A DNA stretch of 64,000 nt from Magnetococcales bacterium (lineage in GTDB: Bacteria > Pseudomonadota > Magnetococcia > Magnetococcales > Magnetaquicoccaceae). The position numbers were made by a program, and so were the translations under genes. This document shows, one piece after another, positions 1 to 64,000 of this stretch (positions within the stretch are counted from its first letter, which is position 1; the number at the start of each line of letters is the position of its first letter). Below the pieces are notes generated by a model. The model was not told the origin of the DNA, did no database searches, and saw only the letters and a list, made by a program, of their open reading frames with translations. The stretch spans positions 4,457 through 68,456 of the forward strand of contig JADGAR010000018.1 of assembly GCA_015231915.1 (NCBI GenBank), written 5' to 3'.

Positions 1-1
1 C

Positions 2-1117
2 CATGCCCGGGAACAGGAATGGAACCGGCGTTTCGAGGTCGAGGCCGAAGAGTTGTGCCGGGCCAGTCTGGCCCACTCCCGGTTGCAGAGCCTCTTTGCC
101 CCCATGGTGGTGCTGGCCGGCAGCATCGGCGGATGGATCATCCTGGCCCACGGCGGCTACGAGGTGGCTGCCGGTCGGTTGACCATGGGGGATTTCGTGG
201 CCTTTTCCGGTTATCTCGCCATGCTGATCTGGCCCACGGTGGGCTTCGGCTGGATCCTGTCGGTGATGCAGCGCGGCCTGGCCGCCCTGGACCGCATCAA
301 TCGGGTCATGGACGCCAGGCCGTTCCTCTCCCCGGAGGCAGCCGCCGGGGCGGATCCGGGAGGACGCTGGCCGGGCGCTATCTCCATACGCGGCCTGAGG
401 TTCGCCTATCGTCCCTCAGACCCGGTGTTGCGCGACATCTCCCTGGAGATCCCCCCAGGCACCCTTATCGGACTGGCGGGCCGGGTGGGATGCGGCAAAT
501 CCACGCTGCTCCACCTGCTGGCCCGGATTCAGCCTGCCCCGCCGGGAACGATCCTCATGGATGGCCGGGAGTTGAGCACCATCCCGGAGGCGGAGTTGCG
601 GCGCAATCTCGCCATGGCCCCCCAGGAGAGTTTTCTGTTTTCCATCCCCCTGGACAAGAATATCGGTTTCGGGACCGCCGCCCCGGAATCGATCCGGGAG
701 GCGTTGCGGGTGGCAGCCCTCGAGGAAGAGGCCCTGGCTTTTCCCCAGGGGCTGGAGACCCTGATCGGCGAGCGCGGCATCACCCTGTCCGGGGGACAGC
801 GGCAGCGGGCCGCCCTGGCGCGTGCCCTGGTGGGCGATCCGGCGATCCTTCTGCTGGATGATGTCTTCTCCCATGTGGACGCCCGTACCGAGGAGCGGAT
901 CCTCGACAATCTGCGCCTGCTCAAGCGGCGGCATACCGTGGTGATGGTGTGTCACCGGGTGGCGGCGCTCAAGCACGCGGATCGGATCTGCCTGCTGGAA
1001 AACGGCGGGGTGGCCGCGTGGGGAACCCACGAGGAGTTGTTGAATTCCATGCAGCTGTATCGGGATCTTCATGACAGCATGAGTCGCGCCGAGGCCCTGG
1101 AGGCCTTGGCAGGATGA
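2..1117 (+). CDS. ABC exporter subunit (TMD+NBD), 5'-truncated by window edge; MdlA/TM287-like degenerate half
   Basis: Frame open from base 2; TM helices, then Walker A GRVGCGKST, signature LSGGQRQR, Walker B LLLDD (Asp in place of catalytic Glu), H-loop VCHR. Confidence 0.92.
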   Translation, partial: HAREQEWNRRFEVEAEELCRASLAHSRLQSLFAPMVVLAGSIGGWIILAHGGYEVAAGRLTMGDFVAFSGYLAMLIWPTVGFGWILSVMQRGLAALDRINRVMDARPFLSPEAAAGADPGGRWPGAISIRGLRFAYRPSDPVLRDISLEIPPGTLIGLAGRVGCGKSTLLHLLARIQPAPPGTILMDGRELSTIPEAELRRNLAMAPQESFLFSIPLDKNIGFGTAAPESIREALRVAALEEEALAFPQGLETLIGERGITLSGGQRQRAALARALVGDPAILLLDDVFSHVDARTEERILDNLRLLKRRHTVVMVCHRVAALKHADRICLLENGGVAAWGTHEELLNSMQLYRDLHDSMSRAEALEALAG

Positions 1118-2904
1118 TGCCCGCGGTGACATCGGACACCGAGGAGACCCGCTACGGGGCCTTCTGGGACGTAAAGCTGATGGCCCGTTTTCTGGGCTAT
1201 GCCCGTCCGCATCGCCGCTGGGTGACGATCGCGCTGCTGTTGCCGCCCCTGGGCGCCTTGTCGCAATTCGCCCAGCCGCTTTTGATCCAGCAGGCGGTGG
1301 ACCGCCATATCGTCACCGGCGATCTGGAGGGGTTGCCCGGAATGCTGGCCATCCTGGCGGGATTGATCCTGGCGCAGTTTGGCATCGGCACATTGCAGTT
1401 CATGGTGAATGCCCTGTTGGGACAACGGGTGGTGCGGGATCTGCGCCGGGAGCTGTTTGCCCATCTGCTTGCCATGGATGCGCAGTTCTTCGCCCGCAAT
1501 CCCAGCGGCACCCTCACCAACCGGGTGGCCAACGATGCGGAGGCGGTCAGTCAGATGGTCAGCTCCGGCCTGGTCAACCTGGCCGGGGACCTGTTGCTGC
1601 TCTTCGCCCTCGCTGCGGGCATGGTGGTGTTGTCGCCGGGTCTTTCCCTGATGGTATTGGCCATCATGCCGGTGGTGATTCTGATCGCCTTTCGGGTGAC
1701 CCGGCGCATGCGCCTGATCCAGCGTCAGGGGACGCTCTTGCAGGCCCGCATGGCGGCGCGCATCACCGAGGAGAGCGAGGGACGGGATGTGATGCGGCTG
1801 TTCCATCGCGCCGAGGCGGCGGCTGCCGATTTCGACCGGCTCAACCGCGCCCATCGGGAAAATGCCGACAAAAGCAATTTTCTGGAGGCGTTCCAATTCA
1901 GTTTCGTCGAGGGCGCCTCCACCGCGCTGGTGGCGTTCCTGTTCTGGTACGGCTCCCATCTGATGTCCGGCGAGGCGGTGACCATCGGCATCCTGACCGC
2001 GTTCATCGACTCGGTGCGGCGACTGTTCTTTCCGATCCGGGACCTGGCGGGCAAGTTCACCACCATGCAGTCGGCCATGAGCGCCCTGGAACGGATCTTC
2101 ACCCTCCTGGACACCAGGCCTGCCATCGTGGATCCGGCAAGGCCCGTTGCGGCAGGGGCGATACGCGGGGAACTGCGGCTTGACCAAGTCACCTTCCGCT
2201 ATGGGGAGGAGCCGGTGTTGAGCGATCTTTCCTGCCGGATCCGTCCTGGCGAACGGGCCGCCCTGGTGGGACCCACCGGTGCGGGCAAGAGCACCCTGAT
2301 CAAGCTGCTCAACCGCACCCATGACCCGCTCTCCGGGAGCGTGACCATCGACGGGATCGATGTCCGGGAGATGGCCCTGGGGGAGCTGCGCCGCATGGTG
2401 GGGGTGGTGCAGCAGGAGACCTTTCTGTTTTCCGGGACCATTGCCGACAATATCGGTCTGTTCGATCCCGGCATCACCCGTGCGCGCATCGAGCGCGCCG
2501 CCGGGGAGACCGGCGCCTGGGAGTTCATTCGCGCCCTGCCTGGGGGGCTGGATACGGAGCTGACCGAGCGGGGCGGCAATCTTTCCGTCGGCCAGCGGCA
2601 GCTGTTGGGCATCACGCGAATCTTCGCCTTCGATCCCCCGGTGCTGGTCATGGACGAGGCCACCAGTTCGGTGGATGCGGTGAGCGAGCGGCTGATCCAG
2701 GCTGCCCTGGAGCGGCTGATGGCCAACCGCACCTCCCTGGTGATCGCCCATCGCCTCTCCACCATCCGTCACGCGGATCGGATCATCGTCCTCTCCCGTG
2801 GCCGTGTGGTGGAGGAGGGGAGTCATGCCGAACTGCTGGCGCGCAAGGGTCTGTTCGCCACGTTGTATGCCCTGCAGTTCCGGGGCGCGGATCCGGCCAC
2901 ATAA
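1114..2904 (+). CDS. ABC exporter subunit (TMD+NBD), MdlB/TM288-like partner
   Basis: 596 aa; six-TM domain, Walker A GPTGAGKST, signature LSVGQRQLL, Walker B VMDEATS, IAHR; ATGA overlap with upstream gene. Confidence 0.93.
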   Translation: MMPAVTSDTEETRYGAFWDVKLMARFLGYARPHRRWVTIALLLPPLGALSQFAQPLLIQQAVDRHIVTGDLEGLPGMLAILAGLILAQFGIGTLQFMVNALLGQRVVRDLRRELFAHLLAMDAQFFARNPSGTLTNRVANDAEAVSQMVSSGLVNLAGDLLLLFALAAGMVVLSPGLSLMVLAIMPVVILIAFRVTRRMRLIQRQGTLLQARMAARITEESEGRDVMRLFHRAEAAAADFDRLNRAHRENADKSNFLEAFQFSFVEGASTALVAFLFWYGSHLMSGEAVTIGILTAFIDSVRRLFFPIRDLAGKFTTMQSAMSALERIFTLLDTRPAIVDPARPVAAGAIRGELRLDQVTFRYGEEPVLSDLSCRIRPGERAALVGPTGAGKSTLIKLLNRTHDPLSGSVTIDGIDVREMALGELRRMVGVVQQETFLFSGTIADNIGLFDPGITRARIERAAGETGAWEFIRALPGGLDTELTERGGNLSVGQRQLLGITRIFAFDPPVLVMDEATSSVDAVSERLIQAALERLMANRTSLVIAHRLSTIRHADRIIVLSRGRVVEEGSHAELLARKGLFATLYALQFRGADPAT

Positions 2905-2909
2905 TCGAT

Positions 2910-2937
2910 TTCATCGCTCTGGCGGATCGGGTATACT
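2910..2937 (+). promoter_or_regulatory. Possible sigma70 promoter for the DUF3782 gene
   Basis: TTCATC-N16-TATACT upstream of GAGGAA RBS and ATG 2977. Confidence 0.35.
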
Positions 2938-2976
2938 TTCTACAAGGGGATGCCACGAACCGAAGAGGAAGTCCAA

Positions 2977-3588
2977 ATGTCACATACCGCCGCCATCGAT
3001 GCCGTCTGGGAGATGTTCCGGGAGACCAATCGCATGTCTCAGGAAGCGTTCCGCATGTCCCAGGAAACGGACAGAAAGCTCCAGGAAACCGATCGTCTGA
3101 TTCAGGAGGTCTCCAGACAGATGCGGGAGACGGACAGACAGATGCGGGAGACGGACAGAAAGCTGGATCGGCTCGGTGACCGTTTGGGAGAGTTCGTCGA
3201 GGGGTTGGTGGCCCCGGCCTGCGAGAGTTTGTTTGCGCAAAGAGGGATTCCGGTCCACAAGGTGAGCCGTCGGGTCAAGGCCAGGCTGCCGGGTGGCCGC
3301 CTCATGGAGATCGATCTGCTCGTGGTCAACACGGACGCCGTCTCTTTGGTGGAGGTCAAGAGCAAGCTGTCGGTGGAGGATGTGCGCGAACATTTGGATC
3401 GTTTGGGGGTGTTCAAGGAGTTTTTCCCGGAGTATGCCGACAAGCGCGTCTGTGGCGCGGTGGCAGGCATGGTGATCGAGGAAAACGTCTGCCGTTTTGC
3501 CATCCATCAGGGATTGTTCGTCATCGAGCAGGCGGGGGACACCCTGCGCATGGCCAATGACGACGCCTTCGTGCCGCGCTTCTGGTAA
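2977..3588 (+). CDS. DUF3782-type coiled-coil + PD-(D/E)XK nuclease-fold protein
   Basis: Heptads QETDRKL/RETDRQM followed by GEFVE...EIDLLVVN...LVEVKSKL; RBS GAGGAA before ATG 2977 (ORF track starts 2950). Confidence 0.8.
   Translation: MSHTAAIDAVWEMFRETNRMSQEAFRMSQETDRKLQETDRLIQEVSRQMRETDRQMRETDRKLDRLGDRLGEFVEGLVAPACESLFAQRGIPVHKVSRRVKARLPGGRLMEIDLLVVNTDAVSLVEVKSKLSVEDVREHLDRLGVFKEFFPEYADKRVCGAVAGMVIEENVCRFAIHQGLFVIEQAGDTLRMANDDAFVPRFW
3114..3155 (+). repeat. Two perfect 21-bp tandem units encoding a heptad
   Basis: CAGACAGATGCGGGAGACGGA x2, flanked by degenerate copies. Confidence 0.9.
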
Positions 3589-3603
3589 CCCCTTTTTTTC
3601 CTG

Positions 3604-3642
3604 AAAAAAAGCTCCGGCTGCATGAGCCGGAGCTTTTTTTTT
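3604..3642. terminator. Bidirectional rho-independent terminator
   Basis: A7-GCTCCGGCT-gcatg-AGCCGGAGC-T9 between convergent genes. Confidence 0.9.
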
Positions 3643-3647
3643 CGGGT

Positions 3648-6600
3648 TCATCGGGTCAAGGTAACGGTTCCCGTGCTGAAGGCAATGGAGTTGATCATGC
3701 CGGGCAGGTAATAGTCGAAGCGGATCGAGGTCGGAATCGTCTTGCTGTTGGCGCTGAACTGATCCGTGACGCCGTTGGCCTGCGCGGTCGCCTTGAGCGC
3801 GTTGTGGCGATCCAGGGCATTGGATGGGGTCAGCCCCAGGGTGGAACCCAGGACATGCGGTGTCGGCCCCATGCCGCCCCCGCCGGTGAAGAAGGCCAGG
3901 GAGCCATCGGTCTTCAGGAGGGTCAGGGCACCATTGTAGCTGGACAAGAGCGTGCTCAGATTCATGCTGATGTTTGGCAGCATTTCCAGATGCAATACCT
4001 CCACCGTGGAGTTGGCCACGTCGATGCCAATGGTCTTGGCCGTATTGTCCACGGAAGGCTTCAACCGTATCCGCACATCGGTGGTGTAGTCCGTGGCAAA
4101 GGGGGCGAAGGTGTTGAAGACACTGTCGAACACGGCGGCCACCGAGGCCGGCAGGCGGTTGTACATTCCCTCGATCAGCCCGATGCGGGCCATGATGCGG
4201 ATGACCGTCGGGTCGTCAGCGGGCAGGATCTCCACGGTCAACCGCTTGACCACCTCGTTGACCGCATTGGTGAAGGCGCCGCCCGTGGTGAATTGCTGGC
4301 CCAGCTTGCCCAGGATCAGGGTCACGATATCGGAATTGGTCAGCACCTTGCTGGATGGGTTGGCGTTCATGGTGGAAAGGATGCTCTTGAAGAGGGTCTC
4401 GGCATTGCTCTTGATCGTGGCCGCATTCGGCACGTCTGCGGCGGAATCCAGGGAGAAGGGCCTGGCCACCACGGTGATGGTGAAGCTCTTGGAAAACGTA
4501 TTGCTGCCCGAGTCGGTCACCTGGATGGTGACGCTGTAACTGCCCGCCACCGGGGTGGCGCCGGTGCGGACGGTGAGATAAGCACCGCTGGCGTTGCTGC
4601 GCACCGCGAACAGACTGCTCGCGTCGGTGGTGATGGCATAGGTGAAGGTATCGGACGGATTGTTGATGTCCGGATCCGTGGGCGTGATGGTCGCGATCAC
4701 CGAACCCGGATCGGCATCTTCGTAGAAACTGGTTCCGCTCAGGGTGAGGTCGGTCGGGGCATCGCTGACCGCAGCCACGCTGAAGGTGATGGAAGTGGAT
4801 GCGGTCTTGGCGCCTCCCGACCCGGTGAACCCCATGTCGGAAACCGTCACCGAGACGGTCTCCGAGCCGTTGTAGTCCTGATCGCCCTGGTAGGTGAAAC
4901 TGCCGATGGCGGCGCTCAAGTTGGCCAGGGTCCCGGTGAAGATCACGGTGGAGAGGTTGTTGGCCGTGGTGAGCGAGACCGAACCATTGGTTACCGTGAC
5001 CTTGCCGTGCAGAGCGGTCAGGGTGGCCTGCATGGTGCCTGCGGCGGCATCCACATCGGCCACGCTCCAGCCGGTGATGGTGGCGGCTGTGTCCTCGGTC
5101 ACCGCAGCGGTCGGCGCGGCGGTGCCGGAAATGACCGGGGCGTCGTTGACCGCCGCCACGGTGAATGTCATGGTGCCGGTGGCGTTTTTCGGTACCACGG
5201 GACTCTCGTCGCCAACATAGCCCTGGTCGTTGATGGTGACCGTGACGGTCTCCGCGCCGTTGGCGTCCTGATTGCCCAGATAGGTGAGGGTCGCCAGGGC
5301 GGTGTTGACATTGGTCAGGGTCCCGGTGAAGACCATGCTGGAGGCGTTGTTGGCCCCGGAGGTGAAAGTCAGTCCCGTGGTGGAGGCCAGGGTCACCTTG
5401 CCGATGGTGGCCGTCAGGGTGATCTCCACAGGATTGGTGCCGGCATCCACATCCGCCACGCTGACGCCGGTGATGGTCATGCTGGTGTCCTCGGTGGCGC
5501 TCAGGCCGGTGGGAACGGTCACGGTCGGGGCGTCGTTGACCGCGACGATGGTGAAATTCAACGTGGAGTTGGCGCTCAAGGCGCCGCCCGAGCCGATGCT
5601 GCCCTGATCGGAAACCGTCAGGGTGACGGTTTCCGCGCCGTTGGCGTTGCTGTTGCTCAGATAGCTCAGGCCGGTCAGTGCGGTGTTCACATCGGTCACC
5701 GTTCCGGTGAAGACCATGCTCGAAGAGTTGTTGGCGCCCGAGGAGAAGCTCAGGCCAGTGGTGGTGCTCAGGGTCAATTTGCCCTTGGTGGCGGAGAGGG
5801 TGACCTGGATCGGGTTGCTGGCGATGGTGTTGGTCGGGACGGTCATGTCTACGTCGGCCACGCTCCAGCCGACGATGGTGGCCGCCACATCCTCGCTGAC
5901 CGAGGGGGTCGTGGGGGTGGTGATGGTCGGGGTGTCGTTGACCGCCGCGATGGTGAAGGTCACGGTGGCGGTGGCGGACTGGGCGCCGCCCGCGCCGGTG
6001 TTGCCCTGGTCGCTGATTGACAGGGTGATGGTCTCCGAGCCGTTGTAATTCGCACTGCCCTGATAGCTCATGCCGGTCAGGGCGGTGTTCAATTGCGTCT
6101 TGGTGCCGGTGAAGACCATGCTCGCCGAGCCGTTGGCCCCGGAGGTGATCGACACCCCGGAGCCGCCACCCAGGGTCATGGTCCCGTTGGTCACCGACAG
6201 GGAGGCCTGCATGGTCCCGCCGCTGTCGTCCTCGTCCGCCACGCTGAAGGAGACCGCAAGCGCGGTGTCTTCGGTGGCCAGGGCGGTCAGCGAGGCGGCG
6301 GAGGGGGCGGTGATGACCGGCGCGTCGTTGACATTGGTGACCGAGATGCTCACCGCCTGACTGGCGGTCAGGCTGCCCGATCCGTTGTCCGTGGCCACCA
6401 TCGTGACCTCGTAGACGTTGTCGGTGTTGGCGTCCGTGGGCACCTCGTAATTGGGCGCGGTCTTGAAGGTCACGACGCCGCCGGCGGTGATGTCGAACTT
6501 GGATTCGTCCGCGCCCGTGCCGGCGAAGGACCAGGTGATGGCATCGCTTTCCGGATCCGTGGCGGTGGCCGCATAGGCGGTGCCGGTGCCGTTTTCGGCA

Positions 6601-9600
6601 AAGGAGGCGGTGGTCGCGGAGGTGATGGTGGGTGCGTCGTTGGCGCCGTTGATGGTGACGGTCAGCACCCCGATGTCCGTCAGGGCGCCGTCGGAGACGG
6701 TATAATTGAAACTGTCGGTGGTGGATTGACCCGACTTGAGGGCTTGCACCACGGCGTTGGTATCGTCCACCACATAGGTGAAGACGCCCGTGGCGGGGGT
6801 GAGGGTCAGCGTGCCGTAGGTGCCTGTGGAGACATAATCGGCCCCCGACGCGGTGGCGGCGGTTCCGCTTCCTTCGACGTTGCCCGTGCGCAGTGAGGTG
6901 ACCGACAGGGCGTTGCTTTCGACATCGGTGTCGTTGGTCAGGACATTGCCGGTGGCGTTGGCACCGGCGGTGCCATTGTTGGTGCCGCCTTTCTCCGTTG
7001 CGGATGCGGTGTCGTTCACCGCCACCGGAGCGTCGTTGGTCCCGTTGATGGTGATGGTCAACAGCGCCGTATCGGTGAGTGAACCGTCCGAAGCAGTGTA
7101 GTTGTAGTATTCGGTCAGGGATTGACCCGACTGCAGGGCCTGTACCGTGACATTGCTCTCATCGACGGTATAGGTGTAGGCCCCGGTGCTGGCGATGGTC
7201 AGGGAACCATAGGTGCCTGTCAAGGCCGCGCCCACCGTGCCCGCCGTGCCGCTCCCCTCGGTATTGCCGGTGCGGATCGCGGCAACGGTCAGGGTGGTGC
7301 CGGTATCGGCATCGGTATCGCTGCTGGTGAGGACGTTGCCGGTAGCCTGGGTGCCTGCCGTGCCGTTGAGGGTTCCGCCGGCCTCGGTCGCGGTGCCGGT
7401 GTCGTTGGCGGCCACCGGGTTTTCGTTGGCGCCGTTGATGGTGATGGTCAACACCCCGATGTCGGAAAGGGAACCGTCGGACGCCGTATAATTGAAACTT
7501 TCCGTGATGCTTTGTCCCACAGCCAGGGCATTCACCGTGGCATTGGTGTTGTCGATAACGTAAGTATAAGAACCATCGGTGGCCATGGTGAGGGAACCAT
7601 AGGTGCCCACCAGGGTCGCGCCTGGGGTCGCCGCGGTGCCCAGCCCCTCGGAGGCGCCGAGCCGGAAGGCGGATACGGTCAGGGAGGCATGACTCGTGTC
7701 CACGTCGGTGTCGTTGTCGAGCACGTTGCCCGTGGCATTGGTCCCAGGCGTGGCATTGTTCACGCCGCCCGCCTCGGTGGCGCTGCCGGTGTCGTTCACC
7801 GCCACCGGGGCGTCGTTGGCGCCGTTGATGGTGACGGCCAGGACCGCCATGTCGGTCAGGGTGCCGTCCGTGACGGTGTAATTGAACGATTCGCTGAGGG
7901 TCTGTCCCGGGGCGAGGGCCTGCACTGTGGCATTGCTTTCGTCGATCACATAGGTATAGGTGCCGCCTGCGGCCACGGTCAAGGCACCGTAGGTCCCGGT
8001 CAGGGCGGCCCCGACCGTCCCTGCAGTGCCGCTCCCCTCGACGCCGCCGGTACGGATGGCGCTCACTTGCAGCGTGGTCCCGTCGTCGGGATCGGTATCA
8101 TTGGTGAGAAGATTGCCGGTGGCGTTGCTGCCCGCCGTGCCATTGGCGGTGCCGCTGGCTTCCGTGGCGCTCCCGGTATCGTCCGAGGCCACCGGGGTGT
8201 CGTTGGCGCCATTGATGGTGATGGTCAAAAGGCCGATGTCGGTCAGGGCGCCGTCGGTAACCGTATAATTGAAGGTATCCGTGATGCTTTGCGCCGAATT
8301 CAGGGCCTGTACCGTGGGATTGGTGTCATCCACGGTATAGGAATAACTGCCATCTTCTTGCATGGTGAGGGAACCATAGGTACCGATCAGGGGCGAGGCG
8401 AGGGTGCCGGCTGAGCCGGATCCTTCGGTGCTGCCCAGCCGGATGGCGGTCACCGTGAGGGTGTCGCCCTCGACATCGGTGTCGTTGGTCAGGACATTGC
8501 CGCTGGCCGCGCTGCCCGCCGTGGCGTTGTTCGAGCCGCCTGCCTCTGTGGCGCTGCCGGTATCGTTCACAGCCACCGGGGCGTCGTTGACCGGGGTCAC
8601 CGTGACGATCTTGGTGCCGGTCAGGGCCGGGGCAATGCCGTCACTCACCGAGGTGGCAATGGAAAAGCTCAGGTCGTAGTCCTTGGCCGGGGTGAAGGTC
8701 AGCGCGGCCAGCAACGCATTGATGTCCGCCTGGGGTCCGCTGGCGCTCCACACCCCGTCCGCGAAGCTGGAGGTGGTGTTGCCGGCAGAGGCGACGGCGA
8801 GCGTACCGGCCAAAGGATCCGACAAACTCAGGGTGACGGTGAGGACCGCGTTGGCATCGTTGTCGTTCACCTCGATGGCTTTCAACTTGAACGCCTTGGC
8901 ATCCTCGGTGAACGCCTCGGCGGCGGAAAGGTTGGTGGCGGTCGGCGCATCGTTGACCGGGGTGACGGTCACCGGTTTGGAGCCGCTCAAGGTGGTCGCT
9001 CCGTCGTTCACCGAGGTGGTGATGGTGAAGTTTTTGTCGTAGTTGGCCGCCGGGGTGAACTTGACCGCTGCCAGCAGGAAGTTGATATCGTCCAGGGAGC
9101 CGCTGGCGCGCCACGTCCCGGCGCTGAAAGAAGAGGAGATGCCGGCGGGGGAACTGTCGGCAGAGAGGGTGCCCGCGCTGGCGTCGGAGAGGGTCAACGT
9201 CGCGGTGAGGGTTCCGCCCGCATCCGGGTCGCTCACCACAATGGGCACCAGCTTGAACGCAGCCGCATCCTCGGCGAACGCCTCGTTCGCCGCGAGATTG
9301 GTCGCCGTGGGCGGCTCGTTGACATCCGTGAGATTGATGGTGACGGTGGCGGTGCCGGTCGTGCCCTTGGGATCCTTCACCGTGACGCTCAGGGCAAAGC
9401 TCTTGTTGACCTCGTAATTCATCTGGGCGACATCGCTCACCGTGATGGTTCCGCTGGCGGCATCGATGGCGAACGCCGTGGATCCGGTGCCGCTCAGGCT
9501 GAAGGAGAGCGCGCCCTTGTCCGCAGGATCCGGGTCGGTTGCGGAGAGCGTCCCCACGATGGTGCCGTTGGGGCTGTTCTCCTTCAGCGTGAAGGTCTGC

Positions 9601-12092
9601 GCGTTGACCGTCGGGGGACGGTTGGATTGAAGGATCGTCGAGGTCGTCGTCGAGGTCGCGGTCGCCGGTTTCGAGGAGACGGCCTCCGGCAATCCACCTG
9701 GGGTGGTGGAGGGAATGGAGGTGGTCACGGTCGGAATGGTCGTGGTTGGCGACACCGGCGGTTTGTCGGTTGGTGGCTTGCCCGTATCGGGCACTGTCGA
9801 CTTGTCATCCTTTTTGTTGGTGTCGTCTCCGGTCGGCTTGGTATCCGTCGTCGTCTTGTCGTCCGTTGGCGGCTTCGTCTCGGTGGCGGTTTTTTTCGTC
9901 GTCTCTTGCACTTGCTCCTGCTTGACCTTGCTGGCCGCCTTGTTGGCCTCCTCGACGTTCAGGCCCAGCTTCGTGGCCTCCTGCTTCTGGACCGTCTTGA
10001 CATCCTCCGCCTTCTTTTCGATCGCCTTTTCCAGGGGGGTGCCGGATTTCACCGCCTCGACCAGCAGGGTGGTGAACTGCTTCAACGCCGTTTCGCTGCT
10101 CTTGACCGCCTCCGACTGGTGGTGATCCCCGGCCTTGCTGGTATCGATTTTGGAAAGATCGATGGTCGGTTGTAACTTGATCTTTTCTTTTTCCTGCTGA
10201 ATGGTCTGGAAAATCGCCTGTTTTTCCGTGGGCACGACCGCCTGGATCTGCTTGTTGGTCTCTGCCTGGATGATCTGCTGCTGCTGTTGCGTCTCTGCCT
10301 TGATCGCCTTGAATTGGGCAAGGGCCTCCGGGGGCAGGATATTTCTCATCTGTGTGGCGGCTTCACGCTCCGCGTTGTTTGTCTGCTGCGCCTTCTGGTT
10401 CAGGATCTCTTGCGCTTGTGTGGCCTTGTCCGCAGGCACCGCCGCAGCGATCTGTTCCGCAGTCTTTTTTGTCAGGGCAGCAGCATCTGCCGCCTGTTTC
10501 AGGAGAATCTCCTTGGCCTTTTGGAAATCCTTCTCGTTCGGCAGGGCATCCTGCAACGCCTTGAGCGTCTCCTGGGTGAGTTCGCCCGGTTTTGCATTCT
10601 TTTCCGCCAAAATGGAGGTGATCTTCTCTTTTTTCTCCTGGCCCAGATTATCCTGCAGGCTCTTTTCGGTTTCGTTGGCCAACTGGAGCGTCTTCTTCTC
10701 CTTCTCGGCCTCGATGAGGTGCAGTTTTTCCGCCGTTTCGGGGCCGAGCGTTTTTTCCAGTTTTTCGGCAGCTTCGGTGGCAGCAGTTTCTTTTTTCTGT
10801 TGTTTCTGCTCCTCGATCTCCAGGGCGGCCTCCACCTTCTTTTCGTCGCCCAGGGTCTTCAAAAGCTTCTCTTCGGCTTTCCTTTGTGCCTGTTCCTCTT
10901 TTTTGTCGCGTTCTGCTTCGGCGGCCTTGAGTTTTTTGTAGGCATCCTCGCCAAGCTCCTTCTTGAGCTTCTCTTCCACCTTGTCGAGCTTCTCGTTTTG
11001 ATCGAGCTTCTTGTCCACCGCCTTGGAGAGGTCTTCTTCGAGCTTTTTTTCCGCCTTGTCAAATACTTCCTTCATTGCCTCCGGGTTCTTGGCAAGCATT
11101 TTTTCCGCTGCGGCGACATCCTTGGCCGCCCCCTTGTCCACCAGATCCTGGGCGGCCTGTTTGATCAATTGTTGCTGGGTCTCCGGGGTGAGTTTGCGCA
11201 CTGCGGTTGCGGTATGGGAAGTCTTCAGCTCCTCCCGCGTCGCCTTGCGCACCTCGGTCTTGTCGCCGGGGGTGCCTTGCAGGATTTCGTTCTGCTTGAC
11301 GATTTGCGGGTCCTTGGAGGTGTCCGCCGCGAAGGCCTCGCGGAAGAGGGACCAGCCCGGCGAGAAATAGACCTCACCCAGAGAGGCGCTCTTGCCGCTG
11401 GCCAGGCGTTCTTCCATCCAGACCAGCACCTCCTTTTTCAGGGTGATCACATCGATTTTGCCCCCATTGCCCAGGCGCGCGAACCCCTCGGTGCCGCGCA
11501 CCCCCAGGGTGGCCGAAGGGGTCGTCACCTTGAAGGGCCGGTTCTGAAGCTGTGCCAGGCGACCGGAGGTGAATTTGATCATGCCTTTCGTCATGTCGAG
11601 CGCGCCATTGCCGCTCTGATCTTTCATGGAATACTGGTATTCCTGGACCAGAAATTCGCTTTCCGGGCCAAGGGCGATGACTGCCTTGTCTTTCATTTTC
11701 ATGACGATCCGGCCTTCCGTGCCGGTGACGATCCGGTCGCCCTTGAACAAAGGATCGTTCTCGCTCAAGGTACGCTTGACCTTGTCGGTTTCGGCGAAGA
11801 CCAGTCCCTTGAACTGCACCACCGTGCCCACCTCCTCGCGCTTGGGGCCGGTATCCGCTGCGGCTGCGGCAGCGGCAGGGGTTTGGGCTTCGGCGGTTTT
11901 CTGTTCGCCCTCTGCCTGTTCCTCCCTGGCGGCGCTCTTGGCATCTGGACGGGCGACCTTGGCCCGTTCCAGGACGATGGCTCTGGTCTTGTCCGAGGAG
12001 TCCGGCCCCAGCAGGAAATAACCGCCCGCGAGTGCCACGCATGTCAGCACCAGGATCGCGATCAGCCATTTATTGCGCAGCAGATTGCCCAT
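3648..12092 (-). CDS. Giant membrane-anchored FecR-domain, cadherin/Ig-repeat (VCBS-like) surface protein, 2814 aa
   Basis: N-terminal hydrophobic helix; FecR motifs (GDRIVTG...FKVTTPSATLGVRGT); K/E/Q/A helical region; P/T linker; cadherin motifs (ENSPNGTIVGTLSATDPD, APNYE); many NDAP-initiated Ig-like repeats. Confidence 0.9.
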   Translation of the reverse strand: MGNLLRNKWLIAILVLTCVALAGGYFLLGPDSSDKTRAIVLERAKVARPDAKSAAREEQAEGEQKTAEAQTPAAAAAAADTGPKREEVGTVVQFKGLVFAETDKVKRTLSENDPLFKGDRIVTGTEGRIVMKMKDKAVIALGPESEFLVQEYQYSMKDQSGNGALDMTKGMIKFTSGRLAQLQNRPFKVTTPSATLGVRGTEGFARLGNGGKIDVITLKKEVLVWMEERLASGKSASLGEVYFSPGWSLFREAFAADTSKDPQIVKQNEILQGTPGDKTEVRKATREELKTSHTATAVRKLTPETQQQLIKQAAQDLVDKGAAKDVAAAEKMLAKNPEAMKEVFDKAEKKLEEDLSKAVDKKLDQNEKLDKVEEKLKKELGEDAYKKLKAAEAERDKKEEQAQRKAEEKLLKTLGDEKKVEAALEIEEQKQQKKETAATEAAEKLEKTLGPETAEKLHLIEAEKEKKTLQLANETEKSLQDNLGQEKKEKITSILAEKNAKPGELTQETLKALQDALPNEKDFQKAKEILLKQAADAAALTKKTAEQIAAAVPADKATQAQEILNQKAQQTNNAEREAATQMRNILPPEALAQFKAIKAETQQQQQIIQAETNKQIQAVVPTEKQAIFQTIQQEKEKIKLQPTIDLSKIDTSKAGDHHQSEAVKSSETALKQFTTLLVEAVKSGTPLEKAIEKKAEDVKTVQKQEATKLGLNVEEANKAASKVKQEQVQETTKKTATETKPPTDDKTTTDTKPTGDDTNKKDDKSTVPDTGKPPTDKPPVSPTTTIPTVTTSIPSTTPGGLPEAVSSKPATATSTTTSTILQSNRPPTVNAQTFTLKENSPNGTIVGTLSATDPDPADKGALSFSLSGTGSTAFAIDAASGTITVSDVAQMNYEVNKSFALSVTVKDPKGTTGTATVTINLTDVNEPPTATNLAANEAFAEDAAAFKLVPIVVSDPDAGGTLTATLTLSDASAGTLSADSSPAGISSSFSAGTWRASGSLDDINFLLAAVKFTPAANYDKNFTITTSVNDGATTLSGSKPVTVTPVNDAPTATNLSAAEAFTEDAKAFKLKAIEVNDNDANAVLTVTLSLSDPLAGTLAVASAGNTTSSFADGVWSASGPQADINALLAALTFTPAKDYDLSFSIATSVSDGIAPALTGTKIVTVTPVNDAPVAVNDTGSATEAGGSNNATAGSAASGNVLTNDTDVEGDTLTVTAIRLGSTEGSGSAGTLASPLIGTYGSLTMQEDGSYSYTVDDTNPTVQALNSAQSITDTFNYTVTDGALTDIGLLTITINGANDTPVASDDTGSATEASGTANGTAGSNATGNLLTNDTDPDDGTTLQVSAIRTGGVEGSGTAGTVGAALTGTYGALTVAAGGTYTYVIDESNATVQALAPGQTLSESFNYTVTDGTLTDMAVLAVTINGANDAPVAVNDTGSATEAGGVNNATPGTNATGNVLDNDTDVDTSHASLTVSAFRLGASEGLGTAATPGATLVGTYGSLTMATDGSYTYVIDNTNATVNALAVGQSITESFNYTASDGSLSDIGVLTITINGANENPVAANDTGTATEAGGTLNGTAGTQATGNVLTSSDTDADTGTTLTVAAIRTGNTEGSGTAGTVGAALTGTYGSLTIASTGAYTYTVDESNVTVQALQSGQSLTEYYNYTASDGSLTDTALLTITINGTNDAPVAVNDTASATEKGGTNNGTAGANATGNVLTNDTDVESNALSVTSLRTGNVEGSGTAATASGADYVSTGTYGTLTLTPATGVFTYVVDDTNAVVQALKSGQSTTDSFNYTVSDGALTDIGVLTVTINGANDAPTITSATTASFAENGTGTAYAATATDPESDAITWSFAGTGADESKFDITAGGVVTFKTAPNYEVPTDANTDNVYEVTMVATDNGSGSLTASQAVSISVTNVNDAPVITAPSAASLTALATEDTALAVSFSVADEDDSGGTMQASLSVTNGTMTLGGGSGVSITSGANGSASMVFTGTKTQLNTALTGMSYQGSANYNGSETITLSISDQGNTGAGGAQSATATVTFTIAAVNDTPTITTPTTPSVSEDVAATIVGWSVADVDMTVPTNTIASNPIQVTLSATKGKLTLSTTTGLSFSSGANNSSSMVFTGTVTDVNTALTGLSYLSNSNANGAETVTLTVSDQGSIGSGGALSANSTLNFTIVAVNDAPTVTVPTGLSATEDTSMTITGVSVADVDAGTNPVEITLTATIGKVTLASTTGLTFTSGANNASSMVFTGTLTNVNTALATLTYLGNQDANGAETVTVTINDQGYVGDESPVVPKNATGTMTFTVAAVNDAPVISGTAAPTAAVTEDTAATITGWSVADVDAAAGTMQATLTALHGKVTVTNGSVSLTTANNLSTVIFTGTLANLSAAIGSFTYQGDQDYNGSETVSVTVSDMGFTGSGGAKTASTSITFSVAAVSDAPTDLTLSGTSFYEDADPGSVIATITPTDPDINNPSDTFTYAITTDASSLFAVRSNASGAYLTVRTGATPVAGSYSVTIQVTDSGSNTFSKSFTITVVARPFSLDSAADVPNAATIKSNAETLFKSILSTMNANPSSKVLTNSDIVTLILGKLGQQFTTGGAFTNAVNEVVKRLTVEILPADDPTVIRIMARIGLIEGMYNRLPASVAAVFDSVFNTFAPFATDYTTDVRIRLKPSVDNTAKTIGIDVANSTVEVLHLEMLPNISMNLSTLLSSYNGALTLLKTDGSLAFFTGGGGMGPTPHVLGSTLGLTPSNALDRHNALKATAQANGVTDQFSANSKTIPTSIRFDYYLPGMINSIAFSTGTVTLTR
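6640..8590 (-). repeat. Five tandem ~130-aa (~390-bp) VCBS/Ig-like repeats within the giant CDS
   Basis: Units begin ND(A/T)PVA or NENPVA at about 8590, 8204, 7817, 7427 and 7037 and share GNVLxNDTD...GTYGxLT...Y(T/S)Y...FNYTxxDGxLTDxxxLTxTINGAN. Confidence 0.9.
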
Positions 12093-12182
12093 GGGTGAGA
12101 ATCCCTAGTTCAAAAGATGGACGTGGCGCTCCCCCTTGTCGGAGCGTTCCAGATTGTCAGTATACGCGCTTTTTGCAAAAGT

Positions 12183-12197
12183 CCTATTGATAATAGG
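12183..12197. promoter_or_regulatory. Inverted repeat, candidate operator upstream of the giant gene
   Basis: CCTATT-gat-AATAGG; a minus-strand TATACT -10-like hexamer lies at 12159-12164. Confidence 0.4.
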
Positions 12198-12220
12198 TAA
12201 AAAACCGTAACATCACCACC

Positions 12221-12250
12221 AAAAAAAATGCCGTCCGGCAACGGACGGCA
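12221..12250 (-). terminator. Rho-independent terminator after the secretin gene
   Basis: Minus strand TGCCGTCC-gttgcc-GGACGGCA-T8. Confidence 0.85.
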
Positions 12251-12275
12251 AGGAATTGCGGGATTCGACGCGGAT

Positions 12276-14915
12276 TCAATCCGTGACAAGCCGTGCCTGC
12301 AGTTCGGTGGCATCGTTCAGGCGGGCCAGGGCATCGGTGGCTTCCCTCTGCCCGGGGAAGGGTCCGGAGCGCAGGCGGGTGACCGTCTGCCCGCCTTGCA
12401 TGGTCTGCTCCGGCAGGATCGGCAGGCCGATGGCGGCCACCTGTTTGCGGATCTCTTCCACGAAGGCAGTGTCACGATAGGAGCCAAGGTCGAGATAGAA
12501 TCTCTGTGGCGGGCGCATGGCCGCTTCCGGTCCTGGCGGCGGGGCAGGGGCATGCGCCGGCGGTTCGGGCGTTGGCGGAGGGATGCGGGTCTGGCGGGAG
12601 ATATTGGCCAAACCCTCCGCACTGGTGAAATCGAGATAGGAGCCGACCGACATCGCATTGACACCTGCAGGAGGCGGAGCCGCCGGTGCGGAGGCAGCGG
12701 GTTGCGGTGCCACGGGAGCCGGAACCGGGGTTTGCGCCGCAGAGGGCGAAGCCGGGGCTGCGGGTGGGGCGGACGTGAGCGGAGTCGGGGCCAAAGCCGA
12801 AGCCGGGGCCGAAGTCGGAGTTGGCGTGGGGGCCGCAGCCGGATTGGCGCCGGGGGTGGCAGCGGCCACCGGAGCGGGTTTGGCGGGTGCAGGGGTTTTC
12901 TTCTCCCCGTCCGTGGAGACGGTTTTGCCCTTGCCGGTCTTGTCCGCAGGCTTGGCCCCGCCGGTCACCTTGTCGGAGGGGGCGGCAGGGCTGGCTGCCA
13001 CCGGCGGCTTCGGCGTGGCCGGGGCGCTCTGCGCCGATTCCTTGGTGGGTTCCACGGGACGGTTCACCCTTTCCGTGCGCGGTTTGCCATGGGTCATCAC
13101 CACCGGACGCAGGAAGATCACCAGTTCGCTCTTTCTCACCTGTTGATCCTTGCTGCCGAACATGGATCCCAGGGGACCGGGCAGTTTGGAGAGAACCGGC
13201 AGGCCGTTGGTATCTTTCTCCACGGTATCCTGCATCAGACCACCCATGACGGCCACCTGACCGCTGTGGACCCGCATGAGGGTCTCCATCTCCTTGATTT
13301 CAATCTCAGGAATGAGGTTTTGAATGTCTGCCTGCAACCCTGTCTGCAGATTTCCACCTTTCAGGGCCGGGTTCGGGTCGGACTGATAGCTGGTGATGCG
13401 GGTGATGGTGGGACGCACGTTCATGCTGACGATCCCCTCGCTGGAAATCTGCGGGGTGACCGTGATGATCAACCCTTCCGGGACCGTGTGAATCTCGGTG
13501 TCGAAGACCGGCTGCGTGGCTGCCGTGGGGGGCGTCGTGGCGTTTTCCGGGGCGGTGGTGCTCGATTTCAGGGTGAAGAAGACCCGGTTCTTGACCACTT
13601 TCAGCACGGCTGGCTGATTGTTCAGGGCCATGATCTTGGGGCTGGAGAGGACCTTGGTGTTGCCGAAGGTCTCCAGCATCTTGACCGTGGCGAAGACCGG
13701 ACCCTTGGCCTTGTTGTCCGCGCTGAAACTCGCGGGGAGATCGGCGCCGCTGCCCAGGGCGAAGCTCAGCAGTCCGCCGGTCGCCGGGAGTTGGTTGACG
13801 GCATTGTTCACCGCTCCCTTGATGCGATTATTGAAAATCATCTCCCAGTTCACCCCTTCCTGGAAGCGATCCGACAGTTCCACTTCCACCACGGTGGATT
13901 CGATCAGCACCTGGCGATGGACATTTTCCAGGACGCTGTCCAGGTAATCCTGAATCCGTTCGTGCTGGGCAGCGGTGGCGATGATGCTGATGACGCCCGC
14001 TTCGACATTGACCGAAACCAGGCCCGGTCGGTTGCCTTGTTGGGTTTTCCCCTCCATGGTCTTGCCGCCAGAGGGAGCGCCCATTCCGGACGGGGCGCCG
14101 GCGGGGATCATGAGGGCATCCAATCCGCCGACCCCGCCGCCGGTGCCGACCGCGCCGACACCAGGAGTGGCGACATCCTGCAGGAGCGGAACATCACTCC
14201 CGGTGTCCGCGCCGAGAATGGCCTGGACATTCTGGATGAGGCTCTTCCAGAACTTGCTGTCGGAGGTGGTGGTCAGGACGGTGTTGGTTTGATTGGCATC
14301 CGGCTGGGCCGAGCTGACGAAGCTGGTCTTGTTGGCCTTCTGGGTGCTGAGGTTGGTGGAGATCTTGTTGGTGCTGACCATGTTCCGCTCGATGCCGAGA
14401 TAGTCCACCTGATAGATCTTCAGGAACGGCAGATCGGGGGTGACCACGATGGTCTTGTCCTGGATCTCGTAGCGGATGCCGACCTGTTTGGCCACGCGGT
14501 CGAGGATTTTGGTCAAAGGCTGATCGATGGCGCTCAGGGTCACCCGTCCCTGGATGCCGGGGTAAACGTCAATATTTTTGTTCGCGTCCCGTGCGAGGGC
14601 GAACAGCAGGTCCCGAACCGGCATTTCCGTGACGGTAATGGTATAAACTTCCTCATGGGGAGGGGCGGTTCCTTCCGCGCTCGGGGTGGCGATAACGCCT
14701 CCCTCCTTGGTCGGCGCTGGGGTCGCGGCGATCTCCAGGGGCGGATTGGTGGGTTGCAGGAAGTGCTCCCTGGACTGCTTGATCCTGCTTTGTTCGCAGG
14801 ACGCCAAAAACAGACATGCAAGCAGCATCAAGCCTGCGTGTCGCAAGGTGGCGGTGCGTGACAAGGCGCGCTGGTACGCGATTTTTACGGTTGGCATGAG
14901 TTCTTGATGTTTCAT
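12276..14915 (-). CDS. mshL: MSHA-type (MshL-like) lipoprotein secretin with C-terminal Pro/Ala linker and SPOR domain
   Basis: Lipobox LASC (Cys codon 14796-14798); STN-like YTITVTEMPVRDLLFALARD; secretin core QVLIESTVVEV...VLSSPKIMALNNQPA...GGLMQD...ELVIFLRP; terminal FYLDLGSY...RLRSGPF. Start uncertain (14945/14915/14897). Confidence 0.85.
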   Translation of the reverse strand: MKHQELMPTVKIAYQRALSRTATLRHAGLMLLACLFLASCEQSRIKQSREHFLQPTNPPLEIAATPAPTKEGGVIATPSAEGTAPPHEEVYTITVTEMPVRDLLFALARDANKNIDVYPGIQGRVTLSAIDQPLTKILDRVAKQVGIRYEIQDKTIVVTPDLPFLKIYQVDYLGIERNMVSTNKISTNLSTQKANKTSFVSSAQPDANQTNTVLTTTSDSKFWKSLIQNVQAILGADTGSDVPLLQDVATPGVGAVGTGGGVGGLDALMIPAGAPSGMGAPSGGKTMEGKTQQGNRPGLVSVNVEAGVISIIATAAQHERIQDYLDSVLENVHRQVLIESTVVEVELSDRFQEGVNWEMIFNNRIKGAVNNAVNQLPATGGLLSFALGSGADLPASFSADNKAKGPVFATVKMLETFGNTKVLSSPKIMALNNQPAVLKVVKNRVFFTLKSSTTAPENATTPPTAATQPVFDTEIHTVPEGLIITVTPQISSEGIVSMNVRPTITRITSYQSDPNPALKGGNLQTGLQADIQNLIPEIEIKEMETLMRVHSGQVAVMGGLMQDTVEKDTNGLPVLSKLPGPLGSMFGSKDQQVRKSELVIFLRPVVMTHGKPRTERVNRPVEPTKESAQSAPATPKPPVAASPAAPSDKVTGGAKPADKTGKGKTVSTDGEKKTPAPAKPAPVAAATPGANPAAAPTPTPTSAPASALAPTPLTSAPPAAPASPSAAQTPVPAPVAPQPAASAPAAPPPAGVNAMSVGSYLDFTSAEGLANISRQTRIPPPTPEPPAHAPAPPPGPEAAMRPPQRFYLDLGSYRDTAFVEEIRKQVAAIGLPILPEQTMQGGQTVTRLRSGPFPGQREATDALARLNDATELQARLVTD

Positions 14916-14976
14916 GGATGCCGCTCTTTTCCAGAAAGGATACAATGGAGTGCCTGTGCAAGGTCAAGCAGAGGTA

Positions 14977-14993
14977 AGCAAATAGCAAGCCAA
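14977..14993 (-). promoter_or_regulatory. Sigma54 (-24/-12) promoter candidate for the secretin
   Basis: Minus strand TTGGCTTGCTATTTGCT, GG-N10-GC spacing with TTGCT at -12. Confidence 0.55.
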
Positions 14994-15016
14994 CCAGGGG
15001 AGGGCGCAGGTCGGGT

Positions 15017-15703
15017 TCAGTGCCAGAGGCCGGCGGGAATGGGCAGGCGCAGGGCTTCCTGCAGGCGGGTCAAAAAGAGGGCGCGCGGGATTTCGTATGC
15101 GCCGAAGCGCAGCAGATGATCGGTTTTCATCTGGCAATCGATCAGGGTGAAGCCGCGAGCCTGGAGTTGCCGGGCCAGGTGGACCAGGGCGATCTTGGAG
15201 GCCTCCGGGCGGACGTGGAACATGGACTCGCCGAAGAAGATGCCCCCCAAAGCCAGGCCATACAGACCGCCCACCAGGATGGGTTGTGCGTTTTCCCCCA
15301 TGCCCCAGGCTTCCACCGAATGGGCCAGGCCCAGTCGGTGGAGCTGGATGAAGGCCTTTTCCAGATCGTGGGTGATCCAGGTTCCATTTTTTTGGCGCAG
15401 TTGCCCGCAGGCGCGGATGACTTGAGGAAATGCCCGGTCGCAGGTGATCGAAAACGGGGTTTTGCGCATGGTTTTCGCCAGGCTTTTCGGGATGTGCAGG
15501 CCGTGGGGATCAAGGACCAGGCGCGGATCCGGACTCCACCAGAGTATGGGTTCCCCTCTGGAGTACCAGGGAAAGATGCCCTCCGAATAGGCGGTGAGAA
15601 GGCGGCGCAGGGAGAGATCACCGCCAACCGCCAGGATTCCCTCCGGCTCGGCCAGGGCGACAGGGGGGAACACGGGTTCGGCGGTGAGTTGGAAAATGGG
15701 CAT
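15017..15703 (-). CDS. aat: Leucyl/phenylalanyl-tRNA-protein transferase
   Basis: GGDLS..RLL.AY..GIFPWY...PILWWSPDPR; AHSVEAW; GGLYG...GESMF; IDCQ..T.HL. Confidence 0.95.
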   Translation of the reverse strand: MPIFQLTAEPVFPPVALAEPEGILAVGGDLSLRRLLTAYSEGIFPWYSRGEPILWWSPDPRLVLDPHGLHIPKSLAKTMRKTPFSITCDRAFPQVIRACGQLRQKNGTWITHDLEKAFIQLHRLGLAHSVEAWGMGENAQPILVGGLYGLALGGIFFGESMFHVRPEASKIALVHLARQLQARGFTLIDCQMKTDHLLRFGAYEIPRALFLTRLQEALRLPIPAGLWH

Positions 15704-15736
15704 GACAGTACGGCTTGCCAGGGAGTTCAAAAAAAA

Positions 15737-16468
15737 TTACATGGTCATGCCTTCCAGAAACGTCTTCCTCTGCAAGGCGATCAACTCCCCGATTCCCTTG
15801 GTGGCCAGCGCAGCCATGCCATTGAAATCATTCAAGGTGAAAGGCACACTCTCCGCCGTGCCCTGAATTTCGATGAATTTGCCATTGCCTGTCATGACAA
15901 AATTCATATCTGTTTCACAGTCGAAGTCTTCCTTGTAATTCAGATCCAGCATGGGGACCCCCTTGACCATGCCGCAACTGACCGCTGCCACGAAATCCAT
16001 GATCGGCAGCGACTTGATCAACCCCTGACGCTCCAACCAGCGGCAGGCATCCATGAAGGCGATGAACCCCCCCGTGATCGAGGCCGTGCGCGTCCCGCCA
16101 TCCGCCTGGATCACGTCACAGTCGATCCAGACCGTGCGTTTGCCCAATTTGGTCAGGTCGGTCACCGCCCGCAGGGAACGCCCGATGAGCCGTTGAATCT
16201 CCAACGTGCGGCCACCCTGCTTGCCCTGGCTTGCCTCGCGGGTGGTCCGATCGTGGGTGGAACGGGGCAGCATCCCGTATTCCGCCGTCACCCAACCCCG
16301 GTTCTGGTTCTTCATCCAGCGGGGTTGCTGCTCCTCCACCGATGCCGTGCAGATCACCCGAGTCTGACCGAAGGTGATCAGACACGACCCCTCGGCCCGC
16401 TGGTTGAAGGGCCGGGTGATGGTCACCGCCCGCATCTCGTCGTTCTGCCGCCCGTCGTTGCGGCTCAT
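15737..16468 (-). CDS. rph: Ribonuclease PH
   Basis: [13 protein letters not shown]...[15 protein letters not shown]; [18 protein letters not shown]; start at MSRNDGR. Confidence 0.97.
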
Positions 16469-16493
16469 GTGCGTTTGTCCGGGGTCCGCAGCA

Positions 16494-17993
16494 TCAGACG
16501 ATGCCTTTGCGGTCACCCAACAGAATGGCATTGCTCACCAGTTGATGCACCCCGCCCACCAGATCCATGGGGATCCCGTACATGGGCAACACCTTGGTGA
16601 ATTGCGCCTTGCAGATCGCGCAGATCAAAGCCATGAAATTGACCTGGTCCTCACGCATCACCTTTTTGAGGGCCGTCACCCGCGGCAACACCCCCTTGAT
16701 GCGCAGATCCATCAACTCATCGGTCAACAGACCACCCCCACCACCGCAACAGAAGGTCTTTTCACGGATGGTATCCTCATCCATGTCCACAAAATGATTG
16801 CAGGTGGCCCGAATCAGGGCGCGGGGGATCTCGAATTGTCCTCCCGCCACCGGTCCCATGCGCGAGGCCCGCGCCACGTTGCAGGAGTCATGGAAGGTCA
16901 CCACCAGATTGTCGTTGGCGGACCTGTCCAGCTTGAGCGCCCCTTTTTGCATCAGGTCATACGTGAATTCACAGATATGCTGGGGGGCCGGATAATTGGG
17001 ATCGAGAAAATCGAACGGACCATTGAGGGTGTTCCAGAAACTGTACGCCACCCGCCAGGCATGCCCGCACTCCCCCACCACCAGACGCTTGACCTTGAGG
17101 GCGCGCGCCTGTTCCACCACCCGTTTGGCCACCTTTCGCTGTTGCTCGTAGGAGCCGATGAACATGCCGAAATTGGCCGCCTCGGAGGCATACGAGCTGA
17201 TGGTGAACGAAATCCCCGCCTGATGGAACACCTTGGCGTAACCCATCAGCGACTGGATGTGCGGTTCGCTGAAAAAGTCCGCCGAGGGGGCCACCAGCAT
17301 GACATCGGCTCCCTCCTGATCCAGGGGCAGCCGCACGTCGTGACCGGTGGCATCCAGGATCTCCTCTTCCAGAAATTGCAGCGTCCCCTGCAACGCCGGC
17401 TTCGGAATCCCCAGATTGTTGCCGATCTGATGGACCTTGCCGATGATCTCCACCGAATATTTGTGGCCAACGCCGATGGCGTTCATGATCTCCCTGGCCG
17501 CCTGGGTGATCTCGGCGGTGTCGATGCCGAAGGGACAGAACACCGAACAACGCCGGCACTGGGAACACTGGTGAAAATAGGTGAACCACTTGTTCAGCGT
17601 CTCTTCGTCGAAATCCGCCGCCTTCACCAGGCCGGGAAAGAACTTGCCAGCCGGGGTGAAATAGCGCCGATAGACGCTGCGCAGCAACTCCGCGCGCTGC
17701 ACCGGCATGTTGTTGGCGTCCTGGGTCCCCAGGTAGTAGTGACACTTGTCCGTACACGCGCCACACTTGACGCAAATGTCCAGAAACACCTGCAGGGAGC
17801 GAAACTTGCCCAGCATCTCTCCCAGTTTTTCGATCCCCTTTTGTTGCCAGTTCTCCACCCGCTCGCCGGGAAACCCCATCGGGTCCATGTGTTTGGCGGT
17901 TGCGGGATAAGGCTTCAAATGGCCCATGGTCCCGGTTTTCAGACAGGGGGTCTTGATGTCCTCGCCGACCTGCGGCACCTCGTAATCAGCCAC
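16494..17993 (-). CDS. dsrK: DsrK, HdrD-like Fe-S/CCG-domain subunit
   Basis: [11 protein letters not shown] and [16 protein letters not shown] 4Fe-4S motifs; ECGH, FHDSC, CCGGGGG, CAICK; follows dsrM. Confidence 0.9.
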
Positions 17994-18038
17994 GGGTAAA
18001 CTCCTGCAAGATGGTTGCCTTCATCCGGAATACGTTAC

Positions 18039-18752
18039 TCATTGCTCCGCCCAGGGGTTGACGTGCCTGCGTTCCCTGGGATTGTCCACCTGATTGCGGG
18101 TCGGGCTGAAGAAGATGCCCCCCGCGTGCATCAGCTTGCTGAACGGGAAGATCACCATAAGGATCCCCACGAACGCCAGATGCAGAAGAAACACCACATC
18201 CCCAGGCGCCTTGACCGGCGGCAGGGCGCCAAACGCGGTCAACAGGCCGCTCATGCTCGCCTTGATGGTGACGATATTGGGCCGCAGCACGAAGTCCATC
18301 ATCAGTCCGGAGCCGGCAATGGCCAGCAACAACACCAAAAACAGATAATCCGCCTTGGACGAAATGTGACGCACCCGCTCGAACACCAGGCGTCTGAGGA
18401 ACAGGAACGCCAGCCCTCCCGCCATGACCAGGCCTGCCAGAATGCCGAAGATTTCGATGTGGGCGAACCAGGCGGGCAACGGGTCACAAAAATAGCGCAC
18501 ATGCCGGATCAGGACCACCAGCATCCCGGCATGAAAGGCGATCCCCCCGGCCCAGGCCAGCTTGTCGCTCTTGAACAGACTGGTGAAGAGCGTCACCTCA
18601 CCCAGCAGTCGGCAGAACACCCCGAAGCGGGTGGTGGGCGCCGGGGTCGTGGGGATCTTGAGGGGGGCGGGCACCCGGGCGTAGATCAGGATTCGTCTGA
18701 CGAACCCGACAAGGAAAATTCCCAATACGAGATAGGCGAGGAAGGTCAGCAT
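18039..18752 (-). CDS. dsrM: DsrM, NarI-like membrane cytochrome b subunit
   Basis: Five TM helices; FHAG..VVLIRH and HL.FV..L..IFPFSKLMH heme-b His; C-terminal FSPTRNQVDNPRE. Confidence 0.9.
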   Translation of the reverse strand: MLTFLAYLVLGIFLVGFVRRILIYARVPAPLKIPTTPAPTTRFGVFCRLLGEVTLFTSLFKSDKLAWAGGIAFHAGMLVVLIRHVRYFCDPLPAWFAHIEIFGILAGLVMAGGLAFLFLRRLVFERVRHISSKADYLFLVLLLAIAGSGLMMDFVLRPNIVTIKASMSGLLTAFGALPPVKAPGDVVFLLHLAFVGILMVIFPFSKLMHAGGIFFSPTRNQVDNPRERRHVNPWAEQ

Positions 18753-18846
18753 CCGGCTTTCCCCTGCAACGAAATGGATGAATGAATTATGGATCTTGGG
18801 TTGCCGGCTCGCGCCGGCAACCCGATGGCTCGTGGCTTGGGACGGC

Positions 18847-19182
18847 TTACACGCAACCGGTCGGCTTCGGCAGTCCCGCGATTTTGCAGGCCTGCTTGGC
18901 GGGTCCACCCGGATAGAGGTCGTACAGGTACTTCGTGTTGCCCTTTTCCTTGCCCAGTTTTTTTCCGATGGCCTTGGTCAGGATGCGGATCATCGGCGCG
19001 ATCTTGTACTCTTCATAGTATTCGCGCAGGAAGTTGACGACTTCCCAGTGGGACTCGGACATCTCCACGCCTTCCGTCTTGGCGAGATAGGCAGCGACAT
19101 CCATGCTCCAGTCAGGCAGATTGGCCAGGTAGCCATCCTCGTCGGTTTCGTAGGTGCGTCCGTTCAATTCAAAGCTCGGCAT
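18847..19182 (-). CDS. dsrC: DsrC sulfur-carrier protein
   Basis: DEDGYL...HWEVVNFLREYY...LYDLYPGGPAKQACKIAGLPKPTGCV with both C-terminal Cys. Confidence 0.95.
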   Translation of the reverse strand: MPSFELNGRTYETDEDGYLANLPDWSMDVAAYLAKTEGVEMSESHWEVVNFLREYYEEYKIAPMIRILTKAIGKKLGKEKGNTKYLYDLYPGGPAKQACKIAGLPKPTGCV

Positions 19183-19337
19183 GATTGCTTCTCCTTCAAG
19201 TGTGATGCGATGATAGTGTGGGTATTGAAATGCAGCGCGTCAATCAACGATTATCGAATACTCGTCCATGTTCCGGGATGGCCAATTTGGAACATTAGCA
19301 TATCATGATTTTGCCAAACAGCAAGGTGCTTTCCTGC

Positions 19338-19356
19338 ATGGTATGGATTTTACCAT
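19338..19356. promoter_or_regulatory. Perfect 6-7-6 inverted repeat at predicted dsrC transcription start
   Basis: ATGGTA-tggattt-TACCAT. Confidence 0.45.
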
Positions 19357-19358
19357 TA

Positions 19359-19376
19359 ATGCAAGATTGCTGCCAC
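19359..19376 (-). promoter_or_regulatory. Sigma54 promoter candidate for dsrC-dsrM-dsrK
   Basis: Minus strand GTGGCAGCAATCTTGCAT = TGGCA(G)-N5-TTGCAT, near consensus. Confidence 0.65.
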
Positions 19377-19407
19377 TCGAAAGGGAAACAAAAAATTTCC
19401 CCGCGCG

Positions 19408-19436
19408 TTGACTTGCTGGCAAACGGCCCGCAAAAT
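19408..19436 (+). promoter_or_regulatory. Sigma70 promoter candidate for the ferredoxin gene
   Basis: TTGACT-N17-CAAAAT. Confidence 0.5.
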
Positions 19437-19486
19437 CAATCGTAAATCTTTACCTGACCACCAGTCGCGCATGGGAAACGAATACG

Positions 19487-19795
19487 ATGAAACCAAAACA
19501 CCACCTGTTTGTATGCATGAACCAACGCCCCGCTACCCATCCCAGAGGGTCCTGCGGATCCCAGGGCGCCGGGGCGGTGTTCGAGGCGCTGGGCGCGGAA
19601 GTGGAAAAGCGCGAGATGTTCGAAAGCGTCATGGTGACCGGCACCTTCTGCATGGGGCCTTGTGATCGGGGACCGACGGTGGTCGTCTATCCCGACGGGG
19701 TGTGGTACGGCGGGGTCAAGCCCAAGGACGTGGCCGAAATCTTCGACGCGCACCTGATCCAGGGCGAGCCGGTGCAGAGGTTGCGTATCCTGTAG
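19487..19795 (+). CDS. Thioredoxin-like [2Fe-2S] ferredoxin
   Basis: HLFVC...CGSQG...TFCMGPCDRGPTVVVYPDGVWY four-Cys pattern. Confidence 0.92.
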   Translation: MKPKHHLFVCMNQRPATHPRGSCGSQGAGAVFEALGAEVEKREMFESVMVTGTFCMGPCDRGPTVVVYPDGVWYGGVKPKDVAEIFDAHLIQGEPVQRLRIL

Positions 19796-19809
19796 GCGGG
19801 AAAACGATC

Positions 19810-22119
19810 ATGCATCGCGTGCTCAAGGGGTGGCTTTACGGGGTGGGGGGGCTGGTGGCGGCGCTGGTGGCGCTGGCACTGGCGGTGCCGTGGCTGGTGC
19901 ACCCGAATCAATACCGGGCGCCGATCGCCGCCCTGGTCGAGAATCTGACCGGACGGCAATTGACGATTCGGGGCGATCTGGGGCTGGAGCTGTTTCCCAG
20001 GGCGCGCCTGATCCTGCGGGATGCCGAACTGGCCGACAAGCCCGGCTTCGGGGACGGGCCGATGGTGCGTCTGCGCACCCTGGAGGCCGGTGTGCATGTC
20101 ATCCCCCTCCTGCACGGCCAGCTCGAAGTGGAACTGGCCAGGGTGACGGGGGTGACGGTGAACCTGCGCCGCAATGAGGCGGGAGTCGCCAACTGGGAGG
20201 ATCTCTACGGGCATCTGCGTGCGGCCCTGGTCGCCGGCGATCGGGCACCCGCTGCCGAAAGCGCGTCGCCAGAGAGCGCCTTTCTGAAAAGCATCAAGGT
20301 CGGCGGCGGAGTGGAGGTGGCCGGGGCCACGATCCTCTGGCGTGACCCGGAACTGGGCGCCGATGCCCGCATCGACGACCTGGAGGTCAAGACCGGGCGG
20401 GTCGTTCCGGGTCAGCCCGTGAGTCTGACCCTCGGGCTGCGTTTCCGGGAGGAGCGCCGCCGGATGAAGGGCAATGCCGAGATGAAGGGCTGGTTGCGTC
20501 CCGCGCCCGGCACCCTGGCGCTGGATGGCTTCGAGGTCAGGGCCAAGGTCGCGGCGTCCGGCGGGTTGGTCAAGGAGGCCACGATGCACTTCACCGGGGA
20601 TCTGCTGGCGAACGTGCGGGAGAATCTCCTCCTGGCGACCAGGACCGCCCTGGATCTCCATGTCTGGTCCGATTCCGCCTGGTGGCGGGCGGTGGCCCTG
20701 GGGGCGCGGGGCGATGCCCGGGCCGATCTCACGGCCCGCGCCGTGAAGGTCTCCGGTGCCCAGTTGAGCGCCCTGGTCAAGGCGAACGACCTGCCCCCCG
20801 CCGGGGTGCGGGTGCAGGTCGGCGCAGAGCTGGGCCTGGATTGGCCGCAACGGATCCTGACCCTGGAGGAGCTGACCGCCGAGGGACCGGGCGGCCTGAA
20901 GGCGAATGGCGAGCTGACCGCCACCCACTGGCCCGCTGCGCCGCGCACCACGGGCAGCCTGACGGTGGAGCGCTTCGATCTGCGCAGCCTGCTCATCGCC
21001 CTGGGACGCACCATCCCCGTCACGGGAGACGGCGCCACCTGCACCCGCGTGGAGGGGGAGGTGGAGTTCGCGACCGGCCCGCAAGGGGTGGAGATCCCGC
21101 GCCTGGTGTTGGAGATGGACGATTCCCGGTTCACCGGCGCCCTGACCGTTGGGCCTGCCCCGTTTCCCCTGAGTTTCGACGGCCAGGTGGACACCCTGGA
21201 TCTGGACCGCTATCTCCCCTTGCTGGACGCTGTCGGGCTGTCTGCCGACAAACTGGCCGTGCTCCCGGCGTGGCTGAGCGGCGCAGTGCCGGCGAGCGGG
21301 ACGCTGCGCGCCGGTCGCATGACCCTGGACGGCAGGAGCGTTGTCGATCTCGCCGCAAAGGCGACCGGCGGCTCCGGCCTGGTGACGCTGGAGTCGTTGA
21401 CCCTGGGCCTGCATGGGGGCCGCGTCGAGGGCAAGGCCACCCTGGACCGGCGGGAGGCGATTCCCGCCCTGCATCTGGAGACCGTCGCCAAGGGGGTGCG
21501 CGCCGGCCCGCTCCTGCGGGATCTGGCCGCCCTGGAAGGGGCGAGCGGGATGGTGGAGTGGGATCTGCGTCTGGACGCCCGCGGCGGGGATCGGGAGGCC
21601 ATGATCCCCTCCATGAGCGGCGCGTTGCGTCTGGTCGCCCGCGACGGGGTCATCCCGGGCGCGGATGTGGCCGGCAGAATCCGCAACGCCTATGCCACCT
21701 ACAACCGGCTGCGCGCCCCCGCAGCGGGCACGGAGGAGACGCGCTTCACCGAAGCGGCCATCGGTGCGGTCATGCGCAACGGGGTGCTGCTCGGCAAGGA
21801 TCTGGCGGTCCAGGGGCAGGGCGTGAAGATCGGCGGGGGGGGGTTGATCGATTTCGTGCAGCGGCGCCTGGACTTGCAACTGGCCGCCGATGTGGCGACC
21901 TCCCTGCGGGGGATGGCCCCGGACGCGGAGCAGTACCAGGGGTTGGAGCTGCCCATCCAGTTGCGCGGCGCCTTCGATGCCGCGAAAAAGTGGGAATGGG
22001 GGAACGTGGATTTCTCCCGCGTGCGCGGCAAATCCACCCGGGAGTGGCCCGCCGAGGAGGAGCGTGGTCGCAGCGCCGCCGGCCAGGAGACGACCCTCGG
22101 CGATCCTTTGTTCCGGTAA
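19810..22119 (+). CDS. AsmA family protein
   Basis: N-terminal anchor, PNQYRAPI..LV...TGRQL.I.GDL.LELFP; beta-rich body; C-terminal AsmA-like T.F......NG.....DL...G.G.IDF. Confidence 0.85.
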   Translation: MHRVLKGWLYGVGGLVAALVALALAVPWLVHPNQYRAPIAALVENLTGRQLTIRGDLGLELFPRARLILRDAELADKPGFGDGPMVRLRTLEAGVHVIPLLHGQLEVELARVTGVTVNLRRNEAGVANWEDLYGHLRAALVAGDRAPAAESASPESAFLKSIKVGGGVEVAGATILWRDPELGADARIDDLEVKTGRVVPGQPVSLTLGLRFREERRRMKGNAEMKGWLRPAPGTLALDGFEVRAKVAASGGLVKEATMHFTGDLLANVRENLLLATRTALDLHVWSDSAWWRAVALGARGDARADLTARAVKVSGAQLSALVKANDLPPAGVRVQVGAELGLDWPQRILTLEELTAEGPGGLKANGELTATHWPAAPRTTGSLTVERFDLRSLLIALGRTIPVTGDGATCTRVEGEVEFATGPQGVEIPRLVLEMDDSRFTGALTVGPAPFPLSFDGQVDTLDLDRYLPLLDAVGLSADKLAVLPAWLSGAVPASGTLRAGRMTLDGRSVVDLAAKATGGSGLVTLESLTLGLHGGRVEGKATLDRREAIPALHLETVAKGVRAGPLLRDLAALEGASGMVEWDLRLDARGGDREAMIPSMSGALRLVARDGVIPGADVAGRIRNAYATYNRLRAPAAGTEETRFTEAAIGAVMRNGVLLGKDLAVQGQGVKIGGGGLIDFVQRRLDLQLAADVATSLRGMAPDAEQYQGLELPIQLRGAFDAAKKWEWGNVDFSRVRGKSTREWPAEEERGRSAAGQETTLGDPLFR

Positions 22120-22155
22120 TCGCCACGCAACCGATCCTTTGGCGCATGAGAGAGC

Positions 22156-22782
22156 ATGGAACACATCGATATCTGGTGGATCGCCTGGGGATGTTTCCTG
22201 TCAGCCGGCCTGGTGCTGCTGTTGCACCTGGCCACCAAGAGCCACTGCGTCCTGGAAGGCGGCATGCTGGAGGGATTCGAGCTTCCGGAGATCGGCAGGG
22301 AGTGGGATCACGATTACCAGGTGCCAAGTTCCAGCATACGGGGGGCCAGTTACGAGGTCAATCTTTACCACATGCGTTGCGGCTGCGACCATTTCCGTGC
22401 GGAGCGGGCGCAATACGCCCGCCTGGACGCCCGCCGGCTCTGCATGCACCTGGCCAGGGAGATGGAGGACAAAAAGGTCGTCAATACCTTCGATCCCCTG
22501 GCGCGGGCGGTGGTTTGCCATGCGGCCCGCAAACACCCTGCGCGCGGCTTCGCCAAGGTGCCGACCCCCAGCGGGCCGGCCTGGATCGCCTATGATCCAG
22601 GCGATCGCTGGTTGTATGTCCTCACGCCGTTCTCCTGGCCCCGGGACGCGGAACGGCGTCGGGACTACACCTATGCCTTTTCCCCCAAGATCTGGTCCTG
22701 GGCCGGGCGCAAGCGGCCCCGCCATTATCCGCGCCTCGAGCGGTGCTGCAACCGGATCTATCAGGAATTTCGCACGGCCTGA
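22156..22782 (+). CDS. Membrane-anchored protein with SWIM-type Zn finger
   Basis: N-terminal hydrophobic helix; YEVNLYHMRCGC-X18-CMH (CxC...CxH). Confidence 0.65.
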   Translation: MEHIDIWWIAWGCFLSAGLVLLLHLATKSHCVLEGGMLEGFELPEIGREWDHDYQVPSSSIRGASYEVNLYHMRCGCDHFRAERAQYARLDARRLCMHLAREMEDKKVVNTFDPLARAVVCHAARKHPARGFAKVPTPSGPAWIAYDPGDRWLYVLTPFSWPRDAERRRDYTYAFSPKIWSWAGRKRPRHYPRLERCCNRIYQEFRTA

Positions 22783-23372
22783 TCCGGCGGCTCGAAAATC
22801 CGTTCCAGATGGCGCCACAGCTCCGGGATCCCGTCGCCGCGCAGCACGGAGACCGGGACGGGCGGGGCCATGGCCAGGCGGGTGTTGCTCCGCAGTTCGG
22901 CTTCCAGGGCGAGCAAAGCCTGCCGCCTGGGATTGGCGTTGAGCTTGTCGATCTTGGTGACCACCGGCAGAAAACCGATGCCCCGCGCCTCCAGGAACTC
23001 TACCGCTCCGGCGTCCAGGCCGGTGAAGCCGCGCCGCGCATCCAGCAGCAGGACGACCGCGCGCAGGTTGCGGCGACTGGAGAAATAGGCGTCGGCCAGC
23101 CGGTCCCACGTGGCACGTTGTCCGGCGGCCACCGCGGCATGGCCGTAGCCTGGCAGATCCACGAACCGCGCCCCCTGGCCGACGGCAAAAAAATTGATCT
23201 CGCGGGTGCGTCCGGGGGTGCGGCTCACCATGGCCAGATTGCGGCGGTTGAGCAGCCGGTTGAGCAGCGAGGACTTGCCCACGTTGGAACGGCCCACGAA
23301 GGCCAGCTCCGGCAGATCGTCCGGCGGAAACTGACGGCTTTCGACCGCGCCGGTCAAAAACCGCGCGGCCAT
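22761..23372 (-). CDS. engB: Ribosome biogenesis GTPase EngB/YihA
   Basis: ELAFVGRSNVGKSSLLN, SRTPGRTREINFF, FVDLPGYG, TKIDK. Confidence 0.95.
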   Translation of the reverse strand: MAARFLTGAVESRQFPPDDLPELAFVGRSNVGKSSLLNRLLNRRNLAMVSRTPGRTREINFFAVGQGARFVDLPGYGHAAVAAGQRATWDRLADAYFSSRRNLRAVVLLLDARRGFTGLDAGAVEFLEARGIGFLPVVTKIDKLNANPRRQALLALEAELRSNTRLAMAPPVPVSVLRGDGIPELWRHLERIFEPPDQAVRNS

Positions 23373-23495
23373 GCCTGCCCGCAGGGCAGGGGGGGGGGAG
23401 ATGAACTTGAATTCGTCTTGCAAGGCGGGTACTCTTTGCCGGGTTGTGGTTGCAAAGGGGTGATTCCCCCCATTTATGCTGGAGAACGAGGAAAA

Positions 23496-24509
23496 ATGCA
23501 AACCCCGGATGCCATCGATCGTCTGTTTGCCGTGCGCGGGGGGGAGCGGTCGCGACCGCCCCTGATCCTGGCCCCCATGGCCGGGGTGACGGACCTGCCG
23601 TTCCGGAGCCTGGCGCGGCGTTTCGGCGCGGACTGGACGGTCTCGGAGATGATCTCCTCTCAGGCCATGATCCGCCATGTCCCCAAATGCGCCAAACTCG
23701 CCCTGGCCGGGGAGGAGGAAGCCCCCCTGACGGTGCAGATCGCCGGGGCCGATCCGGTGGCCATGGCCGAGGCGGCCCGCATGCAGGCCGACCTGGGCGC
23801 GCGGGTGATCGACATCAACATGGGGTGCCCGGTGAAAAAGATCGTCTCCACCGGCGCAGGGGCCGCCCTGCTGAAAGACGAAACCCTGGCGGCCCGCGTC
23901 ATGGAGAGCGTGGCCAGGGCGGTATCGATTCCGGTCACGGTCAAGATCCGTCTGGGGTGGGACGCCGCCACCCGCAACGGGGTTGCCATCGCCAGGCTGG
24001 CCGAGGCGTCGGGCATGTGTTGCATCACGGTGCATGGCCGCACCCGCGCCCAGATGTACGAGGGCCGGGCCGACTGGGAGGCGGTGGGCGAGATCAAGAG
24101 CCGGGTGCGCATCCCGGTGATCGGCAACGGCGACGTATGCTCCCCGGAACAGGCCCTGGAGCTGTGGCAACGCTTTGGGGTGGACGGGATCATGATCGGT
24201 CGCGCTGCCCTGGGCCGACCCTGGATTTTTCGCGAGATCGCCTGTTTTCTCGCCACGGGTCGGCATCTCCCGCCACCCACCCTGGAAGAGCGCGCTGCGC
24301 TGATCGAGGAGCATTATCACGCCATGCTGGAGCACCACGGTCTTCGCACCGGCCATCTGCTGGGCCGCAAGCACGTGAGCTGGTTCACCCGCGGCCTGCC
24401 GGGCGGGGCCGCGCTGCGTGAAAGCCTCAATCGCACCCCCTCCCCGGAGGCGGTGATCCCCTTGCTGCGCGCCTTCCTCGAACCCCTCCTGCAAGCGCGG
24501 GCCGCCTGA
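23496..24509 (+). CDS. dusB: tRNA-dihydrouridine synthase (NifR3/DusB)
   Basis: LAPMAGVTD.PFR, IDINMGCPVKK, VTVKIRLGW, TVHGRTR, VIGNGDV, IMIGRAALGRPW. Confidence 0.95.
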   Translation: MQTPDAIDRLFAVRGGERSRPPLILAPMAGVTDLPFRSLARRFGADWTVSEMISSQAMIRHVPKCAKLALAGEEEAPLTVQIAGADPVAMAEAARMQADLGARVIDINMGCPVKKIVSTGAGAALLKDETLAARVMESVARAVSIPVTVKIRLGWDAATRNGVAIARLAEASGMCCITVHGRTRAQMYEGRADWEAVGEIKSRVRIPVIGNGDVCSPEQALELWQRFGVDGIMIGRAALGRPWIFREIACFLATGRHLPPPTLEERAALIEEHYHAMLEHHGLRTGHLLGRKHVSWFTRGLPGGAALRESLNRTPSPEAVIPLLRAFLEPLLQARAA

Positions 24510-25582
24510 TGAGCGTCCATGCGGATGGCGGGTTCACCCCGATCTGGCTGTGGGACCAGCTCACCCTGGGCGTGGTCGCCATGGATGCCCAGGGGGTGGT
24601 GCGGGCCGTGAACGACGCGGCGGAAAAGCTCTTCGGCAAGCCCAGGAGCCGCCTGGTGGGGGTGGGCCTGGAGACGCTGCTCCCCGGCCATCCCGTGGCC
24701 ATGGAACTGCTCTCCCGCGCCCGGACGCTGGGCATGCCCTGCCGGATCCGGGACGCACGCATCACCACCGGGCCGGAGCGGGAGATCGGGGTGGCCCTGA
24801 CCGCCGTGCCGCTCTTCACCCCCAACGGGGCGTGGGCCGGGGCCATGTTGCAGATGGAGGAGGTGGGGACCACCGAGCGGATGGAGGAGGGGGAACGGCT
24901 GCACGACGCCCTCAACTCGGTGGGGGATCTGGCCATGACCGTGGCCCACGAGATCAAGAACCCCCTGGCCGGCATCCGCGGGGCGGCGCAACTCCTGGAT
25001 GCCGCAGTGAGCGGGGAGGACTCCGCCTGCCTGGAGCTGATCCGCTCCGAGGTGGACCGCGTCAGTCGCCTGCTGGATCATCTGCTGGGCCTGGCCGAAC
25101 AGCGCCCGCTCCAGGCCCAGGAACACAACATCCACGAGATCCTGGATCACGTCGTGCGCCTGTGCGTGAGCGCCAAGGCCAGGCCGTTCCCCATTCCCGA
25201 TTTCGACCCTTCCCTGCCGGAGGTGCGCGGGGATCGGGATCAGCTCATCCAGTTGTTCCTGAATCTGGTGCAAAACGCCATGCAGGCCGCAGGTGAGGCG
25301 GGCCGGGTGCGCATCGCCACCCGCGTCTCCCCCCGCACCCGTCTGGAGCAGGGACGCCGGCGTCTGCACATCCAGGTGGAGGTGCGCGACAACGGCCCGG
25401 GGATCCCGGAGGAGATGCGGCAGCGGATCTTTCTGCCATTCGTCTCCACCCGATCCGACGGGACCGGGCTGGGATTGTCGATCTGCCAGAAAATCGTGCA
25501 TGGCCACGGGGGACAACTGGAACTGGAATGCCCGCCTGGGGAGACGGTGTTCCGGGTGCTGCTGCCGGCCACCTCGTCATGA
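24509..25582 (+). CDS. ntrB: Nitrogen regulation sensor kinase NtrB
   Basis: PAS; VAHEIKNPLAGIRGAAQLL; QLFLNLVQNA; DNGPGI; PFVSTR..GTGLGL. Confidence 0.93.
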   Translation: MSVHADGGFTPIWLWDQLTLGVVAMDAQGVVRAVNDAAEKLFGKPRSRLVGVGLETLLPGHPVAMELLSRARTLGMPCRIRDARITTGPEREIGVALTAVPLFTPNGAWAGAMLQMEEVGTTERMEEGERLHDALNSVGDLAMTVAHEIKNPLAGIRGAAQLLDAAVSGEDSACLELIRSEVDRVSRLLDHLLGLAEQRPLQAQEHNIHEILDHVVRLCVSAKARPFPIPDFDPSLPEVRGDRDQLIQLFLNLVQNAMQAAGEAGRVRIATRVSPRTRLEQGRRRLHIQVEVRDNGPGIPEEMRQRIFLPFVSTRSDGTGLGLSICQKIVHGHGGQLELECPPGETVFRVLLPATSS

Positions 25583-27066
25583 GCGCCGGTCGCACCATAC
25601 TGGTGGCCGACGACGACCGGGCCGTGCGCTTCGTGCTGGAACAGGCGCTGACCCGTGCCGGATTCGCGGCGCGCTGTTTCGAAAACGCCCGCGCTCTGCT
25701 CGAATGTGCGGCCCAGGGGATCGGGGATCTGGTGATCACCGACATCATGATGCCGCACGGATCGGGGCTGGATCTGCTCAAGACCCTCAAGGGGAGCCGT
25801 CCCCGCATGCCGGTGATCGTGATCACGGCCCAGAGCACTCTGGGGCATGCGGTGCAGGCCTTCGAGGCAGGGGCGTTCGAATACCTCTCCAAGCCGTTCG
25901 ACATCCATCAGGTGGTGGAACTGGCGCGGCGCGCCCTGGAACAGACCCATCTGCCGGTCCCCCGCGACCCCGCCCCGGAACCGGATCGCTTCGGCGGGGT
26001 GATCGGCGCCTCGCGCGCCATGCAGGAGCTGTATCGCACCATTGGCCGGCTGGCCAGCTCGGAGATGACCGTCCTGATCCACGGCGAGTCCGGCAGCGGC
26101 AAGGAGCTGATCGCCCGTGCCGTTCACGCCAACAGTCCCAGGCGCAACGGGCCGTTCGTGGCGGTCAACATGGCCGCCATTCCCCCCAACCTGATCGAAA
26201 GCGAACTCTTCGGCCACGAAAAGGGGGCCTTCACCGGGGCAGTCGCCCGGCATGTGGGTCACTTCGAGCGCGCCCGTGACGGGGCCTTGCTCCTGGACGA
26301 GATCGGCGACATGCCCCCGGAGGCCCAGACCCGTCTGTTGAGGGTGCTCCAGGACGGTTGCTTCACCCGTGTCGGCGGCTCCGAGACCGTGCGCACCAAC
26401 GTAAGGATCATGGCCGCGACCCATCAGGACCTCCCGGCTGCCATCGCCGCCGGGCGCTTTCGCGAGGATCTCTTTCACCGGTTGAACGTGACCCAGCTGC
26501 ATCTCCCCTCCCTGCGCTCCCGGCGGGAGGATCTGCCTTTGCTGGCGGAATTTTTCCTGCAGCGCACCGCCCGCGAGTTGCGGGTGGCCCCCAAGCGGTT
26601 CACTCCGGAGAGCATGGAGCGCCTGATGGCCTATGACTGGCCCGGCAACGTGCGCGAACTGGAGAACCTGATTCGCCGGGTGATGGCCCTGGCCCCTGGC
26701 AGCGAGATCCATCCGGAATACCTGCGCCTGCCCTCCGGGATCGCGCGCACGGGACAGGCCGCGCCGGTCCGTGGCCCGGCGGAAGGGGCCAAAGGTCCCT
26801 CCCGTGCCCTGGAGGAGGCGGTGGAACAGGCCGTGGCCCATTATTTGACTGGACGCGGGAGCGAAGATCTGTATGATACCATCATTCGGCGGGTCGAAAA
26901 CGCCCTGCTGGGCCATGTTCTGCGGGAGGTCGGCGGCAATCAGGTCAAGGCGGCGCGCCTTCTGGGGATCAATCGCAACACCCTGAGAAAAAAAATGCGG
27001 GAATTGCCCCGATCCACGGGCGAGTCGGGCGACCGAAACCTTGACACCGTGCTCGCGCCTTTTTAG
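25579..27066 (+). CDS. ntrC: Sigma54 enhancer-binding response regulator NtrC
   Basis: REC (DLVITDIMMP); GESGSGKE; GAFTGA; FREDL.HRLNV; WPGNVRELEN; Fis-type HTH GNQVKAARLLGINRNTLRKK; dusB-ntrB-ntrC synteny. Confidence 0.95.
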   Translation: MSAGRTILVADDDRAVRFVLEQALTRAGFAARCFENARALLECAAQGIGDLVITDIMMPHGSGLDLLKTLKGSRPRMPVIVITAQSTLGHAVQAFEAGAFEYLSKPFDIHQVVELARRALEQTHLPVPRDPAPEPDRFGGVIGASRAMQELYRTIGRLASSEMTVLIHGESGSGKELIARAVHANSPRRNGPFVAVNMAAIPPNLIESELFGHEKGAFTGAVARHVGHFERARDGALLLDEIGDMPPEAQTRLLRVLQDGCFTRVGGSETVRTNVRIMAATHQDLPAAIAAGRFREDLFHRLNVTQLHLPSLRSRREDLPLLAEFFLQRTARELRVAPKRFTPESMERLMAYDWPGNVRELENLIRRVMALAPGSEIHPEYLRLPSGIARTGQAAPVRGPAEGAKGPSRALEEAVEQAVAHYLTGRGSEDLYDTIIRRVENALLGHVLREVGGNQVKAARLLGINRNTLRKKMRELPRSTGESGDRNLDTVLAPF

Positions 27067-27069
27067 GAT
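27041..27069 (+). promoter_or_regulatory. Sigma70 promoter for the F0 atp operon, inside ntrC 3' end
   Basis: TTGACA-N17-TAGGAT about 40 bp upstream of atpI. Confidence 0.7.
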
Positions 27070-27107
27070 ACCCCTGGTCCGCGCAAGCGGGTGTATGCGA
27101 GGAGTGC

Positions 27108-27365
27108 ATGGAAGGACCTGTAACCCCACCACCGGCCACGAACAGCGGCATGAGCATGGCGCTGCGGATGAGCTCGGATCTGGTCGCGGCGATCTTCGTC
27201 GGCGGGGGGATCGGGTATCTGCTGGACCACTGGTGCAACACCCAACCGTGGATGACGGTGATCTTTTTCGTGTTCGGAACCGCCGCCGGCTTCCGCAACC
27301 TGTATCGGATCGCCATGGGCAGTGACCAAAACAACACAAAGACCGGAAACCGGAGCAGACCATGA
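27108..27365 (+). CDS. atpI: ATP synthase protein I (AtpI/AtpZ)
   Basis: SSDLVAAIFVGGGIGYLLDHW..T.PW..VIF...G..AGFRN. Confidence 0.9.
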   Translation: MEGPVTPPPATNSGMSMALRMSSDLVAAIFVGGGIGYLLDHWCNTQPWMTVIFFVFGTAAGFRNLYRIAMGSDQNNTKTGNRSRP

Positions 27366-28153
27366 ATTTTTCCCTTGTTGCCGAAGCGTGGGCCGAAACC
27401 GCCCCGAACGTCGCCGCCGGCGCGCCGAAACTGGATCCGCTGCACCATTTTCAGGTCGTCAATTACGTCAAGCTGGCCCCGTTCGGTTTCGACATCTCCA
27501 TCTCCAATTCGGTGGTGTGGATGTGGCTCGCGGTGGCAGTGGCCTTCGGGCTGTTCCGCTATGCCCTGCGCGCCCCCACCCTGGTCCCGGGCCGGATGCA
27601 GAGCGTGGCCGAGGCGGCCTATCTGTTCCTCGATGGCATCGTCAACGACGTGATCGGCCCCTCCGGCAAAAAATTCTTTCCCGGGATCTTCACCCTGTTC
27701 TTCTTCGTCCTGTTCTGCAACTGGTTGGGCCTCATCCCCGGTTCCTTCACCGTGACCTCCCAACTGATCGTGACCGGGACCCTGGCTTTGAGCATCTTCG
27801 TGTTGTGCATCTTTCTGGGGGTGTATCATCACGGCTGGAAGTTCCTGGGCTTTTTCGTGCCCCATGGCCTGCCTCCCTTCCTGCTCCCCCTGATCGTCCC
27901 CATCGAGGTGATCTCGTTTTTGGCCAGACCGGTCTCCCTGGCGGTGCGTCTGTTCGCCAACATGACCGCCGGCCATACCCTGCTGGGGGTGCTGTTCTTT
28001 TTCACCGTCACCCTCTCCTGGTTCGGGGCCTGGTTGCCCTTCGGATTCACGGTGGTCTTTTCCGGGTTCGAGGTGTTCATCGGTTTCATCCAGGCCTACA
28101 TCTTCACCATGTTGACTTGTGTTTACCTCAACGATGCGCTGCATCTCCATTGA
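27362..28153 (+). CDS. atpB: F0 subunit a
   Basis: P.R.QS.AE; IEVISFLARPVSLAVRLFANM.AGH; IQAYIFTMLTCVYL. Confidence 0.97.
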   Translation: MNFSLVAEAWAETAPNVAAGAPKLDPLHHFQVVNYVKLAPFGFDISISNSVVWMWLAVAVAFGLFRYALRAPTLVPGRMQSVAEAAYLFLDGIVNDVIGPSGKKFFPGIFTLFFFVLFCNWLGLIPGSFTVTSQLIVTGTLALSIFVLCIFLGVYHHGWKFLGFFVPHGLPPFLLPLIVPIEVISFLARPVSLAVRLFANMTAGHTLLGVLFFFTVTLSWFGAWLPFGFTVVFSGFEVFIGFIQAYIFTMLTCVYLNDALHLH

Positions 28154-28224
28154 CAGCGCTCGAGAGTTTGGCGTATCTACTTGACTTTGGCATTTTTTCG
28201 TTTGCGTGAGGAGAAAAAGAAATC

Positions 28225-28455
28225 ATGGAAAGCCTTCCCGCCTCTTTGATCGGAATGGGATTGGCCGCCGCAGGGTTGGGCGGCGCCGGTGTCGGACTGG
28301 GATTCATCTTCGGCAAGGCGATCGAGGCATTCGCCCGGCAGCCGAGCGCCGAGGGTCCTTTGTCCAAATACATCTGGATCGGCGCCGCGTTCGTGGAAGC
28401 CATCGCCCTGTACGGTCTGGTCCTGGCCTTCATCATCATGGGTAAAGGGGGATGA
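28225..28455 (+). CDS. atpE: F0 subunit c (H+-type)
   Basis: G-rich helix GxGxGxG, ARQP loop, AFVEAIALY. Confidence 0.97.
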   Translation: MESLPASLIGMGLAAAGLGGAGVGLGFIFGKAIEAFARQPSAEGPLSKYIWIGAAFVEAIALYGLVLAFIIMGKGG

Positions 28456-29024
28456 TTACCGAAGCCTATGCGTCGGCAGGCGCAGCGGGAAAAGAGGCTG
28501 CCGCATCCGGACTGCCGCAATTCGAGTCGAGCGTCTTCGCATCCCAGATTTTCTGGACCTTCGTCTCCTTCTTCATCCTGCTGATGCTGCTGCGCAAGTA
28601 CGTCTTGCCAGCCATCGAGACGATTCTCGATGCCCGCGCCAGCCGGATCGCCGATGAACTCCAGAAGGCCGAGGCCGGTCGCAAGGAGGCCGAGCGCCTG
28701 CAGGCCAATTTTCAGGGCCAACTCGTGGCCGCACGGCAGACGGCGGCCAAAATGATGGAAGAGGCCCGCCTGGATGCCGCCCGCATGAAGGAACAGGCCC
28801 ACGAGGAGTTGCAGCAGGAACTGACCAAAAAGAAGAACGCCGCCCTGGTCGAAATCGAACAGGCCAAGCACAAGGCCATGGAAGAGGTGCGTAACGTGGT
28901 GGTGGAGTTGTCGATGCATGTGGCCGAAAAGCTCATCGTCAAGTCCATGAACACGGAGGACGCCAATCGCATGGTTCAGGAAGCCATGACCAATCTGGGC
29001 GAGAGTCAGGCACGGCTTCATTAA
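28452..29024 (+). CDS. atpF: F0 subunit b/b' (b'-like N-terminus)
   Basis: GLPQFE...FASQIFWT...TM...P.I..ILD.R...I..EL..AE then long coiled coil. Confidence 0.9.
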   Translation: MITEAYASAGAAGKEAAASGLPQFESSVFASQIFWTFVSFFILLMLLRKYVLPAIETILDARASRIADELQKAEAGRKEAERLQANFQGQLVAARQTAAKMMEEARLDAARMKEQAHEELQQELTKKKNAALVEIEQAKHKAMEEVRNVVVELSMHVAEKLIVKSMNTEDANRMVQEAMTNLGESQARLH

Positions 29025-29027
29025 GAG

Positions 29028-29095
29028 CTTTTCCCAGCGGGAGGTTACGGTCCGCCCCTCCTTCGGACGGTCGGCCGTCTCCCGCCTGGGAAAAG
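29028..29095. terminator. 68-nt nested hairpin after atpF (terminator-like or palindromic element)
   Basis: CTTTTCCCAG/CTGGGAAAAG plus CGGGAG/CTCCCG stems, inner GTCCG/CGGAC; no downstream U-run. Confidence 0.55.
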
Positions 29096-29138
29096 AGTTT
29101 GTGCGTCGAGGGGATACCCTCAAACAAGGGGGGGTGGC

Positions 29139-30128
29139 ATGAACAGACCCGTTCGGCGCTCCCGCTACGGGATCAGGGTGGCTCTCGCTGCCATGATCGG
29201 CCTTTGCGCTTCTCCCATGGAAGCGTGGTCGGCGCAACCCCTGCGCATCACCTGCACCACCTCGATCCTCACCGCCTTGATGGATGTCGCCAAGCTGCGC
29301 GGCCTGTTCGAGCGTCACGGCGTCTTTGTGGCCATGGAGGAGGCCCCCACCTCCGAAGCGGCCATCCGCGAACTGCTCGAGGGGCGCGCGGAGATTGTCA
29401 CGGTCTCCGATCTCTCCATCGCCCTGCACGGTTTCGAGCAGCCCGGTCTGCGGGTGATGGCCACCATCGGGGTCAGTCGGGACGAATTCAAGATCCTCAC
29501 CCGCGCCAACGCCCCGGCATCCTTGCGCGACAAGGTGGTGGCGCTCCTGCCCGACTCCCCGGCGGCGCACTATTTTCTGCATCTGTTTCAACTCAAGAAT
29601 GACATGCACGTGCGGACTCCGGACTCCCCTCCCGACTCGTGGGAGAAGATCCTCGATGCCCTGGAGGCCGGAACCATCGACGGGTTCGCGGGGCGCGAGC
29701 CTTATCTGCGCGAGGCGGCCATCCGGCTGAACCAGCGGGTGACCCTGCATGCGGAACCGGGTCTTTATGAACGCAGCTTTCAGTTGCTGACCCGTCAGGA
29801 GGTGCTGGATGGCCGCCATGCCGAGGTGCGGGGCATCCTGCTTGCCCTGCTGGAAGCCCAACGGCACCTCAAGGCGGATCCGCAGGGTTTTTTTCGCACG
29901 GTTGCGGACAATACCGGGCTGAAGCCGGCAGAGCTGGAACGGGATGCCCGCCAGGTCCGCCTGAGCGTGACCCTGGATCAGGAACTGCTGCTGACCCTGG
30001 AGCATCAGGTCCAGTGGGCACGGGAGCATCGAATGGTGTCGAGGGACTCCGCAAGCGATTTCCTGCCGTTGATGAGCGTCTATCCCCTGAAGGCGCTCGT
30101 TCCGCACATGGTCAACATCATCCGGTGA
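29139..30128 (+). CDS. Periplasmic substrate-binding protein (NMT1/SsuA-like), probable sensory partner of the downstream kinase
   Basis: Signal peptide; A...GLFE.HG..V; class II PBP pattern ...L..G.IDGF...EP; no ABC permease adjacent. Confidence 0.75.
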
Positions 30129-30130
30129 CC

Positions 30131-33100
30131 ATGAAGATCCGCACCAAAATCTTTCTGATCGCCGCGCTGCCCACCGCCTGTCTCGTGTTTACCGCCTGGC
30201 TCCACTGGGGGGCGCACTGGGATGTCAATCAGGCGCAGCAGAAGGCGATCATGGGCAATGAAATGACCCGCACCCTCACCGAGATGACGGCGCTCTCCCA
30301 CAGCCTGCTGCTCCATCCCCACGAACGCATCCGCCGCCAGTGGCAGACGCTGTATGGCCAATTTTCGGTCACCTTCCAGTCGGGCAGACACCTCTTTTCC
30401 GACCCGGATGAGCAGTTGCTGATGGATGAAATCGCCTGGAGGTTTTCCATGGCGGACTCACTGTTCGAAGAGGTGGACCATCGCGCGGCCCATGCCGCCG
30501 GGCAACCCCTGACCCCGGAGCAGAAGGCCTATCTCGAGGAACGGAAAAACCGGCTGATCATCAAGCTGCAATCCCTCTCCCCGTTTACCGCCCAGTTGCA
30601 CGACATCAACCACACCCTGGTGGAAATCCGCGAGCAGCTGCAAAACCGCATGACCCTCGGCCTGATGGGGCTGTTGCTGCTCGCGATTCCGGCCATCACC
30701 TGGATCCTGTTGCGTCAGTTGCTGCATCCGCTGCTGAAACTCAAGGGGAATCTCGACCGCATCGGCCAGGGCGACTTTCGGGTGGCCGTGGACGCGGCAC
30801 GCAGCGACGAGGTGGGCGTGCTTTTTTCCGCCGTGGACGCCATGGCCATGCGGCTTCGCCAGAGGGAGATGGAGATTGCCCGTTTCCGTGCGCTGATGGA
30901 TCGCGCCCAGGATGCGGTCTTCGTGGTGGAACCCGGCGGACGGCTGATCGATGTCAGTCAGAAGGCGTGTCAGTCCCTGGGCTATACCCGCGAGGAGCTG
31001 CTGGCGTTGACACCCATGGATTTCGAGGCGACCTTTCCCGACCTCTCCGCGTGGGAGGCACTGGTGGCGATGTTGCGCGTTCACGCCAACCTGACCGCCT
31101 TGGGCATGCAACGCCGCAAGGACGGCTCCCTGTTCCCCGTGGAGGTGAATGCCTCCCTGATCGTGGAGGCGGATCACGAATACGTGGTCGGCCTGGTGCG
31201 GGATGTCTCGGAGCGCAAGGCCATGGAGCTGGAGCTGCGCGCCAGCGAGGAGCGTTTCCGCACCGCCTTCGAGTCCGCCACCCACGGCATCGCCCTGGTG
31301 ACCCCGGATGGCGGCTGGCTGAAGGTCAACAGGGCGCTCTGTGCCATGGTGGGGTATGGGGAGGAGGAGTTGCTGGCCAGCGACCTGCAAACGATCACCC
31401 ACCCGGATGACCTGCATATTGACCAGCCCCATGCGCAGCGTCTGCTGGCCGGGGAGGTCGCCGATTATCAGCTGGAAAAGCGTTATCTCCACAAGGATGG
31501 CCATGTGGTGTGGATCCTGCTCGGCGTCTCGCTGGTGCGTGACGCCGACGGTCGGCCCATTCACTTCGTATTGCAGATCCATGACATCTCCGAACGGAAG
31601 CGGGCCGAGCATCTCTATCGGCAGGACAATCTGTGCCAGGAGCTGTTGCTGGATCTCAATACCCAGCGCGAAAGCACGCTGCAGGAGCTGGCGCGCATGG
31701 GGGTATCCGGGGCGGCCCGCCTGACCGGCAGCGATCTGGCGTTCGTGGCCACGGTGAGTGCCGGCACTCCGGTGATTCGGGTGCTGGCCTGGTCCGAGGA
31801 GGTGATGGCCCGGTGCGCCATGCCGGATCCTTTCATCGAGTTGCCTTTGGACAAGGTCGCGCTGTTCGGCCACTCGGTGCGGACGCGCAAACCGCTGCTG
31901 GTCAATGATTACGAGGCCTGCGACCTGCCCAAACATGGTCTCCCGCAGGGCCATGTGCCGATTCGTCGTTTTCTGAGCGTACCGCTGATCCGTCAGGGCG
32001 AGGTGGTGGCCCTGCTGGGGGTGGCCAACAAGCGGGAGGAGTACGACGCATTGGACGTGGAGCTGCTCGAACGGTTCCTGGAAGGGGTGTGGTGGATCAT
32101 TCGGCACCGCATGGACGAGGCGGCGATCGTGTCGGCCAAGCAGGAGGCGGAACGGGCGAACGCGGCCAAGAGCGAATTCCTCGCCAACATGAGCCATGAA
32201 ATCCGCACCCCCATGAACACCATCATCGGCATGGGGCATCTGCTGAGCGAAAGCGCTCTCGATCTCATGCAGCGCGACCGGTTGAACAAGATCCAGGGCG
32301 CGGCGCGCAGTCTGCTGGGCATCATCGACGACATTCTCGATTTTTCCAAGATCGAGGCCGGTCATCTGGAACTGGAAAGGATCCCCTTCGACCTGGACGA
32401 GGTGTTGGAGCGGGTGGCCACCGTGATTTCCCTGCCGGCAGAGGAGAAGGGACTGGAACTGCTGTTCGACGTGCCGGTGGTGGTGCCACGTCGGTTGCGG
32501 GGGGATCCCACGCGGTTGCGGCAGGTGTTGATCAATCTGCTGTCGAATGCCGTGAAGTTCTCCTCGGAGGGGGAGATCGTCCTGCGGGTGGAGGAGGTGA
32601 GCGCCACGGAGATTGCCACCACGCTGGCATTCGCGGTGTCGGATCGGGGCATCGGCATGACGCCGGAGCAGATGGATCGGCTGTTTCAGCCCTTCACCCA
32701 GGCGGACGGCTCCACCACCCGGCATTACGGGGGGACCGGGCTGGGGTTGGCCATTTGCAGGCAGCTGGTGGAGTTGATGGACGGGCGCATCACGGTGAGC
32801 AGCGCGCCCGGCAAGGGGAGCTGCTTTCGGTTCACCGTCAGTCTGCTGCGGGCCGGGCAGACGCCGGTCAAAGCGCAGCGGGCGCGGGAGGGATGGCGCG
32901 CAGCGCGTTTTCTGGTGGTGGACGACAATGCCGTCGCGCGGGAGATTCTGGTCAACATGGTGCGCCAGTTCGGTTTCGCCGGGGAGGCGGTCGGGTCGGG
33001 GAGCGAGGCCGTCGCGGCGCTGGAACGGACGGGCGGGGAGTACGACGGCGTGCTGCTGGACTGGCGCATGCCCGGCATGGATGGCCTGGAGACCGCGCAA

Positions 33101-34312
33101 CGGATTCGCGACTCCCGGCACATCGTGCGTCAGCCGGCGTTGCTGATGGTGACCGCCTTTGGCAGCCAGGAGGTGAAGCTCCAGGCGCGTGCGATCGGCA
33201 TCGAGGCCTTTCTGGTCAAACCCGTCACCGCTTCCTTGTTGTACAATGCCATTCTGGAGCGCTTTTGCGCCTCCGGGCATGCGCCAGGATGCGCGGATTG
33301 TCCGGAGGAGGGGGTGCGACCGGAGCGGTTGCTTGCCGGCATGCGGGTTCTGGTGGTGGAGGATCATGACATCAACTGGGAGGTGACCGAGGCCATGCTC
33401 GTCAAATCCGGGGCGAGCGCGGAGCGGGCCGCGAACGGACGCCAGGCCGTGGACCGGATCCTGCTGGCGGGGTCGGGTCATTTTCATTTGGTTTTGATGG
33501 ATTTGCAGATGCCGGTGATGGACGGCTACGAGGCGACGCGGATCCTGCGCGACCGTTTCGACCGGGAAGCGTTGCCCATTGTCGCCATGACCGCCCATGC
33601 CCTGGTCGCCGAGAAGGAGCGGTGTCTGGATCTGGGGATGAACGCCTATCTGACCAAGCCGGTACAGGTCAAGGAGTTTCAGGTGATGGTGGGGCAGTGG
33701 GCGCCTGGTGGCGGTTCCTCCGCCTCCCTGACCGGGGCGCCCGTGCCTGGCGTGGCCCCGCCCACAGAACTGCCTGGCATCGATACGCAGGAGGCCCTGG
33801 AGCGTCTGGGAGGGGACGAGGCGCTGCTGGGGCGTTTGTTCAACACCTTTGTGGCACGCTACCAGGACGGGGTGGGGCATTTGGGGCGTTTGTGCGCCAG
33901 CGGCGACCGGGAAGAGGCGAAAAGATTCGTGCATGGGCTCAAGGGTGCAGCCGGCAATCTCTCTGCCCGGCGTCTGCATCTTCTGACTGCGGGGCTGGAG
34001 GAAAAATTCGTCCATGGGGAGCTCCCCGATCTCGCGGAGTGGGGAGGGGAGTTGGAGCGGGTGCTGGAGTCTGCGGCCCGTTTCGCCGGCGCGCCCGTTG
34101 CCGCACAGGAGAGCGGCGGGGTGCCGGCGGATTGGCGGGAGGTGTTGTATCGGGGGTTGCAACAGGGTGATTTTACTGTGGCTGGAACCTTTCGCAAATG
34201 GTATGCTGAGCTTTTGCGGGCGGGCTGTCCGCAGGCCGCATTGCAGGAGATGGCCGCAGCCCTCTCCCGTTTCGATTACAAGGAGGCGCTCAATTGTCTG
34301 GACCGTCTGTAG
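30131..34312 (+). CDS. Hybrid sensor kinase TM-HAMP-PAS-PAS-GAF-HisKA-HATPase-REC-REC-HPt
   Basis: RSDEVG HAMP; two PAS/PAC; GAF ..FLSVPL....VVALLGVAN; [14 protein letters not shown]; [18 protein letters not shown]; LLDWRMP, LMDLQMP; [10 protein letters not shown]. Confidence 0.93.
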
Positions 34313-34320
34313 GGGAGGGC

Positions 34321-35238
34321 ATGGAATCCGCCGCGCGCATGAGCGTGCTGGTGGTGGACGATGACCCGGGCATGCTGGAGACGATCGGCTCGTTGCTGGC
34401 CTCGGAATATCGGGTGCTGGTGGCCAGCTCCGCCGAGTCCGCCCTGGCCTTGGCCACCACGCAGCCGGTGGACCTGATTTTGCTGGATGTGATCATGCCC
34501 GACATGGATGGCTACGCCTTGTGCGGCGCATTGAAGAGTCACGAGGGGACCAGGGAGATTCCGGTGATCTTCGTGACCGCCAAGAGCGAGCAGCAGTTCG
34601 AGGCCGTGGGGTTTGAGCTGGGAGGGGTGGATTACATCACCAAGCCGGTCAATCCGGCCATTTTGCGTCTGCGGGTGCGCAACCATCTGGAACTCAAGCG
34701 CAAGAGCGATCAGCTCCGGGCGCTTTCGCAACGGGACGGTCTGACCGGGCTGGCCAACCGTCGCCGCATGGATCAGATGTTGGAGCAGGAGTGGCGCCAG
34801 GCCATCCGGCGCGGCAACTCCTGGCTTGCGGTGTTGTTGCTGGATGTGGATTTTTTCAAGTTGTATAATGATCATTATGGGCATCAAGCCGGCGACGAAT
34901 GTTTGCGGCAGGTGGCCATGACGTTGCAGTCGGTACTGACGCGCAGCACCGATCTGGCGGCGCGTTATGGGGGGGAGGAGTTCTGCTGCATCCTGCCGGA
35001 GACCCCCGCCAATGGGGCGGTGGCCGTGGCGGAGGAGATCCGCAATCGCATCTGGCACCTGGCAATTCCCCATGCCCGTTCCACGGTGGCCGATCGGGTG
35101 ACGGTGAGCATCGGCGTGGCTGCCATGCGGCCTGTGCAGACGCGGACCCAGCTTCAGTTACTCGAGGAGGCGGACACGCTTTTGTATGGCGCCAAACAGG
35201 GTGGGCGGAACCGCTCCCTGGCACAGGCGACTGTGTGA
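34321..35238 (+). CDS. REC-GGDEF diguanylate cyclase
   Basis: LILLDVIMP; DGLTGLANRR; DVDFFKLYNDHYGHQAGD; I-site RSTD; GGEEF. Confidence 0.95.
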   Translation: MESAARMSVLVVDDDPGMLETIGSLLASEYRVLVASSAESALALATTQPVDLILLDVIMPDMDGYALCGALKSHEGTREIPVIFVTAKSEQQFEAVGFELGGVDYITKPVNPAILRLRVRNHLELKRKSDQLRALSQRDGLTGLANRRRMDQMLEQEWRQAIRRGNSWLAVLLLDVDFFKLYNDHYGHQAGDECLRQVAMTLQSVLTRSTDLAARYGGEEFCCILPETPANGAVAVAEEIRNRIWHLAIPHARSTVADRVTVSIGVAAMRPVQTRTQLQLLEEADTLLYGAKQGGRNRSLAQATV

Positions 35239-35243
35239 TTCCG

Positions 35244-35281
35244 TCCGGACCCCTGGCAAGGAGTGACTGCCAGGGTCCGGA
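35244..35281. terminator. GC-rich hairpin between convergent genes
   Basis: TCCGGACCC(C)TGGCA-N9-TGCCAGGGTCCGGA, 14-bp stem with one bulge, no U-run. Confidence 0.55.
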
Positions 35282-35298
35282 GGGTGGGGCAGGGTGTG

Positions 35299-36927
35299 TC
35301 AGCGGGCGGCAGGAGTGGCCTTGGCCATCATGCCGATCTCCTTCTTGACGGACTCCAGCGCGGCATCGGCATCCTTCTGGGTGGCAAAGGGTCCCATCAC
35401 CACATGGGAAAACTCTTTGCCATTGACGATGGCCATCTTGATGAAGGCCTTGATCCCGCGCTCGGTCAGGCGGCGGCGCATGGCATTGGCATTGTCCGGA
35501 TTGCTGAACGAAGCCGCCGTGGTCACGAAACCGGTGAAACGGGTCTTCTGCGGCGGCTCGGCTTGCGCTGCGGCGGGCGCTTTCGGCTGCGCCTTGGCAA
35601 CGACTGCCGGCTTCTTGTCGGTTGCATCGCTCTTGGCGTTCTTGTCTGCCACCGGGGCCGCCTTCGCCTGAACCTGGGGCTTGACTTCGACCGGCGCCTT
35701 GCCCTCGGCGGGCTTGGCCTTGACTTCCGGCTTCGGCGCGGCAGCCGTCCGGGTCGCATCGCCGGGCAGGGCATTCTGTTTGGCGCTCGGCACGCTCAGC
35801 GCCTTCGCCTCCACGCCACCCCGCTCCTTGATGATCGTCACCGCCTTGCCGGCCAGGTCCGAAGAGGCGAAAGGCCCGGTCAACAGGTGATGCATCGGCT
35901 TGTTCTGGTAGGTGCTCTTGGCCAGACGCACCGGAATGCCCGCATCGTTCAACTGCTTTTGCAATTTTTCCGCGCCAGCGAGATTGGAGAAGGAGCCGGC
36001 AGTCACCAGGAATTGTCCGTCCGTCTGCTCATGCGGGAACTCCGTCTTGCCGTGGCCCGCATCGCCGGGCTTGGCCTCCAGGATGGGCGCGGCCTTGGAT
36101 TGCGGCCTGGCTTCGCTCTTGGGAGCGGTTTTAAGCTCCGGCCTGGTCTCGGGCGTCTTGCTCTCCGCCTTCGCGGGTGCCGCTTTCGGCTCCACCCGGG
36201 TCAGGGAGAGCGCCTTGGCTTCCGGTCTGGGTGGGGGGACCATCTTCCTGGCCTCTGTCGGGGCCTTCGGCGTCTCGGTCGAGGCGGGCTGAGTCGCCAC
36301 GCCCTTGTTGAGATCGATTTTGGTCATGGACAAATAACGCTTCGCGGGCTGGGCCGCTTCATGCGCGGTGGCGGACGCCACCACGGGCTTGGCCGCCGTC
36401 TCGTCCGACACCAGGGGCATCTCCTCGACCGGTTCGCTCATGGCATCGTCCATGCTGTCATCCGCAGGCTCTTCCATGTTGAGATCCAGGGTGTCATCCA
36501 GGAGGTCGTTCTTGCCCTTGTTGGCCAACTGGGGTCCCTCGACCTCGATCTTGACCTCCTCCTTCTCCGTGAGGGCGGCCATGGCCTCTGCGGTCTTCTC
36601 GTCGCCCTTTCCGCCCATGAACTCGTCCATGCTGTCGAATTTGGCCGGCTTGTCGTTCTTGGCCTCGGTGGTCTCGCTGGCCTCGTTGGCGGGCAACTCC
36701 GGTTTCATTTCCAGCGCGGCCTTGGATGCCGGCGGATGCCAGACCATGGCGGTGACGATCCCGCCCACGACTGCGGCAACCAGGGCCTCGGTCAGGTGCC
36801 AGCCGATCCGCTTGCGTCGGCTGTTTTTCGCCAGGCGATTATTCTCATTTGGGGAAATGAAAATGTCCGCAGTACCAGTGGGGGGGTCTTGACGGGATGT
36901 GTCCAAGTCGTGTACAGCGCCGGTCAC
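35299..36927 (-). CDS. Membrane-anchored protein with two SPOR domains
   Basis: One TM (ALVAAVVGGIVTAMVW); K/P/A/E low-complexity linkers; SPOR-like FLVTAGSFSN...LLTGPF and FVTTAASFSN...VVMGPF. Confidence 0.85.
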   Translation of the reverse strand: MTGAVHDLDTSRQDPPTGTADIFISPNENNRLAKNSRRKRIGWHLTEALVAAVVGGIVTAMVWHPPASKAALEMKPELPANEASETTEAKNDKPAKFDSMDEFMGGKGDEKTAEAMAALTEKEEVKIEVEGPQLANKGKNDLLDDTLDLNMEEPADDSMDDAMSEPVEEMPLVSDETAAKPVVASATAHEAAQPAKRYLSMTKIDLNKGVATQPASTETPKAPTEARKMVPPPRPEAKALSLTRVEPKAAPAKAESKTPETRPELKTAPKSEARPQSKAAPILEAKPGDAGHGKTEFPHEQTDGQFLVTAGSFSNLAGAEKLQKQLNDAGIPVRLAKSTYQNKPMHHLLTGPFASSDLAGKAVTIIKERGGVEAKALSVPSAKQNALPGDATRTAAAPKPEVKAKPAEGKAPVEVKPQVQAKAAPVADKNAKSDATDKKPAVVAKAQPKAPAAAQAEPPQKTRFTGFVTTAASFSNPDNANAMRRRLTERGIKAFIKMAIVNGKEFSHVVMGPFATQKDADAALESVKKEIGMMAKATPAAR

Positions 36928-37038
36928 GGGGAGTCTCCTTTTTTATACACAGGGCATATCGTTTACCGGCCTTGACGTGAGGCAAGGCGCGGCGGATTTG
37001 GCAATGCCCGTTCTTCTGCAAGAGATGTGCCGTTGCTT

Positions 37039-38172
37039 TCAGACCCCGGAAGAGAGATGACGCCTCGGTACGCGCGCCCCCAGCCGGCAGAGCACCTCGT
37101 AGGGGATGGTCCCCATCCATTCCGCCATTTCTTCGATGCCGATGAACCCTTCTCCCTGCTCCCCCAGCAGCGTCACCAGGGCGCCGATGCCCGCCCCGGC
37201 ATGGTCCGTGAGATCCACCAGGGTCAGATCCATGGAAATCCGCCCCACCACCGGGGCGCGCAACCCGTCGATCAGGACCTGTGCCCGGCCCTGCATGCAG
37301 CGGCTGTATCCATCCGCGTACCCCACCGGCAACACCCCGATCCGGGAGGCCCGCCGGGTGACGAAATCATGACCATACCCCAGGGGGGTCCCCGCCTCCA
37401 CCTCACGCACCGCCACCACCCGCGTCAGCCACCGCACCACAGGCCGCAGGCCATCCTCGCGCCAGGTGCGCCCGGGAAAGAACGGAGAGGCCCCGTACAG
37501 CATGATCCCAGGCCGACTCCATGCCAGACGGGTGCACGCATGTCCCAGCAAACCCGCGCTGTTGGCCAACGAGCGGGGCAGGGTGGCATCCCCGGCGCCC
37601 TCCAGTCGTTCGGCCTGGCGCAGGCTCTCCTCTCCCGCGAGTTCGTCGCCACGGGCCAGATGGGAGAGGATGCTCGCCACCCGGATGCCGGGCAGGCTGC
37701 GCAACTCCTCCAGCACCGCCGAAATTTTGGCGCGCGGAAACCCCATGCGGCCCATGCCGGTATCCACCTTGACATGCACCAAGACGGGTGCCGCCCGCTC
37801 CCCGCACCGCCGGCTCAATGCCCGCGCCGCCTCCATCTCGAACAGCACCGGTTGCAGATTCAGCTCGATGACCGCCTGCTCCACTCCGGGCAAAAAACCG
37901 GACAAAATCACCAGGGGGTGCGTGATCCCCGCCTCGCGCAGGGGCCGGGCCTCCTCGACCATGGCCACGCAGAAGCCGTCCGCCCCGGCGGCTGCCAATG
38001 CCCGCGCCACCGGCAGCGCCCCCAATCCATAGGCGTTGGCCTTGACGACCGGAAACAAGGCGCTCGCTCCCGCCGCCTGCCGCGCCACCCGGAAGTTGTG
38101 CACCACGGCGTCCAGTTCCACCTCCACCCAGGTGGGTCGCGTCCCGGCGGGTGCCAGCAAGGCGCTCATCAT
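37039..38172 (-). CDS. alr: Alanine racemase
   Basis: PLP-Lys VVKANAYGLG; VKVDTGMGR.G; SHLA; RPGIMLYG; GYADGY; GRISMD; TIPYE. Confidence 0.95.
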   Translation of the reverse strand: MMSALLAPAGTRPTWVEVELDAVVHNFRVARQAAGASALFPVVKANAYGLGALPVARALAAAGADGFCVAMVEEARPLREAGITHPLVILSGFLPGVEQAVIELNLQPVLFEMEAARALSRRCGERAAPVLVHVKVDTGMGRMGFPRAKISAVLEELRSLPGIRVASILSHLARGDELAGEESLRQAERLEGAGDATLPRSLANSAGLLGHACTRLAWSRPGIMLYGASPFFPGRTWREDGLRPVVRWLTRVVAVREVEAGTPLGYGHDFVTRRASRIGVLPVGYADGYSRCMQGRAQVLIDGLRAPVVGRISMDLTLVDLTDHAGAGIGALVTLLGEQGEGFIGIEEMAEWMGTIPYEVLCRLGARVPRRHLSSGV

Positions 38173-39614
38173 TCGTGCCGCGCCACATAGTCCGCCGAGG
38201 CATGGTTCTCGAAGCGGGTGAACTGTTTCTGGAAGGTCAGTCGTACCGTTCCCGTGGGGCCGTTGCGCTGCTTGGCCACGATCACCTCGGCCAGCCCCGC
38301 CAGCGCCGGGTCGTTCTCCTTGTAGACCTCCTCCCGGTAGACGAACATCACGATGTCCGCGTCCTGTTCGATGGAGCCGGATTCCCGCAGATCGGAGAGG
38401 ATCGGTCGCTTGTTGGGCCGCTCCTCCACCTTGCGGGAGAGCTGGGAAAGCGCCAGCACCGGGATGTCCAACTCACGGGCCACCCCCTTCAGGCCGCGGC
38501 TGATCTGGGAGATCTCCTGCACCCGGTTTTCCTGGGTATCCTCGCCCTGCATGAGCTGCAGATAGTCCACCACCAGCAGGCCGATCCCCTTCTCCCGCTT
38601 CAGACGGCGCGCCTTGGCCCTAAGCGACATGATGGACAACGACGGGGAGTCGTCGATGTAGACCGGCGCCTGGGAGAGATCCTGCGCGGCATGCACCAGT
38701 TTGTGGTACTCTTCATCCCGCAGCCTGCCGGTGCGCAGTCCCTGGGCGTCCACCCGGGCGGTGGAGGCGAGCAGCCGGGTGGTGAGCTGTTCCCGCGACA
38801 TTTCCAGGGAAAAGACCGCCACCGGCACCTGATGATCGAGTGCCGCGTTGATCGCCATGTTCATCACCAGCGAGGTCTTGCCCATGGCGGGACGACCGGC
38901 CAGGATCAGCAGATCCGATCTCTGCAGCCCGGCCAGCAGCCGGTCCAGGTCGGTGAAACCGGTGGGCACCCCGGTGATCGCCTCCTGCCGGGCGATCAGT
39001 TTGTCCAACCGCTCGAAGATCGGCGGCAGGATGCTCTTCAGGTCGGAATAGGTGGAGCGGCGGCGGGAGCGGTTCTCCCCCACGGCGAAGATGCGCTGTT
39101 CCGCGCTGTCGAGCAGCTGGTCCACCGGGCGCGCCGTGCCCTCCTCGTAAACCTCCTCGGCAATGGCGGTGGCGGTCTGGGCCAGGGCGCGCAGAATGGA
39201 CTTGTCCCGCACCAGGTGGGCATACGCCTTGGCATTGGCCGTGGCCGGGACCGTGTCGATCAGGCGGGCGAAATAACCCGCTCCGCCCACGGCGTCGAGT
39301 TCGTTGTTTTTTTCCAGGTATTGTTTGAGAATGAGAGGGTCCGCCGGCTCGCCGCGATCCAGAATGGCCAGCATGGCCGCGAAGGCCACCCGGTGGGCGC
39401 CGACGTAGAAATCCTCCGGGACCAGAAGGTCTGCGACGTGATCCATGACGGCGTTGTCCAGGAGAATCGCCCCCAGGACCGATTGTTCGGCCTCGTGGGA
39501 GTAGACCGGACGCCGCATGGGGGTCGTTTCCGGATAATAATCGTGCGGTGGCGGATCGAGTTCGTTCAAGGGGGCGCTCCAGGGGGGACGTTTGGCCGTT
39601 TTGCGGGACATCAT
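38169..39614 (-). CDS. dnaB: Replicative DNA helicase DnaB
   Basis: EAEQSVLGAIL; AGRPAMGKT; FSLEMS; VVDYLQL; LSQLSR; DLRESGSIEQDAD; AKQRNGPTG. Start 39614, 39611 or 39518. Confidence 0.97.
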   Translation of the reverse strand: MMSRKTAKRPPWSAPLNELDPPPHDYYPETTPMRRPVYSHEAEQSVLGAILLDNAVMDHVADLLVPEDFYVGAHRVAFAAMLAILDRGEPADPLILKQYLEKNNELDAVGGAGYFARLIDTVPATANAKAYAHLVRDKSILRALAQTATAIAEEVYEEGTARPVDQLLDSAEQRIFAVGENRSRRRSTYSDLKSILPPIFERLDKLIARQEAITGVPTGFTDLDRLLAGLQRSDLLILAGRPAMGKTSLVMNMAINAALDHQVPVAVFSLEMSREQLTTRLLASTARVDAQGLRTGRLRDEEYHKLVHAAQDLSQAPVYIDDSPSLSIMSLRAKARRLKREKGIGLLVVDYLQLMQGEDTQENRVQEISQISRGLKGVARELDIPVLALSQLSRKVEERPNKRPILSDLRESGSIEQDADIVMFVYREEVYKENDPALAGLAEVIVAKQRNGPTGTVRLTFQKQFTRFENHASADYVARHE

Positions 39615-39650
39615 AACATCGGCGTGAGCCAGGGCATAGGAAGCGCGACA

Positions 39651-40352
39651 ATGGAAACGGGAAACGACAAGGCAAGGCTGCACCAGGGCCACCGCCAACG
39701 CCTGCGCAGGCGGTTCCAGGAGGAGGGCCTCGAAAAATTCGAGGATCACCAGGTGCTGGAAATGTTGTTGTTCAATGTGCTGCCCAGACAGGACACCAAC
39801 GCCATCGCCCATCAACTGATCGATCGTTATGGGGGGCTGGCTGCGGTTCTGGAGGCCGATCCGGTGGATCTGGCCACCCTGCCGGGCATGGGTCAGGCCG
39901 CCGCCTATTTTCTGGCCATGATCCCCCCGCTGACCCGGCGTTATCTGCAGTGCAAGGCCTCCCATCCCAGGCCCTCCCTGAACGACCCGTTCAAGGCCAG
40001 GGAGTATGTCCTGGCCCTGACCGCCGGTCGCACCGAGGAGGTATTCTATGTCTTGTGCCTGGACCTGCACGCCCGGCTGCTCTATCCGGCCCTGGTCTCC
40101 CGCGGCACGATCAACGAGGCCCATGTCCATCCCCGTCAGGTGGTGGAGATCGCCTTGCGCCACAAGGCCGCCGAGGTGATCCTGGCCCACAATCACCCTG
40201 CCGGCACCACCACCCCTTCCCGTGCCGATCGCAACCTCACCATTGTCCTGATGAACGCCTTGCAACCCATCGGCATCCGGCTGGTGGACCATCTGATCAC
40301 CGCCGGCAATCAATGCTTCAGCATGGCTCAGGAGGGGGTGCTGGGCAAATGA
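39651..40352 (+). CDS. radC: RadC/JAB-domain protein
   Basis: GHRQRLR.RF; HhH LPGMG; intact JAB motif E...HNHPAG...PSRAD; LVDHLI. Confidence 0.93.
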   Translation: METGNDKARLHQGHRQRLRRRFQEEGLEKFEDHQVLEMLLFNVLPRQDTNAIAHQLIDRYGGLAAVLEADPVDLATLPGMGQAAAYFLAMIPPLTRRYLQCKASHPRPSLNDPFKAREYVLALTAGRTEEVFYVLCLDLHARLLYPALVSRGTINEAHVHPRQVVEIALRHKAAEVILAHNHPAGTTTPSRADRNLTIVLMNALQPIGIRLVDHLITAGNQCFSMAQEGVLGK

Positions 40353-40456
40353 CCGGCGTGACCGGGGATTTGTTCCGGAGCTTTTTTTGTGCGGGATTGC
40401 CAACCAGCCTGTTGATCCGTTAAACTGACTGGATGGTTTCTTTAGCCTGTATGAGG

Positions 40457-40816
40457 ATGATCGAAATGACCGTTTCCGACAATCTCCTGTCCGGGGCGTT
40501 CACCGGGGCCAAGGCAGGTGGCATGGTCACCGTGGAACGCAATGACCACGAGGTGCGCATCCACGTGCGTGGCGAGTTCACCTTCAAGCTGCGCCAGGCC
40601 TTTCGTGACGCCTATTTCCGCGAGCCGCCCGGGGCGCACTATGTGGTGGACATGTCCGGAGTCAACTTCATGGACAGCTCCGCCATGGGCATGCTGCTGG
40701 TCTTGCGGGAGCACGCGGGCGGGGAGCAGTCCAGAGTCACTCTGACCAATCTCTCCCGAAAATTGATGGCCCTCATGAAGGTGGCCAGTCTGCATGAAAT
40801 GTTCAAAATTGTCTGA
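40457..40816 (+). CDS. STAS-domain protein (anti-sigma antagonist-like)
   Basis: GEFTF...VVDMS.VNFMDSSAMGMLL with phosphoacceptor Ser; start 40457 or 40466. Confidence 0.85.
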   Translation: MIEMTVSDNLLSGAFTGAKAGGMVTVERNDHEVRIHVRGEFTFKLRQAFRDAYFREPPGAHYVVDMSGVNFMDSSAMGMLLVLREHAGGEQSRVTLTNLSRKLMALMKVASLHEMFKIV

Positions 40817-40827
40817 GGAGGTCGCGC

Positions 40828-41583
40828 ATGGAAGGATTGTGGGTGGTGCCTGACGATATGGAACGCCTCCTGGCCGAGGGCGGGGATCCGGACATCCGCG
40901 ATGCCGAAGGGTGGACCATGCTCCATCGGGCCATCCAGGAGGGCGCGGTCGAACTGGCCGAGCGGCTCGTCATGTATGGCGCCCAGGTCAACGTCGTGGA
41001 TCCCCAGCGCTGGACGCCCCTGCATTGGGTGGCGGTGCGCGGCTTCGCCTCCCTGGCCCGCCTGCTCCTGGAGCACGGCGCCAATCCCAATGCCCAGGAC
41101 CTGGACAAGGAGACCCCCCTGCACTGGGCCGCCTCCTGGGGCCACATGGAGACCGCCGAGCGGCTCCTGGATGCCGGGGCCGACATCAACGCCAGGGATC
41201 GTCATGGCGAAACCCCGCTGTTCCAGGCCGTTCAGGAAGGGTATGTGGCCATGGCCGAACTGCTCATGTCCCGTGGTGCCCAGGTGGACGTGCGCAACGC
41301 CGATGGCGGCCCTCCTCTCCATTGCGCCGTCTTCCACGGCCAGACCGAGGTGGCCGAGCATCTGATCCGCCATGGCGCGGAGGTCAATGCCAGAAACCAT
41401 TTCGGCAAAACGGCGCTCCACTTCGCCGCCATCCGCGGACGGGTCGAGGAGGCCGACATGCTCCTGGCCGGGGGCGCGGACATCAATGCGCGGGACTCCA
41501 CCGGTCGCACCCCCATGTCCGTCGCCAAGGACAACGACCGTCCGGACATGGTGGATTTCTTTCGCCGGCACGGCGGCCTGTGA
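40828..41583 (+). CDS. Ankyrin repeat protein (about 7 repeats)
   Basis: 33-aa spaced GWTMLH, WTPLH, ETPLH, GETPLF, GPPLH, GKTALH, GRTPM with GA.VNA. Confidence 0.93.
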   Translation: MEGLWVVPDDMERLLAEGGDPDIRDAEGWTMLHRAIQEGAVELAERLVMYGAQVNVVDPQRWTPLHWVAVRGFASLARLLLEHGANPNAQDLDKETPLHWAASWGHMETAERLLDAGADINARDRHGETPLFQAVQEGYVAMAELLMSRGAQVDVRNADGGPPLHCAVFHGQTEVAEHLIRHGAEVNARNHFGKTALHFAAIRGRVEEADMLLAGGADINARDSTGRTPMSVAKDNDRPDMVDFFRRHGGL

Positions 41584-41587
41584 CCGG

Positions 41588-42163
41588 TCAGGCGGGGTCC
41601 GCTGTTTTGCGCAGGAAGCGGCGGTAGATCCAGATACTGATCAGCACCAGGCCCAGCCCCCCGAAAAAGTAGATCTGATAGGCCTTGATCTTCTCCAGAA
41701 AGGCCTCCATGGCGTGGCCGAAGAGGTAGCCCCCATAGGCGAAGGTGGTGGCCCAGACGATGGCGGCTATGGCATTCAGGACCATGAAGCGCAACGAGGG
41801 GATCGACGTTGCCCCCAGGGCGAACGGGGTGACGTTGCGCACGCCGTACACGAAGCGAAAGCCCAGAATGAACCAGGTGTCGTATTTCGCCAACAGCTCC
41901 ATCACCCGCGCGGTGCGTCTTTGCCAGGATTCGCTTTTCGCCCGGTTGATCAGGAGATGGCCCCAGCGCCGACCGATGAAGAAATACAACTGGTCGCCGA
42001 AGTAGGTCCCGGAAAAGGAGGCGAGGATGACCATGTTCACATCCAGAACGCCGGTCTTGGCCAGATAGCCGGCGATCAGGACCATGGTTTCGCCCTCCAG
42101 GAAAGTTCCGACGAACAACACGATATAGCCATATTCGCGCAAAAAGCCTTCCAGGATTTCCAT
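41588..42163 (-). CDS. DedA/SNARE-associated family membrane protein
   Basis: FLEGE...GDQLYFFIGR...FRFVYGVR...GA..I...RF...NA. Confidence 0.92.
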   Translation of the reverse strand: MEILEGFLREYGYIVLFVGTFLEGETMVLIAGYLAKTGVLDVNMVILASFSGTYFGDQLYFFIGRRWGHLLINRAKSESWQRRTARVMELLAKYDTWFILGFRFVYGVRNVTPFALGATSIPSLRFMVLNAIAAIVWATTFAYGGYLFGHAMEAFLEKIKAYQIYFFGGLGLVLISIWIYRRFLRKTADPA

Positions 42164-42192
42164 GTTGCCTTGTATTCCTTAAGATTGCGTTG

Positions 42193-43116
42193 CTAGGGTG
42201 AGGAAGCGGTTTGCGGGACCGGGATATAGCCGCCCCGTTGCAGGATCTCCCTGGCCTGCGGTCCCTTGAGCCATTCCAGAAATCTGGCGCTTTGCCCGGC
42301 GGGTGGTCCAAGGGTATACAAATAGAGGGACCTGGACAAGGGATAGGTCTTGTTGAGCGTGGAAGCGACGGTGGGCGGGACGCAGGGCACCTTGGGGCCG
42401 CGGCTTTGGGAGATGCACAGGGTCTTGACCTTGCCGGTGATGTAGGGCATGCCGGAATAGCCGATGGCACAGGGCATCTGGGCGACCATGGAGACGATTT
42501 CGTCGGAGGCGTCCATGCTGATCATGTGGTGGTCGAAGTGGTCGTGCTTGGGCAGGATGGTCTCCCGGAAGAAGGCATAGGTGCCGGAATTGTTTTTGCG
42601 GCTCAAGGGGAGGATTTTCTGGTCCTGGCAACCGGGGACCTGCACCCCCAGATCGGACCAGCGCGAGGTGGATTCCCCCTTGCCGTAGATCTCCATCAAT
42701 TGCTGGAGGGAGATGCCATTGAGAGGATTGGCGGGGTTGACCACCACGGAAACCGCGTCCAGGGCGACCACCTGAAAGACCGGAGTCGCGCCCGCCTGTT
42801 TTTTTGCGGCGATCTGGAATTCCCTGGAGCGCATGAGTCTGCTGGAGGCAGCGATATCCGCGTGACTGTTTACCAACGCGGCAATGCCATTGCCGGAACC
42901 GCCGCCCGTCACCTCGATGACGACCTCGGGCGCCACCTCCCGAAAGGCCTTGGCCAACTCCCGGAGCGCCTTGGTGAGGGTGTCGGAACCCTTGATGCGG
43001 ATGGGAGCGGACTTGTCGCCGCCTGCCTCCCTGGCGTGGGCCTCGGGGAGCGCGGCCCCGCATGCCAGCAGGAGCCAGATCAGGAGCGACAGGCAACGGG
43101 AAACGGACGGTTTCAA
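42193..43116 (-). CDS. pstS: PstS-like phosphate-binding periplasmic protein
   Basis: Signal peptide; GSDT, GGGSGNGI, DIAASSR, ALDAVSVVVNPANP, R.NNSGT, AIGY, YPLSRSLY; TTG start with GGAGG RBS inside the upstream gene's last codons. Confidence 0.88.
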   Translation of the reverse strand: MKPSVSRCLSLLIWLLLACGAALPEAHAREAGGDKSAPIRIKGSDTLTKALRELAKAFREVAPEVVIEVTGGGSGNGIAALVNSHADIAASSRLMRSREFQIAAKKQAGATPVFQVVALDAVSVVVNPANPLNGISLQQLMEIYGKGESTSRWSDLGVQVPGCQDQKILPLSRKNNSGTYAFFRETILPKHDHFDHHMISMDASDEIVSMVAQMPCAIGYSGMPYITGKVKTLCISQSRGPKVPCVPPTVASTLNKTYPLSRSLYLYTLGPPAGQSARFLEWLKGPQAREILQRGGYIPVPQTASSP

Positions 43117-43120
43117 GTGG

Positions 43121-45364
43121 TTACCTCCTGTTCATGACCAGAGTGTCCTGATCCAGTATGCATTGGACATACAAGCCCGTGGCGCTGGCCTCGGTGTCGA
43201 ACTCCTGCCCCACCACCCAGATTTGGGTGATTTTGTCGCTGATTCGCAGCAGGGCGTCAAGGGATTCCCGGAAGCGCTGGCGATCGTAGTAGGCGAAGGG
43301 TTCGTCCAGGGCGATGGCATGCAGGCCGCCGCAACGCAGGGCCAAAGCTTGCGCCAGGGCCATGCGGATGGCCAGGTTCAATTGCCGGCGCACCCCGGTG
43401 GAGACCTCCTCCATGCGGACGAAGTCGTTTTTGGCCTCGGAAAAGACCGAAACATCGAGGTCATCGTCCAGGCGCAAATGCCGATAGCGTCCCTGGGTGA
43501 AGAGCGGTGCGGTGGAGGCGATGAAACGGTGCAGCTCCTGGTTGAAGTGGGCGGAAAGTCCCACACACGCCCCTTTCAGCAGTTCGCGACCGATCCGGCG
43601 CACGGCGATGGCGTGTTCTGCGGCGTGGTTTTCGGTTGCCATGATCCTGACCGCCTCGGCCAGGCGGGCATGTTCGCGGCGTCGTTCCTTTTCGTCGCGC
43701 AGCGCCTGTTCCAGGTTGAGGACCGTCTGTTCGTGGGTCGCGATTTCCGCGCGGGTGGCGGCAAGCTGCTCTTGCGCCTCTTCGCGGCAGTGGACGATTT
43801 CGGTCTGAAAGCCCTTGACCCGCTTGTCCAGGCCGGCCAGATATTGGCGCAAGGCGTCGGCGGTCAGCAGGGGCCTGCCCTCTGCCTGGGTCCAGGCGTG
43901 CAGGTCGGCGAGCCAGGGGGCGTTCTCCATGGCGGCCAGGATTTGCACCTGGCGTTCCAGGGGCTGGGTCAGGGCCTCGTTGATGGCCGCCACCCGTTCC
44001 CGGGCCAGCCGGATGCGCTGCTGCAAGGTTTCCCGATCCGTCATGACCTGCCGGATCCGTCCCTTTTTGCGCCAGCGGCCTCCCAGGTTCCACAGGGTCA
44101 GCAGCGTGGCCAGAATGGCCGTGGGCATCAGCAGCAGGGTCCGGGAGTTCTCCCAGTTGGGGATGTGTCGGGCGAGGAGTTCCACCAGACGGGGGGCGAA
44201 CTCCGGGTTTTGCTGGCTGTGCAAGGCCACCCACGTTCCGGCTCCGGCGATGAGCGCCACCAGCAGAAACAGGATCACCCCGAAGCCTTGACGGGCGCGT
44301 GCACGAATGAGCAGGCGCAGCGTCTGTTCCAGGCGGGCGTTTTCCGCATTGCTGCTCTCCGGGTTGGTGCGATTGACCGGGCCTTCCAGCCAGCCCGTCA
44401 GGCGGTTGTGTTCTTCCTGTGCGCTTTCCTGGATCCGTGCCAGATCCGACAGGCGTCCCTGCAACTGGTGCTGCCACTCCCGCAAGGGCGCGGCGGGGGA
44501 GCTGTCCATTTCCACCTGCCCCCCCAGACAGACGCTTTCCAACTCGGCCAGGGCGGTGTCCAGCTGGCCTGCCCGGCTCTGCCAGCCGGGCAGGCCGGTC
44601 TCCGGGGTGGTGTTGGCCAGGCGCTGGCAGGCCGTGGCAATGTTTCTGGAGGATTGCAGCAGGGCGGCATCGAATCCTTCCCAGCGTTGTGCGATGGAGG
44701 TGGTGGCCTCCACCTGGTCATGGGCTTCTTGCAACCCTGTTTCCAGTTCGCCCAGGGCCTCCTCGCGCAGGGCGAGGGCGTGAATTTTTTCCTGGGTTTC
44801 GGTCAGGCGTTGCAGGCGGGCATCGATCGCCTCTTCCTCGGCGTGGATTTCGTTGGCCAACTCCCTGCTCAGGTTTTCCAGGGTGGCCACCCCGGCCAGT
44901 TCCTTGACCGTATCCTGGGGCCGGGGATGGGAATGGCGCCCCAGGGTCAGGTAGAGGGCATCGGTGTATTGCCCATAATCGAAGCCGATCACCCGGATCA
45001 TGGCCTCGTTCACCGCCTCCACCCCCTGGGCCAGGGGGTGCTCCTGGTCCTGGCGGGTCAGGCGCGCGCGCTGCACCCCGTCCGCGTCGAAGTAGCGGAA
45101 CAGGGAGTATTCCCCCAGGTCGCTGCCCTGAAAATCCATGGTGACCGAGGCGTTGTCGGCCCCCCAGCGCACCGCCTTGGCCACGGTGGCGTGGGTGAGA
45201 TTGGAGGTGCGACCGAACAAGGCGAGCGCGATGGTCTCCAGGATGGCCGATTTGCCGGACTCGTTGGAGCCGGCGATGAGAATCCGCCCCCGCGCCGGCA
45301 GGCCGTTCAGATCGAGTTTTTTGTACTTGAAGAGATTTTCCGAGCACAGACGCCGAATGATCAT
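43121..45364 (-). CDS. SMC/Rad50-like (YhaN/SbcC-type) ABC ATPase with central transmembrane hairpin
   Basis: N-terminal Walker A GSNESGKS; C-terminal VSTG and LDEPF; long coiled coils either side of two hydrophobic helices at about 44085-44290. Confidence 0.82.
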   Translation of the reverse strand: MIIRRLCSENLFKYKKLDLNGLPARGRILIAGSNESGKSAILETIALALFGRTSNLTHATVAKAVRWGADNASVTMDFQGSDLGEYSLFRYFDADGVQRARLTRQDQEHPLAQGVEAVNEAMIRVIGFDYGQYTDALYLTLGRHSHPRPQDTVKELAGVATLENLSRELANEIHAEEEAIDARLQRLTETQEKIHALALREEALGELETGLQEAHDQVEATTSIAQRWEGFDAALLQSSRNIATACQRLANTTPETGLPGWQSRAGQLDTALAELESVCLGGQVEMDSSPAAPLREWQHQLQGRLSDLARIQESAQEEHNRLTGWLEGPVNRTNPESSNAENARLEQTLRLLIRARARQGFGVILFLLVALIAGAGTWVALHSQQNPEFAPRLVELLARHIPNWENSRTLLLMPTAILATLLTLWNLGGRWRKKGRIRQVMTDRETLQQRIRLARERVAAINEALTQPLERQVQILAAMENAPWLADLHAWTQAEGRPLLTADALRQYLAGLDKRVKGFQTEIVHCREEAQEQLAATRAEIATHEQTVLNLEQALRDEKERRREHARLAEAVRIMATENHAAEHAIAVRRIGRELLKGACVGLSAHFNQELHRFIASTAPLFTQGRYRHLRLDDDLDVSVFSEAKNDFVRMEEVSTGVRRQLNLAIRMALAQALALRCGGLHAIALDEPFAYYDRQRFRESLDALLRISDKITQIWVVGQEFDTEASATGLYVQCILDQDTLVMNRR

Positions 45365-45564
45365 GCCACGTTCTCCTGTGCCGGCGGACGGGCGCGCAAA
45401 CGGCTTTGGACCAGCTCCATGGCTTCCTGGTGCAAGGGGGCGTCGAATGCGGGATCGGTCTGTTGTCGGCGGGCGATCTCTTCCGCGCTGAAGGTGGCGA
45501 ATACCTGAACGGGATCCTGGATGCGGAACTGGGCGTGGCTTGCGGACGACTCTTGCGAACTCAT
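45361..45564 (-). CDS. Small hypothetical protein, 67 aa
   Basis: GAGGT RBS 6 nt before ATG; ATGA overlap with the SMC-like gene. Confidence 0.6.
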   Translation of the reverse strand: MSSQESSASHAQFRIQDPVQVFATFSAEEIARRQQTDPAFDAPLHQEAMELVQSRLRARPPAQENVA

Positions 45565-45725
45565 CGATGCACCTCGTGGCCAAGCGATTTTTGGGAAGGG
45601 GTGACGGCACTATAAACCTTTCCTGGCGGCGGGTAAACCCATGATCCATTATCGGAATGGAAGAAGGCAGGCCGCTCCTGCCGCTGGCTTGTGATATTTT
45701 TTTCTATACCTTGTTTCTCGTACCC

Positions 45726-45755
45726 TTGACAACATCGTATGCCAATTGGTAGCTT
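45726..45755 (+). promoter_or_regulatory. Sigma70 promoter candidate for the metallophosphoesterase
   Basis: TTGACA-N18-TAGCTT with extended -10 TG. Confidence 0.55.
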
Positions 45756-45801
45756 TACGTTTCATGATTGTCTCGTCATGCCATAATTATGGAGGATAAC
45801 A

Positions 45802-47346
45802 ATGCAAAGATTGATGCCTGTTGCAGGATTGATGATTTTTATGACGGTTTTTGGAATGGTGCAGCCGGTCTGGGCCGGGGATTTGCTGGCTTATGTGGTT
45901 CTGGGCGAAAAGGGGGCGACCTTGACCGGAGAGACGGTCCCGGTGGCGCGGGTGGTGCTGGAACCCGCCCAGGATGCGGCGTGCGCCACCATGACCATGA
46001 CCAATGGCCAGGGCAGCCCGATCCAACTGGTCTTGCGGCCCAACCCCAATCCCACGGAGATGCCCGTCACCGTCTGCGAGGCGGCACTGCCCTTCGCCGC
46101 CAACCATCAGGCCAGGGGGGAGACATGGACCGTGACCGACGGCAAGAGCGGCAAGCAATACAAGGTGCAGTTGCCCAGCGTGGGCCGCTCTCCGGAGGTG
46201 GCGGTGATTCTGGGTGACAGCGGTTGCCGGGGCAACAAGGCACAACCCTGCACCGACAAGGATTGGCCCCTGCCGACCGTGATGGCAAAGCAGATGGGGG
46301 CGTATCTGGCCAAGGAGAACAAGCCCGCAGTGATCCTCCATGTGGGGGATTTCAAGTATCGGGGCAAGCAGGACGACAGCGGCAAGCCGCAAAAATGGAG
46401 CAACTGGAAGGCGGATTTCTTCACCCCCATGTCCGGGAGCGAGAATGTATTCGCCATGGCCCCGCTGGTGGTGGCCCGGGGCAACCACGAGCTGTGCAAG
46501 AGCATGGGCAACAACGGAGACGGCTGGTACTTCCTGCTCGATCCCACCTCCAGGGTGGCGGGCAATACGGAGCAGCAGGTCAAGGACCATTCGTGCCAGG
46601 GGGTGGCGGACGGGATGACCCGGCCCTATCGTCTCGATTTCGCCAACGACTGGAGCGTGGTGGTGCTGGATACCGCCTCACTGAACGAGACCACAACCAT
46701 CTGCGACACGGACAAGGAGATTCTGGCCGGGTGGTACAAGGAGATCGGCAAGAGTTTTTCCAGTGGCAAACGCAAGGCCTGGCTGGTGACCCACAAGCCG
46801 ACCTGGGCGGTCTTGGGCAAATGCGACAAATTCGATTTCAGCAATCCCACGCCCCAGGCCGCCCTGGAGGGTTTGCCGCATAACACCCTGCCGGAGAACA
46901 TCAAACTGGCCCTGGTGGGTCACAAGCATCTGTACGCCAGCATGGATGTCAATCCAGAGGATGAGAAAAGCCGCATGCTGGAACTGGTGGCCGGCAACGG
47001 CGGGGTGGTGTTGAACACCAAGGCCCTGAGCGGCTGCCTGAAGACCGGCAAGAAAACCGCCATCAACGCCCACGGCATGAGCCGTTTCGGCTTCGTGGCA
47101 GGCCGGCTGAACGGCGGCAAGAGCGTGGACGGCTGGAAGCTGGAGGTGATGGCCTTCAAGAACGTCGCGGGGGGTGGCGACTGGGGGGGTCTGGTCACCG
47201 CCGAGAAGTGCGAGTTTCCGGCCAAGAGCGGCAAGCCGGCGTGCGAGATCAAGGCCGCCGACCTGTTCGCCAAGAGCTGTTCCTCCTGCGAAAAGGCGGA
47301 CGGCAAACCGGGCCACGCCTGCGCCGCAGAGGATGGGGACGAATAA
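45802..47346 (+). CDS. Secreted metallophosphoesterase, purple-acid-phosphatase-like
   Basis: Signal peptide ending VWA; motifs GDSG, GDFKY, GNHE, LVTH, GHKH; many Cys. Confidence 0.85.
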   Translation: MQRLMPVAGLMIFMTVFGMVQPVWAGDLLAYVVLGEKGATLTGETVPVARVVLEPAQDAACATMTMTNGQGSPIQLVLRPNPNPTEMPVTVCEAALPFAANHQARGETWTVTDGKSGKQYKVQLPSVGRSPEVAVILGDSGCRGNKAQPCTDKDWPLPTVMAKQMGAYLAKENKPAVILHVGDFKYRGKQDDSGKPQKWSNWKADFFTPMSGSENVFAMAPLVVARGNHELCKSMGNNGDGWYFLLDPTSRVAGNTEQQVKDHSCQGVADGMTRPYRLDFANDWSVVVLDTASLNETTTICDTDKEILAGWYKEIGKSFSSGKRKAWLVTHKPTWAVLGKCDKFDFSNPTPQAALEGLPHNTLPENIKLALVGHKHLYASMDVNPEDEKSRMLELVAGNGGVVLNTKALSGCLKTGKKTAINAHGMSRFGFVAGRLNGGKSVDGWKLEVMAFKNVAGGGDWGGLVTAEKCEFPAKSGKPACEIKAADLFAKSCSSCEKADGKPGHACAAEDGDE

Positions 47347-47347
47347 G

Positions 47348-48460
47348 TCAGGGCGCGATCCTGACCGGCAAAAACCCGTTGCCCGGCAAGCGAAAATTGG
47401 TCACCTGGCCCTGATAGACCCGCGCGGCCACGCCGAGGGGACGGTCCCGGTAGCAGTAAAGGCGGATATCCGTTTTGAGGGTCGTCTCGCCGACACGGGT
47501 CAGGGAGGGGGGGATGAACTGCTGCACCAGCGTGGTGGCAGGATCGAGTTCGTGGAAACGGACGCGGCTGATCTTGTTGCCCAACAATACCCCCTTGCTG
47601 CCAAAGCCGACGCTCGGCTTGAACACCGATTGATTGCGCTCACGCCACGCCTGGTCCAGGCTCAACGTCGCCAGCAGCCGGGTTCTGGGGACGTGCCGGG
47701 TCAGGAAGGCGATTGCCGGGGCGCTCAGGCCCAGGCTCCTCAGCGCCTCGGCATCGGACCAGAGGATCATGCGCCGCTTGTCGGCCAGCAATCCGTACTG
47801 GCGCGGATTGGGGGAGAGACAGACCCGCCGGTTGCGCCAGGCGGCGGCCAGCCCGGCCAGCGGTGCCGACTCCAGATAGAAATCGCAGTGCCGGTTGTAA
47901 ATCATCTCCACCCGCCTGGATTGCCAAAAGACCCCGCTTTCGTTCATGGTCAAAGCGGCAGGATCGGCGATGACGGTCTCGCAGCCCCAGGCGGTCAGCA
48001 GGGCGGCGAAGGCGCGCATCTCCGGATAGAGAAACTGCTCTTCCGGGGCCTCGTCCAGGATCACCAGCAGGCCGGGTTTGGTGACACGGCCCCCGCTGAA
48101 CAGCGCCATCTCCTCGCCAAAAGTGGCCAACAGTTCCCGTTGATGACGTTGGTCGGGGTCGAAGCTCCCTTGCGGAAACTCCGGGCCGGGGGGAAAGGCG
48201 GGCCGCAGGGCGCGATAGGCCATCAATCCGCCGCCGGCGTTGGTGTTGACCTCGATCAGCCTGGGACCGTCCGGGGTGAGATGGAAATCATACCCCATCA
48301 TGACCGCCTCGTTGCCGGGATCGGTCAGGAAGCTGGCAGGGGTTCCGGCACGGATGGCCTCCTGCCAGGCTGCGGTGCGCGTCAGTCCCCGCAAGGCACG
48401 CGCCAGGTGGATCATCGCCCGCACTGCCCCGGGGGAAACCGTTACGAACGGGTCAGACAT
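47348..48460 (-). CDS. Uncharacterised ATP-grasp-like ligase (glutathionylspermidine synthase / circularly permuted type)
   Basis: GYDFHL...PRLIEVNTNAGG; IYNR; VFKP..GFGSKG; VQQFIPP; DIRLY; AARVY; start MSDPF. Confidence 0.7.
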   Translation of the reverse strand: MSDPFVTVSPGAVRAMIHLARALRGLTRTAAWQEAIRAGTPASFLTDPGNEAVMMGYDFHLTPDGPRLIEVNTNAGGGLMAYRALRPAFPPGPEFPQGSFDPDQRHQRELLATFGEEMALFSGGRVTKPGLLVILDEAPEEQFLYPEMRAFAALLTAWGCETVIADPAALTMNESGVFWQSRRVEMIYNRHCDFYLESAPLAGLAAAWRNRRVCLSPNPRQYGLLADKRRMILWSDAEALRSLGLSAPAIAFLTRHVPRTRLLATLSLDQAWRERNQSVFKPSVGFGSKGVLLGNKISRVRFHELDPATTLVQQFIPPSLTRVGETTLKTDIRLYCYRDRPLGVAARVYQGQVTNFRLPGNGFLPVRIAP

Positions 48461-49604
48461 GGGCTGGCTCCCGATGGACGAAGAGAAGGGCGGAGCGATG
48501 GGAGGCCGCCACGCCTGCCAGGGCGGCCAGTGCCATGACGCCGAACAGGATCTGGGAACCCCTGCTGTCGAAGAGCACCCCGGAGACCGCCATCCCCAGG
48601 CCGCCACCCGCGCCGTAGGAGAGGCCGGAAAGCCACCCCTGCGCCGCGCCCCGGCCATTGACCGGGGCCATGTCGTAGACCCGGCGCACCGCAGCGATGT
48701 GGAAGGCACCGAAGGTGAAGGCATGCAGCAACTGGCCGGCCAAAAGCAAACCGACCTGCAGCGTGCTGGCGTAGAGGGTCCAGCGCACCACGGCCATCAG
48801 CAAAGAAAAGGTCAGAAGGCGCGAGATCCCGAAGCGGTCCAGCAGGCTCTGGGAGCGGTGCATCAATCCCACCTCGGCCACCACCCCCACCGCCCACAAC
48901 AGGCCGATGGCGGTGCGGGAGAAATCGTGCTGTTGCAGATGCAGGGACATGAACCCATAATAGGCCCCGTGGGAGAATTGCATCAAAAACGCGCTGAAAT
49001 AAAACCAGCGCACCTCGGGCCGGTCGAAGATGGCCGGGGCCGGGCCGGTCCAAGGGTGGACCTCCAGCCGGGGCAGTCGCATGGCAAAGAGGAAACCGGT
49101 CAGCAGCAGCACGGCGATGACAAAAGGGACGATACCGATGCCCCAGGCATCGGTCATGGGTCCGGCCATCAGGGTGAGCACAACGAATCCCCATGACCCC
49201 CAGAGCCGGATGCGGCCATAATCCCAACGCCTGCGCACGCACAGCTCCATGGCCAAAGAGTCGGTGAGGGACAAGGGCGCGGCGTGAAAGAGGCTGTACA
49301 AAACCGTGGCCAGCGCCAGCCACAGGAGTCCATGGTCGAGGAAGAACAGGCAGAAGGCGAGCAGGGTGGCCAGGCAGGTGTAAAGGATGACCGTGTGCCG
49401 CCCGGCGCCCCGGTCGGCCACCCGACCCCACAGGGGCGGGGCCGGGATCTTGATCCACTGGGCGAGCGCGGTCAGAATGCCGATGGTTTCGGCGCTGTGG
49501 CCCAGATGGGAGAGGTAGAGCGGCCAAAAGGGGAGCCATACGCCGAGCACCGCGAAATAGCAGGCGTAGAAACCGGCCAGTGGCCAACGGGAGTCAGTGG
49601 CCAA
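48453..49604 (-). CDS. MFS transporter (MFS_1_like / HcaT-type)
   Basis: 12 TM pattern; YG.IRLWGSWGF; LHAFTFGAFH; TTG start. Confidence 0.9.
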   Translation of the reverse strand: MATDSRWPLAGFYACYFAVLGVWLPFWPLYLSHLGHSAETIGILTALAQWIKIPAPPLWGRVADRGAGRHTVILYTCLATLLAFCLFFLDHGLLWLALATVLYSLFHAAPLSLTDSLAMELCVRRRWDYGRIRLWGSWGFVVLTLMAGPMTDAWGIGIVPFVIAVLLLTGFLFAMRLPRLEVHPWTGPAPAIFDRPEVRWFYFSAFLMQFSHGAYYGFMSLHLQQHDFSRTAIGLLWAVGVVAEVGLMHRSQSLLDRFGISRLLTFSLLMAVVRWTLYASTLQVGLLLAGQLLHAFTFGAFHIAAVRRVYDMAPVNGRGAAQGWLSGLSYGAGGGLGMAVSGVLFDSRGSQILFGVMALAALAGVAASHRSALLFVHREPAHV

Positions 49605-49608
49605 CGGG
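49578..49608. repeat. 14-bp direct repeat with 17-nt period at the MFS start
   Basis: CAGTGGCCAACGGG at 49578 and 49595. Confidence 0.9.
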
Positions 49609-49610
49609 GT

Positions 49611-49979
49611 TCAGAACCGGAACAGCACCCATTGCGGGACCATGAGCTTGGGTTCGTAGCCGTTGATCCTGGTCTCGAACAGGCCATCGCCGTCGTTGTC
49701 GATGAGATAATACGGCGGGCCGCTGTAGGGGATGACCTGGATCTGGAAGACGGCGCCGTTGACAGCGCTTTCCCGCACCTGGTTGCCCTGGGCGTCCTCG
49801 TATTTGCGGATCACGGTTTCGGGTCCGTCGGGTTCGGCCTTTTCCCGCAGTTCCGACACCAAAGGCCCCTTGGCGGGCGGGGCGTGATCCTCCCTGGCCA
49901 GGGATGGGGAGGCCGCCACAAGCAAGAGCAGCCCGGCCAGCAACGTTCCGGTATTAAGAGAGGGTTTTTTGAATAGCAT
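49611..49979 (-). CDS. DUF2782-type secreted protein
   Basis: Signal peptide; PETVIR...VRE..VNG....I.V.P..GPPYYLID.DGDG; PQWVLFRF; divergent from polA. Confidence 0.8.
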   Translation of the reverse strand: MLFKKPSLNTGTLLAGLLLLVAASPSLAREDHAPPAKGPLVSELREKAEPDGPETVIRKYEDAQGNQVRESAVNGAVFQIQVIPYSGPPYYLIDNDGDGLFETRINGYEPKLMVPQWVLFRF

Positions 49980-52671
49980 GGCGACTCCTCGATTGTTTCT
50001 GATGGATGGCTCCGGTTACCTGTACCGCGCCCATTACGGTGTCAAGAATCTCGCGCGGCGCGACGGGTTTCCCACCAACGCCATTTTCGGCTTCATCAAG
50101 ATGATTCGCAAGGTCATCCATGAACACAAGCCGGAATACATGGCCATGGCCTGGGATCCGGGGGGGGAGTTGTTCCGCCATCGCCTCTATCCGGACTACA
50201 AGGCCAACCGTCACGCCATGCCCGACGAGCTGCGGATGCAGGTGCCGGTGATCCGGCGTCTGGTGGAGTGCTGGAACCTGCCCGCCTTCGAGCAGGCCGG
50301 CTGCGAGGCCGACGACGTGATCGGCACCCTGGCCGTGGCCGCCCGCCGGGAGGGGTTCGAGGTGGTGATCGTCTCCGGGGACAAGGACATGATGCAGCTC
50401 GTTGCTCCCGGGATCACGATCTTCGACCCCGGCAAGGAGGCGTGGCTCGGCCCGGCGGAGGTGGAGGAGCACTGGGGGGTTTTGCCTGCGCGGGTGACCC
50501 AGGTGATGGCCTTGATGGGGGATGCCTCGGACAACGTGCCGGGGGTGCCGAATATCGGCATCAAGACCGCTGCCCAGTTGATCCGGGAGTTCGGGGATCT
50601 GGAGACGCTTTTCACCAATTTGCACAAGGTCCCGCAGCCGATGCGGCGCAGGAACCTGACCGAATCGGCCCATCTGGCCCGGCTCTCCCTGGAATTGGTG
50701 ACCATCCGGTGCGACGTGGAGCTTGCCATCGATTTTGCCGCCTTGCGGGTGCGTCCCCCGGATCAGGAGGCCCTGCGCGCCCTCTATCTGGAAATGGAAT
50801 TCACCTCGCTGGCCAGGGAGTTGGGGCCGCCTGGGGTCGTGGAGGAGAAGCCTGCTCCGGTTCTGGCGTACCGCAACGTGACGGAGGAGGGGGCCTGGTT
50901 GGATTTTTTGCGCCAACTGCGGGGCTGTTCCGCCTTTGCCATCGACACCGAGACCACCGGGACCGATCCTACCCGGGCCGAATTGGTGGGGCTGTCGTTT
51001 TCCTGGCAGGCCGGTCAGGCCTGGTACATTCCGGTGGGTCATGTCCCGGAGAGTTTGCCTGCGGGCCAGTTGGACCGGGAGCGGGTTCTGGCGGATTTGC
51101 GCCCGGTGCTGGAAAATCCCGCCATTGCCAAGATCGGCCAGAATCTCCGATACGAATATGTCCTGCTGCGCCGCTACGGCATCCGGCTGGCCAATCTGGC
51201 GCAGGACAGCATGCTGCAATCCCACCTGTTGCACGGTGGCGCCCGGCGGCACAATCTGGACGCCATTGCCCTGGCCGAACTGGGCCGGGTCACCACCACG
51301 TTCCAGGATGTGACCGGCATTGGCAAAAAACAGGTCACCTTCGACCGGGTGCCCCTGGCGTCCGCCACCCATTATGCCTGCGAGGACGCCGAGATCACCT
51401 GGCTTGCGGCGGCGAAAATGCAGCAACAGTTGGCGGGCATGCCCAAGGTCGAGCGGCTTTACCGGGAGGTGGAGCTGCCATTGATCCCGGTGTTGGGGGA
51501 GATGGAACTGGCCGGTGCCCTGCTCGACCGGGGGGGGTTGGAGCGGATGTCGGCGGATCTCACCGTGCGCCTGGAGCAGTTGACCAAAGAGATTCACGCC
51601 ATGGCCGGGGAGGCGTTCAACATCAACTCCACCCAGCAGTTGGGGGTGATTCTGTTCGAGAAACTGGCCATCAAGGGGGGAAAACGCACCAAGACCGGCT
51701 TTTCCACGGACGTGGATGTGCTGACCCGGCTTGCCGAGCAGGGCCATGAGTTGCCGGCCCGGGTGCTGGAGTATCGCACCCTCGCCAAGCTGCGCTCCAC
51801 CTATGCCGATGCCCTGGTGGAGCGGATGGATCCGCGCACCGGGCGGGTACACACCAGTTTCAACCAGGCCGCGACCCTGACCGGGCGGTTGTCCTCCTCC
51901 GAGCCGAATTTGCAGAACATTCCGGTGCGCCGTCCGGAGGGGCGGGCGATTCGGCAGGCCTTTGTCGCGCCTCCGGGTCACGTGCTGTTGTCTGCCGACT
52001 ACAGTCAGATCGAGTTGCGGCTGTTGGCCCATTTGGGGGAGGTGCCGCGTTTGCGGGCCGCATTTGCCGAGGGGTTGGACATTCACGCCGCCACTGCCAT
52101 CGAGTTGTTCAAAATGGACCCTGCCGCCCCGGACCCGGAGTTGCGGCGCATGGCCAAGACCATCAATTTCGGCCTGGTGTACGGCATGAGTCCCTATGGC
52201 CTGGCCAAGCGTCTGGGGATTGCCGTGGGCGAGGCCTTTTCCTACATGGATCTCTATTTCCGGCGTTACCAGGGGGTGCGGGAGCACATGGACGCCACCA
52301 TTCGTTTCGCCCGCGAGCATGGTTATGTGGAGACCATCGGCGGTCGGCGCTGTTTTGTCGCCGACATCGACCATGTCAACCGCAACCTGCGGGAGCTGGC
52401 CGAGCGCACCGCCATCAACGCCCCCTTGCAAGGATCCGCCGCCGATCTGATCAAGATGGCCATGATCCGTCTGCATCGCGAGTTGCACCGGCGCGGCATG
52501 GCCAGTCGCATGATTCTGCAGGTGCATGACGAGCTGCTGCTGGAGGTCCCGGAAGGGGAGCTGGAGGCGGTGCAACCGGTGGTCCGCGAGGCCATGGAGG
52601 GCGCCATGTCTCTGTCTGTCCCCCTGCAGGTGGATATGGGTATTGGACGCAACTGGGGGGAGGCGCATTGA
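49978..52671 (+). CDS. polA: DNA polymerase I
   Basis: LMDGSGYLYRA, EADDVIGTL, GDASDNVPG; exo AIDTET, YACEDA; TGRLSSSEPNLQNIP, ADYSQIELR, AKTINFGLVYG, QVHDEL. Confidence 0.98.
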   Translation: MATPRLFLMDGSGYLYRAHYGVKNLARRDGFPTNAIFGFIKMIRKVIHEHKPEYMAMAWDPGGELFRHRLYPDYKANRHAMPDELRMQVPVIRRLVECWNLPAFEQAGCEADDVIGTLAVAARREGFEVVIVSGDKDMMQLVAPGITIFDPGKEAWLGPAEVEEHWGVLPARVTQVMALMGDASDNVPGVPNIGIKTAAQLIREFGDLETLFTNLHKVPQPMRRRNLTESAHLARLSLELVTIRCDVELAIDFAALRVRPPDQEALRALYLEMEFTSLARELGPPGVVEEKPAPVLAYRNVTEEGAWLDFLRQLRGCSAFAIDTETTGTDPTRAELVGLSFSWQAGQAWYIPVGHVPESLPAGQLDRERVLADLRPVLENPAIAKIGQNLRYEYVLLRRYGIRLANLAQDSMLQSHLLHGGARRHNLDAIALAELGRVTTTFQDVTGIGKKQVTFDRVPLASATHYACEDAEITWLAAAKMQQQLAGMPKVERLYREVELPLIPVLGEMELAGALLDRGGLERMSADLTVRLEQLTKEIHAMAGEAFNINSTQQLGVILFEKLAIKGGKRTKTGFSTDVDVLTRLAEQGHELPARVLEYRTLAKLRSTYADALVERMDPRTGRVHTSFNQAATLTGRLSSSEPNLQNIPVRRPEGRAIRQAFVAPPGHVLLSADYSQIELRLLAHLGEVPRLRAAFAEGLDIHAATAIELFKMDPAAPDPELRRMAKTINFGLVYGMSPYGLAKRLGIAVGEAFSYMDLYFRRYQGVREHMDATIRFAREHGYVETIGGRRCFVADIDHVNRNLRELAERTAINAPLQGSAADLIKMAMIRLHRELHRRGMASRMILQVHDELLLEVPEGELEAVQPVVREAMEGAMSLSVPLQVDMGIGRNWGEAH

Positions 52672-52764
52672 GTGGCGTGAATGTGGTAGACGGTTGTGCC
52701 GCCATTTTTTCATTATGTCGCCAATCTCAACAAAACAAGATATGATCGACATGATTTTTTATCC

Positions 52765-52793
52765 TTGACAATCGCGGTCAATCCCTATAACTT
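52765..52793 (+). promoter_or_regulatory. Sigma70 promoter candidate with overlapping palindrome for the HD gene
   Basis: TTGACA-N17-TAACTT; TTGAC-N7-GTCAA at 52765-52781. Confidence 0.5.
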
Positions 52794-52860
52794 TCTGCCG
52801 TCGGATGATCGATCTGACGCTTTCATTCCAACAATCAGGCTATTGACAGGAGAGTCAGGT

Positions 52861-54618
52861 ATGTTTATTGATTTTGTTGATGCAGAGGATGACGACTTTA
52901 TTGGGATGATTAAAAGTATCAGGTGTTTGTTCTGGCCAGAGGAAAGATTTAAAAATAAAATTTCAGAATTGGGAACTGTCGATTTTAATGAGATCATTAA
53001 AAAGGTGTCAGAAGAAAAATTATACAATTTTGGCGGCGTGGAAAACGTCATGCCGTTTGTTGAGCATTATTATAAACATTTTTCTATCAGGAAGGATAAT
53101 TATTCCGGCGCCATTGATGATAAAGATTTTTTAATTGCTGAGTCAAAATGCAAAAATTATGGAAATTTCTTGCATTTCAATAATGTTGTCATGATTGTCG
53201 CAAGATTAATACAGTTCTTTCAAAGAAACGCTGCAGGCATCCGCCTTGGTCCGGATATTAATAATGACGTTCTGATCTATCAAAGATCTCCAGCCCACAA
53301 CAAACGCATCTTCTCCTTGATGCTGTCCGCTTTTTATCACGACATTGGAAAAACGATCGTAGATCCAAGGCATGGCATGGAAGGGGCGATTTTGCTTGCC
53401 AGTCATACCACGTCATCCGTTTTCCATTTCAAAAGCATTTTCGAATCCCATCGACTGGAAGCACAAAAAAGGGATGTCTTGCTGATCGCCGATTTTCTCG
53501 CCTTCCACGACCTGTTCGGCACCTTGTCCACCGGTGAACACTGTTTTATGGGCATGATCGATCCGATTCACCGCATCAGCCGTTTCACTACCAATTTTGT
53601 TTCGTTTGCGCCATATCGCGATGATTTCAAAAGGTTCAGAAAAGAGCATCTCGAATGGAACGAAAGATTGATTTTTGACCTTTGGCTGCTCAATCTGGCC
53701 GATATTCTGGCGTCAGCGCAACCAGAAGATGGCCCGGATAATTGGAAGTACAGCGATCAGACAAAAATTTGGGAAAATTATAACTTGTCGGAAGAGCGCA
53801 TCAGGGCATTCCTCTCCAAGCCTCAAGGCGATCTTCTGAAGCATGATTTGCGCACCGCATTGAATCTTGTCAAGACAAATTGCGAGTATTATCACGCAGA
53901 GTTTACCAAAGAATTGGAAGAAAGGGCGAGAAATGAAACTTTACATCATGGAGTGGAGAGAATAAGGCGACTTATTGTGGCATCCTTGACCTTCAGTGAC
54001 AAGGAAACGAAGGACCTGTCGTCTCGGATCAGCAAGATGATTGAAAAGAAGTGCGGACAGGATGCCGATCACAAGTGCAGCAAAGAAAAAATCGAGCGCT
54101 GCCTTGCCGATCTGCTCAAGGGAGTCAAGGGGATCGAGGGCGAACATGGGCAAATGGTGGACAGCATTATCGGCTCCATTGAACATGTGAGCGGTTTGCA
54201 GGAATTCCTGGAAAAGTTTTCATGGGTCGGACAGATGGATTATGCCCTGAACTTCTTCAAGGAAATTGCCAAGCATGCCCTGATGGCCGTCACCATGGAA
54301 CATTGCAAAATCCCCGGGGCAAAACAAACCGGATGGTATCGTCCCCAGAAAGACGATAACATCGACTCGGACTATCTGATCGCGGCCAATGGCGGCTTTT
54401 TCGTGCAAAATTATTCCTCCATCGTGACCACCATCATCTGGATGATCCTCCTGAAAGGCGGGTCCAATCAAAAATACCAAAATATCGAATTCAAGGAGGC
54501 GTCAAGCCGCCTGACAACGGAGAAAAAGGATCGCATCATCGGTCTGGAAGGACCCTATCGGGCCAACGAGGCAATACGTTTCGTTTTGGGAACCGTTTTT
54601 ATCTACTACTCCTACTGA
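52861..54618 (+). CDS. Low-GC hypothetical protein containing an HD domain (585 aa)
   Basis: AGGAG RBS before ATG 52861; LSAFYHDIGK....RHGMEGA, LAFHD, LLNLAD; AT-rich codons. Confidence 0.72.
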   Translation: MFIDFVDAEDDDFIGMIKSIRCLFWPEERFKNKISELGTVDFNEIIKKVSEEKLYNFGGVENVMPFVEHYYKHFSIRKDNYSGAIDDKDFLIAESKCKNYGNFLHFNNVVMIVARLIQFFQRNAAGIRLGPDINNDVLIYQRSPAHNKRIFSLMLSAFYHDIGKTIVDPRHGMEGAILLASHTTSSVFHFKSIFESHRLEAQKRDVLLIADFLAFHDLFGTLSTGEHCFMGMIDPIHRISRFTTNFVSFAPYRDDFKRFRKEHLEWNERLIFDLWLLNLADILASAQPEDGPDNWKYSDQTKIWENYNLSEERIRAFLSKPQGDLLKHDLRTALNLVKTNCEYYHAEFTKELEERARNETLHHGVERIRRLIVASLTFSDKETKDLSSRISKMIEKKCGQDADHKCSKEKIERCLADLLKGVKGIEGEHGQMVDSIIGSIEHVSGLQEFLEKFSWVGQMDYALNFFKEIAKHALMAVTMEHCKIPGAKQTGWYRPQKDDNIDSDYLIAANGGFFVQNYSSIVTTIIWMILLKGGSNQKYQNIEFKEASSRLTTEKKDRIIGLEGPYRANEAIRFVLGTVFIYYSY

Positions 54619-54950
54619 ACCGCAGCAAAACACGCGATCCGGGCGCATCGGCCTGGATCGCGTCACCCCCGATTCGTGAGACAGGCGGTCCGGCCCTGCC
54701 CTGGCGGCAATGACAAATCGTCGCAGCCCAGTGCTGACTAACAATAAATTTGCCATATCGTTCGTCGGGGCTGGCAATGCCCCGACGCATGCATTATACT
54801 GAAATCCGATTGGTGAAGATTGGGTCATGCGGGGACGCAACCCGAACGCTGATCAGGGGCAGAAGCAATCACCGCAAGGCAGATTTTTCTTCAGTGCCTT
54901 CCCCTCTTGCGGAACCAGCACAGAACAACCCTGATTATTGAGGCTTGAAC

Positions 54951-57900
54951 ATGGCTACGCATCCAGTTCAGCAAAAACTATTGCCAGGGCTTTGGCCTGC
55001 CAATATTTGCTGTATTGGCGCCTCAGCCGGGGGCGTGGAGGCGTTGAAAAGCCTGATCGCGGCCATTCCCGTGGATTCCGGGCTGGTCTTTGTGGTGATG
55101 CAACATCTGGATCCGGATCGCAAAAGCCTGATGCTGGAAATCGCTGGCCACTGGACCACCCTGCCCGTTGTGGCCATGCATCAAAAAGAAAAATTATTGC
55201 AAAACCAGGTCTATCTTGTGCCGCCAGGACATCTGGTCACGTTCACCCCGTTGGGGGTGCGGTTGGAACGGCTGGATCCTGCCAGGCGGCACTTTTCCCC
55301 GATCGATGTGATGTTGCGTTCGCTGGCCGCACAACTCGGTGCGCGCAGCATCGGGGTGATTCTGTCGGGATCGGGCCGGGATGGGGCGGCAGGACTCAAG
55401 GCGATTCGCGACAAGGGGGGGGTCGGGGTGGTGCAGGAACCGGACAGCGCCACCTTTGCCGCCATGCCACTGGCGGCACTGGAGAGTGCGGGCGCAGACC
55501 TGGTGCTTCCCCCGGCGGAGATTCCCAAGGCCGTAATGGATCTGCTGGCCAGGACCCCGGAAAGGTCAGAGGCCAACTCCTTGCCGCATCCCCCCACGCC
55601 TAGTCACAATCCGGATGCCTTGCTGCAGACCATCATCGAACTGGCCGGCACCCGCAAGGGGTGTGTCTTGCAAGGTTACAAGAAATCCACCTTGCAGCGC
55701 CGGGTGGAGCGTCGCATGCAGATCAAAAACCTTCCGACAATCACCGATTATCTCCAGTTGCTGCAACAGCAACCCGAAGAGCTGGATGGTTTGATTCAAG
55801 ACATTCTGGTTGGCGTCACCGCATTTTTCCGGGACAGTAACGCCTATCATGTTCTGGAGCAGCAGGTGATTCCCCGGTTGTTTGCCGACAAGAATCCCGC
55901 GCAGCCGGTGAGGGTCTGGGTGGCAGGATGCGCCACCGGGGAGGAAGCCTACTCCATCGCCATGCTTTTGCACGAGTTCCGGGAACAGGCAGAGTTGATG
56001 ACCCATCCCATTCAAATCTTCGCCACCGACCTGGATGATATGGCCCTGGAGGAAGCGCGCGCCGGACGTTACCGGGAGGAGGGGGTGCGGGAGATCGAAC
56101 CGCACCGCCTGGCGCGGTTTTTCACCCGCCAGGAGCCGTTTTTCCGCATCAATCGGGAGGTCCGGGAGTCGGTGGTGTTCGCTTCCCACAACCTGTTGAG
56201 CGACCCGCCCTTTTCCAGGATCGATCTGGTGGTCTGTCGCAATGTGTTCATCTACCTGGAACAGGACGCGCAATCGAACCTGCTTTCGGTGTTTCGCTTT
56301 ATCCTCAACCCGGATGGCTACCTGTTCATGGGCAGTTCGGAATCCCTGGGACAGCAGGAGATGCACTTCGAGGCCGTCTCCAAGACCTGGCGCATCTACC
56401 GTCACCAGGGCAAGACTCCCAACCGCCGGGATATCCCCCTGCTGACCGGCAATCCCTTGCAGCGTCTTTCTGCCATCTCGTCGTTGTCGATGGCTGCGGT
56501 GGCCAGCACGGAGCGGCTGCACCGGTCCATACTGGCCAACCACGGGCCTGCCATGGTGCTGACCTCTCTGGAGGGGGAGTCGATCTATGTCACAGGCAAT
56601 ACACAAAAATTTCTGATGGTTCCCCACGGAGAACCCCAGCATCACATCTACGGCATGATCAAACCCGAGGTGCGCACGCTGTTGCCCGCCGCCATGGACC
56701 GGGCGGTTCACGACAACCAGATGGCCACCGCATGCACCCACCCCGACGAGAGCGGTCTGGCAACACGGGTGACCGTCACGCCCATCCCTTCCCGGCAGGG
56801 GGATCGGTTGTTGTTGATCACCCTGGCCAGCGAGCCTGCAGAGAGCGCCCATGTGCCCCATCTGAGCGGGGAGGGGTTTTTGATCAAGCAGCTTGAATTG
56901 GAGTTGCAGGCCACCCGCGACGATCTGCAACGCACCATCGAACAGTTGCGCAGCTCCAACGAAGAGTTGATGGCCTTCAATGAAGAGACCATCGCCATGA
57001 ACGAAGAGTTGCAATCCGCCAATGAAGAGTTGGAAAGCTCGAAAGAGGAACAGCAATCCCTCAACGAAGAGTTGTCCATTGCCAACACCACCCTGGACGC
57101 CAAGGTGACGGAGTTGGAGGTGATCAATGACGACCTTTCCAACCTGTTCAGCAGCACCGACACGGCCATTCTGTTTCTGGATCGGCAGTTGCGGATCAAG
57201 CGGTTCACCCCGACAGCGACCCGGCTCATGCGCCTGATTCCCGGGGATGTGGGACGACCGATGACCGATATCGCCCACAACCTGACCGGTATCGACCCCC
57301 TGGCGGATGCCGGTCGGGTACTCGCTGAGGCCGTGGCGATGGAGCGGGAGGTGCGGAATCAGGATGGGCATTGGTTCCTGATGCGCACCATGCCCTATCG
57401 CACGGCCCAGCAGCAGATGGACGGTCTGGTCATCACCTTCACCGATGTGACGGTGCTGAAAGAGGCCGAGGCGCGCGACCATGCCACCATGATCTTTTTG
57501 GAGGATCAGGCCAGACTGCTCAGTCGCGCCCATCTGCTGGTTTGCGACCTGGACCACCGCATCGTGTTGTGGAATGCCGGCATGGAAGCGATCTATGGCT
57601 GGCGCGGTGACGAAGCCGTCGGCAGGATCTTTCATGAATTGTTGCAGACCGAATTTCCGCACCCCCTGCCGGAGATCATGGCCGAACTGCGCCGCTGCGG
57701 ACAGTGGCAGGGGGATCTGGTGCATCACACCCGTGATCGGCAGGCGGTCACGATCTTCAGCCACTGGCGTCTCACGCCTGAGGGAGAGTGCCGGATTCCG
57801 GCCATTGTGCAGGTCAACAACGACACCACGGAACTGCGCAGCATGGCCAGTCAGTTGCGCCAGGCCAAAGAGGCAGCCGAGGCGGCCAGTCAGGCCAAAA

Positions 57901-59015
57901 GCAACTTTTTGGCCAACGTCAGCCACGAAATCCGCACCCCGATGAATGTGGTGCTGGGCATGTCGGAGTTGTTGCTGGAGAGCGATCTGCTGGCTGGGCA
58001 ACATCGCCTGGCCAAAATGATATACGATTCGGGCATGACGTTGATGCGGGTGATTAACGACCTGTTGGATTTTTCCCGCATCGAGGCCGGACGGATCGAA
58101 TTGGTTGAGGAACCGTTTTCCCCCGGACGGATGGTGGAGGAGACCATGGCATGGATGCGCCTGGTTGCCGAGGAGAAGGGACTCTGCCTGGAGGAGGAGG
58201 TGACGGCCACCGTTCCGGAAGCTGTCCTGGGTGACGAAGGGCGGTTGCGGCAGATTGTCATCAACCTGTTGAGCAACGCGATCAAGTTCACCCGTCAGGG
58301 CAAGGTCCGGCTGAGCCTGGAGTTGACGGCACCGGACACCCTGTTGTTTGCGGTGGTGGATACCGGCATTGGCATTGCCCCTGAGATGACGGAGCAGATT
58401 TTCGAGCAGTTCACGCAGGCGGATGCGGGGATTGCCCGAAGCTATGGAGGCAGCGGCCTGGGGCTGGCCATCGTCCGCCATCTGGTGAAGTTGATGGGAG
58501 GGCGGATTTGGGTGGAAAGCCGCCTGGGTCAGGGCAGCCGCTTTGCCTTCACGCTCCCCGTGAAGCTGGCGGATGCGGCACGGCTCGAGGGCACGCCTGC
58601 GGTTGCGTTGCCGCCGTCCCTGGTGCGGGGATTGCGGATTTTGCTTGCGGAAGATGTCAAAGAAAATCAGGAACTGTTTGCGGCCTATCTGGCCAACACC
58701 CCGCACCGCGTGGTCATGGCCGGCAACGGCATGGAGGCGGTCGCACGGGTGCGGGAGGGATCATTCGATGTGGTGATCATGGATGTCCAAATGCCTGAAA
58801 TGGACGGCTACACCGCCACCCGTCTGATCCGTCGGTGGGAACAGGAATCCGGTCAGGCGCCGGTGCCCATTGTCGCGCTGTCGGCCCATGCCATGGAGGG
58901 GGAGACCGAACGCAGCCGGGAGGCCGGATGTGATTCCTATGAGAGCAAGCCGATCAACAAAAAGAGACTGCTGGAGATTCTCAATCAAGTGTCGGTTCTG
59001 CGTGAAACGGAGTGA
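54951..59015 (+). CDS. CheB-CheR-PAS-HisKA-HATPase-REC hybrid sensor kinase
   Basis: CheB GASAGG/QHL/GRDG triad; CheR YKKSTLQRR, GVTAFFRD, AGCATGEEAYS, CRNVFIY; NEELQSANEELESSKEE coil; SHEIRTPMN; MDVQMP. Confidence 0.93.
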   Translation: MATHPVQQKLLPGLWPANICCIGASAGGVEALKSLIAAIPVDSGLVFVVMQHLDPDRKSLMLEIAGHWTTLPVVAMHQKEKLLQNQVYLVPPGHLVTFTPLGVRLERLDPARRHFSPIDVMLRSLAAQLGARSIGVILSGSGRDGAAGLKAIRDKGGVGVVQEPDSATFAAMPLAALESAGADLVLPPAEIPKAVMDLLARTPERSEANSLPHPPTPSHNPDALLQTIIELAGTRKGCVLQGYKKSTLQRRVERRMQIKNLPTITDYLQLLQQQPEELDGLIQDILVGVTAFFRDSNAYHVLEQQVIPRLFADKNPAQPVRVWVAGCATGEEAYSIAMLLHEFREQAELMTHPIQIFATDLDDMALEEARAGRYREEGVREIEPHRLARFFTRQEPFFRINREVRESVVFASHNLLSDPPFSRIDLVVCRNVFIYLEQDAQSNLLSVFRFILNPDGYLFMGSSESLGQQEMHFEAVSKTWRIYRHQGKTPNRRDIPLLTGNPLQRLSAISSLSMAAVASTERLHRSILANHGPAMVLTSLEGESIYVTGNTQKFLMVPHGEPQHHIYGMIKPEVRTLLPAAMDRAVHDNQMATACTHPDESGLATRVTVTPIPSRQGDRLLLITLASEPAESAHVPHLSGEGFLIKQLELELQATRDDLQRTIEQLRSSNEELMAFNEETIAMNEELQSANEELESSKEEQQSLNEELSIANTTLDAKVTELEVINDDLSNLFSSTDTAILFLDRQLRIKRFTPTATRLMRLIPGDVGRPMTDIAHNLTGIDPLADAGRVLAEAVAMEREVRNQDGHWFLMRTMPYRTAQQQMDGLVITFTDVTVLKEAEARDHATMIFLEDQARLLSRAHLLVCDLDHRIVLWNAGMEAIYGWRGDEAVGRIFHELLQTEFPHPLPEIMAELRRCGQWQGDLVHHTRDRQAVTIFSHWRLTPEGECRIPAIVQVNNDTTELRSMASQLRQAKEAAEAASQAKSNFLANVSHEIRTPMNVVLGMSELLLESDLLAGQHRLAKMIYDSGMTLMRVINDLLDFSRIEAGRIELVEEPFSPGRMVEETMAWMRLVAEEKGLCLEEEVTATVPEAVLGDEGRLRQIVINLLSNAIKFTRQGKVRLSLELTAPDTLLFAVVDTGIGIAPEMTEQIFEQFTQADAGIARSYGGSGLGLAIVRHLVKLMGGRIWVESRLGQGSRFAFTLPVKLADAARLEGTPAVALPPSLVRGLRILLAEDVKENQELFAAYLANTPHRVVMAGNGMEAVARVREGSFDVVIMDVQMPEMDGYTATRLIRRWEQESGQAPVPIVALSAHAMEGETERSREAGCDSYESKPINKKRLLEILNQVSVLRETE

Positions 59016-59159
59016 TGCCCGTTCACGCATCGAGTCGGTTGATGATTTCTGGTTGCCTTCGGTCTCTGCTTCATGGTCGAATGGGTCAAGGCGCGGTGAC
59101 ATTTTCGCTGGTCGATGGCGCGTCACGCGGATTCTTGCCAATCCGAGGAGAGCAAAATC

Positions 59160-59576
59160 ATGCGGGAAGATATTCGTTGGCAGCAACGTTTCGATAACTT
59201 CAATCGGGCTTTCGTCCTGCTGCGGGAGGTCCAGGAAAGGGGTATCGATTCCCTCTCTCGGCTGGAGCAGGAAGGAGCGATCCAGCGTTTTGAATTCGCA
59301 TATGAATTGGCATGGAAAACCCTCAAGGACTATCTGGAGGCACAGGGCGTGGCCATCCGGGAAGCGGCCCCACGCACGGTGATCAAGGAGGCGTTTTCCG
59401 TCGGCATTCTGGAGGATGCGCAGGTATGGATGGAGATCCTGCAACAGCGGAACCTTCTTTCCCACACCTATGATTTCAAGACATTTGAACAGGCATTGCA
59501 AAAGCTCTCCGAGCGCTATTTCCTGGCGTTCGAGCGGCTGCACACGTTTTTTTTGCATAAATCGCTGGAGCCATGA
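59160..59576 (+). CDS. HEPN (HI0074-type nucleotidyltransferase substrate-binding) protein
   Basis: GAIQRFEFAYELAWKTLKDYL...PR.VIKEAF...W...RNLLSHTY (R-X4-H); GAGGAG RBS. Confidence 0.92.
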   Translation: MREDIRWQQRFDNFNRAFVLLREVQERGIDSLSRLEQEGAIQRFEFAYELAWKTLKDYLEAQGVAIREAAPRTVIKEAFSVGILEDAQVWMEILQQRNLLSHTYDFKTFEQALQKLSERYFLAFERLHTFFLHKSLEP

Positions 59577-59938
59577 GCGACATCGGTTTGAGTGAGCGGG
59601 AGATGGCGTTGTTGCATGCGGTGTTTCGCCAGGTCCCGGAGATCCGGGAGGTGATCGTGTTCGGTTCCCGCGCCAAGGGCAATCACCGGCCCCAATCGGA
59701 TGTGGATTTGGCCCTGGTGGGTGTGGACGATCCATGGAAGGCCGAAGCCGTGGCGGATGCGCTGGACCAGTTGCCCATGCCGTACAAGTTCGATGTCAAA
59801 GCCTGCGATGGCATCCGCCATCCGCCGCTATTGGAGCATATCCATCGGCTGGGGGTGGTCATCTATCGGCGGGGGGAGTGCGGCCAGGAAGGCCGCCTCT
59901 TGACGCAATGCAGCCAAGGCTGTATTGGAATGCCATGA
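59573..59938 (+). CDS. Minimal nucleotidyltransferase (MNT)
   Basis: VIVFGSRAKG....SDVDLAL; PYKFDV; HI...G..IY; ATGA overlap with the HEPN gene. Confidence 0.92.
   Translation: MSDIGLSEREMALLHAVFRQVPEIREVIVFGSRAKGNHRPQSDVDLALVGVDDPWKAEAVADALDQLPMPYKFDVKACDGIRHPPLLEHIHRLGVVIYRRGECGQEGRLLTQCSQGCIGMP

Positions 59939-64000: not shown

Follow-up and report, generated by a model that had tools for sequence, protein, structure and literature searches.

A predicted membrane-tethered giant adhesin and a putative orphan secretin encoded side by side in Magnetococcales

How could a protein that is held in the inner membrane by its N-terminus display a very long adhesin-like stalk? This question is raised by a giant gene found in a 64,000-nucleotide stretch of DNA from a magnetotactic coccus of the order Magnetococcales (the window). 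The gene product, P0001, joins a FecR-type domain, a helical region and cadherin-like modules on one chain, and the gene directly upstream encodes a secretin, P0008. Genomic evidence gives roughly even odds that P0001 is a Sec-exported, inner-membrane-tethered adhesin that is threaded C-terminus first through its own secretin and displayed in a LapA-like manner.

The giant gene and its product

The gene encoding P0001 (3648..12092, minus strand) is a single gene with a continuous open reading frame of 2814 codons, and a conserved ribosome-binding site, AAGGGA, lies ahead of the ATG. The ORF scan, hydrophobicity, Pfam and NCBIfam confirmed the preliminary description of a 2814-aa N-anchored FecR/helical/cadherin protein. 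The N-terminal segment is a predicted Sec-type signal anchor (aa 9-29; 12006..12068, minus strand). This is the only hydrophobic segment of the protein, with a 19-residue Kyte-Doolittle mean of 2.53 at aa 10-28, and it contains the single cysteine of P0001. It is preceded by eight residues, two of which are basic (R6 and K8). The anchor is kept in all 40 related loci examined, and no AxA cleavage site is conserved across these loci at the end of the hydrophobic run of about 21 residues. Pilin-like N-terminal processing was rejected because the G/FxxxE motif was absent on direct reading. The anchor is followed by a variable charged and alanine-rich tether (aa 30-85; 11838..12005, minus strand), which is poorly conserved in alignment A1 and contains an indel of 16 residues there. 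With this anchor and a secretin gene directly upstream (12276-14915, minus strand), the earlier statement that the protein has no recognisable secretion signal does not hold.

The FecR-type beta domain (aa 86-235; 11388..11837, minus strand) matches Pfam FecR, PDB entry 5IX9 (marginally) and the head of another giant protein on contig C45 of the same genome. The next segment (aa 236-299; 11196..11387, minus strand) is conserved and carries the invariant residues A255-A256-D257 and P262 in alignment A1. A helical repeat region rich in lysine and glutamate (aa 300-735; 9888..11195, minus strand) has a 34-residue period, with autocorrelation z values of 6.0 and 4.9 at lags 34 and 69, respectively, and matches no Pfam family. 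Among orthologs it is as short as about 180 aa in P0007 and as long as about 600 aa in P0003. The helical region described earlier is confirmed, whereas its supposed role in spanning the periplasm is doubtful given this range of lengths.

A Pro/Thr-rich linker recognized by composition (aa 736-821; 9630..9887, minus strand) leads to the stalk (aa 822-2545; 4458..9629, minus strand), which consists of 14 cadherin/tandem-95/VCBS modules parted by 13 linkers of the xNDxP type. These limits agree with the helical region of about 450 aa, the P/T linker and the approximately 14 modules read earlier. Pfam detected Cadherin three times and Cadherin_4 in 13 stretches of P0001, and NCBIfam detected VCBS five times together with tandem-95 repeats. 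The stalk is strongly acidic (161 acidic versus 36 basic residues). The score for the BapA/Bap/LapF family (NF045619) was 104.4 bits, below the cut-off of 180, and is a repeat-level match only.

The last part of the protein is a family-specific C-terminal domain (aa 2546-2814; 3651..4457, minus strand), which is conserved in the orthologs and ends with YYLPGxIxxIxFxTGxVTLTR. These approximately 270 residues matched nothing in Pfam, even in a relaxed scan, or in a profile search of the PDB, and the domain is unassigned. A YpmS/LmeA-like lipid-binding fold was considered for it, and neither search gave a match in favour of this idea. The AlphaFold2 model from the four sequences of alignment A2 (mean pLDDT 42.5) was too poor for a fold search. 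Across the family, the constant parts are the head, the final module and the C-terminal domain, whereas the number of cadherin modules in the stalk ranges from one to dozens. Both the head and the C-terminal domain are still present in orthologs of 907, 1091 and 1460 aa, in which Pfam detects no cadherin. Motif searches of P0001 found neither GGxGxD (RTX) nor LPxTG, and its Pfam matches include no autotransporter family, C-terminal beta-barrel or TPS domain, as the preliminary description had stated for RTX repeats, the autotransporter barrel and the sortase motif. No TpsB was found among the called neighbour genes.

Kinship of the FecR-type head

Pfam FecR (PF04773) matches P0001 at aa 119-219 with E values of about 2e-11 to 6e-11. 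The same head matches the N-terminal domain of the C45 giant (G000:C45:70085-78154) with an E value of 3e-16; downstream of the C45 giant are an ABC-HlyD fusion gene and a gene for a TolC-like protein. Many giant proteins of Magnetococcales, type I secretion system (T1SS) substrates among them, carry FecR-type heads. Finding such a head on an adhesin is therefore nothing peculiar, and the combination of FecR and adhesin stalk on one chain is not as unusual as it was first taken to be. In a PDB search with the P0001 head, 5IX9 was the only match and a marginal one (E 0.024). This entry is the N-terminal domain of MpIBP, which has served as a template for the LapA retention module (bioRxiv 10.1101/198937). 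The AlphaFold2 model of the head, built from a four-sequence alignment, had a mean pLDDT of 41.9, too poor for fold comparison. Judged by these homologies, the FecR-type domain of P0001 is most simply the beta domain that heads many Magnetococcales giant adhesins and not part of a sensor, and the head reads as adhesin retention-module-like.

Six further FecR-headed giants from four genomes lack a hydrophobic segment (Kyte-Doolittle values of 1.23 or less). They share the N-terminal motif ...LLPD..FLL.GEY...G.DLL...GYF with the C45 giant, and no secretin match was found upstream of the six within the approximately 6 kb fetched. The FecR-headed giants appear to split cleanly into an anchored, secretin-linked family and an anchor-less family of T1SS type. 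The TAAG site of LapG was not seen in P0001, which has the invariant A-A-D after the head instead. A BTLCP protease gene is present on contig C49 of the same genome, and release of the LapG type was considered.

The secretin gene and its conserved pairing with the giant

The gene encoding P0008 (12276..14915, minus strand) specifies an 879-aa secretin of the MshL type (Pfam Secretin, E 1e-33), which scores 254.9 bits against the MshL family TIGR02519, above the cut-off of 250.2. A lipoprotein signal peptide with the lipobox LASC (Cys40) was recognized by direct reading and a regular expression (14796..14915, minus strand). It is followed by a weak STN/N0-like domain and Secretin_N_2 (14196..14558, minus strand; 22.7 bits, below the cut-off of 28.4, and 33.4 bits, respectively), the channel domain (13095..13676, minus strand; Pfam Secretin) and, after a Pro/Ala linker of about 190 aa, a C-terminal SPOR domain for peptidoglycan binding (12300..12509, minus strand; Pfam SPOR, E 3.6e-9). 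The closest relatives of P0008 outside Magnetococcales are MshL proteins with 38-40% identity; these relatives, the MshL of Accumulibacter for example, belong to complete MSHA pilus operons. P0008 resembles MshL in its channel half, which passes TIGR02519, and in being lipidated, as many MshL are. It differs from MshL in its length, which is greater by about 270 residues (including the Pro/Ala linker and SPOR), in having a giant adhesin as its conserved neighbour, and in the absence of nearby MshE/G/M/N or pilin genes, which the Accumulibacter operon contains. No T2SSE-family ATPase is encoded on the 71-kb contig that carries the pair (C43), and no GspE/F/C, pseudopilin or pilus motor genes were found beside the pair here or in three homolog neighbourhoods. 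By its gene context, P0008 is a putative orphan secretin.

An intrinsic terminator with a 9-bp stem (seven G-C pairs) followed by T8 lies 3' of the secretin gene (12221..12250, minus strand). A terminator between the secretin and the giant is conserved in the genus, and is present in other genera with other sequences. A conserved promoter-like block upstream of the giant (12157..12211, minus strand), recognized when 11 intergenic regions from the genus were aligned, reads GTTACG-N-TTTTTTACC ... ATCAAT-GGA ... TATACT. Neither sigma-54 nor sigma-28 promoter motifs were seen upstream of the giant on direct reading. Because of the terminator and the giant's own promoter-like block, the two genes are regarded as neighbours without a proven operon. 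The terminator may favour expression of the secretin over that of the giant, which would fit a multimeric pore holding one adhesin.

In 27 of 30 related loci, which come from many genera, the gene immediately upstream of the giant's head encodes a secretin homolog. Exceptions include Magnetofaba australis IT-1, in which the secretin and a 1479-aa family member are on different contigs, and locus L033, which has no secretin within 1.5 kb upstream. The scanned open reading frames flanking the giant in the window encode the secretin, aat, RNase PH, an Fe-S protein and an ABC exporter. The three homolog neighbourhoods have three different sets of flanking genes, in which only the giant and the secretin stay together and the next gene downstream of the giant is always convergent. 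In the 11 genomes of genera g2 and g15, the head module is missing, and so are the C-terminal domain and an orthologous secretin. Of 1.84 billion proteins searched, just 14 cluster representatives matched the whole head module, with lengths of 1091-5776 aa, and a search of 185,579 species genomes gave 10 head-module loci, all in Magnetococcales. On this distribution, the giant and the secretin are a candidate two-part system found only in Magnetococcales. Searches of full-text literature gave no published account of such a pairing between a secretin and an adhesin that is giant or FecR-headed.

Whether this family corresponds to the sheath protein Sap was also considered. Sap of strain MO-1 is a Ca2+-dependent glycoprotein of the flagellar sheath with a mass of more than 350 kDa (PMC7175107), and Sap-like genes have been reported absent from Magnetofaba australis IT-1 (PMC5088516). 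Identity with Sap is unlikely, as IT-1 has the 1479-aa family member.

Proposed display scheme and alternative readings

The pairing, the retention-type head and the anchor together suggest that a very large adhesin is threaded through the envelope in a manner not yet described. In the proposed scheme, Sec would insert the giant by its uncleaved N-terminal anchor, with eight residues left in the cytoplasm and the remainder delivered to the periplasm. With the N-terminus fixed in the inner membrane, the C-terminus would be the sole free end, and the conserved C-terminal domain would therefore enter the dedicated lipidated secretin first. The acidic cadherin/VCBS stalk would follow, probably aided by Ca2+-dependent folding outside the cell. 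The FecR-type head would be kept in the periplasm, under or inside the secretin vestibule, where it may dock on the N0/STN domain, and the chain would remain threaded in the pore. The secretin would be fixed to the wall through its SPOR domain, with no pilus or T2SS motor gene nearby. We infer the topology, the passage through the secretin, the retention and the energy source of this export. A more specific version is offered tentatively: a stand-alone, wall-anchored liposecretin would export and hold a Sec-delivered tethered giant without pilus, pseudopilus or ATPase, C-terminus first and driven by Ca2+-dependent folding, and the system would have originated from a T1SS retention head, a signal anchor and an MshL-derived secretin. 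We know of no secretin that carries a threaded polypeptide or works without an inner-membrane motor.

The scheme resembles the display of LapA (Pseudomonas fluorescens) and MpIBP (Marinomonas primoryensis) in the giant repeat stalk, the Ca2+-binding Ig/cadherin-like modules and, possibly, an N-terminal beta domain akin to the retention module, to judge from the marginal match to 5IX9 (E 0.024) and from the match to the head of the C45 giant (E 3e-16). As proposed, it also shares the outside stalk, the periplasmic head and the chain threaded through a dedicated pore (10.1101/198937). In contrast to these adhesins, P0001 has a Sec-type anchor and lacks RTX repeats, a T1SS C-terminus and a TAAG site; its proposed channel is a secretin and not a TolC-like protein, and no conserved ABC transporter or membrane-fusion protein adjoins it. 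CdrA of Pseudomonas aeruginosa is likewise described as an adhesin kept threaded in its own outer-membrane transporter, CdrB (cited in 10.1101/198937). That system differs in using two-partner secretion, an Omp85-type pore and a cysteine hook, whereas P0001 is paired with a secretin and has its single Cys in the anchor.

Four other readings were weighed. Use of the secretin as the outer gate for a T2SS-style substrate, with the motor encoded elsewhere, the signal cleaved and the product released or loosely surface-bound, is unlikely. Shared motors would be available, as the other contigs carry at least 13 T2SSE-family ATPase matches and six other secretin genes, and all known secretins are established to operate with a machine in the inner membrane. 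However, no such motor gene adjoins the pair in any context read, the hydrophobic segment of about 21 residues has no conserved AxA site, and a retention-module-like head would be pointless on a released protein. It is quite unlikely that the giant is not threaded at all, its head being a GspC/PilP-like docking partner of a secretin that exports something else, and the stalk taking another route or lying in an enlarged periplasm. P0001 is analogous to GspC, XcpP and PilP, which dock on the secretin N0 domain, in its short cytoplasmic tail, TM helix, linker, beta domain and coiled coil, in an order that mirrors GspC/XcpP, and short orthologs exist with a single module and no Pfam cadherin match. 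The beta domain of P0001 is of the FecR type and not HR, however, and the same chain continues into a stalk of over 2000 residues; 14 acidic modules would measure about 60 nm (if each is about 4.5 nm), too long for the periplasm, and no other cargo gene is conserved beside the pair.

Export as a T1SS substrate through an unlinked ABC/MFP/TolC set, as for other FecR-headed giants, is very improbable. The head is homologous to the T1SS giant heads and an ABC exporter gene lies in the window (1114-2904, plus strand), but this gene is convergent and missing from the other contexts. P0001 also has a Sec-type anchor, absent from the six giants of T1SS type, its C-terminus is without RTX and not GD-rich, and its conserved neighbour is a secretin rather than a TolC-like protein. 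The least probable reading, to which we give hardly any weight, is a FecR-type trans-envelope signalling protein whose stalk senses and whose signal is passed into the cell. Like FecR and PupR, P0001 has a periplasmic FecR domain (PF04773) behind a single TM helix, and the weak STN-like domain of the adjoining secretin recalls the FecA-FecR contact. In FecR-type anti-sigma regulators, the N-terminus forms an anti-sigma domain of about 80 residues in the cytoplasm, whereas P0001 has only eight cytoplasmic residues. The lack of this domain already contradicts the reading; an FecR_C match or STN-like end is absent as well. No ECF sigma factor or other sigma factor and no TonB-dependent transducer was found among the called homolog-neighbourhood genes or the scanned window ORFs beside the pair, and T1SS adhesins are headed by the same domain. 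The earlier proposal of a trans-envelope sensor-adhesin is accordingly retained in one half: an envelope-spanning surface adhesin with its N-terminus inside is supported by context (anchor 40/40, retention-related head, secretin 27/30), whereas the sensor is dropped, given the eight cytoplasmic residues and the lack of an anti-sigma domain.

To our knowledge, the role of secretins is confined to gating for pili, for type II and type III machines and for filamentous phages, and a motor in the inner membrane is involved in every case; giant adhesins are known to be brought to the surface by type I or type V secretion. If the secretin serves one tethered giant adhesin as proposed, this would be a new use of a secretin and a new anchoring scheme. 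It would also offer a natural setting in which to ask whether the function of a retention module depends on the kind of channel; the two solutions can be compared directly, as one and the same genome encodes homologous heads on a T1SS giant and on a secretin-linked giant. The orthologs of about 900 aa would offer a tractable construct for reconstitution.

Architecture of the giant protein and its neighbouring secretin

The giant protein is encoded by one uninterrupted frame of 2814 codons (3648-12092, minus strand). The domain order given in the preliminary description was borne out, namely a membrane anchor, FecR, a helical region, a Pro/Thr linker, 14 modules and an unmatched C-terminus. The sole hydrophobic segment covers aa 10-28 (Kyte-Doolittle 2.53); every other 19-residue window scores 1.6 or below. 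The FecR domain (aa 119-219; Pfam, E 6e-11) is followed by a K/E-rich helical region (aa 300-735; window 9888-11195, minus strand) with a 34-residue period, for which autocorrelation gave z values of 6.0, 4.9 and 3.0 at lags 34, 69 and 103, respectively. Its units are of the type xxEKxLxxxLGxE, and a sub-period of 11 residues is seen as well (z 4.7). Because its hydrophobic content is very low, this region is more likely a single-helix or hairpin spacer than a TPR-type solenoid. The Pro/Thr-rich linker (aa 736-821) leads into a strongly acidic stalk (161 acidic vs 36 basic residues), the 14 modules of which are separated by 13 xNDxP linkers and match Cadherin, Cadherin_4, Big_9, VCBS and tandem-95 repeats in Pfam and NCBIfam. 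The last 270 residues, the C-terminal domain, have no match in Pfam or PDB. As previously described, RTX nonapeptides and LPxTG are absent (motif check), and no autotransporter family is among the Pfam matches.

The gene immediately upstream, likewise on the minus strand (12276-14915), encodes a secretin of 879 aa. After a lipoprotein signal (lipobox LASC, Cys40), its N-terminal half contains Secretin_N_2 and a weakly scoring STN/N0-like domain; a channel domain above the NCBIfam MshL cut-off (254.9 vs 250.2 bits) and a Pro/Ala linker leading to a terminal SPOR domain (E 3.6e-9) complete the protein. Its closest relatives outside the order are MshL proteins of about 600 aa (38-40% identity). 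The MshL of Accumulibacter lies within a full MSHA operon (MshM-like, TPR, MshE, MshG and pilin-like genes), whereas the secretin beside the giant is an orphan, with no T2SSE-family ATPase on its 70.9-kb contig; several other secretins of the genome do have such an ATPase on their contig.

Linkage and conservation of the gene pair

Of 30 loci from many genera, 27 have a homolog of this secretin (tblastn) right next to the giant's head on its upstream side. The three exceptions are one contig edge and two loci (L033 and L036) without a secretin in the available 1.5 kb. In three homolog neighbourhoods found by exact protein look-up, the order of secretin then giant is kept among unrelated flanking genes, and the next downstream gene is convergent in all three. 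In the 11 genomes of genera g2 and g15, head module, C-terminal domain and orthologous secretin are all missing; genus g5 retains a related secretin, but no giant could be recognised there. Magnetofaba australis IT-1 has the secretin on one contig and a family member of 1479 aa on another. The linkage is thus strong but not absolute, and the two genes are very likely functionally coupled. In IT-1 (L042, L058), the orthologous secretin is preceded at 4 kb by an IS110 transposase, and no giant gene follows it. No published description of such a secretin-giant adhesin pairing was found in full-text literature searches on this question. An ABC exporter of 596 aa (ABC_membrane + ABC_tran; 1114-2904, plus strand), convergent with the giant gene, is not present in the pair's other contexts and is therefore probably unrelated.

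The secretin gene is followed by a strong intrinsic terminator (12250-12229, then T8). Most loci of the genus have a similar hairpin, and several other genera have hairpins of different sequence. Between this terminator and the giant start, within 12157-12250 (minus strand), lies a promoter-like block conserved genus-wide (GTTACG-N-TTTTTTACC, ATCAAT-GGA, ending TATACT), the upstream repeats of which look like a putative regulator site. The terminator and conserved block suggest that the two genes are neighbours with separate or attenuated transcription, and co-transcription is not claimed. Such an arrangement would be in keeping with a need for more pore subunits than adhesin.

Every homolog sharing the first 780 residues is a giant protein from Magnetococcales. 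Among 1.84 billion cluster representatives, a profile of the head (first 320 residues) matched along the whole module in only 14 proteins (1091-5776 aa); in thousands of others, it matched just the FecR core. Scanning a single genome for each of 185,579 species with a head pattern returned 10 loci, all from Magnetococcales, and about 25 of the 56 genomes of the class contain a full-length match to the module. By itself, the FecR core is found in numerous further open frames of Magnetococcales genomes (G001-G055), many of them 1000-7800 codons long, and the order seems unusually rich in FecR-headed giants. In six of these giants that were read, about 100-140 aa separate the FecR-type domain from the N-terminus.

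In most genomes, the open frames matched by the C-terminal domain profile are those that also carry the head. Both ends are kept in short orthologs of 907, 1091 and 1460 aa (L055:3320-6040, L056:1126-4398 and L058:1545-5924, respectively), in which FecR is the sole Pfam domain and no Pfam cadherin match is present. Direct reading of the 907- and 1091-aa proteins gave head, helical/low-complexity spacer, one final module and C-terminal domain. The member from Magnetococcus marinus MC-1 (2454 aa) carries cadherin and PKD-like modules. Since the stalk varies while both ends are kept, the cadherin stalk is a spacer of variable length. The three short orthologs would be convenient experimental constructs. 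Among orthologs, the helical region is between about 180 and about 600 aa long, which argues against its proposed role as a fixed periplasm-spanning ruler.

Two classes of FecR-headed giants

The head profile gave a single, marginal match in PDB, 5IX9 (E 0.024). This structure comes from the adhesin MpIBP, of which it is the N-terminal domain, and it served as template for the retention module of LapA; this module holds LapA threaded in a TolC-like pore with the head periplasmic (bioRxiv 10.1101/198937). A second FecR-headed giant of the same genome (G000:C45:70085-78154, 2689 aa) can be aligned with the head across 136 residues (E 3e-16) and has no membrane anchor. Within G000:C45:70085-82529, the next frame after it, a single one of 1075 codons, comprises a T1SS ABC transporter and an HlyD-type membrane-fusion protein, and a TolC-like gene comes next. 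A hydrophobic segment is also absent from six other FecR-headed giants, which come from four genomes, share the N-terminal motif ...LLPD..FLL.GEY...G.DLL...GYF with the C45 giant, and have no secretin match in the roughly 6 kb upstream. The secretin-linked family, in contrast, begins with a basic tip and a hydrophobic stretch of about 21 residues in 40/40 loci, with no AxA cleavage site conserved across them. Magnetococcales therefore have two giant classes with homologous heads, one with a cytoplasmic N-terminus and, where neighbours were checked (C45), type I secretion genes, and the other with a Sec-type anchor and a secretin. An A-A-D sequence is invariant after the head of the giant family. 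The genome also contains a gene for a LapG-like BTLCP cysteine protease (Peptidase_C93, 40 bits; G000:C49:47513-47779).

Proposed display mechanism

The preliminary description had regarded the giant as a sensor-adhesin. The sensor reading is unsupported: the cytoplasmic part is 8 residues long, anti-sigma and FecR_C domains are absent, and the genes called next to the pair include no sigma factor; FecR-type signalling, despite the domain, is hardly credible. Type I secretion via unlinked genes would follow the class without anchors and is very improbable for this anchored protein. Docking on the secretin without threading is improbable. Export driven by a type II or pilus motor that is shared with other systems and encoded at another site is considered unlikely.

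The model with the best support is display in the manner of LapA but through another kind of channel, in which the observed anatomy, linkage and homologies are combined with a presumed topology, passage, retention and energy source. The giant would be inserted by Sec via its anchor, and the free C-terminal domain would lead the chain into the secretin. The acidic stalk would come next and fold with Ca2+ outside the cell, while the FecR-type head would remain periplasmic, perhaps docked on the N0/STN domain of the secretin. In its order of parts (a TM segment, then linker, beta domain and coiled coil), the giant is reminiscent of GspC, which docks on secretin N0. An extracellular stalk is probable, and the full scheme has about an even chance of being correct.

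Follow-up and report, generated by a model that had tools for sequence, protein, structure and literature searches.

A SPOR-tailed MshL-type secretin of the Magnetococcales and its giant FecR/RIN-cadherin neighbour: a candidate self-anchored pore

In a genome of the Magnetococcales, a lipoprotein-type secretin was found to carry a long disordered tether and a C-terminal SPOR domain behind its barrel, and its gene is followed by that of a giant FecR/RIN-cadherin protein, with which it is paired in nine families of the order. Judged by its sequence, this tailed secretin represents a paralogue, confined to the Magnetococcales, of the MSHA-pilus secretin MshL, and it has gone from the pilus operon. 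The best explanation, to which we give a probability of about one half, is that a surplus, wall-anchored MshL paralogue serves as a pore for the adjacent giant; this reading builds on the identity of the domains, the structure of the clade, conserved gene order and SPOR domains supplied in trans elsewhere in the genome, each of which was observed directly. Positions refer to the window, which is the whole stretch of 64,000 nucleotides that was analysed.

Domain architecture of the tailed secretin

The secretin gene occupies positions 12276-14915 on the minus strand, as do the other features of this locus for which positions are given. The open reading frame extends to 14945 (12276-14945, 889 aa from a TTG), where the likely start is the ATG at 14915, giving a protein of 879 aa that is identical to the database's own protein call (P0003). 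An 877-aa open reading frame antisense to the secretin had no family matches and was rejected as a high-GC artefact. The protein begins with a signal peptide (14796-14915) that closes with the lipobox L-A-S-C (Cys40) and has a helix at residues 20-38 in the model, and within this lipobox (LFLASC) Cys40 is kept in at least 90% of 44 aligned homologues, which predicts that the secretin is an outer-membrane lipoprotein. This is followed by an N0/STN-like periplasmic domain (residues ~90-170; 14406-14648; pLDDT ~85), for which the Pfam STN score is below threshold here (20.9 bits) and at the cut-off in the orthologue P0038 (28.7 bits), and by a Secretin_N_2 domain (residues ~166-240; 14196-14420), whose Pfam match lies above the cut-off (residues 176-250 in the 889-aa numbering).

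The N3-like domain and secretin beta-barrel core (residues ~299-607; 13095-14021) were identified by Pfam, NCBIfam, the structural model and fold matches. Pfam Secretin (PF00263) matches residues 424-617 of the 889-aa numbering with an E value of 1.3e-33 and 116.4 bits against a cut-off of 27.5, while the NCBIfam MshL equivalog (TIGR02519) is passed by a narrow margin (254.9 bits against 250.2) and reaches 258.9 bits in a six-frame search. In the AlphaFold2 (AF2) model the periplasmic domains before the barrel span residues 90-170, 178-236 and 299-347. Fold matches of the core include BfpB, PilQ, GspD, InvG and pIV, and its sequence matches among structures include XcpQ and PilQ. The core is strongly conserved, with more than 80 invariant columns in the homologue alignment, and by analogy with its family the tailed secretin would form the usual gated outer-membrane pore of 12-15 subunits. 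The family matches and the conserved lipobox cysteine bear out the original prediction of a complete, lipidated, MshL-like secretin, and the proposed linker of about 190 Pro/Ala/Thr residues was likewise recovered, as a tether at residues ~614-800 (12516-13076) that is recognisable by its composition and disordered throughout in the full-length AF2 model (614-800, pLDDT <50). Within this tether lies a short linear motif, S-Y-L-D-F-T (12624-12641), which is universal in the tailed-secretin clade in the form [GS][GS]YL[DN]F[TS].

The tail ends in a confidently modelled b-a-b-b-a-b domain (residues 806-878), which is a genuine SPOR domain (12282-12509), as had been predicted. Pfam SPOR (PF05036) matches residues 813-882 of the 889-aa numbering (E 3.6e-9, 37.3 bits against a gathering cut-off of 21), and a model of the FtsN C-terminal region also matches here. 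When modelled alone, the domain reaches a pLDDT of ~87 (range ~87-95 across models), its best PDB matches are the SPOR domains of DedD, RlpA, CwlC and FtsN, and it superimposes on RlpA (6I05) with an rmsd of 1.4 Å and a TM score of 0.85. A single-sequence phmmer search of the tail against the PDB returned nothing relevant, while a profile built from 18 orthologous tails matches the SPOR chains of FtsN, RlpA, CwlC and DamX; a word-indexed homologue search with the SPOR region alone returned three close relatives and did not reach into other lineages. Capture of the fused domain from MshM was considered and is not detectable, in that an HMM of the secretin SPOR fails to retrieve the SPOR domains of MshM and ranks a double-SPOR protein, and then other SPOR proteins, first. 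The double-SPOR protein is encoded at positions 35299-36927 of the same window.

The adjacent giant gene and its pairing with the secretin

The neighbours of the secretin gene are aat, rph, Fe-S and NarI-like genes, AsmA, the giant protein and ABC exporters. No pilus genes were found on its contig (C43) when MshM, MshN, MshE, MshG and pilin were looked for, MshL being the sole query to match in tblastn, and no T2SSE ATPase was found there either; no ExeA-like gene adjoins the secretin, and the secretin-giant pair has no linked ATPase or other source of energy. The original prediction had called the secretin an orphan, and this holds as far as adjacent msh or pil genes are concerned, but it overlooks a conserved pairing with the downstream giant FecR/RIN-cadherin gene.

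The giant (2814 aa; 3648-12092, minus strand) consists of a signal anchor, a FecR/RIN-like domain, a helical K/E-rich region, at least 13 cadherin/VCBS repeats and a conserved C-terminal domain. Its predicted N-terminal transmembrane signal anchor (residues ~9-28; 12009-12068) is a conserved hydrophobic stretch that follows basic residues. The FecR or RIN (retention-module)-like beta-sandwich (residues ~85-230; 11403-11840) scores 43 bits with Pfam FecR, and a profile of this N-module has a single significant match in the PDB, the RIN domain of MpIBP (5IX9; E 3.7e-4). An NCBIfam scan of the giant returned VCBS, tandem-95 and adhesin C-terminal models only, and no RTX or T1SS signal was found in the family-model scans. 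Nor was a T1SS exporter seen nearby, where the ABC genes reach 340 and 237 bits, far below the HlyB cut-off of 725 bits, and neither MFP nor TolC was seen; as for a LapG-type protease, which together with LapD controls the release of retained adhesins, the one Peptidase_C93 match (40 bits) lies on another contig, C49, and is unlinked to the giant.

By gene coordinates, the secretin is directly followed by the giant in 27 of the 33-35 resolvable genomes, from nine families, and the pairs include two in which the secretin lacks SPOR (G045 and G046 of family f15, one of which is a single-contig genome; the coordinates of the M. marinus locus were taken from the complete genome G045). A SPOR-less pair is carried by the culturable relatives Magnetococcus marinus MC-1 and M. 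massalia MO-1. Consistent with this, tblastn places the giant's N-module just downstream of the secretin in most loci order-wide. Among four orthologue contigs that were looked up, three have the giant gene downstream of the secretin, the exception being Magnetofaba, and FecR is recorded for the two of these three giants whose products were searched. Each genome holds a further 2-6 giant open reading frames with the same N-module, none of which adjoins a secretin.

Relatives of the tailed secretin and alternative readings

The tailed secretins of the Magnetococcales constitute one clade (SH-aLRT 100), which is nested among MshL representatives; their placement as sister to the canonical MshL of this genome on contig C66 has weak support (SH-aLRT 84), and the C66 branch is long. 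Among the best 150 MshL-family representatives of 1.84 billion clusters, no SPOR tail occurs outside the clade: the one found among the 133 representatives outside it (P0233) is itself a fragment of the tailed clade, and the other long tails are TPR (MshN-like) fusions. No description of a SPOR-tailed MshL secretin, or of the secretin-giant pair, was found in the literature searched.

Next to the gene of each of the genome's three further MshL-type secretins lies one for a SPOR protein. In the C66 cluster the SPOR domain belongs to MshM (24.8 bits), in the C64 cluster to an MshM-like protein that combines PG_binding_1 with SPOR (50 bits), and on contig C86 the secretin gene is followed by that of a PEGA-SPOR protein; MshM of Thiogranum also has a SPOR domain (25.6 bits). 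The tailed secretin thus appears to have fused in cis a wall anchor that its relatives receive from a neighbour, which lends plausibility to the self-anchoring role that had been proposed for it.

That the fusion arose from misassembly or a frameshift, or that the protein is a decaying relic paralogue, can be regarded as refuted. Nothing was found in favour of such a scenario, to which one relative that looks frameshifted (P0009) and one genome with an in-frame stop (G007) come closest, while the tailed architecture recurs with intact reading frames in dozens of independent assemblies from many species, the core keeps its invariant columns, and both the tether motif and the lipobox are conserved; the recurrence argues that the fusion is real, as originally held. 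A doubtful reading is that of a self-targeting pore, which would be brought to the division site, and through it to new poles, by a SPOR domain that recognises denuded septal glycan. In its favour, the tail does end in a true SPOR domain, those SPOR domains that have been characterised attach to glycan denuded by amidases, which is enriched at septa (PMC6895207), and the AMIN domains of PilQ mediate the same kind of recruitment (PMC5285504). When the glycan-contact residues of FtsN (Q251, S254, W283 and R285; PMC6895207) are traced in the secretin SPOR, the equivalents of S254 and R285 are kept, but the position of FtsN Q251 (RlpA Q270) is Asp or Glu in all 18 aligned orthologues, and that of W283, which is Tyr in most orthologues, is Val in this secretin. 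The history of the domain also counts against septal delivery: SPOR is present in 21 of the 35 clade members (about 60% of lineages) and absent from the other 14, has been lost about five times or more while the giant was kept, and is missing in most species of this organism's own genus; within the clade it is dispensable. Moreover, the hosts are cocci, for which a "new pole" has little meaning.

We consider it unlikely that the secretin serves a type IV filament or T2SS-like machine encoded elsewhere, with the tail and SPOR replacing an MshM-type helper and the giant lying next to it through inherited gene order. The tailed secretin is a bona fide MshL member whose conserved N0 domain is common to canonical MshL, and the T2SSE-type ATPases of the genome, at no fewer than nine loci, outnumber its 6-7 secretin loci, which would leave room for service to a pilus encoded elsewhere; these counts come from fragmented contigs, on which the mapping of clusters to secretins is incomplete. 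On the other hand, the recognisable MSHA-like, T4aP and T2SS clusters each own a secretin, canonical MshL homologues do reside in msh operons where the tailed secretin does not, and the C66 and C64 secretins have their own MshM/MshE/MshG neighbours, which makes the tailed copy surplus to them. The link to the giant is also loose in places. A strong intrinsic-terminator-like hairpin (12229-12250, minus strand; 9-bp stem with seven GC pairs, T8) lies between the two genes, so that co-transcription is not required; the unrelated housekeeping gene aat is kept upstream of the secretin in 12 of 30 loci, which indicates that part of the adjacency is inherited synteny; in genome G012 the giant has been cleanly deleted, yet the secretin is intact with its motif and SPOR; and at locus L039 (G011) the giant N-module was not found within ~1.2 kb downstream of the secretin. 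Against this, the secretin-giant pair outlives its flanks in nine families, and the secretin and the giant orthologue are both absent from genera g2 (nine genomes) and g15 (two genomes), where aat is present. In genus g9, an operon of secretin (604 aa), TPR, ExeA-like and FecR/cadherin (1581 aa) genes is conserved in three genomes without pilus genes, and its last gene has the N-module and the C-terminal domain (E 2e-12) in common with the giant of the window. By these sequence matches, the operon of the paralogous secretin and giant would be an independent second linkage of the two kinds of gene.

Proposed mechanism and comparison with known systems

In the preferred reading, in which the tailed secretin is a pore for the giant, the lipidated N-terminus would insert into the inner leaflet of the outer membrane, with the core forming a multimeric barrel, as expected from its family. 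Each subunit would bear the disordered Pro/Ala tether of ~190 residues with its SYLDFT motif and, in ~60% of lineages, a terminal SPOR domain that may reach the peptidoglycan and fasten the ring of secretin subunits to it; for the canonical MshL-type secretins of this genome, such a domain would instead come in trans from the ExeA/MshM-like ATPase or the PEGA-SPOR protein. The most likely client of the pore would be the adjacent giant. Sec may insert it by way of the N-terminal signal anchor. The FecR/RIN-like beta-sandwich, a homologue of the LapA/MpIBP retention plug, would remain in the periplasm, while the secretin would thread or hold the helical region together with the calcium-type cadherin repeats, both of which would be displayed on the outside, and the SPOR anchors would transmit mechanical load to the wall. 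The TolC pore, which is the one that RIN plugs, is far narrower than a secretin channel, and this counts against placing the giant inside the secretin. We put forward only tentatively, at rather less than even odds, that secretin and giant are an undescribed two-gene, Sec-dependent display system, in which a giant calcium-type cadherin fibre would be held in the inner membrane and periplasm by its signal anchor and RIN-like head and would pass through a dedicated secretin that SPOR domains pin to the wall.

Secretins are the outer-membrane gates of pili, of type II and type III secretion and of filamentous phage, each with an inner-membrane motor. If the reading is true, a machine-free, self-anchored secretin tied to a giant adhesin would bring a new class of client for secretins, and giant adhesins would have a second, T1SS-independent route of display. 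This genome would also offer a natural experiment on the fastening of secretins to peptidoglycan, with SPOR supplied three times in trans and once in cis, and with its loss in related lineages, and the invariant SYLDFT motif, in an otherwise free-evolving tether, would be a handle for finding a binding partner. Magnetotactic cocci have a calcium-dependent flagellar sheath glycoprotein of more than 350 kDa and 24 non-flagellar fibrils with small basal bodies, to neither of which a gene is assigned in PMC7175107 or PMC5774414. The pair suggests candidate genes for surface or flagellar-sheath structures, and a secretin ring with a giant fibre might, speculatively, correspond to the sheath or to the fibrils.

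Among known systems, the tailed secretin is closest to MshL of the Vibrio cholerae msh locus, within whose family it nests and with which it shares lipidation and the order N0, Secretin_N_2, N3 and barrel. It differs in lying outside an msh operon, in being paired with a giant FecR/RIN-cadherin protein, and in its length, as canonical MshL stops 30-45 residues past the barrel whereas the tailed secretin adds an extension of ~270 aa with SYLDFT and SPOR. The best whole-chain fold match is BfpB (PDB 9U5S; Foldseek E 1e-18 over 649 columns), the lipoprotein secretin of the T4b bundle-forming pilus, which is only ~13% identical, belongs to a full pilus operon and has neither a C-terminal tether nor SPOR.

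A secretin with a SPOR domain of its own is not unprecedented, as one is already known from LspD, the T2SS secretin of Legionella pneumophila, whose system lacks GspA and GspB (PMC6617341, PMC9239104). Both proteins combine secretin and SPOR in one polypeptide; in LspD, however, SPOR lies at the N-terminus, directly ahead of N0, in a GspD-family protein with a complete T2SS, whereas in the tailed secretin it stands at the far C-terminus after a disordered tether, in an MshL-type protein without a linked machine. GspA/ExeA-GspB and SPOR-tailed MshM likewise supply a secretin with a wall-binding function, but they act in trans, through an inner-membrane AAA+ protein, while the SPOR of the tailed secretin is fused. 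The AMIN domains of PilQ and the LysM domain of TsaP offer the same idea of a secretin ring that binds (denuded) peptidoglycan multivalently (PMC5285504), with an AMIN or LysM fold in place of SPOR, at the N-terminus or in a separate protein rather than at the C-terminus, and with a pilus that is missing here.

The giant in turn resembles the adhesins LapA (with LapE) and MpIBP, which are also giant repeat proteins with an N-terminal beta-sandwich of the RIN type (5IX9), and for which it has been proposed that a periplasmic head holds the fibre in an outer-membrane channel (PMC5550230; bioRxiv 10.1101/198937). As opposed to LapA and MpIBP, which lack a membrane anchor, carry a C-terminal RTX signal and, as T1SS substrates, pass a TolC-like pore, the giant has a signal anchor of the Sec type, shows no RTX or T1SS signal and lacks an adjacent ABC/MFP/TolC set, and the channel encoded next to it is a secretin.

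A lipidated MshL-type secretin with a C-terminal SPOR domain

Two long open reading frames overlap at window 12.2-14.9 kb, one on each strand. The plus-strand frame was rejected as a gene, as its translation is Arg/Gly-rich nonsense. The minus-strand frame (12276-14915) encodes the secretin, which has 879 aa when read from the ATG at 14915, the same as the database gene call P0003. The original prediction of a lipidated MshL-like secretin is borne out by a match to NCBIfam MshL narrowly over the equivalog cut-off (254.9 versus 250.2 bits) and by a lipobox, L-A-S-C, which closes the N-terminus and whose Cys is shared by 90% or more of the 44 homologues in an alignment. Pfam matches Secretin (E 1.3e-33) and Secretin_N_2, with an STN match below threshold. 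In a full-length AlphaFold model, for which 44 homologues served as input (879-aa numbering), a signal helix and a short disordered linker past the lipid-bearing Cys are followed by an N0/STN-like domain (residues 90-170), a second N-domain (178-236), a Gly-rich gap, an N3-like domain with the barrel (299-607), a disordered tether of 187 residues (614-800) and a confident b-a-b-b-a-b domain (806-878). A whole-chain fold search returned the lipoprotein secretin BfpB as the best match, with PilQ, InvG and GspD next.

The C-terminal domain is matched by Pfam SPOR at residues 813-882 (889-aa numbering, as for all Pfam residue numbers; 37.3 bits versus a cut-off of 21), and NCBIfam matches the tail to the FtsN C-terminal region. 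A tail-only model built on 18 orthologous tails (pLDDT ~87) has as its top PDB matches the SPOR domains of DedD, RlpA (rmsd 1.4 A, TM 0.85), CwlC and FtsN, while a sequence profile from the same tails finds the SPOR chains of FtsN, RlpA, CwlC and DamX. The presence of a SPOR domain at the end of an MshL-like secretin, as first proposed, is thus confirmed by family, model, fold and profile matches, and the SPOR fold of the tail is certain. In FtsN, residues Q251, S254, W283, R285 and I313 are required for septal localisation; the RlpA counterpart of Q251, Q270, makes contact with the lactyl group of MurNAc (PMC6895207). When the binding face was mapped through an HMM alignment to FtsN and an alignment of 18 orthologues (A1), the equivalents of S254 and R285 were invariant or almost so among orthologues, that of W283 was Tyr in most and Val in the window protein, and that of Q251 was Asp/Glu in 18/18. 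Judged from sequence, a ligand specificity identical to that of characterised SPOR domains is not certain. Targeting of the secretin to the division septum, and from there to new poles, as first proposed, is a possible role.

A Magnetococcales clade and its signature peptide

Every one of the nearest database proteins to the tailed secretin comes from Magnetococcales, and for most of them Secretin is listed together with SPOR. In a 63-sequence tree, the tailed proteins form a single clade (SH-aLRT 100) nested within MshL; its placement beside the canonical MshL on contig C66 of the same genome is weakly supported (SH-aLRT 84) and involves a long branch. Long orthologues were found in most of the 56 genomes of the order in a six-frame search. 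The fusion is a genuine feature of this lineage, to which it is specific and in which it is conserved. The MshL copies on contigs C66 and C64 are accompanied by their own MshM, MshN, MshE and MshG homologues, and the window gene is therefore a surplus paralogue. Homologues of ~600 aa in beta- and gammaproteobacteria occupy classical MshM-MshL-MshN-MshE-MshG operons.

A search of 1.84 billion protein clusters was read down to its best 150 representatives: the sole SPOR-tailed entry outside the clade is a fragment of the same clade, and the other long tails appear to be TPR fusions. Six MshL representatives of other lineages (P0134, P0164, P0176, P0202, P0234 and P0251) have C-terminal tails of 165-320 aa that are TPR-like by sequence, and appear to be MshL-MshN fusions. 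Past the barrel, canonical MshL has 30-45 residues, versus 100-320 in the clade. Of the 35 clade members, 21 have SPOR, and all 28 proteins outside the clade lack it; the tree requires ~5-6 state changes, and therefore repeated SPOR loss, with only two species in the window's own genus keeping the domain. In contrast to SPOR, the peptide [GS][GS]YL[DN]F[TS] is the true signature of the clade, as it occurs in 35/35 members, including those without SPOR, versus 0/28 other MshL-type secretins. Its form in the window protein, SYLDFT (12624-12641, minus strand), lies within the disordered tether and is a candidate docking peptide.

The giant neighbour and its possible retention by the secretin

The secretin had been described as an orphan, which is wrong in context: it is followed, also on the minus strand, by a gene (3648-12092) for a conserved giant protein of 2814 aa, and the two genes are adjacent in 27 genomes of 9 families, including two genomes of family f15 whose secretins lack SPOR (G045 and G046, one of them a single contig). 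The giant has a conserved signal anchor and a FecR-type domain in its N-terminal module (N-module), a K/E-rich helical region, cadherin/VCBS repeats numbering 13 or more, and a C-terminal domain of ~270 aa that is also conserved. The same pair recurs on further contigs from Magnetococcales, where the partner measures 1091, 2794 or 3829 aa, and the N-module lies a short way downstream of the secretin in most loci across the order. The genes are not adjacent in 6-8 genomes, and a further 6 are broken by contig ends; G012 keeps the secretin without an adjacent giant, and G011 probably likewise. Neither a tailed secretin nor an orthologous giant occurs in genus g2 (9 genomes) or in genus g15 (2 genomes), and aat is present in both. 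A strong terminator separates the secretin and giant genes. Upstream of the secretin, aat is conserved in 12/30 loci, so part of the adjacency is plain inheritance. Each Magnetococcales genome has 2-6 further giant ORFs (~1000-7800 aa) with the same FecR/RIN-like head, such as a 2689-aa ORF at G000:C45:70337-70783 in the window genome, and across the order no secretin was found near these outside genus g9.

Downstream of the giant, a 223-aa ORF (2980-3651, minus) has an ATG overlapping the giant's stop codon, as would be expected if the two were translationally coupled; the other strand holds an ORF of 212 aa (2950-3588), and neither ORF gave a convincing family match. In loci L008 and L011, from two relatives, different genes follow the giant.

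A second linkage is seen in genus g9, where the neighbour of the tailed secretin is a short giant (1091 aa in G009) or has been deleted, and where in G012 a PstS-like gene directly follows the secretin. The same genomes have a tight operon, devoid of pilus genes including MshE and MshG, in which genes for a 604-aa MshL-like secretin, a TPR protein and an ExeA-like ATPase are followed by one for a signal-anchor/FecR/cadherin protein of 1581 aa (L050, G012:C222:5000-20000, at 3315-5129, 5126-6358, 6403-8076 and 8104-12849, plus strand), conserved in three g9 genomes (L050, L051, L052). The last protein has an N-module and a C-terminal domain in common with the window giant (E 2e-12 for the latter domain), and is thus its paralogue at both ends. 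A functional tie finds its strongest argument here, in a pair of paralogous secretins each linked to one of a pair of paralogous giants.

A profile of 16 giant N-modules gave one significant PDB match, to 5IX9, RIN of a Marinomonas ice-binding adhesin (E 3.7e-4). RIN is a periplasmic beta-sandwich proposed to plug a TolC-like pore, retaining the adhesin, and has served as the template for the LapA retention module (PMC5550230; bioRxiv 10.1101/198937). RIN/LapA-type adhesins are T1SS substrates, whereas the giant opens with a signal anchor, and family searches detected neither an RTX nor a T1SS signal in it. Two tandem ABC exporter genes (permease and ATPase; 1-2904, plus), convergent with the giant gene, are MsbA/SmdAB-like, fall far under the T1SS HlyB cut-off and are probably unrelated to the pair. 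A more interesting possibility is that the giant would be a Sec-dependent adhesin held by the secretin, a hypothesis to which a probability of roughly 0.35-0.5 is given; it draws on the RIN homology and on the two genomic linkages, which are independent of each other. Against it, RIN plugs a pore far narrower than the lumen of a secretin, and no energy source linked to the pair was found. No pilus genes lie on the window's 71-kb contig. T2SSE ATPase loci outnumber secretins in the genome, in clusters that do not map cleanly, so a pilus partner in trans is conceivable for the tailed secretin.

The genome has a single LapG-like Peptidase_C93 match (G000:C49:47513-47779, plus; 40 bits). Past the RIN-like domain, the N-modules conserve the stretch A-A-D-x-x-K-[ED]-P (giant residues ~270-280, alignment A3), a possible protease site.

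Known structures of magnetotactic cocci include a sheath glycoprotein of >350 kDa that depends on calcium, and fibrils that have basal bodies of their own; PMC7175107 and PMC5774414 name a gene for neither. In two relatives, no more than 10 kb separates the pair from a tandem array of five flagellin genes with flaG, or from cheB/cheR/cheY/cheX (L011 612-5894 and L008 1-2967); this closeness may be a coincidence, and is notable given the unexplained sheath and fibrils, which are a speculative but testable place to look for the role of the pair.

Predicted SPOR wall binding among MshL-type secretins

SPOR is fused to or encoded next door to all four MshL-type secretins of the genome (loci include L044, L045 and L046). 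The ExeA/MshM-like ATPase adjoining MshL on C66 has a terminal SPOR (24.8 bits), its counterpart adjoining the C64 secretin combines PG_binding_1 with SPOR (50 bits), and on C86 a fourth MshL-like secretin is followed by a PEGA+SPOR protein (L046 2-1855 and 1875-4049, minus). Predicted wall binding through SPOR is thus the rule, and the detached paralogue has its SPOR in cis. Elsewhere, MshM carries SPOR in Thiogranum and falls slightly under the cut-off in Accumulibacter. Genome comparison gave no sign that MshM was the source of the fused SPOR, which within this genome is most closely related to the SPOR domains of a 542-aa double-SPOR protein (35299-36927, minus; Pfam 89.7 bits).

The tailed secretin is best read as the cis form of a SPOR wall anchor that MshL-type secretins otherwise get from a neighbouring gene. 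A precedent for a secretin with its own SPOR is Legionella LspD (PMC6617341, PMC9239104), which belongs to a T2SS that lacks GspA/GspB and has the domain at its N-terminus, as opposed to the C-terminus in the window secretin. Given LspD and the AMIN domain of PilQ (PMC5285504), a secretin carrying its own wall anchor is already known in kind.

Follow-up and report, generated by a model that had tools for sequence, protein, structure and literature searches.

The 64,000-nucleotide window considered here, a stretch of a Magnetococcales MAG, carries four co-directional genes on its minus strand (45564 to 41588), which encode, in order, a very small protein, an SMC/Rad50-like ATPase with hydrophobic helices at its centre, a PstS-like protein and a DedA-family protein. 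To our knowledge, every well-studied ATPase of the SMC/Rad50 type is a soluble machine that acts on DNA and is closed by either a hinge or a zinc hook. The locus raises the question of what such an ATPase does in a membrane, and whether the genes that accompany it are parts of the same machine. A sequence-only reading had proposed a membrane-tethered machine co-expressed with a phosphate sensor and a DedA protein, as either a phosphate or envelope-stress system or a Lamassu-like module.

The four-gene operon is real and chromosomal, and its conserved core is the small ORF and the ATPase only. The first gene (45361..45564, minus strand, as are all features of the operon) encodes a 67-aa protein, and its end overlaps the start of the 747-aa ATPase gene (43121..45364) by 4 nt in the form ATGA. 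The ATPase gene closes with AAC AGG AGG TAA, and a perfect AGGAGG therefore lies inside its last two sense codons; a CCAC spacer leads from the stop to the TTG start, at 43116, of the 307-aa PstS-like protein (42193..43116; junction, 43117..43129), leaving a gap of 4 nt. A further 29 nt separate the PstS-like stop from the ATG of the last and variable gene, dedA (41588..42163; 191 aa). All of these junctions had been described from the sequence alone and are as described. The sole promoter-like site between 41300 and 45900, a consensus match only, is a sigma-70-like candidate, TTTACC-17 nt-TATAGT (45609..45637), 44 nt 5' of the small ORF; four relatives likewise carry a GGGTTTAC...TATAGT/TAATAT/TAAAAT arrangement 5' of the small ORF. 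G+C of the operon region matches that of its flanks. Neither a nuclease gene nor pstCAB is present within the four genes, as had been claimed, with the correction that a Metallophos protein with a signal peptide is encoded divergently (45802-47346, plus strand), 237 nt upstream of the operon. NCBIfam does not class this protein as SbcD-like, and its gene occupies this position in two genomes only, the present one and that of its nearest relative.

The head of the ATPase is that of the Rad50/SbcC/SMC superfamily: an N-terminal Walker A and a C-terminal signature and Walker B are separated by a long helical insertion. Profile search of the PDB retrieved the Rad50 heads of M. jannaschii (E 3e-28), and the best Foldseek matches were Rad50, Smc5/6, SbcC and LmuB. 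Matches to family models were low, with only 28.9 bits for Pfam AAA_23 and with all NCBIfam SbcC/Rad50 models far under their cut-offs (TIGR00618, 47.7 bits versus 478.5). Within the Walker A (GSNESGKS, aa 32-39; 45248..45271), G32, G37 and K38 are invariant in 91/91 family sequences. The C-terminal motifs (43301..43405), comprising the signature S-T-G (aa 655-657) and the Walker B/D-loop LDEPFAYYD (aa 686-694), are just as constant, S655, D687 and D694 being present in all 91 sequences and E688 in 90. The motifs that bind and hydrolyse ATP are conserved, with the exception of the H-loop: slightly downstream of the D-loop, Gln720 aligns under the H-loop His of Rad50, and this position is Gln in 84 of the 91 sequences and His in none. 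In the lineage of this genome the Q-loop Gln is also replaced, by Leu or His. Given these two changes, catalysis in this lineage may be slow or altered, as judged from the residues at these positions.

The helical arms of the ATPase end in a two-helix transmembrane hairpin, with no zinc hook or hinge. Transmembrane helix 1 (about aa 360-382; 44219..44287; hydropathy 2.54) is preceded by RARARQG, and transmembrane helix 2 (about aa 409-430; 44075..44140) is followed by GRWRKKGR, so that the two segments are bordered by Arg/Lys-rich stretches on both cytoplasmic sides. In the AlphaFold model they run on into long helices, H338-385 and H404-466 respectively. Between them lies a predicted periplasmic loop of 26 residues (aa 383-408; 44141..44218) with a short helix, H391-400. 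The hairpin, whose hydrophobic segments are aa 363-381 and 410-428, recurs at a conserved position in almost all of some 150 representatives of the family; hydropathy, homologues and model thus agree with the placing of two transmembrane helices at the coiled-coil apex by the sequence-only reading. No part of the protein is less conserved than the loop, which has 22-28 residues, mostly 26, in members linked to PstS and 4-30 in the others; some members have only 4-12. In the shorter family members (about 620 aa) one arm is missing about 110 residues, so a simple two-stranded arm is perhaps too simple a picture.

The 67-aa protein, translationally coupled to the ATPase through the ATGA, is a helix-loop-helix protein whose hairpin fold is predicted with confidence (H18-36, a DPAFD loop, H42-58; AlphaFold mean pLDDT 82, core 96). 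It had no match in Pfam, NCBIfam or PADLOC. Its family motif, F-x-L-x-x-P-x-x-E-F...E-I-E-R-L-R...P-D-F-D-E-x-L-Y-x-E-A-V-x-L-V-L-R-K-L, is encoded directly 5' of the ATPase gene in 90 of the 92 distinct loci, making it the sole constant neighbour, and the 4-nt overlap is found in 67/97 loci. Recurrence of the pair on this scale, in several phyla, is far beyond chance; it is a conserved and uncharacterised unit. Comparison of the small protein with the C-terminus of Mre11/SbcD gave no significant alignment (hhalign probability 14%), nor did a genome-wide HMM search return a match.

At E<=1e-30 the ATPase family counts 362 representatives. Its confirmed genome loci number at least 540 and are spread over Gram-negative lineages that include, among others, Magnetococcales, Gammaproteobacteria, Binatia and Phycisphaerae. 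Pfam, NCBIfam and PADLOC hold no model for it, and public records label its members just ‘AAA family ATPase’ or ‘hypothetical’. The module lies on the chromosome and is passed on within lineages: the family tree agrees with taxonomy, no plasmid copies were found, and phage matches span only the N-terminal head. It is missing from 16 of the 56 Magnetococcales genomes searched. Outside the core pair, the neighbours are housekeeping genes that vary from clade to clade (lysA/dapF, or acyl-CoA dehydrogenase/SDR/SecA); in no clade examined did a nuclease gene, another DNA-related gene or an effector gene lie beside the family. These observations support that part of the sequence-only reading which saw an SMC/Rad50-like ATPase tethered to the membrane, coupled to a small ORF and lacking a nuclease of its own.

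The PstS-like protein, which has a signal peptide, is a lineage-specific addition to this core. It scores 121 bits with PF12849 and 182.4 bits with TIGR02136, under the 206.6 cut-off of the latter, and shares 43% identity with the canonical PstS of the same genome, whose pst operon (pstS, pstB) lies on contig C132. Its closest solved structure is the phosphate-binding protein 4omb (E 1e-33), and alignment with this structure and with canonical paralogues places the residues of a predicted phosphate site (GSxT, GSG, Asp/Glu, SR, R...SGT) in the retained motifs GSDT, GGGSGNG, D-I-A-x-S-S-R and R-K-N-N-S-G-T-Y. Proteins of this kind form a distinct clade apart from transporter PstS (SH-aLRT 99). 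In Magnetococcales the operon is part of a larger conserved neighbourhood: polA and, divergent from it, MFS and ATP-grasp-like genes, small ORF, ATPase and PstS-like gene in this order, at a position fixed throughout the order among the housekeeping genes polA, dnaB and alr. The PstS-like gene adjoins the ATPase in 23 of 26 Magnetococcales loci, even where the ATPase is 28% identical, and among the family loci examined outside the order none has it as a neighbour. The linkage is broken in both directions. Two relatives (G018, G030) have the ATPase without the PstS-like gene; G017 retains MFS, ATP-grasp-like and PstS-like genes in situ with the pair cleanly missing, and in another genus an ATPase-less orthologue adjoins secretin-SPOR and FecR-domain genes. 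We conclude that the linkage had a single origin in Magnetococcales and was later lost in places. Its order-wide retention, together with the ribosome-binding site within the last codons of the ATPase gene, could nevertheless reflect a real functional link. The product of dedA is a genuine family member (VTT_dom, the VTT/SNARE-associated domain, at 64.8 bits versus a cut-off of 33.9), and its gene follows the PstS-like gene in 9/26 loci and is absent from the nearest relative, which is 90% identical. Four-gene synteny in relatives is therefore upheld for the PstS-like gene within the order but not for dedA, and the notion of the four genes as a single conserved machine has to be abandoned, since the PstS-like gene is never adjacent outside Magnetococcales and it and the ATPase each occur without the other.

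Our preferred reading, to which we assign a probability of roughly 45%, is that the core pair forms an ATP-gated, membrane-anchored clamp, probably on DNA, with which the PstS-like protein is co-expressed without being an obligate partner. Hairpins would anchor two ATPase chains in the inner membrane, the ends of each chain both being cytoplasmic by the positive-inside rule, and arms of roughly 20-28 nm would extend two heads into the cytoplasm, where ATP would clamp them together. The small protein would bind arms or heads 1:1, by analogy with the helix-loop-helix of Mre11 or a kleisin. The outcome would be a clamp that keeps a cytoplasmic polyanion at the membrane in response to ATP; we infer that this polyanion is most likely DNA because of the homology of the head, the sole basis for the choice. 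In Magnetococcales, the gene of a diverged phosphate-type periplasmic binding protein would have been captured directly downstream, with dedA next in some lineages, both being co-expressed with the module and neither an obligate partner.

It is tempting to turn the operon of Magnetococcales into a transmembrane phosphate sensor, in which the PstS-like protein, with or without phosphate, docks on the 26-residue loop and the arms relay the signal to the heads and the small protein. The adjacency in 23/26 loci down to 28% ATPase identity, the ribosome-binding site embedded in the ATPase gene, the retention of every phosphate-site motif by a clade of its own, the near-constant loop length of PstS-linked members and the secreted phosphoesterase gene inserted beside the operon in this lineage are all consistent with this. 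We nevertheless regard it as rather unlikely, as the putative docking site is the least conserved part of the ATPase and shrinks to 4-12 residues in some members, no family locus examined outside Magnetococcales has a PstS-like neighbour, and each gene persists without the other. Moreover, inspection by eye showed no Pho-box-like repeat in the operon promoter, in contrast to the region upstream of canonical pstS. A role in which ATP-driven head engagement across apposed membranes tethers or shapes internal membranes would fit the lack of nuclease or DNA-related neighbours, and the order of head, helical stalk and membrane hairpin may be likened to that of bacterial dynamin-like proteins and mitofusins. 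Several host groups, namely magnetotactic cocci, purple sulfur bacteria and planctomycetes, build internal membranes. On the other hand, every characterised member of the Rad50/SMC/RecN clade known to us acts on DNA, and 16 of 56 Magnetococcales genomes dispense with the module; on balance we think such a role improbable.

The Lamassu-like alternative of the sequence-only reading, or one of MADS type, would have the ATPase and small subunit detect incoming phage or plasmid DNA at the membrane. A small ORF with an SMC-like gene is a compatible layout, the spread among phyla is patchy, LmuB is among the Foldseek matches, and PADLOC gave weak matches to mad3 (E 3.5e-13) and LmuB (E 7.8e-11). Against this, in no clade does an effector gene, such as one for a nuclease, protease or Sir2, lie beside the module; mobile context is likewise lacking, with zero plasmid copies, phage matches to the generic head only, G+C like that of the flanks, a tree in line with taxonomy and a fixed order-wide position between polA, dnaB and alr. 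Defence is thus a very unlikely function. We consider it most improbable of all that the protein is an ordinary YhaN/SbcE-type double-strand-break repair ATPase whose YhaO/SbcD-type nuclease is encoded elsewhere, even though the head is Rad50/SbcC-like and the central domain of B. subtilis SbcE/YhaN is likewise hydrophobic and insoluble (PMC2811018). The ATPase scores 16.1 bits with AAA_27, against a cut-off of 22, and a nuclease gene accompanies the family in no clade. The single YhaO-like gene of the genome, on another contig (C41), adjoins its own 1204-aa AAA_27 protein (216 bits), which has no transmembrane hairpin and whose profile aligns with that of the ATPase over 67 columns only (probability 62%). 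The earlier judgement that this is no ordinary YhaN therefore stands.

If the clamp reading is true, it extends the SMC/Rad50 type of machine to the membrane, with hundreds of members that share a hairpin apex and a tiny obligate partner, and provides a testable candidate for the tie between the envelope and DNA, or another polymer, in some bacteria; the tempting account of the four genes as one phosphate-sensing machine is corrected. More tentatively, and with doubt outweighing belief, the family might represent a new and widespread class of SMC/Rad50-like complexes integral to the inner membrane, in which a transmembrane hairpin takes the place of hinge or hook and a dedicated helix-loop-helix subunit of about 65 aa that of nuclease or kleisin, physically coupling the membrane to DNA or to some other polymer of the cytoplasm and, in magnetotactic cocci, wired also to a periplasmic phosphate-binding protein.

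Among known systems, PstS of PstSCAB shares with the PstS-like protein the PBP_like_2 fold, a signal peptide and all phosphate-site motifs; it differs in that the PstS-like protein falls under the TIGR02136 cut-off, belongs to a separate clade and has pstCAB on another contig. Lamassu LmuB/LmuC and MADS mad3 resemble the core pair in combining an SMC-like ATPase of similar size with a small subunit, a likeness reflected in weak HMM and fold matches. The locus differs from Lamassu in having no LmuA-type effector (PADLOC is blank for the three neighbouring proteins) and in its core-genome context, mobile copies having not been found; the transmembrane hairpin is a feature of the present family and not of Lamassu. 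SbcE/YhaN (AAA_27) of Bacillus subtilis is likewise an SMC-like ATPase with a hydrophobic centre, between its coiled coils, in place of hinge or hook (PMC2811018), whereas the partner of the present ATPase is a 67-aa helical hairpin rather than the metallophosphoesterase SbcF/YhaO, and the YhaN-like protein of this genome also differs in keeping the H-loop His. From Rad50/SbcC the ATPase is set apart by an apex that is a transmembrane hairpin with no CxxC zinc hook (aa 340-440 contain no Cys), by the absence of an adjoining Mre11/SbcD nuclease gene and by the Gln of its H-loop. Rad50/SbcC is nevertheless its best match in both sequence and fold: the two share an ABC head interrupted by a long insertion of antiparallel helices, the same order of Walker A, Q-loop, signature, Walker B and D-loop and, by analogy with the Rad50-binding domain of Mre11, possibly a small helix-loop-helix companion.

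Four co-directional genes on the reverse strand make up the operon: a 67-aa small ORF (45361–45564), followed by genes for a 747-aa ATPase (43121–45364), a 307-aa PstS-like protein (42193–43116) and a 191-aa DedA protein (41588–42163). The tight coupling described in the sequence-only reading is borne out at each junction. The small ORF and the ATPase gene share an ATGA overlap; the ribosome binding site of the PstS-like gene lies within the last codons of the ATPase gene, whose 3′ end reads AAC AGG AGG TAA, followed by CCAC and the TTG start, so that a perfect AGGAGG stands seven nucleotides 5′ of that start; and 29 nt precede the dedA ATG. A consensus match identified a single sigma-70-like site upstream, TTTACC-17-TATAGT (45637–45609, reverse strand), 44 nt 5′ of the small ORF and kept in four relatives. 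The G+C content of the operon region resembles that of its flanks, and Rfam gave no matches within 40500–50000. Immediately 5′ of the promoter-like site, a perfect GGCAGG/CCTGCC inverted repeat is followed by TTCTTCC (45666–45682, reverse strand); the repeat could be the remnant terminator of an upstream gene once adjacent.

The ATPase has the head of a Rad50-like protein and a pair of transmembrane (TM) helices in mid-chain. Single-sequence matches are weak and N-terminal, both in Pfam (AAA_23, 28.9 bits) and to the NCBIfam SbcC/Rad50 models (∼47 bits, with cut-offs above 478), while a profile of ten homologues aligned with archaeal Rad50 heads over both of their halves (E 3e-28). The best structural matches of its AlphaFold model (pLDDT 74) were Rad50, Smc5/6, SbcC and LmuB. 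The two hydrophobic segments (aa 363–381 and 410–428), bordered by RARARQG and GRWRKKGR, run on from the long arm helices in this model. Because the apex between the arms contains no cysteine, the protein has no zinc hook. Among 91 family sequences, the key residues of Walker A, Walker B, the signature and the D-loop are invariant or nearly so, and the H-loop position is Gln, with His in none. The Q-loop Gln is present in 84 of the 91; here residue 141 (44942–44944) is Leu instead, and the three nearest relatives have Leu or His. This loss suggests that ATP hydrolysis may be altered or slowed in this sub-lineage. Conservation is lowest in the loop between the TM helices, which spans 22–28 residues (mostly 26) in PstS-linked members and 4–30 in others.

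The small ORF is the sole constant neighbour of the ATPase family. At 90 of 92 distinct loci, an HMM trained on 73 of the sequences from these same loci placed the small-ORF motif within 330 nt 5′ of where the ATPase begins, and the 4-nt overlap occurs at 67 of 97 loci. The product had no match in Pfam, NCBIfam or PADLOC, and fusions to the ATPase were absent among 164 proteins. AlphaFold models it as a confident helix–loop–helix, with which Foldseek returned nothing below E 7; an HMG-box likeness (SOX17, E 0.01, 18 bits) was taken as chance. We considered that it might be the detached Rad50-binding motif of Mre11/SbcD. An hhalign comparison with the genome's YhaO-like protein aligned the extreme C-terminus at a probability of only 14%, and a six-frame HMM search of the whole genome gave no Mre11/SbcD-type C-terminal match. 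The likeness to the Mre11 motif is therefore drawn as an analogy only, homology not being supported.

The family is chromosomal and inherited within lineages. Searched by profile, 1.84 billion representatives yielded 362 proteins at E ≤ 1e-30, in size classes of ∼750 and ∼620 aa, nearly all with the central TM pair, and a scan of species-representative genomes gave at least 540 confirmed loci. Among the best 80 of these are Gammaproteobacteria (Chromatiales, Ectothiorhodospiraceae, Sedimenticola), Candidatus Binatia, Phycisphaerae/Planctomycetota, Desulfobulbaceae and Sandaracinaceae. When 401 genomes were sampled evenly across the phylum, the family turned up in 40 of 56 Magnetococcales and in none of 345 others; its distribution is therefore patchy. 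The ATPase tree tracks taxonomy, with Magnetococcales as one clade. None of 72,556 plasmids matched the family, and phage matches were confined to the generic N-terminal head. In the non-Magnetococcales loci examined, no PstS-like, DedA, MFS or ATP-grasp-like gene was adjacent; the neighbours there are clade-specific housekeeping genes, either lysA-dapF-DUF484 or acyl-CoA dehydrogenase, SDR, a luciferase-like protein and SecA.

Local synteny was assessed at 26 Magnetococcales loci from 25 relatives, with genes called by ORF heuristics; several counts contain duplicate same-genome loci, and distinct-sequence counts are given where it matters. The four-gene arrangement proposed from the sequence holds across the order for three genes and fails for the fourth. 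The small ORF lies 5′ of the ATPase gene at every locus with adequate upstream sequence, and the PstS-like gene lies directly 3′ at 23 of 26. DedA, an ordinary member of its family, follows at only nine of 26 and is absent from the nearest relative, which is 90% identical. On a larger scale, the conserved gene order runs from a divergent polA through an MFS_1_like transporter, an ATP-grasp-like gene, the small ORF and the ATPase to the PstS-like gene; a neighbour called as ‘orf932’ proved to be an antisense frame of polA. In the window, the transporter gene and the ATP-grasp-like gene, whose 370-aa product matches ATP-grasp_3 weakly, overlap by 8 nt (47348–48460 and 48453–49604, reverse strand), and this pair is kept 5′ of the module at most Magnetococcales loci. 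A gene for a 514-aa Metallophos protein (45802–47346, forward strand; 31 bits), divergent from the small ORF, has been inserted between this ORF and the ATP-grasp-like gene; it is found at this site only here and in the 90%-identical relative. Its product has a signal peptide and a Cys-rich C-terminus, and matched nothing in PDB or NCBIfam.

Several explanations compete with a DNA-capturing membrane clamp. A role in phosphate sensing would make the PstS-like protein a partner. This protein has a signal peptide, matches PBP_like_2 (121 bits), scores under the TIGR02136 cut-off, and retains every phosphate-site motif of the canonical paralogue and of 4omb. Order-wide adjacency, the tight junction and a clade separate from transporter PstS (SH-aLRT 99) argue for partnership. 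Against it stand orthologues without the ATPase, ATPases without the PstS-like gene, and the poorly conserved, variable loop. Same-clade orthologues occur in genomes where the ATPase was not found: in one relative (L142:5433–8888), MFS, ATP-grasp-like and PstS-like genes stand in one row, and the small ORF and ATPase are absent with no remnants detected, as though the two-gene module had been cleanly deleted. In another Magnetococcales genus, a module-type PstS-like gene lies 3′ of a secretin-SPOR gene (L143:5524–12681, L144:3998–7506, L145:4690–8263), at L143 with a 1091-aa FecR-domain membrane protein between them. Conversely, the ATPase is retained without a PstS-like gene in one genome (G018) and in both copies of another (G030). 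On the ATPase tree, the linkage requires one gain and two losses within the Magnetococcales clade. No Pho box was seen by eye in the operon promoter, whereas the region 5′ of the canonical pstS carries TTCAT repeats at 11-nt phasing. That pstS lies on contig C132 with two pstB genes, which are adjacent (C132:2570–4095; 313 and 266 bits) in a canonical pst cluster. Weighing this evidence, we read the PstS-like gene as co-expressed with the module and possibly co-functional, but not as obligate.

YhaN-type repair would cast the ATPase as an ordinary YhaN with its YhaO nuclease encoded elsewhere, as the sequence-only reading had allowed. The only YhaO-like metallophosphoesterase in the genome (442 aa) directly precedes an AAA_27 YhaN-like ATPase of its own (1204 aa, 216 bits) on contig C41 (L140:1367–6162), which argues against this account; that ATPase lacks the hairpin, still has His in the H-loop and shows only a weak match to the present family. 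The neighbouring Metallophos protein is ruled out as a hidden SbcD by its signal peptide, its failure to match SbcD models and its lineage-specific occurrence. The genome yielded no SbcC match above cut-off, and a second SbcC-like match, near a PstS paralogue on contig C52, is an unrelated AAA_15/AAA_21 ATPase on the opposite strand. A defence function might be read from the likeness to LmuB, against which stand the small protein's lack of a PADLOC match and the inheritance with the host lineage; membrane tethering would draw on the same hairpins as the clamp. For the clamp itself, we envisage an ATPase homodimer anchored in the membrane by its hairpins, whose heads would engage upon ATP binding, and to which the helix–loop–helix subunit may bind stoichiometrically, on the model of kleisins or of the Rad50-binding domain of Mre11. 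Since, to our knowledge, every characterised protein related to the head acts on DNA, such a complex would be expected to capture DNA at the membrane.

We found no curated model or paper describing the ATPase family, although a 2020 ABC-ATPase classification may mention it. The closest known architecture is that of Bacillus subtilis SbcE/YhaN, which has a hydrophobic, insoluble central domain and the nuclease SbcF/YhaO as its partner (PMC2811018). Unlike SbcE/YhaN, the present family neither matches AAA_27 nor is accompanied by a nuclease, and its sequences fit best with a new Rad50/SbcC-type variant that carries a membrane hairpin, lacks a nuclease and has a small subunit dedicated to it.
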